Shown here: one piece after another, positions 1 through 25,263 of the stretch
Position numbering within the stretch: the stretch's first letter is position 1
Layout of the letters: each line of letters begins with the position of its first letter
Assembly (NCBI GenBank): GCA_042216675.1
Contig: JBDGTS010000014.1
Coordinates: forward strand, 27,592-52,854
Length of the DNA: 25,263 bases
DNA from: Halobacteriaceae archaeon
GTDB lineage: Archaea > Halobacteriota > Halobacteria > Halobacteriales > Halobacteriaceae
Direction of reading: 5' to 3'
The notes under the pieces: generated by a model
Seen by the model: the letters and a program-made list of their open reading frames with translations, nothing else
Database searches by the model: none
What the model was told of the DNA's origin: nothing
Position numbers and translations under genes: made by a program

Positions 1-167
1 AGCGAGGAAAAGGTGGATGCGTCACGGATGTGGGGGCGTTCGTGCCGTTGCTGGCGGAGGGCCTGCTCGGGTGACCGTCCGCGTTCACGGCATTCAGAAA
101 ACAAAAACACCCCGTCGGCGCCGTGGTAGACGACAGATTCAAACCACACTCTACCGTCCCTCCGTCG

Positions 168-950
168 ATGACTGACGCATGCGAAACCGCCGCGTCTCTC
201 GCGGCGTCCGAGAGCCGCGCGGCCCTCCTCACCCGCCTGCGGACCGACGGCCCGGCTACGCGGGCGGACTGCGAGGAATGGCTCGACGCATCTAAGCGCA
301 CCGTGAAGCGCTCGCTGGCGGCCCTCGAAGAGCGAGGATGGGTCAGCGAACGAGACGGGGAGTACCGGGTGACGGCGGCGGGCGGCCCCGTCGCCGACCG
401 GTACGACGCGTTCGTCTCCGCCGTCGGCGTCTCACAGCGCCTCCAGCCGTTCCTCTCGCACGTCCCGCCGGGCGAACTCGGTTTCGGGCTCGAACACCTC
501 CAGGACGCCGAGATGCTCGCCGGAAGCGAGGAGACGCCGCTCGCGCCCCTCGAACGCGCCCTCGAACTCCGAAAACGAGCCACGCGCATCCGAGAGGTCA
601 CCTCCATCATCGCCCGCGAGAGCGCCGGCCAACTCGCCGACAGAATCACCGAGGCGGACCTCGACGTGGAGAACGTCGTCACCGAGGCGGCCCTTCGAGA
701 GGCACGCTCGAACCCCGACTACGCGGACGCGCTGACGGCGACGCGCGGCGCCGAGGGGCACACGCTGTACGTCACCGACCGTGACGTGCCGTTCTTGCTC
801 GGCATCTTCGACGACACGGTCGTCCTCGCGGCGACTGGCGACGACGGCCTCCCCGTCGCCGTGGTGATAACAGAGGACGAGACGGTGCTGGACTGGGCGC
901 GGGCGTGGTTTCGCTCCTATCGCGACGACGCCCGCGAAGTCACGGACTGA
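168..950 (+). CDS. winged-helix transcriptional regulator (haloarchaeal ArsR-like HTH with DUF1724/FilR1-like C-terminal domain)
   Basis: N-terminal wHTH (SESRAALLTRL...ASKRTVKRSLAALEERGWV...EYRVT) and the typical C-terminal 'DWARAWFRSYR' pattern. ATG 168 is preferred over GTG 123 because an AT-rich element (ATTCAAA, 137-143) lies about 25-30 nt upstream. Confidence 0.8.
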   Translation: MTDACETAASLAASESRAALLTRLRTDGPATRADCEEWLDASKRTVKRSLAALEERGWVSERDGEYRVTAAGGPVADRYDAFVSAVGVSQRLQPFLSHVPPGELGFGLEHLQDAEMLAGSEETPLAPLERALELRKRATRIREVTSIIARESAGQLADRITEADLDVENVVTEAALREARSNPDYADALTATRGAEGHTLYVTDRDVPFLLGIFDDTVVLAATGDDGLPVAVVITEDETVLDWARAWFRSYRDDAREVTD

Positions 951-951
951 C

Positions 952-1947
952 TCACTCGATGCGGTCCCGCGCGGCGGCCACCAGCAACGGGAGCGTGATG
1001 GTGGCGTCGCCGACGACGCTCGCGTTGCGGGCGTCTTTCTCCAGTTTCCCCCACGAGCGCGCCTCGTCGAGCGTCGCGCCCGAGAGGCCGCCCGTCTGCT
1101 CGGGGTCCATCGTCAACTGCACGGCGTAGTCGTAGGCGCCCGGCGTGACGAGCATCGTCTGGAGGACGTAGTTCTTGGGCACGCCGCCGCCGACGACGAG
1201 TGCGCCCGCTCGCTCTGCCTCGTAGGCGATGTCGTTGAGGTGCGTCATGTCGCCGAGAGCGTCCAGCGTGAAGTCCGCCGTCTGGGAGTACATCCACGCC
1301 TGCAGGCCCAGCACGGAGTCCTGCACGGCCGGGCAGTAGACGGGCACGTCCGCGTCGTGGGCCGCGGCGGCGATGCCGGCGTCCTCCTCAACGTCCTCCG
1401 TCTCGTTGACGGCCGCGTTCGCCGCGCCGAGGGCCTCGGTGAACTCCCGAATGGTGACGGTGCCGCGCAGTTCCGGAAACACCTCCTCGCGGAGGTGGGA
1501 CTCGAAGAGCGCGAAGTGCTCCTGAGGCAGGTAGACGTTGTAGATGCGGTCGACTTCCTCGTCGCGCAGCTGCTCGTCGAACTCGCGGGCGTCGTGCCCT
1601 TCCTCGGGCGCCCGGCCGTGGTGGTGTTTGCCGCCGATGGCCTCGATGGCGTCGTGCGTGAGATTCGCCCCCGTCGTCACCAGCGCGTCGACGTGGCCGT
1701 CCCGAATGAGGTCCGCGACGATGCCGCGCATCCCGGCGGGCACCATCGCGCCCGCGAGGCCGAGGAAGACGGTGGTGTCCTCGCGCCCGAACATCTCCGC
1801 CGTCACGTCGACGGCGTGGTGCAAGTCCGCGGCCCCGATACCGGCGTTGCCGTACTCGTCGGCGAGGTCCCCCACGCTCATTCCGCTCCACACGTCCGCG
1901 TGGCCGACCGGTGCGTGTTCGAACTCCTCGCGGTCCTCGTCGCTCAT
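952..1947 (-). CDS. dhs: deoxyhypusine synthase
   Basis: Motifs GLAGAMVPAG, TTGANLTHD, DRIYNV, GGGVPKN, GGLSGATLDEARSWGK (catalytic Lys) and DATITLPL. Start set at MSDEDR (1947). Confidence 0.95.
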   Translation of the reverse strand: MSDEDREEFEHAPVGHADVWSGMSVGDLADEYGNAGIGAADLHHAVDVTAEMFGREDTTVFLGLAGAMVPAGMRGIVADLIRDGHVDALVTTGANLTHDAIEAIGGKHHHGRAPEEGHDAREFDEQLRDEEVDRIYNVYLPQEHFALFESHLREEVFPELRGTVTIREFTEALGAANAAVNETEDVEEDAGIAAAAHDADVPVYCPAVQDSVLGLQAWMYSQTADFTLDALGDMTHLNDIAYEAERAGALVVGGGVPKNYVLQTMLVTPGAYDYAVQLTMDPEQTGGLSGATLDEARSWGKLEKDARNASVVGDATITLPLLVAAARDRIE

Positions 1948-1990
1948 ACGCGTCCGTGACCCGGCGCGAGTAACACCGTTGCGGTTCCGC

Positions 1991-2758
1991 TCAGAGACCG
2001 GTCGGGCAGTCGATGAAGGCGGTGTCCAACCCCCAGTCCTCGGCCATCGCCTGCAGGGACCGGACGCCGAAGGTTTCCGTCGCATAGTGACCGCCGAGGA
2101 CGGCGTTGACGCCAGCCTCGCGGGCCTCGTGGTACAGTTTGCCCTTCCCCTCGCCCGTCACGAGGAGGTCCACACCGGCGTCCGCGGCCGCGCCGAGGTA
2201 GTCCGCGCCGCTCCCGGTGACGATGGCCACGTCCTCGACGTGGTCGGGACCCTCGTCGACGACGCGGACCGAACCGCCACCGGTGTCGAGTTCCGCCGCC
2301 AGCAACGTCGCCAGCGTGTCGAGCGACGTGGCTTCGGGCAGGACGCCCTGCTGGCCGATGGGTTCGCCGCCGACGGCGCCGAACGGTTCGCGGTCGGTGA
2401 GGTCCAGAACGTCCGCGACGCCGGCGGCGTTGCCGAGTTCCTGATGGCCGTCGAGGGGGAGGTGTGCGACGTAGAGTGCCACGTCGTTCTCGACGAACGG
2501 CGCGATGCGGCGGTACTTCTGGCCGGTCACCCGTTCGATGCCGCCCCACGAGAGGCCGTGGTGCACGACCATCGCGTCCGCGCCCGCTTCGGCGGCGCGT
2601 TCGACTGTTTCGACCGCGGCGTCGACGGCGAACGCCACCGTCTCGACGCTCTGCTCGTCGGGGCCGATTTGGAGGCCGTTCGCGCTCGCGTCCACGTCGG
2701 CGTAGTCGGGGACGCGGAGCGTCTCGTCGTAGCGCTCAGCCAACTCGGAGAGGTCCAT
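1991..2758 (-). CDS. Nif3-like dinuclear metal center hexameric protein (DUF34)
   Basis: Motifs NGLQ, VHHG, HLPLDGH..GN, TGE and GHYATE. Confidence 0.93.
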   Translation of the reverse strand: MDLSELAERYDETLRVPDYADVDASANGLQIGPDEQSVETVAFAVDAAVETVERAAEAGADAMVVHHGLSWGGIERVTGQKYRRIAPFVENDVALYVAHLPLDGHQELGNAAGVADVLDLTDREPFGAVGGEPIGQQGVLPEATSLDTLATLLAAELDTGGGSVRVVDEGPDHVEDVAIVTGSGADYLGAAADAGVDLLVTGEGKGKLYHEAREAGVNAVLGGHYATETFGVRSLQAMAEDWGLDTAFIDCPTGL

Positions 2759-2797
2759 GAACGGAGCGACGCGCGCCCGGCCCGTAGCCGTTTTGCT

Positions 2798-3391
2798 CTA
2801 CGCCGCCTCGACGACCCGGCCGTCCTCGACGGTGATGAGTCCACGCTCCGCCGCGGCGTCGAGGATGGCCACCGCCGTCTCCGGGGGGATGTCGTAGGCG
2901 TTCGCGGCGACGGTCTCGATTTCGCCCCGTTCGACCGGCAGTTCGCGGTTCTCCAGCAGTCTCAGCACGCGCCGGAAGTCCGCCTTCGAGACGGACACGT
3001 CGGCGAACTCGGCGGCCTCGTCGTCGCTCGGCGCGGCGGCCTCCCCGTCCACCTCCTCGTCTTCCGTCGGCACCGATTCGTCGTCGATGGTGACGCCACC
3101 GAGTCCCGCGTCCGGGTCGTCCGCGGCCGCCACTTCGGGTTCAGACTCGGGTTCGAGTTCGGATTCGGGTTCGGGTTCAGGTTCAGGTTCAGGTTCGGGT
3201 TCGGGCGACGGCCCTTCGTCCACTGCGTCGGCCACCGTCTCGCGCACGGCGTCGTACTTCTCCCGGCAGTCCGCACACAGGTCGACGGTCGGCCCGCCGT
3301 CCCCGCCGCGGAGCGACGCGGGGAGGAGCGGCGTCGGGTCCGGCGACTCGACGACGGTGCCACAGAAGTAACAGACGGCCATTCGGCTCAT
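2798..3391 (-). CDS. conserved haloarchaeal hypothetical protein: N-terminal Zn finger, acidic linker, C-terminal winged-helix-like domain
   Basis: CYFC...CADC cysteine pairs, (EP)n linker and C-terminal RLLENRELPVER...AAERGLI. Start MSRMAVCYFC is about 27-31 nt below a minus-strand TTTTT (3418-3422); 3382 is an alternative start. Confidence 0.8.
   Translation of the reverse strand: MSRMAVCYFCGTVVESPDPTPLLPASLRGGDGGPTVDLCADCREKYDAVRETVADAVDEGPSPEPEPEPEPEPEPESELEPESEPEVAAADDPDAGLGGVTIDDESVPTEDEEVDGEAAAPSDDEAAEFADVSVSKADFRRVLRLLENRELPVERGEIETVAANAYDIPPETAVAILDAAAERGLITVEDGRVVEAA
3134..3205. repeat. degenerate hexamer tandem repeat (TTCRGG)n encoding a Glu-Pro linker
   Basis: About 12 imperfect copies of TTCGGG/TTCAGG, giving PEPEPEPEPEPEPESELEPESEPE. 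Confidence 0.85.
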
Positions 3392-3426
3392 GTCTCGGCC
3401 GACGGCCACCATCGGCAAAAAGGCAC

Positions 3427-4224
3427 CTACGCGGTGGCGTGCGCGAACACGAACTCTCGGAGGAGCTTCGCCGCCAGCACCGCCGCCTCGCCGTGGTCCC
3501 GGTCGTTGACCTCCACCACGTCGAAGCCGACGGCGTGCGGTGCGACGGCGCGCACCACGCTCCGAATCGCCGCCGCGTCGAGACCGAACGGTTCGGGGGT
3601 ACCGGTCCCCGGCGCGACGGCGGGGTCGGCGGCGTCAACGTCCACCGAGAGGTAGGCGTCCCCGCCGACGGCCGGCGTCCAGTCGGACACCTCCGCGGGC
3701 GGGACGACGGTCACGTCTGCCGCTTCCGCCCGCTCCCACTCCGCCTCGGACCCGGAGCGAGCGCCGAGGACGACTGCCTCGTCGGCCACGTCGAGGGCGT
3801 GGCGGGTGACCGTCGCGTGGCTGTAGGGGTTGCCGTCGTATGACTCCCGCAGGTCGAGGTGGGCGTCCACCACCACCGCCACGTCGGGGTCGAGCGCTCG
3901 GAGGGCTGCGACGGTGACGGTGTGTTCCCCGCCGACGAGCAGGGGTACCGCGCCGTCGCGGGCCACGTCGGTGAGGACGCCGCCGAGGTAGTCGAGATAC
4001 TCCGGGGCGTCGTCCCACGCGCGGACGTCGCCGTGGTCGTGGACTGCGAGGTCGGAGAAGCGGACGTCGTACTCCCGGCGGTAGTCCTCGAAGCCGCGCG
4101 CGAAGCGCCTGACACGGTCGGGACCGAAGCGGGCGCCCGGTCGGAACGAGGTGGAGACGTCGAGGGGCGCGCCGACGGTCACGTAGTCCGCGTCGTCGCG
4201 GTCGGTCGAGGCGCCGGGGAACAT
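3427..4224 (-). CDS. speB: agmatinase / ureohydrolase
   Basis: Arginase-family motifs RPGARFGP, GGEH, DAHLD, SVDVDAADP..APGTGTPEPFG and DVVEVN; starts 4 nt after the eif5a stop. Confidence 0.92.
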   Translation of the reverse strand: MFPGASTDRDDADYVTVGAPLDVSTSFRPGARFGPDRVRRFARGFEDYRREYDVRFSDLAVHDHGDVRAWDDAPEYLDYLGGVLTDVARDGAVPLLVGGEHTVTVAALRALDPDVAVVVDAHLDLRESYDGNPYSHATVTRHALDVADEAVVLGARSGSEAEWERAEAADVTVVPPAEVSDWTPAVGGDAYLSVDVDAADPAVAPGTGTPEPFGLDAAAIRSVVRAVAPHAVGFDVVEVNDRDHGEAAVLAAKLLREFVFAHATA

Positions 4225-4228
4225 CGCC

Positions 4229-4606
4229 TCAGACGATCTTGCGCTGGTCCTCGTACTCGAGGTACTCGATGTTCTCGTCGGGTTCGAGGTCGATGTCCTC
4301 GGGCACTTTCAGCGTAATCGTCTCGTACGTCTCGAGGTCCATAATCTGTGCCACGTCCTCGCTCTCGATGCTGACGACCTGCCCCTGCTTCCGTTCGATG
4401 ATGGGGACCCAGACCTTCGCGTCGACGGGCTGGGAGAGACTGCGCTTCTTTTCGTCGAAGACGCCGCGACCCTCGATGCGGGCCTTGGCGCTCCCGTGCT
4501 TGCCGGGTTTCGCTGTGCTGTACGACGTGATCTTGCAGGGGGCTTCCTCCATCTCGATGTAGTTGCCTTCCTGCAGTTCGCGGACCTGCTTCTGCTCGCG
4601 GGCCAT
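4229..4606 (-). CDS. eif5a: archaeal translation factor aIF5A
   Basis: Hypusination motif [11 protein letters not shown]; [10 protein letters not shown]. Confidence 0.97.
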
Positions 4607-4629
4607 ACCGTTCTTTCCGGATGGCCGGG

Positions 4630-4635
4630 TATAAA
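4630..4635 (-). promoter_or_regulatory. TATA box of a probably leaderless eif5a-speB transcript
   Basis: TTTATA on the minus strand, 24-29 nt upstream of ATG 4606. Confidence 0.65.
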
Positions 4636-4651
4636 CGGTTTGGAACGCGGT

Positions 4652-6310
4652 TCACTCTCCGCGGCGCTCCCGGAGGCTCTGTCGGGTGAACTGGGGCCGC
4701 GCGCGGATGCCCTTCCGGCGTCGGAACGACCGGACGAGCAGGACGAGGAGACCCACCGTCGGCACGGCCACGGCCGCGGCCGCGCCCTCGTCGGCGAAGG
4801 AGTACAGCAGGGAGGCCGAGATGGTGCCGCCGGTGGTGAGCATCCCCAACACGAGGCGGCGCCCGAGTCGCTCGAACAGGCGGTCGGAGTCCTCCAAGTC
4901 GGCGCGGACGTACAGGTCGTCGCGCTCGATTCGGTCGAGGGTGCGCTCCATCTTCTGTGGGATGCGCACGCTGGACTGGGCGGCGTTCTGTACGTCCTCG
5001 GCGGACGCGCGGATGAACTCCCGCACGCTCTCCTCGCGGTAGCCCTGTTCGGTGAGATACTCCGTCGCCACGCGCACGAAGTCGAAGTCCGGGTCGAGAG
5101 TGACACAGACGCCCTCAACCACCGTCGCGACGCGGAGGACGAGCGCCAGATTCGAGGGGAGGCGGAGGGGGAACTCGTAGATGGTGTCCTCGACGCGCCC
5201 GATTATCTGCTGGACGCGGTACTGCTCGATGTTCTCGCCGCGCGCGTCGGCGATGGCGAGTTCCATCACCTCCGCCATCACCCCCCGGTCGGCCTCCGGT
5301 GAGAGCGTCCCCATCTCGACGAGGGCGTCGAGGATGCCGTCGATGTCCTGATTCGCGACGGCGACGTAGAACTCCACGATTTTCTCCTGCACGAACTCGT
5401 CGACCCGGCCGCTCATCCCGAAGTCGTAGAAGACGATGGTGCCGTCGCCCTGCACCGCGAGGTTGCCCGGGTGGGGGTCGGCGTGGTAGACGCCGTCGCC
5501 GATTATCATCCGGAAGTAGGCGCGGGTGAGACGCTCCGCCACGGCGCTCCTGTCCACGCCCATCTCGTCGAGGGCCTCCACGTCGGAGATTTTCGTCCCC
5601 TCGACGTACTGCATCGTCAGCACGCGCGGTCCGGAGTGAGAGTCGACGACGCCGGGGATGGCGATGCGCGGTTCGTCCCCGAAGTTCGCCTTGATTTCGG
5701 TCAGCATCTCCGCCTCGCGCCCGTAGTCCATCTCCTCGCGAATCGTCTTCGCGAACTCGTCGGTGAGGTTCCGCAGAGAGAACGACCGGGCGTCGTCCAC
5801 GAACCAGAGGACGATGGGGAGCGCCCACCGCAGGACGCGGAGGTCCGTCTCCACGAGGTCCTCGACGCCGGGGCGACGCACCTTGACGGCCACTTGTTCG
5901 CCGTCGACTTCGGCCCGGTACACCTGTCCGAGACTCGCGCCGCTTATCGGGTCGGTGTCGAACTCGTCGAAGTGCTCCTCGACGGGACCGAGTTCGTCCT
6001 CGACGACCTCGCGTGCGTCCGCCCACTCCGCCGGCGGCACGCGGTCCTGTAGCTCCGACAGTACCTCGACGTAGACGGGCGGCAGGATGTCCGGCCGCGT
6101 CGACAGCAGTTGGCCGAGTTTGATGAACGTCGGGCCGAGCGCCAACAGCGACTCCAGCAGTCGCTGGGCGCGGTCACGCTGTCGCTCCGGGGGGACGCTC
6201 CGAGACCCCCCGAACAGCAGGAACCGACGGCGGTCGCGGGCGTAGGCCACGAGTAGTGGCAGGAACTGCCACGCTACGCTGACGAACCGCCAGTACGCGC
6301 GCAGCGCCAC
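4652..6310 (-). CDS. AarF/ABC1/UbiB family atypical kinase
   Basis: GPTFIKLGQ, ASLGQVY, VAVKV, YHADPHPGN, DFGM motifs and two C-terminal TM segments; GTG start 1 nt after the hsp20 stop. Confidence 0.93.
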   Translation of the reverse strand: MALRAYWRFVSVAWQFLPLLVAYARDRRRFLLFGGSRSVPPERQRDRAQRLLESLLALGPTFIKLGQLLSTRPDILPPVYVEVLSELQDRVPPAEWADAREVVEDELGPVEEHFDEFDTDPISGASLGQVYRAEVDGEQVAVKVRRPGVEDLVETDLRVLRWALPIVLWFVDDARSFSLRNLTDEFAKTIREEMDYGREAEMLTEIKANFGDEPRIAIPGVVDSHSGPRVLTMQYVEGTKISDVEALDEMGVDRSAVAERLTRAYFRMIIGDGVYHADPHPGNLAVQGDGTIVFYDFGMSGRVDEFVQEKIVEFYVAVANQDIDGILDALVEMGTLSPEADRGVMAEVMELAIADARGENIEQYRVQQIIGRVEDTIYEFPLRLPSNLALVLRVATVVEGVCVTLDPDFDFVRVATEYLTEQGYREESVREFIRASAEDVQNAAQSSVRIPQKMERTLDRIERDDLYVRADLEDSDRLFERLGRRLVLGMLTTGGTISASLLYSFADEGAAAAVAVPTVGLLVLLVRSFRRRKGIRARPQFTRQSLRERRGE

Positions 6311-6311
6311 C

Positions 6312-6659
6312 TCACTCCACCGGAATCGACCGACTCCGGCCGCTCGTCTTCGGGATTTCGACTTCGAGGACGCCGTTCTCCATCGTCGCCTCGGCGTCGC
6401 CCTCCCCCGCGTCGAGGGGGAGGGGCAAGTCGGCGTCGAGGAACAGCGGGCGGTCCTCAGAGCGGTAGGTGAACCCCGCTGGCACGTCCTTCTCCCGGCG
6501 CGCCTCGACGTGGAGACGGCCGTCGGTCACGTGGACGTCGACCGTGTCTCCGGTCGCTCCGGGGAGGTCGATGACGAAGAGATACGCGTCGTCGCTCTCC
6601 AACACGTCGGCGAACACGGCGTCCGGGAGGCGCCGGAGTGCGTCGCGGAGCGCGGACAT
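6312..6659 (-). CDS. Hsp20/alpha-crystallin small heat shock protein
   Basis: DLPG and ATMENGVLEVEIPK motifs; C-terminal IPV (IxI-type) motif. Confidence 0.9.
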   Translation of the reverse strand: MSALRDALRRLPDAVFADVLESDDAYLFVIDLPGATGDTVDVHVTDGRLHVEARREKDVPAGFTYRSEDRPLFLDADLPLPLDAGEGDAEATMENGVLEVEIPKTSGRSRSIPVE

Positions 6660-6702
6660 ATCACGGTGTTCGGTGGCGAACGCGAAAAAAGCCGTGGTTG
6701 GC

Positions 6703-7338
6703 CTACAGGTCGGTGAGTCGCGTCACTCGCCGGTCACCGAGGATGCACCGGCCCCGACGCTCGTGGCCGTGTCGCTCGACGTGGACCGCGTCGATGCCGG
6801 CGTTGCGCGCCGCGCCCACGTCGCTGCGGCCGTCGCCGACGAGTGCGCCGCCGTCACCGGGTCGGGCGCCGATTTCGGCGATGGCCGTCTCGACTGGGGT
6901 CGGGTCGGGCTTGAACCCCGTCTCCGCCGAACAGCAGACCACGGCGTCGAACCAGTCGGCCACGTCGAGATGCGAGAGCACTCGCTCCGTGACGGGGCCG
7001 GGGCAGTGGGTCACCACCCCGACCGGTCGCTCGAAGTTGCCGACCGGTTCGGCGTCGTCGTACAGATACGTCGCCTCGGCGCGCGCCACGGGGTCGTCGA
7101 GTTCGTCGAACACCGCCCAGAAGCGCTCGGGGTCGGCGCCCGCCGCCCTGAGCACGTCGTCTCTGTCACCGCCGAGACCGTGCCAGATGCGCTCGACCTG
7201 TCGGTCGTCGAACCCTCTGCCGATGCGGGCGCCGACCCGGTCGAACAGGTCGCGCTTGTAACTCCACTCGGTGTCCACGAGCGTTCCGTCGAGGTCGAAG
7301 AGCCAGTAGTCGTAGCCCGCGGAGACGTCTGCTGCCAC
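6703..7338 (-). CDS. HAD-superfamily hydrolase
   Basis: FDLDGTL, KPDP and VGDGRSD motifs; GTG start. Confidence 0.9.
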   Translation of the reverse strand: MAADVSAGYDYWLFDLDGTLVDTEWSYKRDLFDRVGARIGRGFDDRQVERIWHGLGGDRDDVLRAAGADPERFWAVFDELDDPVARAEATYLYDDAEPVGNFERPVGVVTHCPGPVTERVLSHLDVADWFDAVVCCSAETGFKPDPTPVETAIAEIGARPGDGGALVGDGRSDVGAARNAGIDAVHVERHGHERRGRCILGDRRVTRLTDL

Positions 7339-7370
7339 GGGTGCGAGTAGGCGCTCCGCGAGTAAATACG

Positions 7371-7745
7371 CTACGCCGCGTCCTGAATCTCCACGGAACT
7401 GCCCAAGTACTTCGAGATGACCTCGGGCACGTCGTCGGCCTCGAACAGGGCCAGATTGTCCGCGATGGCGTCCTGCAGAGCCTCGTAGGACTCCCGGTCT
7501 GTCTCGAAGGCACGGTACTCCACGGACACCACGTCGACCCCGAGCGTCTCCGTCGCCAGGTCCCGAACGTGGCCGGGGTCGCCGACCTCGCCGCGCCAGA
7601 GGTTGTCCCGGAAGAACAGCCAGCCCGGTTCCTCGGGCGGGTCGGCCGGGCGGTAGAGACGCGTCTCGAACGTGTCCGGAGAGACGGTCACGTCGCGCGT
7701 CGGGTCGAGGCGAAACTCGACGGCGAACACGTAGCGGGCGGTCAC
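7371..7745 (-). CDS. haloarchaeal 'LWR-salt' conserved protein
   Basis: GWLFFRDNLWRGE signature; GTG start overlaps the upstream stop as GTGA (7742-7745). Confidence 0.8.
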   Translation of the reverse strand: MTARYVFAVEFRLDPTRDVTVSPDTFETRLYRPADPPEEPGWLFFRDNLWRGEVGDPGHVRDLATETLGVDVVSVEYRAFETDRESYEALQDAIADNLALFEADDVPEVISKYLGSSVEIQDAA

Positions 7746-8017
7746 CGTATCTCGTCGCACCGCTCGGCCATGTCGATGTCCTTCTCGGTGATGCCGCCCT
7801 CCTCGTGGGACGTGAACCGGACCTCGACCGTCTCGTAGCCGATGGTGAGTTCCGGATGGTGGAACTCCTCTTCGGCTATTTCGGCCACTTCAGTCGCGAA
7901 CGCGACCCCTTCGAGGTAGTCGTCGAACTCGTACGTGCGCACGATTTCGTCGCCCTCACGCGCCCACTCGCTCGGGAGCCGCCGTTCGATCGCCTCGTCG
8001 GAGAGGAGGTCAGCCAT
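7742..8017 (-). CDS. pterin-4-alpha-carbinolamine dehydratase
   Basis: AEEEFHHP and SHEEGGITEKD motifs; 91 aa. Confidence 0.9.
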   Translation of the reverse strand: MADLLSDEAIERRLPSEWAREGDEIVRTYEFDDYLEGVAFATEVAEIAEEEFHHPELTIGYETVEVRFTSHEEGGITEKDIDMAERCDEIR

Positions 8018-8056
8018 ACGTGGGGTGTGGGGTCCCCTGACAATAAAGGGTGGGCG

Positions 8057-9343
8057 TCAGTCGTCGTCGGCGGCGACGGCGTCGGGCACGGCGTCGGGGA
8101 GGTCCGCCTCGTCGCCGAAGTCCGGGTCGAACAGCTGAATGGCCGTGTTGATGGTCTCCCAGTCGTCCTCGGCCGCGGCGTCCCGCAGGCTCTTGGTCGG
8201 CGCCGCGAGCAGTTGCGAGACCAGCGAGTCGGCCAGTGCCTCCACGACTTCGCGCTGGTCGGGGGTCAGGTCGCCGTCCGCGTCGAGTCGGTTGAGCGCG
8301 GTCGCGACTTCCCGCTCTTTCACGCGTTCGGCGCTCTCGTACATGCCGCCGATGACCTCGTCGGCGCGCTTGCGCTTGAACTGGGTGCGGAGGCGGTCGA
8401 GTTCCCGGTCGATCATCTCCCGCACCTCGCCAGCGGCGGCCTCACGGGCCTCGCGGGTCGCCGTCGTCACCGACTCGATGTCGTCGACGTCGAAGACGGC
8501 CACGTCGTCGAGTCCCGTGGCGGTCGGCGCCACGTCACGCGGTTGGCCGAGGTCAACGACGAGCGTTTCGCCGGCGTCGGCCAGCGAGTCACGGTCGAAC
8601 AGGGGGTCCTCGCTCCCCGTCGCCGTCACGACGACGTCGGCCGACGACAGCGCGTCGTCGGCGTCGGCGAGGGGAATCGCGTCCGCGTCGCCGTCGAGGT
8701 CCGCGGCCACCCGCTCGGCCCGTTCGAGGGTGCGGTTGGCGACGGTCAGCGGCGCCGCGTCGGCGTTCGCGAGTGCTTCGGCGGCTAGTCGCCCCATCTC
8801 GCCCGCACCGACGACGAGGGCCGGCCGGCCGCCGACCGGTCGCTCGCGTTTGGCGAGGCGGACCGCCGCGCTCCCCATCGAGACGACGCCCTCGTTGATT
8901 GCCGTCTCGGTCCGGGCGCGTTCGCCCACGTGGATTGCCTTCTCGACGGCGTCGGCGAGGACGGAGCCGACGCCGCCCGCCGCGCGGGCGTCCTCTCGGG
9001 CGGTGCGGACCTGCCCGAGAATCTGGTCCTCGCCCAGCACCACGGATTCGAGGCCCGCCGCCACAGACAGCAGGTGGCGCAGGCTCTCGTCGTGGTCCAT
9101 CGTGACGCCGGCGCCGCCGTAGTGGGTCGCCAGCGCCCGGTCGGCCGGTTCGGCCGCGGGGGCGACGACGTACGCCTCGACCCGGTGGCACGTCTGGAGG
9201 GCGTACGCCTCCTCGACGTCGGGTTCGGCGAGCAGTCGGCGGACCGCTGTCTGTTGGTCCGGTGCGCGGGCGGCCTCGATGGCCGACAGCGACGCCACGT
9301 CGTGGGAGACGCGCACGCCTCGGATGACGCCAGCGGCGTTCAT
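8057..9343 (-). CDS. hemA: glutamyl-tRNA reductase
   Basis: TCHRVE (catalytic Cys), GLESVVLGEDQILGQV, GAGEMG, NRT and DLGQPRD. Confidence 0.96.
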   Translation of the reverse strand: MNAAGVIRGVRVSHDVASLSAIEAARAPDQQTAVRRLLAEPDVEEAYALQTCHRVEAYVVAPAAEPADRALATHYGGAGVTMDHDESLRHLLSVAAGLESVVLGEDQILGQVRTAREDARAAGGVGSVLADAVEKAIHVGERARTETAINEGVVSMGSAAVRLAKRERPVGGRPALVVGAGEMGRLAAEALANADAAPLTVANRTLERAERVAADLDGDADAIPLADADDALSSADVVVTATGSEDPLFDRDSLADAGETLVVDLGQPRDVAPTATGLDDVAVFDVDDIESVTTATREAREAAAGEVREMIDRELDRLRTQFKRKRADEVIGGMYESAERVKEREVATALNRLDADGDLTPDQREVVEALADSLVSQLLAAPTKSLRDAAAEDDWETINTAIQLFDPDFGDEADLPDAVPDAVAADDD

Positions 9344-9987
9344 GCACTCCCCTCCAAGCTATCTTCGATCACCGATTCAGCCTCTTTCCGGGCGTTGGGT
9401 TCGCCAGTACGTAAAGCCTTCCAAACCGCGTCCGACGCCACGACGGCGCGGAGCGCGTCCCGCCGGGCCGAACGCGGCAGGCCCCGGTCGCGCAGGTCCG
9501 CCCGCAGGTCGCCCGTGAGAGCGGCCATCGCGCCAGCCCCGTCGAGTTCAGTTTCGATGCGCCGGCGCAGTTCCCGGGCCAGCGCCGGACTCGTTCCCCC
9601 CGTCGTCACGCTGACGGCGACGGGGTCGTCGCGCACCGTCGCGGGCACGACGACGTGGCCCGCGTCGCGTTCGCCCGCCTCGTCGGCCCGGTTCGCCAGC
9701 GCACCGGCCTCCTGTGCGGCCGTCGCCGCCGCCTCGTTCACCGCGTCGTCGTCCGTCGCCGCGACGACGAGGGCCGGGTCGGTGCGCTCGACCCATTCGT
9801 GGACGTCCTCGGGCGACGGGTCGGCCCGCACTCGCCGCGCGCCGCCGTAGTCCCCGGCGTCGAAGGCGGGGCTGACGACCACCACGTCAGCCTCGGCGGC
9901 GAAGCGCCGCGCCCGGCGGGCGCCGACGGGGCCGCCGCCGAACACCACCACCGTCTCGCCCTCGAAGTCGTGGACTAGCGGAATCAT
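9340..9987 (-). CDS. sirC: precorrin-2 dehydrogenase / sirohydrochlorin ferrochelatase (SirC/CysG N-terminal type)
   Basis: MIPL start, Rossmann GGGPVG, AATDD and TGGTSPALA; ATGA overlap with hemA. Confidence 0.88.
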   Translation of the reverse strand: MIPLVHDFEGETVVVFGGGPVGARRARRFAAEADVVVVSPAFDAGDYGGARRVRADPSPEDVHEWVERTDPALVVAATDDDAVNEAAATAAQEAGALANRADEAGERDAGHVVVPATVRDDPVAVSVTTGGTSPALARELRRRIETELDGAGAMAALTGDLRADLRDRGLPRSARRDALRAVVASDAVWKALRTGEPNARKEAESVIEDSLEGSA

Positions 9988-10054
9988 TCGACGCGGTGGC
10001 ACTCGGCCCTCGGCGACCATAAGCGCCCTGCCTGCGACGAAAATAGCGACCCGG

Positions 10055-10483
10055 CTACGCGTCCGCGACGGCCTCGGGACCGAACCCCTCCTCGGTGACG
10101 CCGACGGCCTCGTAGCCGCTGTCGCGCAGGTCGGCGAGGATGTCCGCGAACCCCTCCGTCGCCTCCCAGTAGATGACGACGTCGTAGGTGCCCTCGCGAA
10201 ACAGCTGTTGGCACTCCCAGACGAACTCGTCGCCCTCGACGGTGAGGCCGTGGTGCTGGTTCACGCCGAAGTCCGGGTCGTCGTTGCCGGAGTAGACGTA
10301 GGTGTCGCCAGCGTCCGCGTGTTCGGCCACGACGTCCCCGATTTCGAGGGTCGCCTGATGGAGCAGGGCCTCCTCGTCGTTTGCGAAGCCGGTGTGGACG
10401 ACGGCACCGTGCAGGGTCACGTCGCCCGGCTTGAGCAGTTCGACGGCCCGGCGGTACAGGCTGTCGTCGGTGGCTTGGCTCAC
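10055..10483 (-). CDS. conserved haloarchaeal hypothetical protein (DUF5778-like)
   Basis: Acidic protein with YVYSGNDDPDFGVNQHHG and FVWECQQL; GTG start overlaps the csp stop (GTGA). Family name recalled, not searched. Confidence 0.72.
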   Translation of the reverse strand: MSQATDDSLYRRAVELLKPGDVTLHGAVVHTGFANDEEALLHQATLEIGDVVAEHADAGDTYVYSGNDDPDFGVNQHHGLTVEGDEFVWECQQLFREGTYDVVIYWEATEGFADILADLRDSGYEAVGVTEEGFGPEAVADA

Positions 10484-10680
10484 GAGTCCAACCGCTCCAC
10501 GTTAGTCGCTCGGGGGCCCTCCTCGGCCTCCTCGATTTCGAACTCGACCTCCTGGCCCTCTTCGAGGTCCGGCCCCTCGATGTCGGCCATGTGGAAGAAC
10601 ACGTCGTCGTCAGCCGCGTCGGTCTCGATGAATCCGTATCCACCGCTGTCGTTGAAGAACGCGACGGTGCCGCGTGCCAT
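10480..10680 (-). CDS. cold-shock protein (CSD)
   Basis: MARGTVAFFN, RNP1 GYGFI, RNP2 VFFH and GPRATNV; 66 aa. Confidence 0.95.
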   Translation of the reverse strand: MARGTVAFFNDSGGYGFIETDAADDDVFFHMADIEGPDLEEGQEVEFEIEEAEEGPRATNVERLDS

Positions 10681-10766
10681 AGTATCTGAATTCACGGCCG
10701 GTGAGACTAAAAACCTCCCGTCTCGACACACAAGGCTCATACCCCCGTAGTGAGCAGGAATTGACG

Positions 10767-11687
10767 ATGCGGACGTGGCTCCGACGACAGGTGCGCGAGG
10801 CGTACGAGCGCCTGCTCCGTCGGGAAATCGACGGCGTTCCCGCGCACGTCGCGGTCATTCAGGACGGCAACCGACGTTACGCCCGACAGCGCGGCGGCGA
10901 CGCCCACGACGGGCACCGCGCCGGCGCCGAGACGACGGCGGACGTCCTCAAGTGGTGTGCGGACCTCGGCGTCGAGGAACTCACGCTCTACACCTTCTCC
11001 ACCGAGAACGACAAGCGCCCCGCCGAGGAGCGCGAACGCCTCTTCGACCTGCTGGCAGACAAACTCCGCGAGTTCGCCGACGCCGACAGAGTTCACGAGG
11101 ACGGCGTGCGAATCCGCGCTATCGGTGACGTGGACCGCCTCCCCGACAGGGTGCAGGACGCCGTCGCGTACGCGGAGCGCCGCACCCGCCACCACGAGGC
11201 CTTCGTGTTGAACGTCGCGGTGGGCTACGGCGGCCGGACCGAACTGCTCGGGGCGGTGCGCGACGTGGCCCGCGACGTGGCGGCCGGCGAGGTGGACCCG
11301 GAGTCGGTGTCCGTCGGCACCGTGGAGCGACGCCTCCACGGCGACAGGGTGCGCGACGTGGACCTCATCCTCCGAACCGGTGGCGACGAGCGCACGTCGA
11401 ATTTCCTCCCGTGGCACGCCAACGGCAACGAGGCGGCGGCGGTGTTCTGCACGCCGTACTGGCCGGAGTTCTCGAAGACGGACTTCCTGCGCGCGGTGCG
11501 GACCTACCAGCGCAGAGAGGAGTCGTGGCGGCGCACACGCGCACTCCGTGCGCTCTCGCTCGTGCGCGCCGTCGGTGGCACCGAGCTCGACGAGGCGCGC
11601 CGCGTCCTGCGGCGCTTCCGCGACCACCTTCCCAACGGCGAGTCCGCGGAGGCAGTCGAAGACGCGGAGCCACGACCCGCCGACTGA
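10767..11687 (+). CDS. uppS: cis-prenyltransferase, catalytic-type (UppS/DHDDS-like)
   Basis: HVAVIQDGNRR, FSTEN, YGGR, DLILRTGGDERTSNFLPW and WPEF motifs. Confidence 0.93.
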   Translation: MRTWLRRQVREAYERLLRREIDGVPAHVAVIQDGNRRYARQRGGDAHDGHRAGAETTADVLKWCADLGVEELTLYTFSTENDKRPAEERERLFDLLADKLREFADADRVHEDGVRIRAIGDVDRLPDRVQDAVAYAERRTRHHEAFVLNVAVGYGGRTELLGAVRDVARDVAAGEVDPESVSVGTVERRLHGDRVRDVDLILRTGGDERTSNFLPWHANGNEAAAVFCTPYWPEFSKTDFLRAVRTYQRREESWRRTRALRALSLVRAVGGTELDEARRVLRRFRDHLPNGESAEAVEDAEPRPAD

Positions 11688-12296
11688 TCACCGGCCGAAG
11701 CGGCGCTGTCTGTCGGCGTAGTCCAGCAGTGCGCGCAGGTAGTCCCGCTTGCGCACGTCGCGCCAGTTCACGTCGGTGAAGTACAGTTCCGAGTAGACGG
11801 ACTGCCAGATCATGAAATCCGAGAGCCGCTCGGCACCAGTCTTGATGACGAGGTCCGGTTCCTCGGGGAACACGAGTCGCTCCTCGATGTCCGAGCCGTC
11901 GATGTCGTCGGGGTCGAGGTCCGACTCGGCCACGTCGTGTGCGATATCCTGCACCGCACCCGCGAACTCGTGGCGGCCCCCGAGGCCGACGCTCACTTGA
12001 ATCGGCGCGTCGGCCCGGTCGGTGTCGTGGGGGCCGCGCACGGCCACCTCGCGAGGGGCCGGGAGGCGTTCGAGTTCACGCCGGAGGGTCGGCGCGGCCG
12101 CCTCGTCGAGGACGCTGACGTACACCGTCACCTGTTCGGCGCCGTAGTCGAACGCCCACCGGAACAGCGCCGTGAGCGTGTCGTAGGCGTCCCGCTCCAG
12201 CAGGTCCCGCTCGGTGATGACCAGCGCGACGTGGTCGGGGAGGGCGTCGGCGTTCCGACGGACGCGCAGGGACAGGTAGCGGTCGTAGAGACCCAC
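11688..12296 (-). CDS. degenerate cis-prenyltransferase paralogue (Nus1/NgBR-like)
   Basis: Keeps PDLVIKTG.ERLSDFMIWQSVYSELYF and C-terminal RRFGR, but HVALVITERD replaces DGNRR; GTG start at 12296. Confidence 0.85.
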   Translation of the reverse strand: MGLYDRYLSLRVRRNADALPDHVALVITERDLLERDAYDTLTALFRWAFDYGAEQVTVYVSVLDEAAAPTLRRELERLPAPREVAVRGPHDTDRADAPIQVSVGLGGRHEFAGAVQDIAHDVAESDLDPDDIDGSDIEERLVFPEEPDLVIKTGAERLSDFMIWQSVYSELYFTDVNWRDVRKRDYLRALLDYADRQRRFGR

Positions 12297-12320
12297 ACGG
12301 GCGGCTACACCGGCTGTCGG

Positions 12321-12353
12321 TAAAAGTCCACCACTCCGGTTCGGGAGGGTTAA
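12321..12353. promoter_or_regulatory. back-to-back TATA-like elements of a divergent promoter
   Basis: Minus-strand TTTTA (12321-12325) is about 25-29 nt before GTG 12296; plus-strand TTAA (12350-12353) is about 29-32 nt before GTG 12382. Confidence 0.55.
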
Positions 12354-12381
12354 GTGACCGCCGAGGAACCGTGGGGGTAGT

Positions 12382-13728
12382 GTGACATCGACGCTCCGTC
12401 GGGCGGCGGCCTTCGCGGTTGTCGCGACGCTGGCGCTCGGGGCGCCACTCCTCGGAGCGGCCGCTGTGGCCCCGTTCTTGCTGGTCGCGGCCGGCGCGGC
12501 GGCGACCACGTCCGGCCCCGTCTTCGAGTTGTTCGCGCGGCCCGGCGATTATCAGGAGGGACGGCTGTACGGCCTCCTGAGTTTCGCCCTCGCAGCCGCG
12601 GGGCTGGCGGTGCTGCCGACGCTCGTCGACTTCCCCGTCGGCGTCTTCGTCGCGGCCGTCCTGCTCGTCGGCTGGGGGAATCTCGCGGCCGTCGCGACCA
12701 GACGGCTCGGCCGCGCCGACATCCTGACGACGGCGGCGTTCACCTGCGGCGGGGCCGGGGCGGCGGCCGTCGGCCTCGTCGCGGCACCGCGCATCGCCGC
12801 CGCGAGCCTCGTCGCCGACGTGCCGGCCCTCGCCGTCGAGACGGGCGTACCGGTCGCGCCGCCGAAAGTCGTTTTCCTCGCCGCCAGCGGGGCGCTGTTC
12901 GCGGGCCTCCTGCGGGCCGTCTTCCCCGGCCACGAGGACCCGTTGATGCTCGTCGCCGGCGCGATGGCGCTCTGGCTCCTCCACTACCTCCCCGTCGAGG
13001 TGTCGTGGCAGGGCATCGCGCTCGCTCTCGCGGTGACCGTCGGCTTCGGCTACGTCTCGTGGGCGCTCGACACAGCTTCCATCACGGGGATGCTCACGGG
13101 CATCCTGCTGGGTCTCGTCACCGTCGTTCTCGGGGGGTACGACTGGTTCCTCGTGATGCTCGCGTTCTTCGGCATCGGTGGCCTCTCGACGAAGTTCCGC
13201 TACGAGGAGAAACTCGACCGCGGCGTCGCCGAACCCGACGGCGGCGCGCGCGGCACCGCGAACGTCCTCGGCAACTCCCTGCCGGGCCTCGTCGCCGTCG
13301 TGCTGTTCGCGGCCAGCGTCCACTCGCTGCTTCCCGTTTCGGCCGACGTGTTCCAGTACGCCTTCGCGGGGAGCATGGCGACGGCACTGGGCGACACGCT
13401 CTCCAGTGAAATCGGCGGTCTCTACGACCAGCCTCGGCTGGTCACCACCTTCCAACGCGTCGAACCCGGCACCGATGGCGCGGTGACGTGGCAGGGCGAA
13501 CTCGCGGGCCTCGCCGGGAGCGCCGTCATCGCAGGCCTCGCGGTCGCGCTGTTCTCGCTTTCGGCCGTCGGCGGTGTCGTCGTCGTCGCGGGCGGCGTGG
13601 CTGGCATGACGGCCGACAGTCTCCTCGGTGCGACTGTCGAAGGTGGGTACCTCGGCAACCAGAGCGTCAACTTTCTCGCGACGGGCACCGGCGCCGCGGT
13701 GGGCGGTGCGCTCGCGCTCCTACTGTAG
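12382..13728 (+). CDS. DUF92 (TMEM19/VTE6-like) multipass membrane protein with an extra N-terminal membrane region
   Basis: DUF92 motifs R...NVLGN, DTLSSEIG, PGTDGAVTWQG, DSLLGAT and N..VNFLAT. Confidence 0.88.
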   Translation: MTSTLRRAAAFAVVATLALGAPLLGAAAVAPFLLVAAGAAATTSGPVFELFARPGDYQEGRLYGLLSFALAAAGLAVLPTLVDFPVGVFVAAVLLVGWGNLAAVATRRLGRADILTTAAFTCGGAGAAAVGLVAAPRIAAASLVADVPALAVETGVPVAPPKVVFLAASGALFAGLLRAVFPGHEDPLMLVAGAMALWLLHYLPVEVSWQGIALALAVTVGFGYVSWALDTASITGMLTGILLGLVTVVLGGYDWFLVMLAFFGIGGLSTKFRYEEKLDRGVAEPDGGARGTANVLGNSLPGLVAVVLFAASVHSLLPVSADVFQYAFAGSMATALGDTLSSEIGGLYDQPRLVTTFQRVEPGTDGAVTWQGELAGLAGSAVIAGLAVALFSLSAVGGVVVVAGGVAGMTADSLLGATVEGGYLGNQSVNFLATGTGAAVGGALALLL

Positions 13729-14955
13729 TTCGGCCGCGGTGTGGACCCGCACGGAGGCCGGCTGTTTCGTGAAGTCGCCGCGTTCGCGGCCGACGACGCG
13801 TTCGACGCCCCGTTGCGCCGCCACGTCCAACAGCGCTTGGGTCACGACGCCGTCCACGACGACGGCGTGGGGCACCTCCTCGACGGCTTCGACCGCCGCC
13901 ACGGCGTCGTCGGCGTCGGCTTCCTCCAGCACCGAGCAGTCGGACGCAAGCAGACGCACGGTTCCGGTGCCGTCCTCACAGACGGCCGTGGCGTGCGCGG
14001 GGAGTGTCTGTGGCGTCGCGATGACGGCTGTGCCGCCACTCTCCGAGTCCGCCTCGACCGTCCCGTTCGTCTCGGCGGCCTCGCTGGCTTCGCTGGCTTC
14101 GTTGGCTTCGCTGGCTTCGCTGGCCTCCGCCTCACCTTCCTCCTCGTCGAGTCTGTCCAGCGCCACGTCGAGGGGCACCTTCTCGCGGAGGGCGTGCAGT
14201 ACTGCCTCGCGGGAGAGGTCCTCGACGGACCGCCCATCGGGCGCCCGCGCGACGTAGTCGATGTCGCCGACTTGTGCGAGTTCGCGGAGAATCAGGTCCC
14301 CACCGTGGTCACCGTCGAGGAACGCCGTCGCCGTGCGCTCCCGGGTGAGGTCAGCGATGGGGTCGGGCACGTTGACGCCCTCGACGGCGACGGCGTTCTT
14401 CACGCCGTAGCGCAGGAGGCGAAGCACGTCCGCGCGTCCCTCGACGACGATGACGGCGTCCCCAGCGCCGACGCGCGGGCCTGCTGGGTAGCCCTCGTAC
14501 TCCACGATGTCCTCGACGCGGACGCTCTCGCGCACCTCAGCGACGAGTTCCTCCGTCGTCAGCGTGTCCTCGAACGCCGTCGCGAGCAGTTCCTTCGCGC
14601 GGTCCACGACGGCCCGGCGCTTCGCCGAGCGGGCGTCCTGAATCTCGGTGACCCGAATCGTCGCTTCGCAGGGTCCGACTCGGTCGATGGTTTCGAGTCC
14701 GGCCGCGAGGACGGCCGTCTCGACCCTGTCGAGGTTGCTCGCGATGGTCAACTGTCCGAACGACTGGCCGCCCTCGCTCTCGATGGCCACGTCTATCCGG
14801 CCGAGCTTCGAGGACTGCTGGAGGTCCCGGATGTCGAGTTCGTCGCCCAGCAGTCCCTCCGTCTGGCCGAACACCGCGCCGACGACGTCGCTTCGCTCGA
14901 CGACGCCGTCCGTCGCGACGTCCGCGTGGATGAGGTATTTTGCAGTGTCCTCCAT
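13720..14955 (-). CDS. dnaG: archaeal DnaG-like protein (TOPRIM)
   Basis: KYLI...GVVERSDVVGAVFGQTEGLLG, IVVEGRADV and DGDHGG motifs; its 3' end overlaps the DUF92 gene convergently by 9 nt. Confidence 0.95.
   Translation of the reverse strand: MEDTAKYLIHADVATDGVVERSDVVGAVFGQTEGLLGDELDIRDLQQSSKLGRIDVAIESEGGQSFGQLTIASNLDRVETAVLAAGLETIDRVGPCEATIRVTEIQDARSAKRRAVVDRAKELLATAFEDTLTTEELVAEVRESVRVEDIVEYEGYPAGPRVGAGDAVIVVEGRADVLRLLRYGVKNAVAVEGVNVPDPIADLTRERTATAFLDGDHGGDLILRELAQVGDIDYVARAPDGRSVEDLSREAVLHALREKVPLDVALDRLDEEEGEAEASEASEANEASEASEAAETNGTVEADSESGGTAVIATPQTLPAHATAVCEDGTGTVRLLASDCSVLEEADADDAVAAVEAVEEVPHAVVVDGVVTQALLDVAAQRGVERVVGRERGDFTKQPASVRVHTAAELQ
14083..14127. repeat. 9-bp tandem repeat (GCTGGCTTC)x5 in the dnaG linker
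   Basis: Five near-perfect units encoding EAS-EAS-EAN-EAS-EAS. Confidence 0.85.
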
Positions 14956-15122
14956 GCGGAAACAGCCCCGTGGCGAGGGCACCTCTTCGCTTCTCTCGTA
15001 CAGCGTCGCGGTGGAAATACCTGTCGTCGCCGCGGAGTTTGAACGATATTTTTCTTCAACATGGCTGTCCGAAGGTCTATCAGCAACCCTTATGCCGTAG
15101 TGTTCGTTAACCGTCGCTATAC

Positions 15123-15338
15123 ATGCGAAACCGAACGGAGAAGTTCGCGTGGGCGGCCGTGTTCGCCATCGTCGTCGGGTTGGCCGTGCCGTGGTTCCTC
15201 TGGCGGGACGACACCGTCGTGGCCGGCCTCCCTGTGTGGGTGTGGTGGCACGTCGGGTGGCTGGTGCTCACCTCGGCTGTGTTCTACGCGTTCACCCAGC
15301 GCTCGTGGGGCCTCTGGGTCGGGGGTGAGCGCGCGTGA
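15123..15338 (+). CDS. small two-TM membrane protein (DUF3311-like), SSS transporter partner
   Basis: PWFLW...GLPVWVWW pattern; GTGA overlap with the symporter. Confidence 0.8.
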   Translation: MRNRTEKFAWAAVFAIVVGLAVPWFLWRDDTVVAGLPVWVWWHVGWLVLTSAVFYAFTQRSWGLWVGGERA

Positions 15339-16882
15339 GCGTCGCACTCCAGATGGGTATCGTCGTGGCCTACCTCCTTTTGGCGCTCGGGGTGGGCTAC
15401 TTCGCGTACCGGCTCACCGAACGGACCGCCGAGGACTACTACCTCGCGAGTCGGACCATCGGCACCGTCGTCCTCCTGTTCACGACGTTCGCCACGCTGC
15501 TCTCGGCGTTCACGTTCTTCGCCGGACCGAACATCGCCGCCGCGTTCGGGCCGGAGTGGATTCTGGTGATGGGGTTGATGGACGGCGTCATCTTCGGCGT
15601 CCTCTGGTACTTCGTGGGCTACAAGCAGTGGCTCCTCGGGCGCAAGCACGGCTACGTCACCCTCGGGGAGATGCTCGGCGACCGATTCGGCTCCCGGCGT
15701 CTCCGGGGCGGCGTCGCCCTCGTCAGCCTGTTCTGGCTGTTCCCGTACGTGATGCTCCAGCAGGACGGGGCCGGCACCGCCCTCGCGGCGCTGACGGAGG
15801 GCGCCGTGCCGTACTGGGCCGGCGCGGCCCTCATCACCGTGTTCATGATTCTCTACGTCGTCCTCGCGGGGATGCGCGGCGTCGCGTGGACGGACACGCT
15901 GCAGGGCGCGTTCATGCTCGTCGTGGTCTGGACGGCGCTCGTCTGGGTGCTCCACTCCGTCGGCGGCGCGTCGGCCGCGACGGCGGCGATGGGCGACGCC
16001 AACGCCGAGTTCCTCGCGCTCGGCGGCGGGTTCTACGCCGTCCCGAACTTCCTCTCGACGGCCGTCGGCATCGCCTTCGGCGTCACGATGTTCCCGCAGG
16101 TGAACCAGCGCTTCTTCGTCGGCAAGTCCGAGGAAGTCCTCAAGCGCTCGTTCGCGCTCTGGCCCGTCCTCGTCATCCTCCTGTTCGTGCCTGCGTTCCT
16201 CCTCGGCGCGTGGGCGACCGGACTCGGCGTCACCTCCGAGGCGGGCAACGTCCTGCCGGCTCTCCTCGCCGACCACACGCCGGGCTGGTTCGCCGCCGTC
16301 GTCGTCGCGGGCGCGATGGCCGCGATGATGTCGTCCTCGGACTCGATGCTTCTCTCGGGGTCGTCGTACTTCACGCGGGACCTCTACCGCCCGTTCGTGA
16401 GCGAGGGCGTCGACGAGCGCCGCGAGGACCGCCTCGCGCGCGTCGGCGTCGCCGCGTTCGCCCTCGCGACGTACGGCATGAGCCTCTACAACCACAGCAT
16501 CGAGGGGACGTGGACCCTCTACCGCATCGGCGACACCGCGTTCGGCGGCTTCGCCCAACTCGCACTCCCCGTCGTCGTCGCTCTCTACTGGACGCGCACG
16601 ACCCGCTCCGGCGTCGCGACGGGTATCTTCGGCAGTCAGGCGTTCTTCCTCCTGACGGTGTTCCAGCCGGAGACGTGGCTCGGTGACCTGCCCGTCGTCG
16701 GCGCGACGCTCGCCGAGGCGTGGGCGCCGGCCGCGGGCGTCTTCGCCGGCGCCTACTTCGGCGGGTGGGGCGCGAACGTCGTGGGGATGGCCCTCGGCCT
16801 CGCGCTGACCGTCGGCGTGTCGCTGGTCACCTCGCCCGCCGCCGACGAGGATCGCGCGGCGTACACCGTCGGCGCGGACTAG
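15335..16882 (+). CDS. sodium:solute symporter family protein (PanF/PutP-like)
   Basis: EDYYLASR, SAFTF, GMRGVAWTD.LQG and AAMMSSSDS motifs; many TM segments. Confidence 0.92.
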   Translation: MSVALQMGIVVAYLLLALGVGYFAYRLTERTAEDYYLASRTIGTVVLLFTTFATLLSAFTFFAGPNIAAAFGPEWILVMGLMDGVIFGVLWYFVGYKQWLLGRKHGYVTLGEMLGDRFGSRRLRGGVALVSLFWLFPYVMLQQDGAGTALAALTEGAVPYWAGAALITVFMILYVVLAGMRGVAWTDTLQGAFMLVVVWTALVWVLHSVGGASAATAAMGDANAEFLALGGGFYAVPNFLSTAVGIAFGVTMFPQVNQRFFVGKSEEVLKRSFALWPVLVILLFVPAFLLGAWATGLGVTSEAGNVLPALLADHTPGWFAAVVVAGAMAAMMSSSDSMLLSGSSYFTRDLYRPFVSEGVDERREDRLARVGVAAFALATYGMSLYNHSIEGTWTLYRIGDTAFGGFAQLALPVVVALYWTRTTRSGVATGIFGSQAFFLLTVFQPETWLGDLPVVGATLAEAWAPAAGVFAGAYFGGWGANVVGMALGLALTVGVSLVTSPAADEDRAAYTVGAD

Positions 16883-16917
16883 TCACGCACTTAGGGGAGG
16901 CACCCCTACGCCGCCCC

Positions 16918-17853
16918 ATGCAGACCCACATCGTCCCGGTCGGGTTCGACTACGACCGGCTCATCGCGCCGCTGGTCCGCGAGCGCCTGACCGTGGACCG
17001 GGTCGTCCTCCTCGAGGGCGCCGTCGGGAGCGCCGCCAACGTGGACTACTCCCGGCGCCTCGCGGAGAAACTCGAAGCGGACTTCCAGAATCTGCTCGGC
17101 GCCGACACCGAGCGCGTCGCCATCACGGACGTGTACGACTACGACGCCGCGTTCGCGCGGGCCTTCGACCTCATCAACGCCGAACTCGACACCTCCACCG
17201 ACGAGAACGGCGACGACGGGGACGTGTGGGTGAACGTCTCCGCGATGCCCCGGACGGTGAGTTTCGCGTTCGCCACCGCCGCCTCCTCCATCATGGTCGA
17301 ACGCGAGGACGACCGGGACCGCATCCACACCTACTACACGGCGCCCGAGAAGTACCTGGAGACCGAACTCGGGGAGGAACTCCGCGACGAAATCGACCTG
17401 TTAGAGGACGTGCGGGACGGGGACGTGGACGAGGAGCGTATCGACGAGCGCCTCGACAGCGCCCGCGACCTGCTTTCGGAGTTCGACGAGCGGGGCACCA
17501 CCGTCGGCGCGAAGAAAATCGGCGACAGCCATATCGTCGAACTCCCGGTGGCCTCCTTCTCGAACGTCAAGCCCTTCGAGGAACTCATCCTGTTCACGCT
17601 CGGGGAACACGGCGAGTTCGAGTCCGTCTCCGAACTCGCGGACACCCTCGCCACGGAACTCAACGAGGAGTTCACCGACTCGTTCCGCTCGAAGGTCATC
17701 TACAACGTGGACCGCCTCGGCCCCGGTGGGAAGGGGTACGTCGAGCAAGAGTCCCACGGCAAGTCCTACCGGACGCGGCTCTCCCGCACCGGCGAACTGT
17801 GGGTCCGGGCGCACGCCGACCGGCGCGACGACCTCGCCATCGACGGCGAGTGA
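16918..17853 (+). CDS. DUF6293-type putative transcriptional regulator (CARF-like N-terminal domain, C-terminal wHTH)
   Basis: HIVPVGFDYDR, VWVNVSAMPR, YYTAPEKY, then wHTH SVSELA...SKVIYNVDRL...GYV...RLSRTGELW; ATG 16918. Confidence 0.8.
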   Translation: MQTHIVPVGFDYDRLIAPLVRERLTVDRVVLLEGAVGSAANVDYSRRLAEKLEADFQNLLGADTERVAITDVYDYDAAFARAFDLINAELDTSTDENGDDGDVWVNVSAMPRTVSFAFATAASSIMVEREDDRDRIHTYYTAPEKYLETELGEELRDEIDLLEDVRDGDVDEERIDERLDSARDLLSEFDERGTTVGAKKIGDSHIVELPVASFSNVKPFEELILFTLGEHGEFESVSELADTLATELNEEFTDSFRSKVIYNVDRLGPGGKGYVEQESHGKSYRTRLSRTGELWVRAHADRRDDLAIDGE

Positions 17854-18513
17854 CTACTCGACCTTCTTTACGCGGGTCGCCAGCGCGAGATACGTCGCCA
17901 GTAGGGTGAGCGTCACCGCCGCCGCGGCCGCGCGACTGTGGGCCGCCAGCGCGTGGCTCACCTCGCCGCCGACCAGTTCGGCCCGGAGCGGCGTGTGGTG
18001 GACGCCCCCGCCGACGGGGACGAAGTAGTCCACGACGTCGTTGAGCCAGTACCACCCGGCGGCGGCGCCCACCGCCCGCACCGGGAAGTCGGCGTAGCGG
18101 TGGAGCACGAACGCCTCCAGCGCCATCCCGAGGTGGCTCACGACGAGAAACCAGTAGAGCCACGTCGCGATGCCGCCGGGACCGTTCAGCGCCAATTGGA
18201 CGTAGGGGGTCCAGAGGCCGAGTTTGATGCAACCGAAGAACGCCAGTGAGTCGAGGATCGCGGACTGGCGGTCGAGTTTCCACGCCGCCAGCGAGAGCGC
18301 GATGAACAGCGTCGCCGCGGGGCTGTCGGGCACGACGGGCCACAGCCACACCGCCGTCTCGGCCAACTGGTGGCGGTAGTACCAGAATCCGAAGGCCGTC
18401 CCACCGAGGTTGACGAGGACGATGAGCCACGCGAACCGGAGCGCGAGGTCCTCCAGCCACGTCGGCAGGGGGGCGAGATAGCGCGGCAGTCGGGACCGCT
18501 CGGCGCGTGTCAC
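17854..18513 (-). CDS. DUF1405 family membrane protein
   Basis: N..GTAFGFWYY..QL, VPDSP.A, K.G.W, SHLGM and NDVVDY motifs; GTG 18513 chosen from a minus-strand T-run about 26-30 nt upstream. Confidence 0.82.
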   Translation of the reverse strand: MTRAERSRLPRYLAPLPTWLEDLALRFAWLIVLVNLGGTAFGFWYYRHQLAETAVWLWPVVPDSPAATLFIALSLAAWKLDRQSAILDSLAFFGCIKLGLWTPYVQLALNGPGGIATWLYWFLVVSHLGMALEAFVLHRYADFPVRAVGAAAGWYWLNDVVDYFVPVGGGVHHTPLRAELVGGEVSHALAAHSRAAAAAVTLTLLATYLALATRVKKVE

Positions 18514-18648
18514 GGCCGGGACTCGGCGGGGCCGGGGCAAAAGCGGTGCGGTCGGGCGTGGCCTCCGTCGTCGCTCGCCCGTCCGGCGGCCCCGGGTGGG
18601 GCCGCCGATGTCACAAGTGATTAGCCGATGGCCCCCAACCGTTCACGT

Positions 18649-19551
18649 ATGAGCGAGGCGACCGACCTTGAGGAACTCCGTCGGGGCACCGAACTCGTCA
18701 AGCGCGGGTTCGCGCAGATGCAGAAGGGCGGCGTCATCATGGACGTGGTGAACGCCGAGCAAGCCAAAATCGCCGAGGAAGTCGGCGCCGTCGCGGTGAT
18801 GGCCCTCGAAGCCGTGCCCGCGGACATCCGTAAGCGCGGGGGCGTGGCGCGAATGGCAGACCCCGCCGACGTGCAGGAAATCATCGACGCCGTCTCCATC
18901 CCGGTGATGGGCAAGTCCCGCATCGGCCACCGGAAGGAGGCCGAGATTCTGGAGGCCATCGGCGTCGACATGATCGACGAGTCCGAGGTGCTGACGCCCG
19001 CGGACGACCAGTACCACATCGACAAGCGGGAGTTCACCGCGCCGTTCGTCTGCGGCGCACGGAACCTCGGCGAGGCGCTCCGGCGCATCGACGAGGGCGC
19101 CGCGATGATTCGCACGAAGGGCGAGGCCGGCACCGGCGACGTGAATCAGGCCGTCTTCCACCAGCGCACCATCAAGGGCGCCATCCGAACGCTGGAGGGC
19201 ATGAACTACGAGGAGCGCGAGAAGTGGGCGCGCGAGAACGAGGCGCCCGCCGAACTCGTCCACGAGACGGCAGAGCGCGGCCGCCTCCCCGTCGTCAACT
19301 TCGCCGCGGGCGGCATCGCGACGCCCGCCGACGCGGCCCTGATGATGTACCACGAGTGCGACGGCATCTTCGTCGGGTCCGGCATCTTCGGCGCGGAGGA
19401 CCCCGAGACGATGGGCCGCGCCGTCGTCGACGCCGTCAACAACTGGGACGACCCCGAGCGCCTCGCCGAAATCGCGTCGAACGTCGGCAAGGGCATGAAG
19501 GGTGAGGCGGACGTCGCCGAGGAGGAGGAACTGCAGGGCCGCGGCGTCTAA
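18649..19551 (+). CDS. pdxS: pyridoxal 5'-phosphate synthase lyase subunit
   Basis: [39 protein letters not shown] and [14 protein letters not shown]. Confidence 0.97.
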
Positions 19552-19910
19552 GTCTTCTCGCGCCTGTAGAACCCGGCGACGAACTCGTATGTCAGCAGGC
19601 CGCCGACGAGGAGCCCCAAGAACGCGGCCACGGCGGCCCGCCCCTGCTCCGTCGTCTCCATCGAGGGCGACATCGCGAGCGCCGCGAGATAGCCCGTGAC
19701 GAACACGCCGGTTCGGACGCGGAGGCGCACGCCCGTCGCGGCGTCGACGGCGGCGAGATACAGCTGCGGGCCGATGCCCGTCGCGACCGTCGCGAGCAGG
19801 TAGATGCCGAGTCCCGAGAGAGACTCCAGTCCGCGGACCCCCGCCGCGACGAAACACGCGGCTCCGACGAGGAACCCGACGCCGAGGGTGGCGTTCTCGC
19901 GGGAGACCAT
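19548..19910 (-). CDS. hypothetical membrane protein (about 4 TM)
   Basis: Hydrophobic 120-aa ORF filling the gap between pdxS and the leuA promoter; converges on pdxS with a 4-nt overlap. Confidence 0.65.
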
Positions 19911-19982
19911 GCGCCGCGCTTTTCCATCGTTTCAGATAATCGTTTGGTTGTCGCCCGAGCGCCGGGCGGCGCTACGGACAGG

Positions 19983-19988
19983 CTTAAG
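19983..19988 (+). promoter_or_regulatory. TATA box of leuA
   Basis: CTTAAG, 28-33 nt upstream of ATG 20016. Confidence 0.65.
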
Positions 19989-20015
19989 TGTTCGGCCGGC
20001 CCACCGTAGGGTACA

Positions 20016-20087
20016 ATGTCGTCTCACGACGACCCCGGTGCAAGTCCGGGGGACCGAGTTCTTCAAGGGCACGTTAGCCCAGCGTAG
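20016..20087 (+). promoter_or_regulatory. leaderless uORF overlapping the leuA 5' end (MSSHDDPGASPGDRVLQGHVSPA*); candidate +1 frameshift leader
   Basis: ATG at the expected transcript start but out of frame with LeuA; hairpin CCCCGG/CCGGGG (20033-20051); single Leu codon CTT at 20061-20063. Confidence 0.6.
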
Positions 20088-21225
20088 CGAGATCGACGAG
20101 GCACGCATCTTCGACACCACGCTCCGCGACGGGGAGCAGTCGCCACGCACGTCGTTCAGTTACGACGACAAGCGCGAGATAGCCGCGACGCTCGACGACA
20201 TGGGCACCCACGTCATCGAGGCTGGGTTCCCGGTCAACAGCGACGCCGAGTTCGAGGCGGTGCGCGACATCGCCGAGAGCACGACGTCCGACGTCTGCGG
20301 TCTCGCGCGCGTCGTCGAGGAGGACATCGAGGCGGCACTCGATGCGAACGTGGACATCGTCCACGTCTTCTCCTCCACCAGCGACGTGCAGATCGAAGAC
20401 TCGATGCACGCGACCCGCGAGGAGGTACTGGAACGGTCGGTCGAGGCGGTCGAACGCGTCAAATCGGCGGGCGTGGAGTGCATGTACTCGCCGATGGACG
20501 CGACCCGCACGGACCACGACTTCCTGCTGGAGGTCGTGGAGGCCGTCACCGAGGCGGGGACCGACTGGATAAACATCCCGGACACCTGCGGGGTGGCGAC
20601 GCCGACGAGGTTTGGCAGCCTCATCGGCGAGCTCGTCGAGCACACGGACGCGAAGATAGACGTCCACACGCACGACGACTTCGGACTCGCGACTGCGAAC
20701 GCGCTGGCCGGCTTCGAGAACGGCGCGGCGCAGGCACAGGTGAGCGTCAACGGCATCGGCGAACGCGCCGGCAACGCGGCTTACGAGGAGGTCGTGATGT
20801 CAGCGGAGTCGCTGTACGGCGTCGACACCGGCATCGACACCACTGGCATCACGGAACTGGCGCGGATGATCGAGGAGAAGTCCGACATCCGCGTGCCCGC
20901 GAACAAGCCCGTCGTGGGGCGCAACGCGTTCTCCCACGAGAGCGGCATCCACGCCGCGGGCGTCATCGAGAACTCCGAGACGTTCGAGCCCGGCGTGATG
21001 ACTCCCGAGATGGTCGGGGCGTCCCGCGAACTCGTGTTGGGCAAGCACACGGGGACTCACTCCGTGCGCGAGCGCCTCATCGACGCTGGCTTCGACCCGA
21101 CCCCCGAGGAGGTCCGAGAGGTCACCCGGCGCGTGAAGGACTACGGCGCGGAGAAGAACCGCGTCACGATGTCCGACCTCGAACGGTTCGCGCGGGAGAC
21201 TGGCATCGAGGAGGTTCAGGCCTGA
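20038..21225 (+). CDS. leuA: 2-isopropylmalate synthase, short form (start uncertain: in-frame GTG 20038, or ATG 20016 with a +1 frameshift)
   Basis: IFDTTLRDGEQ, IEAGFP, PDTCG, HTHDDFGLA.AN, NGIGERAGNA and HESGIH; sits in the ilv/leu cluster. About 395 aa, with no C-terminal regulatory domain. Confidence 0.88.
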   Translation: MQVRGTEFFKGTLAQRSEIDEARIFDTTLRDGEQSPRTSFSYDDKREIAATLDDMGTHVIEAGFPVNSDAEFEAVRDIAESTTSDVCGLARVVEEDIEAALDANVDIVHVFSSTSDVQIEDSMHATREEVLERSVEAVERVKSAGVECMYSPMDATRTDHDFLLEVVEAVTEAGTDWINIPDTCGVATPTRFGSLIGELVEHTDAKIDVHTHDDFGLATANALAGFENGAAQAQVSVNGIGERAGNAAYEEVVMSAESLYGVDTGIDTTGITELARMIEEKSDIRVPANKPVVGRNAFSHESGIHAAGVIENSETFEPGVMTPEMVGASRELVLGKHTGTHSVRERLIDAGFDPTPEEVREVTRRVKDYGAEKNRVTMSDLERFARETGIEEVQA

Positions 21226-21263
21226 TGCCCGTCCCCGCGTTCGCCCTCACCGGACAGCCACGG

Positions 21264-21284
21264 GGCCGTCGCTCCGCGGCGGCC
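21264..21284 (+). other. hairpin in the leuA 3' region
   Basis: GGCCGTCGC-TCC-GCGGCGGCC, a 9-bp stem with one G-U pair; function unknown. Confidence 0.35.
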
Positions 21285-21290
21285 AGCAAG

Positions 21291-21296
21291 ATTTAT
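21291..21296 (+). promoter_or_regulatory. TATA box of the ilvB operon leader
   Basis: ATTTAT preceded by purine-rich CAAG, about 29-34 nt upstream of ATG 21325. Confidence 0.65.
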
Positions 21297-21324
21297 GATT
21301 GGTCGTCCCGTCAGTCGGACGTAC

Positions 21325-21399
21325 ATGCTGGAGACGCGCCCGGCGCACGGTCGACCGACCGCCGCCAGCGCCGCGGCCGTCGTACTCGTAGGGGCGTAA
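21325..21399 (+). CDS. putative ilvB leader peptide (MLETRPAHGRPTAASAAAVVLVGA*)
   Basis: Leaderless-position ATG; GTC-GTA-CTC-GTA Val/Leu codon cluster; TAA forms the loop of the GGGGCG/CGCCCC hairpin. Confidence 0.6.
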   Translation: MLETRPAHGRPTAASAAAVVLVGA

Positions 21400-21420
21400 C
21401 GCCCCGCACAGTTCCTTCTC
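21391..21420 (+). terminator. candidate attenuator hairpin with pyrimidine tract
   Basis: GGGGCG-TAA-CGCCCC (21391-21405) followed by TTCCTTCTC (21412-21420). Confidence 0.4.
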
Positions 21421-21506
21421 CATCGAGTCCGTGCACGACTGTCCAGCGAGGGCCGCCGCACAGCGGCCACCGACTCCACAGATGACACACGCGAAACCCC
21501 ACAATC

Positions 21507-21513
21507 GAGGTGA
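21507..21513 (+). promoter_or_regulatory. Shine-Dalgarno of ilvB
   Basis: GAGGTGA, 6 nt before GTG 21520. Confidence 0.7.
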
Positions 21514-21519
21514 TCGGCG

Positions 21520-23271
21520 GTGAGCGAAACGCCGAGCCAACGGCTGACCGAGGACGAACAGGACGAGAAGCGACCCGTCTCGACGGGCGCGGAGTCCGTC
21601 GTGCGAGCGCTGGAGAACGCGGGCGTCGAGACGCTCTTCGGCGTCACCGGCGGCGCCATCATGCCCGTCTACGACGCGCTGTACGATTCGGAGATGACCC
21701 ACGTCACGATGGGCCACGAGCAGGGCGCCGCCCACGCCGCCGACGCGTACGGCGTCGTCAGCGGCGACCCCGGCGTCTGTCTCGCCACCTCGGGTCCCGG
21801 CGCGACGAACCTCGTGACTGGCATCGCCGACGCCGACATGGACTCGGACCCGCTCATCGCGCTGACCGGGCAGGTGCCGACGTCGATGGTCGGCAACGAC
21901 GCCTTCCAGGAGACGGACACCACCGGCGTCACCGCGCCCGTCACGAAGGCGAACTTCTTCGCACAGGACCCCGACTCCGTCGGTGATGACGTGGGCACCG
22001 CGTTCGCCCTCGCGAGCGAGGGCCGGCAGGGGCCGACGCTCGTCGACCTGCCGAAGGACGTGACCCAAGGCGACGCGGAGCGAGAGCCCGCGCCGGCCGA
22101 GGCCCCCGAGACCCACGACCCCGAAGAGCGGGCCGACGAGGAGAACGTCGCCGAGGCCGCCGAGGCGCTGTCGAACGCCGAGCGCCCGGTCATCCTCGCC
22201 GGCGGCGGAGTCATCAAGGCCAACGCCAGCCCCGAACTCCGGGCGTTCGCCCGCGAGTACGAGATTCCGGTCGTCACGACGATGCCCGGGCTGGGCTCGT
22301 TCCCCGAGGACGACGACCTGTCGCTTGGCTTCGCGGGGATGCACGGCACCGGCTACGCCAACATGGCGGTCACCCACACCGACGTGATGCTGGCCGTGGG
22401 CACCCGCTTCGACGACCGACTCACCGGCGGCGTGGACTCCTTCGCGCCCGAGGCGGAGGTCATCCACGTCGACATCGACCCCGCCGAAATCTCGAAGAAC
22501 ATCCACGCGGACTACCCACTCGTCGGCGACGCCGAGTTCGTCCTCGACCAACTGTACGAGGCGATGCCGAGCGAACCGCCCGCCGACGAGTGGCGCGCGC
22601 AGTGTCAGACGTGGAAGGCCGAGTACCCGATGGACTACGAGACGCCCGAGGACGAACCCCTCAAGCCGGAGTTCGTCGTCGAGGCGTTCGACGAGGCTAC
22701 CGACCCCGACACTATCGTCACCACCGGCGTCGGCCAACACCAGATGTGGGCCTGCCAGTACTGGGAGTACACGGAGCCCCGGACGTGGGTCTCCTCGCAC
22801 GGACTAGGCACGATGGGCTACGGCCTGCCCGCGGCCATCGGCGCGCGCTTCGCCGCCGACGAGGAGCAAGACGTCGTCGCCTTCGAGGGAGACGGCTCCC
22901 TGCTGATGACCGTCGAGGAACTGGCCGTCGCGGTCCGCGAGGACCTCGATCTCACCGTCGCCGTCCTCAACAACGAGTACGTCGGGATGGTCCGACAGTG
23001 GCAGGACGGCTTCTACGAGGGTCGCCACATGGCCTCTGAGTACGCGTGGTGTCCCGACTTCGCGAAACTCGCCGAAGCCTTCGGCGCGCAGGGCCTCACC
23101 GTCGACGACTACGACGGGGTGCCCGACGCCATCGAGGCCGCCCTCGACTACGACGGGCCGACGGTCATCGACTTCCACGTCGACCCGCAGGAGAACGTCT
23201 TCCCGATGGTGCCGAGCGGCGGGAAGAACGGACTGTTCGCGATGAACGCCGAGCAACTGGAGCAACTGTAA
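21520..23271 (+). CDS. ilvB: acetolactate synthase large subunit
   Basis: HEQGA, TSGPGATN, GMHG, RFDDR, VGQHQMW, GLGTMGYGLP and the TPP motif GDGS...NN. Confidence 0.96.
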   Translation: MSETPSQRLTEDEQDEKRPVSTGAESVVRALENAGVETLFGVTGGAIMPVYDALYDSEMTHVTMGHEQGAAHAADAYGVVSGDPGVCLATSGPGATNLVTGIADADMDSDPLIALTGQVPTSMVGNDAFQETDTTGVTAPVTKANFFAQDPDSVGDDVGTAFALASEGRQGPTLVDLPKDVTQGDAEREPAPAEAPETHDPEERADEENVAEAAEALSNAERPVILAGGGVIKANASPELRAFAREYEIPVVTTMPGLGSFPEDDDLSLGFAGMHGTGYANMAVTHTDVMLAVGTRFDDRLTGGVDSFAPEAEVIHVDIDPAEISKNIHADYPLVGDAEFVLDQLYEAMPSEPPADEWRAQCQTWKAEYPMDYETPEDEPLKPEFVVEAFDEATDPDTIVTTGVGQHQMWACQYWEYTEPRTWVSSHGLGTMGYGLPAAIGARFAADEEQDVVAFEGDGSLLMTVEELAVAVREDLDLTVAVLNNEYVGMVRQWQDGFYEGRHMASEYAWCPDFAKLAEAFGAQGLTVDDYDGVPDAIEAALDYDGPTVIDFHVDPQENVFPMVPSGGKNGLFAMNAEQLEQL

Positions 23272-23273
23272 CC

Positions 23274-23864
23274 ATGGCTGGAGGACTCGAAGGACCCGCG
23301 CCGGACGAGCGCCCCCACCCCGAGGGGCGACGCAACGAACAGGGCATTCGAATCGAACAGGAGTCGGCGGAACCGCCGACCCACCGCGCCGTGCTGTCGG
23401 CGCAGGTGTGGCACGAACCGGGCGTGCTCGCGAAGGTGTCGGGGCTGTTCAGCCGACGCCAGTTCAACATCGAGAGTCTGGCGGTCGGCCCCACCGAGCG
23501 AGAGGGAGTCGCCCGCATCACGATGGTCATCGAGGAACACGACCCGGGCATCGAGCAGGCCAAGAAGCAACTGGAGAAGCTCGTCCCCGTCATCTCCGTG
23601 CGCGAACTCCGCGAGGAGGCCGTCGAGCGCGAACTGGCGATGGTGAAACTCGACGTGCGCGACGACCCGGACGAGGTGCAGGCCGTCGCGGAGATGTGCG
23701 ACGGCGACGTCGTGGACATCGGCCCCGAGACCATCACCGTCGAGTTGACGGGCACGGAGGCACAGATCGACGCCGCGCTGGAGACCTTCGAGCGCTTTAC
23801 AGTGCGTGAGGTAGTGCGGACAGGTACGGCGGCACTCGCAAGCGGTGCCGAGGAGACCACATGA
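23274..23864 (+). CDS. ilvN: acetolactate synthase small regulatory subunit
   Basis: ACT domain PGVLAKVSGLFSRRQFNIESL, KQLEKL and EVVRTG; ATG 2 nt after the ilvB stop. Confidence 0.94.
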   Translation: MAGGLEGPAPDERPHPEGRRNEQGIRIEQESAEPPTHRAVLSAQVWHEPGVLAKVSGLFSRRQFNIESLAVGPTEREGVARITMVIEEHDPGIEQAKKQLEKLVPVISVRELREEAVERELAMVKLDVRDDPDEVQAVAEMCDGDVVDIGPETITVELTGTEAQIDAALETFERFTVREVVRTGTAALASGAEETT

Positions 23865-24913
23865 CCGACAACAATCAGTTCACCACACCGGTATACTACG
23901 AGGACGACCCGGACCGAAGCTACATCGACGAGAAGACCGTCGCCGTCATCGGCTACGGCAGTCAGGGCCACGCCCACGCGCTGAACCTCCACGAGAGTGG
24001 AGTCGAGGTCGTCGTGGGCCTGCGCGAGGGGTCGTCCTCGCGCGAACAGGCGGAAGCCGACGGCCTGCGCGTCGCGGCCCCCGACGACGCCGCGGCCGAG
24101 GCCGACGTGGTGATGGTCCTCGTCCCCGACAACGTTCAGCCCGCGGTGTTCGAGGCGCTGGAGCCCGAACTCGACGAGGGCGACACCGTGATGTTCGCGC
24201 ACGGCTTCAACATCCACTACAACCAGATCGAACCCCCGGAGCACGTCGACGTGACGATGGTCGCGCCGAAGGGGCCCGGCCACATCGTCCGCCGCGACTA
24301 CGAGCGCGGCGAGGGGACGCCCGCGCTCGTCGCCGTCTACCGCGACCGGACCGGCGAGGCCAAGCAGGAAGCGCTGGCGTACGCCCACGCCATCGGCGCG
24401 GCCCGCGCGGGCATCGTCGAGACGAGCTTTCAGGAGGAGGTCGAGACCGACCTGTTCGGCGAGCAGGCCGTCCTCTGTGGCGGCGTCACGAGCCTCATCA
24501 AGCACGGCTTCGAGACGCTCGTGGACGCCGGGTACGCTCCCGAGATGGCGTACTTCGAGTGCATGAACGAGCTGAAGCTCATCGTCGACCTGCTCTACGA
24601 GGGCGGGCTGGGCTACATGTGGTACTCCGTCTCGGACACCGCCGAGTACGGTGGCCTCTCGACGCAGGACGACATCGTGGACGAGACGGTTCGCGAGAAC
24701 ATGGAGGAGCAGTTAGAGCGCGTCCAGAACGGCGAGTTCGCGCGCGAGTGGATCTCCGAGAATCAGGCCGGTCGCCCGGCCTACACGCAGTACAAGGCAC
24801 AGGAAGCCGACCACCAGATCGAGGACGTCGGCGCCCGCCTGCGCGACCTGTTCGCGTGGGAGGAGTCCGAGGTCCCCGAGGAGGCGAAACCGGAGGCGCC
24901 CGCGGATGACTGA
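23861..24913 (+). CDS. ilvC: ketol-acid reductoisomerase
   Basis: IGYGSQGHAHA, FAHGFNIH, APKGPGH, ETDLFGEQAVLCGG and SDTAEYG. Confidence 0.97.
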   Translation: MTDNNQFTTPVYYEDDPDRSYIDEKTVAVIGYGSQGHAHALNLHESGVEVVVGLREGSSSREQAEADGLRVAAPDDAAAEADVVMVLVPDNVQPAVFEALEPELDEGDTVMFAHGFNIHYNQIEPPEHVDVTMVAPKGPGHIVRRDYERGEGTPALVAVYRDRTGEAKQEALAYAHAIGAARAGIVETSFQEEVETDLFGEQAVLCGGVTSLIKHGFETLVDAGYAPEMAYFECMNELKLIVDLLYEGGLGYMWYSVSDTAEYGGLSTQDDIVDETVRENMEEQLERVQNGEFAREWISENQAGRPAYTQYKAQEADHQIEDVGARLRDLFAWEESEVPEEAKPEAPADD

Positions 24914-24925
24914 GGTGACACATCG

Positions 24926-25263
24926 ATGAGCGAGGGCACGCTGTACGACAAGGTCTGGGACCAGCACAAGGTCACGACCCTGCCGAACGGGCAGGACCAG
25001 CTGTTCGTCGGCCTCCACCTCATCCACGAGGTCACCAGCCCGCAGGCGTTCGGGATGCTCAAGGAGCGCGATATGGACGTCGCGTACCCCGAGTTGACCC
25101 ACGCCACCGTGGACCACATCGTCCCGACGGCCGACCAGTCGCGTCCCTTCGGGGACGACGCGGCCGAGGAGATGATGAGCGAACTCGAACAGAACGTCCG
25201 CGACGCGGGCATCGAGTTCGACGACCCCACCAGCGGCGATCAGGGCATCGTCCACGTCATCGG
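24926..25263 (+). CDS. leuC: 3-isopropylmalate dehydratase large subunit (5' part, runs off the window; not in the ORF track)
   Basis: [14 protein letters not shown]...[13 protein letters not shown]...ATVDHIVPT...QGIVHVI; SD GAGGTGA at 24912-24918. Confidence 0.95.

What the first reader, a model, noticed from the sequence alone, without database searches (positions are those of the whole stretch)
20016..20087. Candidate leucine-sensing +1 ribosomal frameshift (or uORF switch) gating leuA translation
Seen: TATA-like CTTAAG (19983-88) puts the transcript start at about ATG 20016, the usual leaderless layout in this window. That ATG is out of frame with LeuA and stops at TAG 20085-87. The LeuA frame has no ATG before the catalytic DTTLRDGEQ motif downstream of this promoter, only a GTG at 20038 with no SD and partly within a hairpin. 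The uORF reads ...CGA GTT CTT CAA GGG..., and the +1 frame reads GAG TTC TTC AAG GGC (EFFKG). CTT is the only Leu codon, and GTT/CTT are T-ending codons that are rare in the surrounding genes. Established: CUU-N is the +1 shift codon in bacterial prfB and yeast Ty1, and hungry codons promote +1 shifts. Inference: when Leu-tRNA is scarce, ribosomes pause at GUU-CUU-C and slip into the LeuA frame, so the first leucine-pathway enzyme is made on demand. I recall an 'EFFxG' N-terminus with inconsistent start annotation in haloarchaeal LeuA, which would fit nucleotide-level conservation, but this needs checking.
Basis: partly seen in the sequence, partly recalled or inferred. Interest (0 to 1): 0.9.

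Follow-up and report, generated by a model that had tools for sequence, protein, structure and literature searches.

The report
Leucine-sensing frameshift switch for leuA
In salt-loving archaea and many methanogens the leucine-pathway gene leuA appears to be readable only if the ribosome slips forward one base at a leucine codon, which would be a built-in leucine gauge, and a sister enzyme carries the same device with an isoleucine codon.

Summary
ATG 20016 opens a 23-codon frame that stops at TAG 20085-87. LeuA lies in its +1 frame, and the only in-frame start is GTG 20038.

Comparison turns this into a strong case for a programmed +1 ribosomal frameshift.
- All 96 haloarchaeal orthologue loci examined have the same short ORF in the same relative frame, behind a TATA-like box at -34 to -27.
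- 51 of 73 distinct leaders have no ATG/GTG/TTG for LeuA at all.
- One close relative has a stop directly after the GTG.
- Substitution patterns place the frame change inside GTT-CTT-C.

Outside Halobacteria the element is an SD-like purine tract, a 3-nt spacer, NTT, a Leu codon and an early stop. All six Leu codons occur at that position.

The paralogue (CimA-type) carries the same leader with an Ile codon, in this genome and across the phylum.

Best reading: a hungry-codon +1 frameshift reports Leu-tRNA (or Ile-tRNA) supply, built like E. coli prfB. Sensing itself is inferred, because no RNA or protein data were available.

Pfeiffer and Dyall-Smith (2021) already raised the haloarchaeal leuA start problem and speculated on slippage. 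The breadth, the shift site, the stimulators and the Ile twin are new here.

The parts
19982..19989 (+). TATA-like box (CTTAAG 19983-88) of a leaderless promoter
   Evidence: In 89 distinct haloarchaeal upstream sequences the A+T fraction is 0.71-0.99 at -34 to -27 from the leader ATG, against about 0.2-0.5 elsewhere. 70/89 have a hexamer with at least 5 of 6 A/T starting at -36 to -31.
20016..20087 (+). 0-frame leader ORF (23 codons plus TAG), starting at the presumed 5'-terminal ATG
   Evidence: An equivalent ORF is present in 96/96 haloarchaeal loci. There are 73 distinct ORFs of 18-33 aa. Only 4 of 1084 codons upstream of the site are Leu, against 8.3% genome-wide.
20033..20051 (+). Hairpin CCCCGG-TGCAAGT-CCGGGG, whose 3' arm ends 6 nt before GTT
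   Evidence: 66/67 distinct haloarchaeal sequences fold into a hairpin at this place. The window's own copy has MFE -13.0 and z -0.5. Covariation: alignment A4 has 8 bp, 100% of 144 cells paired and 17 double-sided changes, with 0/500 shuffles reaching the score. Alignment A3 has 10 bp, 89.7% paired, 1/500.
20038..20040 (+). GTG, the only conventional LeuA-frame start candidate in this organism
   Evidence: It is not conserved: a canonical in-frame start lies inside the leader in only 17/73 distinct leaders. In L149 the GTG is followed at once by TAA.
20048..20057 (+). Purine-rich SD-like tract (GGGGGA) plus spacer codon CGA
   Evidence: Duplex with the 16S 3' end read from relatives: mean -8.9 kcal/mol at 56 distinct sites against -3.6 in 3335 control windows. 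32/56 sites are at or below the control 5th percentile. The window itself scores -8.6.
20058..20064 (+). Shift heptamer GTT CTT C: P-site GUU, 0-frame A-site Leu codon CUU, +1 landing codon UUC
   Evidence: GTTCTTC in 88, GTTCTCC in 5 and TTTTTGG in 3 of 96 haloarchaeal loci. Positions 0 to +4 and +6 have zero entropy in 72 distinct sequences.
20055..20072 (+). 18-nt nearly invariant box CGR GTT CTY CNA GGG CAC
   Evidence: entropy is at most 0.41 bit at every position except +7. Synonymous positions of both frames are frozen.
20085..20087 (+). 0-frame stop TAG that ends unshifted translation
   Evidence: The 0-frame stop lies 12-36 nt after the site in 96/96 haloarchaeal loci. Genome-wide, a stop within 12 codons in this off-frame has probability 0.10.
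20062..21225 (+). LeuA reading frame after the shift (HMGL-like plus HCS_D2, no LeuA_dimer domain), stop TGA 21223-25
   Evidence: From +7 onward variation peaks at LeuA-frame third positions (1.22 bits, against 0.81 and 0.60 at positions 1 and 2).

Best explanation
leuA is transcribed as a leaderless mRNA, and translation starts at ATG 20016 in a frame that is not the LeuA frame. Fourteen codons later the ribosome has GUU in the P site, and the next 0-frame codon is the leader's only Leu codon (CUU).

If charged tRNA-Leu arrives quickly, the ribosome stays in frame and terminates at TAG 20085 after a 23-residue peptide, so no LeuA is made.

If the A site stays empty, the peptidyl-tRNA slips one base forward from GUU to UUC. 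The next codon read is UUC, and translation continues in the LeuA frame to 21225.

Two features just upstream are proposed to push the ribosome forward, as the internal SD does in E. coli prfB: a purine-rich SD-like tract three bases 5' of the P-site codon and, in haloarchaea, a hairpin that refolds behind the ribosome.

The result is negative feedback of leucine on the first enzyme of its own branch. The paralogous CimA-type enzyme uses the same device with an Ile codon.

Shown here: the anatomy, its conservation, the place of the frame change, the hairpin covariation and the match between sensor codon and enzyme.

Inferred: the slip itself, which tRNA slips, and the dependence on aminoacyl-tRNA supply.
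For: 1. A frame change is required. 96/96 haloarchaeal loci have the 0-frame ATG ORF with LeuA in +1. 51/73 distinct leaders have no ATG/GTG/TTG in the LeuA frame between the leader ATG and the catalytic motif, and 18/73 have a LeuA-frame stop inside the leader. L149 has GTG-TAA. An in-frame CTG occurs in only 21/67 leaders and no near-cognate codon is universal.

2. A leaderless start is likely. A TATA-like peak lies at -34 to -27 from the ATG in 89 distinct sequences.

3. The frame change can be placed. The Arg codon just 5' of the site varies synonymously in the 0 frame (CGA/CGG, and CGT/CGC elsewhere), which would read E/G/V/A/D in the LeuA frame. The Halolamina-type CTC is synonymous in the 0 frame but F to S in the LeuA frame. 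From +7 onward, third positions of the LeuA frame vary most.

4. There is a nucleotide-level constraint. G at position 0 is invariant in 72/72 sequences, although GAG:GAA is 74:26 genome-wide. GTT and CTT are rare codons.

5. The 0-frame stop comes early, within 12 codons in 96/96 loci against P = 0.10 genome-wide.

6. The element extends beyond Halobacteria. 26/37 sampled non-haloarchaeal loci of the phylum, plus named Methanothrix MAGs, have an SD-like tract, 3 nt, NTT and a Leu codon. All six Leu codons occur (CTT 95, TTA 24, CTA 8, CTC 6, TTG 3, CTG 1), and only NUU-to-UUY re-pairing fits all of them.

7. The paralogue has the same leader with NTT plus an Ile codon. This holds for this genome (L031), for 17/28 relatives and for 19/28 non-haloarchaeal loci, against 4/89 loci with a control-frame hit. 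The landing codon UUA is 0.5% of Leu codons here, yet it is invariant.

8. Leu codons are depleted upstream of the site: 4/1084 codons against 8.3% genome-wide.

9. Both proposed stimulators are present: SD-like complementarity and a hairpin with covariation. Upstream duplexes and hairpins are reported to stimulate +1 frameshifting (PMC6321510, abstract and passages).
Against: No RNA, ribosome-profiling or peptide evidence could be obtained.

This organism does have an in-frame GTG (20038), so a conventional start cannot be excluded for this window alone.

tRNA-Val re-pairing from GUU to UUC leaves a first-position mismatch, so haloarchaea have the least slippery of the P-site codons seen.

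The Leu identity of the 0-frame codon could partly be a by-product of a +1-frame Phe-aromatic motif, because TTY followed by T(T/A/G)N always reads xTT YTN. The Ile twin and points 3-4 argue against this, but they do not eliminate it for leuA.

Some non-haloarchaeal families with the leader also have an in-frame ATG 15-27 nt before the catalytic motif (L161-163, L178-179, L185-190). There the leader could act as a plain regulatory uORF.

Four paralogue leaders (L199, L206, L211, L238) read ...E-I-L... and fit neither class cleanly.

The window's own hairpin is not significant on its own (z -0.5). Haloarchaeal SD-like scores are modest (-6.5 to -14.6).

The genomes are related, so counts overstate independence. 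The named and unnamed sets may overlap.
Confidence: 0.68

Rival explanations
1. A programmed +1 frameshift is needed but is not an amino-acid gauge. It would run at a fixed efficiency, for example by a prfB/Ty1-like slip of tRNA-Leu from CUU to UUC with the rare CAA/CCA/CGA codon in the A site. The Leu codon would then be there only for its slipperiness.
For: tRNA-Leu(GAG), which is present in the genome, re-pairs 3/3 from CUU to UUC. The next 0-frame codon always ends in A (CAA, CCA or CGA) in haloarchaea, and these are minor codons (8-15% of their families). 88/96 haloarchaeal sites are CTT-C.
Against: The slip fails for CTC-C (5 haloarchaeal loci) and for CTA, CTG, TTA and TTG in other lineages. 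It does not explain why NTT is invariant one codon earlier. It also does not explain why the paralogue has Ile, not Leu, at the same position.
Confidence: 0.15
2. There is no frameshift. LeuA starts in its own frame (GTG 20038 here, non-canonical codons elsewhere). The overlapping 0-frame ORF is a regulatory leader peptide, and ribosome stalling at its Leu codon modulates LeuA initiation or mRNA fate.
For: GTG 20038 exists. 17/73 distinct haloarchaeal leaders contain a canonical in-frame start. Several methanogen families have an in-frame ATG just downstream of the leader and 2-3 tandem Leu codons, as classical leader peptides do. Pfeiffer and Dyall-Smith list an in-frame CTG as an alternative.
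Against: 51/73 leaders have no canonical start. CTG occurs in only 21/67 and no near-cognate is at a conserved place. In L155, L156, L175 and L177 the LeuA frame is open for only 8 nt before the site. In L149 GTG is followed by TAA. The LeuA frame is under coding selection from two codons after the site, upstream of the leader's stop. A leaderless mRNA offers only its 5' ATG, and GTG 20038 has no SD and lies in a hairpin.
Confidence: 0.12
3. The apparent frame break is an artefact or a non-ribosomal event: an assembly indel, a decaying pseudogene, transcriptional slippage or RNA editing.
For: The window comes from an 80%-complete metagenome-type assembly of 58 contigs. No RNA run holding the stretch was listed.
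Against: The same frame relation is seen in 96/96 haloarchaeal loci, including many single-contig genomes. No indel appears between 20016 and 20087 in contigs of four runs. The gene body is intact and conserved. There is no homopolymer run of the kind that supports polymerase slippage.
Confidence: 0.03

Closest known systems
E. coli prfB (release factor 2) autoregulatory +1 frameshift
   Same: The layout matches: a short 0-frame ORF at the 5' end of the gene, an SD-like tract a few bases 5' of an NUU P-site codon, and a slow A-site codon whose decoding factor is the quantity being regulated. The product lies in the +1 frame, which gives negative feedback (mechanism as described in PMC6321510; the prfB sequence itself is recalled).
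   Different: The slow codon here is a sense codon (Leu or Ile) read by an aminoacyl-tRNA, not a stop codon read by the gene's own product. The regulated protein is a biosynthetic enzyme. The hosts are archaea, and haloarchaea add an upstream hairpin and a leaderless start.
Hungry-codon +1 frameshifting (Gallant) and yeast Ty1 CUU-AGG-C
   Same: The P-site tRNA re-pairs one base forward while a slow sense codon waits in the A site (review PMC5009743, passages).
   Different: Those cases are laboratory starvation effects or a retrotransposon using a rare tRNA. The review states that no natural trans-frame protein made specifically under starvation is known. Here the hungry codon matches the end product of the regulated pathway.
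Bacterial leader-peptide attenuation (leuL, ilv and pheL leaders)
   Same: A short ORF upstream of a biosynthetic gene carries codons for the pathway's amino acid and senses charged tRNA through ribosome speed. Some methanogen leaders have 2-3 tandem Leu codons.
   Different: There is no terminator/antiterminator pair (one search found no terminator-like site, and the hairpin lies 5' of the sensor codon). The leader overlaps the enzyme's coding region, and the output is a change of frame, not transcription read-through. Incidental frameshifting in E. coli pheL is known to me only from a search listing (PMC3082878).
Open annotation issue for HVO_1510 (leuA2) in Pfeiffer and Dyall-Smith 2021 (PMC8305020)
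   Same: It concerns the same orthologue set, the same start-codon problem and the same two options (in-frame CTG, or out-of-frame ATG with ribosomal slippage). [quoted passage not shown]
   Different: That work rested on 16 curated haloarchaeal genomes and, in the text I could read, named no shift site or stimulators. 
Antizyme +1 frameshift (polyamine sensing)
   Same: It is a regulatory +1 frameshift that reports the level of the pathway's end product (abstracts in the listing).
   Different: It is eukaryotic, shifts at a stop codon, and senses a small molecule with nascent-peptide and pseudoknot stimulators.

Membership tests
Programmed +1 ribosomal frameshift (prfB-like regulatory recoding) | Two overlapping ORFs, with the main product in the +1 frame and no start codon of its own | tested here: met
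   96/96 haloarchaeal loci have this arrangement. 51/73 distinct leaders lack any canonical LeuA-frame start. This window itself has GTG 20038.
Programmed +1 ribosomal frameshift (prfB-like regulatory recoding) | A conserved P-site codon whose tRNA can re-pair one base 3' | tested here: met
   NTT is followed by C or T in all 129 leaders kept (GTT 94, TTT 22, CTT 13). Re-pairing is complete for UUU and CUU and 2 of 3 for GUU (reasoned, not measured).
Programmed +1 ribosomal frameshift (prfB-like regulatory recoding) | A slow-to-decode 0-frame A-site codon | not testable with these tools
   The codon is always Leu (Ile in the paralogue) and is a rare one here (CTT 3.9%). Decoding speed was not measured.
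Programmed +1 ribosomal frameshift (prfB-like regulatory recoding) | A 5' stimulator (SD-like duplex or hairpin) at short spacing | tested here: met
   SD-like scores average -8.9 against -3.6 kcal/mol, and 32/56 sites are beyond the control 5th percentile. The hairpin shows covariation. Its function as a stimulator is inferred.
Programmed +1 ribosomal frameshift (prfB-like regulatory recoding) | A trans-frame protein observed | not testable with these tools
   No RNA run was listed. ArcPP peptides upstream of Met-93 of HVO_1510 are mentioned in PMC8305020, but the supplements were closed.
Leader-peptide transcription attenuator | Alternative terminator and antiterminator hairpins downstream of the regulatory codons | tested here: not met
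   No terminator-like site lies in 19500-20400. The only conserved hairpin lies 5' of the Leu codon. The coding region follows at once.
Regulatory uORF with independent main-ORF initiation | A start codon for the main ORF | tested here: not met
   Absent in 51/73 distinct haloarchaeal leaders. No near-cognate codon is conserved.
2-isopropylmalate / citramalate / homocitrate synthase family | HMGL-like TIM barrel with the DTTLRDGEQ motif and the post-HMGL domain | tested here: met
   Pfam HMGL-like 6.5e-84 and HCS_D2 8.4e-23. The motif is seen.
2-isopropylmalate / citramalate / homocitrate synthase family | Assignment to LeuA rather than CimA or homocitrate synthase (NCBIfam equivalog cut-off) | tested here: inconclusive
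   The best NCBIfam hits are IPMS models, but all score below their cut-offs (469.6 against 517). The LeuA call rests on the position next to ilvB and on PMC8305020.

The most novel reading that the evidence does not exclude
Across the phylum that holds haloarchaea and many methanogens, the two paralogous enzymes that open the leucine and isoleucine branches (LeuA and a CimA-type synthase) are each gated by a prfB-like +1 frameshift. Its A-site 'hungry' codon encodes the pathway's own end product. This would be a modular class of translational amino-acid sensors with a swappable codon, and the first natural case of starvation-induced frameshifting used to make a protein.
Probability: 0.55. Interest if true: 0.95.

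Novelty: new variant of a known kind. Interest (0 to 1): 0.88.

Why it matters
If this is right, four things follow.
- It would be the first natural use of hungry-codon frameshifting as a feedback sensor. A 2016 review states that no such example is known.
- It would be the first widely conserved cellular +1 recoding event in Archaea.
- It settles a published open annotation problem. leuA is mis-started, truncated or called a pseudogene in many haloarchaeal and methanogen genomes, and that creates false gaps in pathway reconstructions.
- The Leu/Ile pair gives a direct experiment: swapping the sensor codon should swap the amino-acid specificity. It also offers a compact part for building amino-acid-responsive expression in archaea.

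Tried and rejected
- **Bacterial-type promoter and terminator scan of 19500-20400:** nothing found. It is uninformative for an archaeon except that there is no terminator-like hairpin.
- **G-run slip at CCGGGGGAC:** rejected, because the run is absent in many orthologues.
- **Slip at GGG-C after the heptamer:** rejected, because L047 has CGG there.
- **Downstream hairpin GGGC..GCCC (20067-20080):** not conserved.
- **Pseudoknot between the hairpin loop and the GCAC box:** it fits only one clade (own reading).
- **Out-of-frame ATGs in Thaumarchaeota and Bathyarchaeia:** these are tails of upstream genes, and those leuA genes have normal ATG starts. Eight such motif hits were dropped as false positives (L085, L092, L094, L101-103, L105, L165). 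L098 is doubtful because the +1 frame hits a stop.
- **Relaxed search for the 18-nt box in the genome:** three other hits, all inside ordinary coding sequence by eye.
- **16S rRNA:** not in this assembly, so the 3' end was read from three relatives.
- **RNA evidence:** no RNA holder was listed for the stretch, so expression, transcript start and RNA-level indels could not be examined. The X1 and X2 contigs break at 20039/20047, and this was not interpreted.
- **NCBIfam:** it could not separate LeuA from CimA for either paralogue.
- **Literature:** searches found no experimental paper on a leuA or cimA frameshift in archaea. One search listed no paper on an archaeal ilv leader peptide among 10 of 11 hits. 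Only the held library was searched.
- **Not used:** structure prediction, complex prediction and the large protein searches. They would not bear on the question.
Full report
**Observation.** The sequence is as described.
- ATG 20016-18 opens a 23-codon frame that ends at TAG 20085-87.
- The LeuA frame is open from 19804 to 21225 and is the +1 frame of that ATG. Near the gene its only in-frame start is GTG 20038.
- The leader reads ...CGA GTT CTT CAA GGG... and has one Leu codon.
- GTT and CTT are 5.4% and 3.9% of Val and Leu codons in 773 long ORFs of this genome, which has 68.8% G+C.
- The protein has an HMGL-like barrel and the HCS_D2 domain but no LeuA_dimer regulatory domain.
- ilvB follows at 21520.

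**Conservation in Halobacteria.** I collected 96 orthologue loci: 30 from relatives, 23 named records and 43 from a phylum-wide sample.
- All 96 have a short ATG-ORF in the same relative frame. It contains GTTCTTC (88 loci), GTTCTCC (5) or TTTTTGG (3), and it stops 12-36 nt after the site. In this genome, a stop within 12 codons in that off-frame has probability 0.10.
- The same search in the other wrong frame found 0/30, 3/80, 0/43 and 0/37 loci.
- Among 73 distinct leaders (18-33 aa), 51 have no ATG, GTG or TTG in the LeuA frame anywhere between the leader ATG and the catalytic motif. 17 have one inside the leader, as here, and 5 have one only downstream of the site.
- In L149, from a 99%-complete genome of the same family, the GTG is followed directly by TAA.
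- An in-frame CTG, the alternative named in the literature, occurs in 21/67 leaders. No near-cognate codon is universal.
- Upstream of the leader ATG, 89 distinct sequences show an A+T peak of 0.71-0.99 at -34 to -27. This is the geometry of a haloarchaeal TATA box on a leaderless transcript, and the window's CTTAAG lies at -33 to -28.

**Where the frame changes.**
- The codon just 5' of GTT is Arg in the 0 frame and varies synonymously: CGA/CGG in haloarchaea, CGT/CGC/CGA elsewhere. In the LeuA frame the same changes would be E/G/V/A/D.
- G at position 0 is invariant in 72/72 distinct sequences, although Glu codons are 74:26 GAG:GAA genome-wide.
- The Halolamina-type variant CTC is silent in the 0 frame but F to S in the LeuA frame.
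- From +7 onward the variation has the third-position signature of the LeuA frame: 1.22 bits, against 0.81 and 0.60 at positions 1 and 2. Thr and Leu codons change synonymously there, while the 0-frame reading is not conserved.
- The switch therefore lies within GTT-CTY-C. An 18-nt box around it is nearly frozen at the nucleotide level.

**Beyond Halobacteria.** Named Methanothrix MAGs and 26 of 37 sampled loci from other families of the phylum carry a shorter version. It consists of a start codon, an SD-like tract (typically GAGGGAT), a 3-nt spacer (mostly Arg CGN, but also TGC, TAC, TGT, CAT, AGT, TCA and CAC), NTT, a Leu codon and a stop 6-36 nt later, with LeuA in the +1 frame.
- In several of these loci the LeuA frame is open for only 8 nt before the site.
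- Eleven of those 37 sampled loci, from four families, lack the leader, and 10 of them have an ordinary in-frame ATG 21-48 nt before the motif (the 11th, L164, has only TTG/GTG).
- Thaumarchaeota, Bathyarchaeia and Methanobacteria in the named set also have ordinary starts.
- Across the 129 leaders kept, the sensor position is CTT 95, TTA 24, CTA 8, CTC 6, TTG 3 and CTG 1, which is all six Leu codons. The preceding codon is always NTT (eight ATT-TTA hits counted there were later dropped as false positives, so true TTA is about 16).
- Only a slip of the P-site tRNA from NUU to UUY, with the Leu codon waiting in the A site, fits every variant. A slip of tRNA-Leu itself fits only CTT-C.

**The isoleucine twin.** The paralogue in this genome (L031 on another contig, 39% identical, with a LeuA_dimer domain) has only an in-frame GTG, 54 nt before its catalytic motif, as a possible start. 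It does have a TATA-like box and a 0-frame ORF ending ...His-Phe-Ile-Arg-Pro-stop, with the enzyme in the +1 frame.
- Among 28 paralogue loci of relatives, 17 have Met-Thr/Ala-x-Asp-Arg-Phe-Ile leaders (GAT CGA TTT ATT/ATC). Three have a longer ...Glu-Ile-Leu... form, and 9 have none. Of those 9, eight have at least one in-frame start; these are mostly GTG or TTG, with ATG in four (L195, L196, L198, L200).
- In a wider sample, 19 of 28 non-haloarchaeal loci have the SD-like tract, 3 nt, TTT or ATT, an Ile codon and an early stop. Only 3 (plus one Glu-Ile-Leu form) of 32 further haloarchaeal loci have it.
- The control frame gave hits in 4/89 loci.
- At least eight genomes carry both leaders, Leu on one gene and Ile on the other (compare).
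- The +1 landing codon in the twin is TTA, which is 0.5% of Leu codons in this genome, yet it is invariant. Coding in the enzyme frame therefore cannot explain the conservation.
- In Haloferax, disruption of the corresponding paralogue HVO_0644 causes isoleucine auxotrophy (PMC8305020). That L031 is its orthologue is my inference.

**Stimulators.**
- The 16S 3' end in three relatives reads ...GGATCACCTCC(T/A).
- The 14 nt 5' of the P-site codon pair with the 16S 3' end at a mean of -8.9 kcal/mol over 56 distinct sites, against -3.6 in 3335 control windows. 32/56 sites are beyond the control 5th percentile. Values are strongest in methanogens (-11.6 to -12.8), and the window scores -8.6. The duplex ends 1-3 nt before the P codon.
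- Haloarchaea also have a hairpin whose 3' arm ends about 6 nt before GTT. 66/67 distinct sequences fold into it (mean MFE -13.6, mean z -1.5).
- Two register groups show covariation. One has 100% of 144 cells paired with 17 double-sided changes and 0/500 shuffles reaching the score. The other has 89.7% paired and 1/500. Slid controls pair at 20-59%.
- Upstream duplexes and refolding hairpins next to a shift site are reported to stimulate +1 frameshifting and to mimic an internal SD (PMC6321510, abstract and passages).

**Mechanism.** The best reading is a prfB-like switch in which the slow A-site codon is a sense codon for the pathway's end product.
- With ample Leu-tRNA, the ribosome reads on and terminates after about 23 residues.
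- With a vacant A site, the peptidyl-tRNA moves from GUU to UUC and LeuA is made.
- Leu codons are almost absent upstream of the site (4 of 1084 codons, against 8.3% genome-wide). This fits a single designated sensing point.
- All five tRNA-Leu species were found in the assembly. tRNA-Val(GAC) and tRNA-Phe were not, but the assembly is only 80% complete.
- Shown: anatomy, conservation, position of the frame change, covariation, and the correspondence between codon and enzyme. Inferred: the slip, its efficiency and its response to amino-acid supply.

**Caveats.**
- No transcript or protein data were available.
- This organism keeps an in-frame GTG.
- GUU-to-UUC re-pairing leaves a first-position mismatch.
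- For leuA alone, the 0-frame Leu could partly follow from a Phe-aromatic motif in the +1 frame.
- Some methanogen families also have a downstream in-frame ATG, so their leader might act only as a uORF.
- The Glu-Ile-Leu leaders are unexplained.
- The genomes are related, and the named and unnamed sets may overlap, so the counts are not independent trials.

**Literature.**
- Pfeiffer and Dyall-Smith 2021 (PMC8305020, passages read) describe major start-codon problems for the HVO_1510 orthologue set in 16 genomes.
- The 2016 recoding review says no natural example of starvation-type frameshifting that yields a functional trans-frame protein is known. It does not mention leuA in the 300,000 characters held.
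- The GeneTack survey text has no hit for isopropylmalate or leucine.
- Searches found nothing further.

**Seen in passing.** The leuA-ilvB spacer holds a second conserved leaderless mini-ORF rich in Ile, Val and Leu, with its stop codon inside a conserved hairpin. It looks like another ribosome-mediated sensor, for ilvBN.

Noticed in passing
window 21292-21420 (TATA-like 21292-97; ATG 21325; stop TAA 21397-99; hairpin GGGGCG/CGCCCC 21391-21405): A second conserved leaderless mini-ORF lies between leuA and ilvB. It has 24 codons here and ends ...Val-Val-Leu-Val-Gly-Ala-stop. 27/30 relatives and 21/22 named haloarchaea have an ORF of about 19-38 codons ending (I/V/L)(I/V/L)-V-G-A/V with 0-3 further codons. 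All 47 distinct copies contain GTAGGGG and fold into a hairpin with the stop codon in or beside the loop, followed by a pyrimidine/T-rich tail. The Ile and Val codons used (ATT, GTA) are rare ones. It is a candidate branched-chain amino-acid leader or attenuator for ilvBN. The listing of one search showed only bacterial work.
   Followed up: partly
L031:1446-1484 (own genome, another contig, G000:C3): The paralogous synthase (506 aa from an in-frame GTG, with a LeuA_dimer domain) has the same kind of leader with an Ile codon at the sensor position. The enzyme lies in the +1 frame and has no in-frame ATG. The arrangement is conserved in 17/28 relatives and 19/28 non-haloarchaeal loci.
   Followed up: yes
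L199, L206, L211, L238 (paralogue loci of four relatives): These carry a longer 24-25-codon leader ending ...Arg-Glu-Ile-Leu-(Val/Arg)..., that is GAA ATT CTT/CTC, so Ile and Leu codons stand side by side. Whether this senses both amino acids is open.
   Followed up: no
window 21507-21522: ilvB has a textbook start: a perfect SD (GAGGTGATC) 4 nt before GTG 21520. SD-led initiation is therefore in use in the same operon. This makes the SD-like tract inside the leuA leader more credible as an rRNA-pairing element.
   Followed up: partly
L083 (Desulfurococcales MAG), L059 ('Methanopyri archaeon' MAG), L061 (unclassified archaeon MAG): Leader-like mini-ORFs with NTT plus a Leu codon, and the enzyme in the +1 frame, also occur outside the phylum sample. 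In L083 the mini-ORF is five codons, Met-Arg-Phe-Leu-Arg-stop. L061 and L083 also have in-frame GTG or TTG, so they are ambiguous.
   Followed up: no
window 20016-21225 against non-haloarchaeal orthologues: The haloarchaeal LeuA2 type (about 390 aa) lacks the C-terminal LeuA_dimer allosteric domain. The methanogen orthologues have open frames of 505-530 aa and presumably keep it, yet both have the Leu leader. The leader is therefore not simply a replacement for allosteric feedback.
   Followed up: partly

Follow-up and report, generated by a model that had tools for sequence, protein, structure and literature searches.

In bacteria, leader-peptide attenuation is a textbook mechanism that relies on the coupling of transcription to translation. 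In the enterobacterial leaders ivbL (of ilvBN), ilvL (of ilvGMEDA) and leuL, runs of Val, Leu and Ile codons gauge charged tRNA and set the read-through into the genes that follow, within a four-segment architecture (1:2, 2:3 and 3:4) that also includes Shine-Dalgarno (SD)-dependent initiation and a long U tract. Aminoacyl-tRNA synthetase genes of bacteria are likewise controlled from their leaders, as in the pheST attenuator of Escherichia coli and the T-boxes of valS and ileS in Firmicutes. In Corynebacterium glutamicum, to go by the title of one study, a leader peptide is reportedly formed without a ribosome-binding site. In Mycobacterium tuberculosis, an abundant transcript of ~120 nt ends within the 166-nt leader of ilvB1, whose regulatory codons encode LVVI and for which a figure legend names GUA as the regulatory codon (PMC13236596). 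Every member of the Corynebacterium motif has an in-frame start and stop and encodes a peptide enriched in branched-chain amino acids, according to the excerpted text of PMC10272879. Finally, the excerpt of bioRxiv 10.1101/834739 describes a mycobacterial polycysteine upstream ORF (uORF), a leaderless short ORF that is the first cistron of the operon transcript and acts as an amino-acid-responsive attenuator.

For Archaea, our full-text literature search found no paper describing amino-acid-sensing leader peptides, and direct functional evidence for archaeal transcription-translation coupling is still scarce, according to the accessible part of a 2025 perspective (PMC13681488). In Haloferax volcanii, long 5′ UTRs contain uORFs of 15-31 codons upstream of the gene for tryptophan-tRNA ligase and of pheS (Babski et al. 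2016, PMC4983044, Table 2). These uORFs match the kind of leader that stands before trpS in the genome studied here; the table gives no function, cognate codons or hairpins and does not include ilvB or valS, and the underlying filter retained acidic peptides only, whereas the ilvB leader peptides described below are basic. The main texts of the Haloferax dRNA-seq, Ribo-seq and small-proteome papers mention neither ilvB, nor its leader peptide, nor attenuation, and their supplementary tables may hold data; a paper on the sRNAs of Haloferax mediterranei names ilvB solely as a predicted target.

We analysed a stretch of 25,263 nucleotides from a Halobacteriaceae archaeon (hereafter the window), in which an earlier note had proposed a bacterial-style leader peptide and attenuator upstream of an ilvBNC-leuC operon. 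The features of the locus are as follows, with the identities of the genes (2-isopropylmalate/citramalate synthase-like, ilvB, ilvN, ilvC and leuC) assigned via NCBIfam.

19804..21225, + strand: 2-isopropylmalate/citramalate synthase-like gene, upstream of ilvB (NCBIfam)
21283..21298, + strand: BRE/TATA promoter of the leader, CCAGCAAGATTTATGA (consensus over 131 leaders)
21325..21399, + strand: uORF1, the leader ORF, 24 codons plus TAA, MLETRPAHGRPTAASAAAVVLVGA then stop (sequence and ORF listing)
21379..21390, + strand: codon cluster GTC GTA CTC GTA, Val-Val-Leu-Val (read from the sequence)
21391..21405, + strand: GGGGCG-TAA-CGCCCC hairpin, its loop formed by the stop codon (from the fold); the predicted lower stem extends to 21385-21413
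21406..21422, + strand: pyrimidine-rich tract after the hairpin, a candidate pause or termination signal, with TTCCTTCTCC at 21412-21421
21482..21523, + strand: uORF2, MTHAKPHNRGDRR then stop, its TGA overlapping the GTG start of ilvB (GTGA)
21507..21514, + strand: SD-like GAGGTGAT, 5 nt upstream of the ilvB GTG (read from the sequence)
21520..23271, + strand: ilvB, acetolactate synthase large subunit (TIGR00118, 695.8 bits, above the curated cut-off)
23274..23864, + strand: ilvN, acetolactate synthase small subunit (NF008864/TIGR00119, above cut-off; ATG at 23274)
23861..24913, + strand: ilvC, ketol-acid reductoisomerase (NF004017, 529 bits)
24926..25263, + strand: 5′ part of leuC (NF004016 match, N-terminal 112 residues); the gene continues past the window

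The anatomy described in the earlier note is present in the sequence, element by element. Its TATA element, ATTTAT, is located at 21291-21296; the ORF of 24 amino acids that it had opened at ATG 21325 ends in TAA at 21397-21399; the Val-Val-Leu-Val cluster with two rare GTA codons directly precedes a perfect stem of 6 bp (GGGGCG at 21391-21396 and CGCCCC at 21400-21405, TAA in the loop), which the MFE and centroid folds both contain; the tract that it had reported follows the hairpin; and 120 nt separate the uORF1 stop from the ilvB start, which is preceded by the SD-like sequence. Between the stop codon of the leuA-like (2-isopropylmalate/citramalate synthase-like) gene at 21225 and the ilvB GTG at 21520, we read a gap of 294 nt. 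The leuC score falls below its full-length cut-off because the gene is truncated at the window edge. For the leuA-like ORF (473 residues), the NCBIfam alignments start at residues 93-101 and every score lies below the equivalog cut-offs; a TATA-like GCTTAAG is found ~30 nt upstream of an ATG at 20016, and the true start of this gene is probably near 20016-20039, as judged from the sequence. An in-frame version of uORF1 with 34 codons, from ATG 21295, also appears in the ORF listing. Neither this version nor the overlapping ORFs that we tested (two on the minus strand and one in an alternative frame of the plus strand) had a match in Pfam.

The alignment of ilvB leaders across Halobacteria that the earlier note had proposed as a check recovered the promoter-proximal ATG, the Ile, Val and Leu codons before the stop and the GGGGC-stop-GCCCC hairpin. 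The layout is present in all 30 of the relatives' loci first fetched, each of which also has a 2-isopropylmalate/citramalate synthase-like gene upstream of ilvB, in 79 of 80 named haloarchaeal loci, and in 131 distinct leaders overall, a recurrence that is not due to chance. A covariance model (R1), which has a single match in the window's own genome, matched 119 of 151 sampled genomes of the class, representing 47 of 58 genera. Of its 121 matches, 116 lie in the leuA-ilvB gap and the other 5 lie before valS, and nine of the ten R1-negative genomes that we inspected still carry the element. The element is conserved over four haloarchaeal families, which include many culturable strains, and R1 matched none of 132 genomes outside the window's order (Halobacteria). 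Haloferax volcanii, one of the control genomes, yielded no locus in which to look for the element. A cmscan of positions 20900-21800 against Rfam 15, with E-values up to 10, found no relevant family, T-boxes and the bacterial Leu, Thr, His and Trp leaders included; the sole match, cow-rumen-1 on the minus strand inside ilvB, is at chance level (13.7 bits against a gathering threshold of 53.4).

An archaeal BRE/TATA promoter with a start codon ~32 nt downstream is found in all 131 distinct leuA-ilvB spacers of the sampled Halobacteria. The promoter consensus, C.CGaAAgggTTATaa, occupies positions -42 to -27 relative to the ATG (A at -36 and T at -29, each in 91%), and the distance from the first T of the TATA to the start codon is 32 nt in 111 of 130 leaders. 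This spacing implies that the transcript begins at the ATG or 1-3 nt before it, that is, the leader mRNA is probably leaderless, with ATG 21325 as its first codon. All 131 leaders have an in-frame start codon (127 ATG, 4 GTG), and their ORFs range from 19 to 62 codons. When the start was picked from the promoter alone, it was in frame with the terminal GTA in 124 of 130 leaders, which have 19 distinct lengths; the ATGs within 130 nt upstream of the hairpin are distributed over the three frames as 169, 15 and 14. Conservation of the encoded peptides is restricted to the last 4-6 residues, the N-terminal part being unconserved and basic (net charge +1.95 on average and above zero in 103 of 131). 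By its position and frame, the previously unannotated uORF1 appears to be a translatable short ORF in the 5′ leader of the operon, as is expected of an attenuator.

The end of uORF1 is distinguished by its codons. GTA accounts for 5 of 180 Val codons (2.8%) in five neighbouring genes, and ATT for 5% of the Ile codons in neighbouring genes; the last Val of the leader is GTA in 131 of 131 cases, and the codon immediately 5′ of it is Ile in 124 (ATT in 96, ATC in 28). The window's own leader has Leu CTC at this position, a rarer variant found in 3 of 131 leaders. Over all 131, Ile, Leu and Val make up 63% of the last six codons versus 14% of the N-terminal part, and Ile alone accounts for 26% of the end codons; the ilvB leaders are therefore enriched in codons for the end-product amino acids of the pathway, another expected mark of an attenuator. 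The 9 nt upstream of GGGG contain 12.8 bits of information versus 4.9 bits in the 9 nt downstream of CCCC, and TAC, the complement of GTA, follows the CCCC run in just 50 leaders. Because of this asymmetry and the small number of GTA/TAC pairs, 5′-side conservation is not explained by pairing. In the second codon upstream of GTA, the third base is T regardless of the amino acid (ATT, GGT, CGT), which points to some constraint at the nucleotide level. We ruled out a TATA box formed by the ATTATTGTA stretch, since GC-rich codons (CTCGTA) occur there in the window and in other leaders.

The hairpin was found in 130 of 131 leaders, with 102 distinct sequences and loops of 3-16 nt, and in 126 of these 130 the stop codon falls wholly or partly within the loop. 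Covariation on the model-made alignment was not significant (105 of 500 shuffles reached the observed value) because the hairpin core, GGGGC/GCCCC, is nearly invariant and shifted 3′ arms were not brought back into register in this alignment. In a half-swap energy test used instead, none of 200 permuted pairings of 5′ and 3′ halves folded as well as the native ones. Taken as a whole, the 206-nt leader shows no unusual degree of structure (z = -0.49). Downstream of the hairpin, the first 13 nt contain a mean of 0.53 G versus 2.97 in a control window, and they are free of G in 80 of 130 leaders versus 2 of 130 in the control. TT followed by C occurs after the hairpin in 115 of 130 leaders (median start +8); the longest T run within 30 nt is 2 in 74 of 130 and at least 3 in 47 of 130, mostly in the form of TT and then C. 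In the window, TTCCTTCTCC starts 7 nt past the core stem, in a pattern that resembles the Haloferax termination motif. As set out in the accessible part of Berkemer et al. 2020 (PMC7237163), intergenic termination sites of Haloferax have a stretch of T residues with a final C, and a hairpin frequently stands no more than 10 nt upstream; hairpins precede 503 termination sites, and a single hairpin by itself brought about the termination of 59% of transcripts in vivo. Archaeal intrinsic termination normally requires longer T runs, according to the same text, and by its composition the T tract of the ilvB leaders is weak and falls short of T5C, an efficient terminator in Haloferax.

Downstream of the hairpin, 104 of 131 leaders have an ATG ORF of 7-52 codons that terminates on the start codon of ilvB, and the ATGs in the 120 nt upstream of ilvB are distributed over the frames as 103, 17 and 4. 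No TATA signal was found upstream of uORF2 or ilvB in this interval of the leaders; with no second promoter downstream of the hairpin, ilvB transcripts from the leader promoter must traverse the hairpin and the tract. We rejected a translational switch via RNA refolding, given that predicted accessibility did not change consistently under a simulated ribosome footprint: with the footprint at the Val codon, it changed by +0.013 at the uORF2 start and +0.021 at the ilvB start, rising in 25 and 37 of 103 leaders, respectively. The 5′ arm of the hairpin has a predicted unpaired probability of just 0.054 in the free leader. No alternative antiterminator helix, which an attenuator would be expected to have, was seen in these folds, where forcing the footprint to be single-stranded barely altered the downstream pairing.

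The same hairpin and a uORF stand before valS in 17 of 30 fetched valS loci, and four further R1 matches bring these leaders to 21. Their last six codons include 47 Val and 0 Ile among 126, and the presence of Val without Ile codons argues that the codons are decoded and are not merely an RNA motif. The valS leaders share the hairpin and a T-rich tract with the ilvB leaders, and one that we read through (L097) has no ATG from the hairpin to valS. A second type of valS leader, also present in the window's genome, has a uORF of 9-11 codons with GTA GTA in 14 of 16 genomes. Before trpS, the window's genome has a 24-codon uORF with TGG CGG TGG, its stop in a hairpin loop, followed by T5C. In the trpS leader and in valS leaders of the second type, the cognate codons are retained but the hairpins are different ones. 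The IleRS-like and LeuRS-like genes of this genome have short upstream gaps with no visible leader, and pheS (TIGR00468) was not found in the genome, which is 80% complete. A de novo scan of the genome for a TATA, an ATG, a short ORF, a hairpin and a G-poor tract gave 28 candidates, the ilvB and valS leaders among them; the others were noisy.

How might such a leader work? We consider it probable that the leader of ilvBNC-leuC is a ribosome-mediated attenuator sensing Ile and Val, and perhaps Leu; from the sequences we infer translation, stalling, termination at the tract, the direction of regulation and the response to amino acids. In the proposed mechanism, the archaeal promoter would fire a probably leaderless transcript, and ribosomes would translate the 24-codon uORF1 from ATG 21325, in which the branched-chain codons adjoin the 5′ arm of a GC hairpin with the stop codon in its loop. 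The terminal GTA is expected to be readable in the window's genome by tRNA-Val(UAC) only. When charged Ile- and Val-tRNAs are plentiful, the ribosome would reach the stop codon and leave, and the hairpin would form during the passage of RNA polymerase over the G-free C/U tract, 6-16 nt further downstream; transcription would then end at the tract, either intrinsically or with the aid of the termination factor FttA/aCPSF1. When charged tRNA is scarce, the ribosome would stall with ATT, CTC or GTA in its A site and its footprint would cover the 5′ arm, so that no hairpin could form and the polymerase would continue into uORF2 and ilvBNC-leuC. The earlier note had suggested such occlusion by a stalled ribosome, and the geometry fits, since the Ile and Val codons abut or form the 5′ arm. 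Direct occlusion of this arm would thus stand in for an antiterminator. A ribosome at the stop codon would mask the hairpin too; therefore, the switch would have to be kinetic, between release and stall.

The description of this leader as bacterial-style in the earlier note holds for the regulatory logic but not for the architecture, which comprises an archaeal promoter, a probably leaderless mRNA, a short T tract and no antiterminator helix. With the enterobacterial ivbL, ilvL and leuL leaders, it would share branched-chain codons that set read-through into biosynthesis genes; those leaders differ in their four-segment architecture, SD-dependent initiation and long U tract. Like the actinobacterial ilvB attenuators (the M. 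tuberculosis ilvB1 uORF; the Corynebacterium ilvBNC leader and ilvB-II motif), it has a short uORF rich in branched-chain codons in a long ilvB leader, followed by a hairpin and a pyrimidine/U tract. In the actinobacterial attenuators, however, antiterminator and terminator helices exclude each other and the intrinsic terminator is a bacterial one, whereas in the haloarchaeal leader a single hairpin was found, the proposed sensing codons are part of its 5′ arm or lie directly against it, the stop is in the loop, and the BRE/TATA, the polymerase and the termination machinery are archaeal. We found no sequence or Rfam relationship between the two groups of ilvB leaders. The mycobacterial polycysteine attenuator resembles the proposed haloarchaeal one in being a short ORF, leaderless there and probably so here, that opens the operon transcript, and it differs in being bacterial and sensing cysteine. 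The haloarchaeal valS (GTA, GTT) and trpS (two Trp codons) leaders are like bacterial synthetase leaders in the proposed sensing of cognate codons upstream of the gene; unlike the T-box, they have no tRNA-binding RNA architecture, and sensing would be through the ribosome.

Could the same anatomy serve another purpose? It is possible, though unlikely, that uORF1 is the sensor but that, rather than bringing about premature termination, the stalled ribosome or the hairpin acts on how stable the mRNA is or how it is processed, or on translation of uORF2 and ilvB; for example, either could control the arrival of ribosomes at uORF2, itself coupled to the ilvB start by an ATGA/GTGA overlap. The frequency with which uORF2 ends on the ilvB start, the frame bias of the ATGs before ilvB, and a T tract shorter than archaeal intrinsic termination normally wants (PMC7237163, in its accessible part) are in keeping with such an output. 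Against it, the simulated footprint hardly shifts the predicted accessibility of either start, and the sharing of hairpin and tract by the valS leaders, one of which (L097) lacks any ATG before valS, indicates that the conserved module consists of uORF1, hairpin and tract. That uORF1, hairpin and T tract are instead a stand-alone small gene beside ilvB, encoding a micro-protein or a small RNA with its own terminator, we regard as very improbable: the element does have its own promoter and a terminator-like end, and small leaderless genes are common in haloarchaea (PMC4983044), but apart from its last residues the peptide is not conserved, and its basic character sets it apart from the acidic proteins typical of haloarchaea, low isoelectric point being used as a mark of real small proteins in that study. 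Moreover, every R1 match is tied to ilvB or valS, and no promoter separates the element from ilvB.

In Firmicutes, ilvB and valS are typical T-box targets, and the UAUUGUAGGGGC...GCCCC sequence might be an RNA hairpin that a protein recognises, or a T-box-like specifier that shows GUA to tRNA, the reading frame being incidental. Invariant synonymous positions (GTA, GGG and the T before ATT) and the occurrence of the same hairpin upstream of both genes would suit this explanation, which nevertheless seems quite improbable to us, given that the frame from the promoter-fixed ATG is kept across so many ORF lengths, that the stop codon remains in the loop whatever the loop size, and that the codons switch with the regulated gene, Ile being frequent before ilvB and absent before valS. 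In addition, cognate codons persist alongside different hairpins in the trpS leader and the second valS type, and no Rfam family, T-box included, was matched. An inverted repeat with a nearly invariant core also brings to mind a DNA operator, at which a transcription factor (e.g., of the Lrp type) would block elongation or a downstream promoter. We give this hardly any credence: dimer operators do not usually have a spacer between the arms that ranges over 3-16 nt, the two sides of the lower stem change together (no shuffled pairing out of 200 does as well as the native halves), and the in-frame ATG, the stop codon in the loop and the gene-matched codons would be left unexplained.

Returning to the attenuator that we favour, we lean, if only slightly, towards a broader proposal: that Halobacteria possess a class of attenuators in which leaderless mini-ORFs end in rare cognate codons against a stop-in-loop hairpin (Ile/Val for ilvBNC, the Val codon GUA for valS, Trp for trpS), and in which the leading ribosome would decide by direct occlusion whether a weak C/U tract halts the polymerase, perhaps with the participation of FttA/aCPSF1. 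The gene-matched versions of the leader before ilvB, valS and trpS are open to simple genetic tests. If the proposal is true, it would represent the first ribosome-mediated transcription attenuation to be demonstrated in Archaea and a natural reporter of archaeal transcription-translation coupling. It would also offer a handle on archaeal termination, whether hairpin-assisted or FttA-dependent, and small amino-acid-responsive parts for haloarchaeal engineering. As a functional counterpart of the bacterial T-box and leader-peptide regulons, it would show how archaea may tune amino-acid biosynthesis and tRNA charging without T-boxes.

The window carries pdxS, a 2-isopropylmalate/citramalate synthase-like gene, ilvB, ilvN, ilvC and the start of leuC (NCBIfam assignments). 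Between the stop codon of the synthase gene (21225) and the GTG start codon of ilvB (21520) lies a spacer of 294 nt, in which the following features were located.

21291-21296, + strand: TATA-like ATTTAT
21325, + strand: ATG start codon of uORF1, the 24-codon leader ORF, opening MLETRPAHGRPTAASAAAVVLVGA before its stop
21379-21390, + strand: Val-Val-Leu-Val codons GTC GTA CTC GTA
21391-21405, + strand: hairpin GGGGCG/CGCCCC, a perfect stem with a 3-nt loop formed by the TAA stop codon (minimum free energy and centroid folds)
21412-21421, + strand: tract TTCCTTCTCC
5 nt 5′ of the ilvB start, + strand: GAGGTGAT
21482-21523, + strand: uORF2, a second ORF reading MTHAKPHNRGDRR, with its TGA overlapping the ilvB GTG

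Thus every sequence detail described in the earlier note (the TATA element, the ATG-initiated ORF, the codon cluster, the stem with a stop codon in its loop, the tract and the SD sequence) is present at this locus. GTA is indeed rare, accounting for 5 of 180 Val codons in five neighbouring genes, in which ATT accounts for 4 of 78 Ile codons.

The earlier note had proposed an alignment of haloarchaeal ilvB leaders, and in the 131 distinct spacers between the synthase gene and ilvB that were compared across sampled Halobacteria, the ATG, the branched-chain amino acid codons before the stop and the hairpin all recur. The hairpin is found in 130 of the 131 leaders (102 distinct sequences), with loops of 3-16 nt and a mean energy of -14.2 kcal/mol, and in 126 of these 130 the stop codon falls wholly or partly in the loop. 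In 200 of 200 permutations, the native 5′ and 3′ halves formed more stable hairpins than did shuffled pairings; ordinary pair counts show no covariation for the hairpin, because its core is so invariant. The 9 nt 5′ of GGGG hold 12.8 bits of information, compared with 4.9 bits in the 9 nt 3′ of CCCC, and only in 50 leaders does GTA lie opposite TAC, its complement, so that the conservation of ATT-GTA cannot be put down to pairing alone. Beyond the hairpin, the first 13 nt contain a mean of 0.53 G residues (2.97 in a control window) and none at all in 80 of 130 leaders (2 of 130 in the control). TT followed by C occurs in the tract of 115 of 130 leaders, starting at a median of 8 nt past the hairpin, and the longest T run reaches at least 3 in 47 of 130 (control, 3 of 130).

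Is uORF1 a translated frame? Its openness is weak evidence, because the DNA is GC-rich and another frame is equally open. An in-frame start codon is nevertheless present in all 131 leaders (127 ATG, 4 GTG), and within 130 nt 5′ of the hairpin the ATG counts by frame are 169, 15 and 14. The promoter consensus C.CGaAAgggTTATaa is located at -42 to -27 from the start codon, with the first T of the TATA box exactly 32 nt 5′ of the start in 111 of 130 leaders; judged by what is known of haloarchaeal promoters, this spacing is as expected for a leaderless mRNA. When the start was picked from promoter position only, ignoring frame (130 leaders, one having no start within range), it shared the frame of the conserved GTA in 124, was in frame +2 in six and never in frame +1; in the six frame +2 leaders, a second ATG 2-11 nt 3′ is the in-frame one. 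The distance from ATG to GTA takes 19 different values with the frame kept, which indicates that length changes came in whole codons.

The encoded peptides (19-62 codons, the bulk 24-28) begin with an unconserved, basic part rich in Ala, Arg, Thr and Ser, the net charge of which averages +1.95 and is positive in 103 of 131 leaders; haloarchaeal proteins are typically acidic. The last Val codon is GTA in all 131. The codon 5′ of it encodes Ile in 124 (ATT 96, ATC 28), and in the others Leu CTC (3, including the window), Val (1) or Arg (3, all from the variant genus described below). Ile, Leu and Val together make up 63% of the last six codons as against 14% earlier in uORF1, and Ile alone 26% as against 1.5%.

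Among related genomes, ilvB is present in 41 of 41, and in all 30 fetched loci the same synthase gene precedes it across a spacer of 213-822 nt in which a small ATG-initiated ORF runs into a GC hairpin. The peptide ends in ...[I/L/V][I/V]-V-G-A in 27 of the 30; the remaining three (L016, L017 and L019) represent one genus of the window's family and carry a one-base insertion, GTACGGGCC...GGCCC. In this variant genus, the peptide ends in IRVRAA(P/M)AH, the stop codon falls 3 nt past the hairpin, outside the loop, and the fourth stem pair has changed from G-C to C-G. Of the named relatives, those nearest to the window are Halobacteriaceae MAGs, with an IlvB identity of approximately 80%. A covariance model, R1, built from the hairpin with its flanks, gave a single match in the window's own genome and 121 matches spread over 119 of the 151 class genomes sampled (47 of 58 genera); in 116 of the 121 loci, all of which were fetched, the match lies in the synthase-ilvB gap. 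No match was obtained in 132 genomes from other families of the phylum, and inside the order 15 of 18 genomes matched. Inspection by eye of ten R1-negative genomes revealed the element in nine. The tenth (G035, from another family of the order; locus L233) has a synthase-ilvB gap of just 42 nt, from which the leader is absent. The element also occurs in 79 of 80 named loci, the 80th having no upstream sequence; named carriers include Haloarcula, Natrinema, Halomicrobium, Halobellus, Natronomonas, Natronorubrum, Halopiger and Salinigranum.

All five R1 matches away from ilvB (L097, L119, L131, L139 and L142) lie upstream of valS (best NF009687, TIGR00422). Among the best 30 valS loci from 61 genomes (L239-L268), 17, from other haloarchaeal families, have a GTAGGGGC...GCCCC hairpin before valS like that at ilvB; in each of them, an ATG close to the promoter opens a uORF of 16-33 codons, and a tract of the TTTCGAC type is present. 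In these 17 leaders and four further R1 matches, Val occupies 47 of the last 126 codons (six per leader; GTA 31, GTT 11), Leu 6 and Ile none. A second type of ValRS, that of the window's family, is preceded in 14 of 16 genomes by a putative leaderless uORF of 9-11 codons, M..(A/S)VVR.., with GTA GTA CGT. Both genomes of the genus of G035 also lack the short valS uORF (L270 and L273). In the window's own genome, two such leaders were located.

Contig C25, approximately 1585-1553, - strand: valS leader, with TATA and a 10-codon uORF, MSVMLSVVRR and stop (GTA GTA)
Contig C38, 20846-20920, + strand: leader of a trpS-like gene, with TATA and a 24-codon promoter-proximal uORF, MESTSGWRWPHGSEVDSVAVPAGG and stop

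The TAG stop of the former is the loop of GTCGG/CCGAC, followed by CCTTCCTC; the latter contains two Trp codons and has its TGA within the loop of a hairpin, which is followed by GCTTTTTCC. It agrees with the uORFs tabulated before trpS and pheS in Haloferax (PMC4983044, Table 2). A de novo genome scan also found, on contig C24 (25046-25075, + strand), a 9-codon promoter-proximal ORF, MRRASSSIR, with three consecutive Ser codons and a hairpin at its stop. Comparison of the ilvB, valS and trpS leaders indicates that codon content tracks the regulated gene (Ile and Val, Val alone, Trp) while the architecture stays constant. Such gene-matched codons are what decoding by a ribosome would predict, and not what a protein- or tRNA-binding hairpin would.

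How might such a leader act? The Ile and Val codons adjoin or make up the 5′ arm of the hairpin, which in the free leader is predicted to be paired with a probability of 0.95. A ribosome's footprint extends approximately 12-15 nt downstream, and it would lie over GGGGC when the A site holds ATT or GTA. The 32 tRNA genes found in the window's own genome (80% complete) include one each for tRNA-Val(UAC), tRNA-Val(CAC) and tRNA-Ile(GAU), and GUA decoding there presumably rests on the lone UAC tRNA-Val. Work on M. tuberculosis assumes a ribosome footprint of 26 nt (PMC13236596). The T-rich part of the tract starts 6-11 nt past the hairpin, approximately where the active site of the polymerase would stand once the hairpin just clears the exit channel. 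Intergenic 3′ ends reported for Haloferax show a T stretch ending in C, with hairpins at most 10 nt upstream of 503 sites, and in a reporter one hairpin sufficed on its own to terminate 59% of transcripts (PMC7237163). FttA/aCPSF1, described as preferring U-rich nascent RNA (PMC13681488), might make up for the lack of a strong T run, and its access could be barred by a stalled ribosome. We favour premature termination over a translational switch, because no promoter was found between the hairpin and ilvB and a simulated ribosome stall opened neither the uORF2 nor the ilvB start site in predicted pairings. The termination model has a weakness: a ribosome that has reached the stop codon also masks the hairpin, so that discrimination between stall and release must be kinetic. 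The sequence comparisons support the reading of the earlier note, that of an attenuator, with stalling and termination as its presumed steps.

An ATG-initiated ORF ending on the ilvB start, as uORF2 does, is present in 104 of 131 leaders (7-52 codons, median 18), starting 53-208 nt past the uORF1 stop and overlapping ilvB by ATGA or GTGA in 95. Within 120 nt 5′ of ilvB, ATGs number 103, 17 and 4 by frame. The peptides are unconserved and rich in Arg, Thr, Pro and His; their Thr richness may be mere AC-rich composition. The surrounding sequence is C/A-rich, and neither a TATA box nor an SD sequence was found for uORF2. It probably passes ribosomes to ilvB by termination-reinitiation, as a coupled cistron. 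Farther upstream, the synthase-like ORF (19804-20090 region, + strand) probably has its true start well 3′ of 19804, since the family models align with it only from residues 93-101 on. An ATG at 20016 (+ strand) has a TATA-like GCTTAAG approximately 30 nt 5′ of it and begins a 23-codon ORF, which runs in a different frame and overlaps a possible GTG start at 20039; a minus-strand ORF of 120 codons (19548-19910) has no Pfam match.

Among known systems, the actinobacterial ilvB leaders and the enterobacterial ivbL/ilvL leaders come closest. With the bacterial ilvB leaders, such as the actinobacterial ones (PMC13236596, PMC10272879), the haloarchaeal leader shares its length, a short ORF rich in branched-chain amino acid codons, and a hairpin accompanied by a pyrimidine tract; in M. 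tuberculosis, GUA is even the codon named as regulatory (PMC13236596). Unlike them, it has an archaeal promoter with probably leaderless initiation, one hairpin and no antiterminator, sensing codons within the 5′ arm with a stop codon in the loop, a weak T tract, and a polymerase and termination factors that are archaeal. The leader has no match in Rfam, a full-text literature search found no account of such leaders in archaea, and ilvB is absent from the main text of the Haloferax start-site, Ribo-seq and small-proteome papers. The design would be leader-peptide attenuation transferred to the machinery of archaea, with occlusion as a simpler principle. The element is of high interest, since it occurs widely, has codons that match the gene behind it and lends itself to ready tests in haloarchaea that can be cultured.
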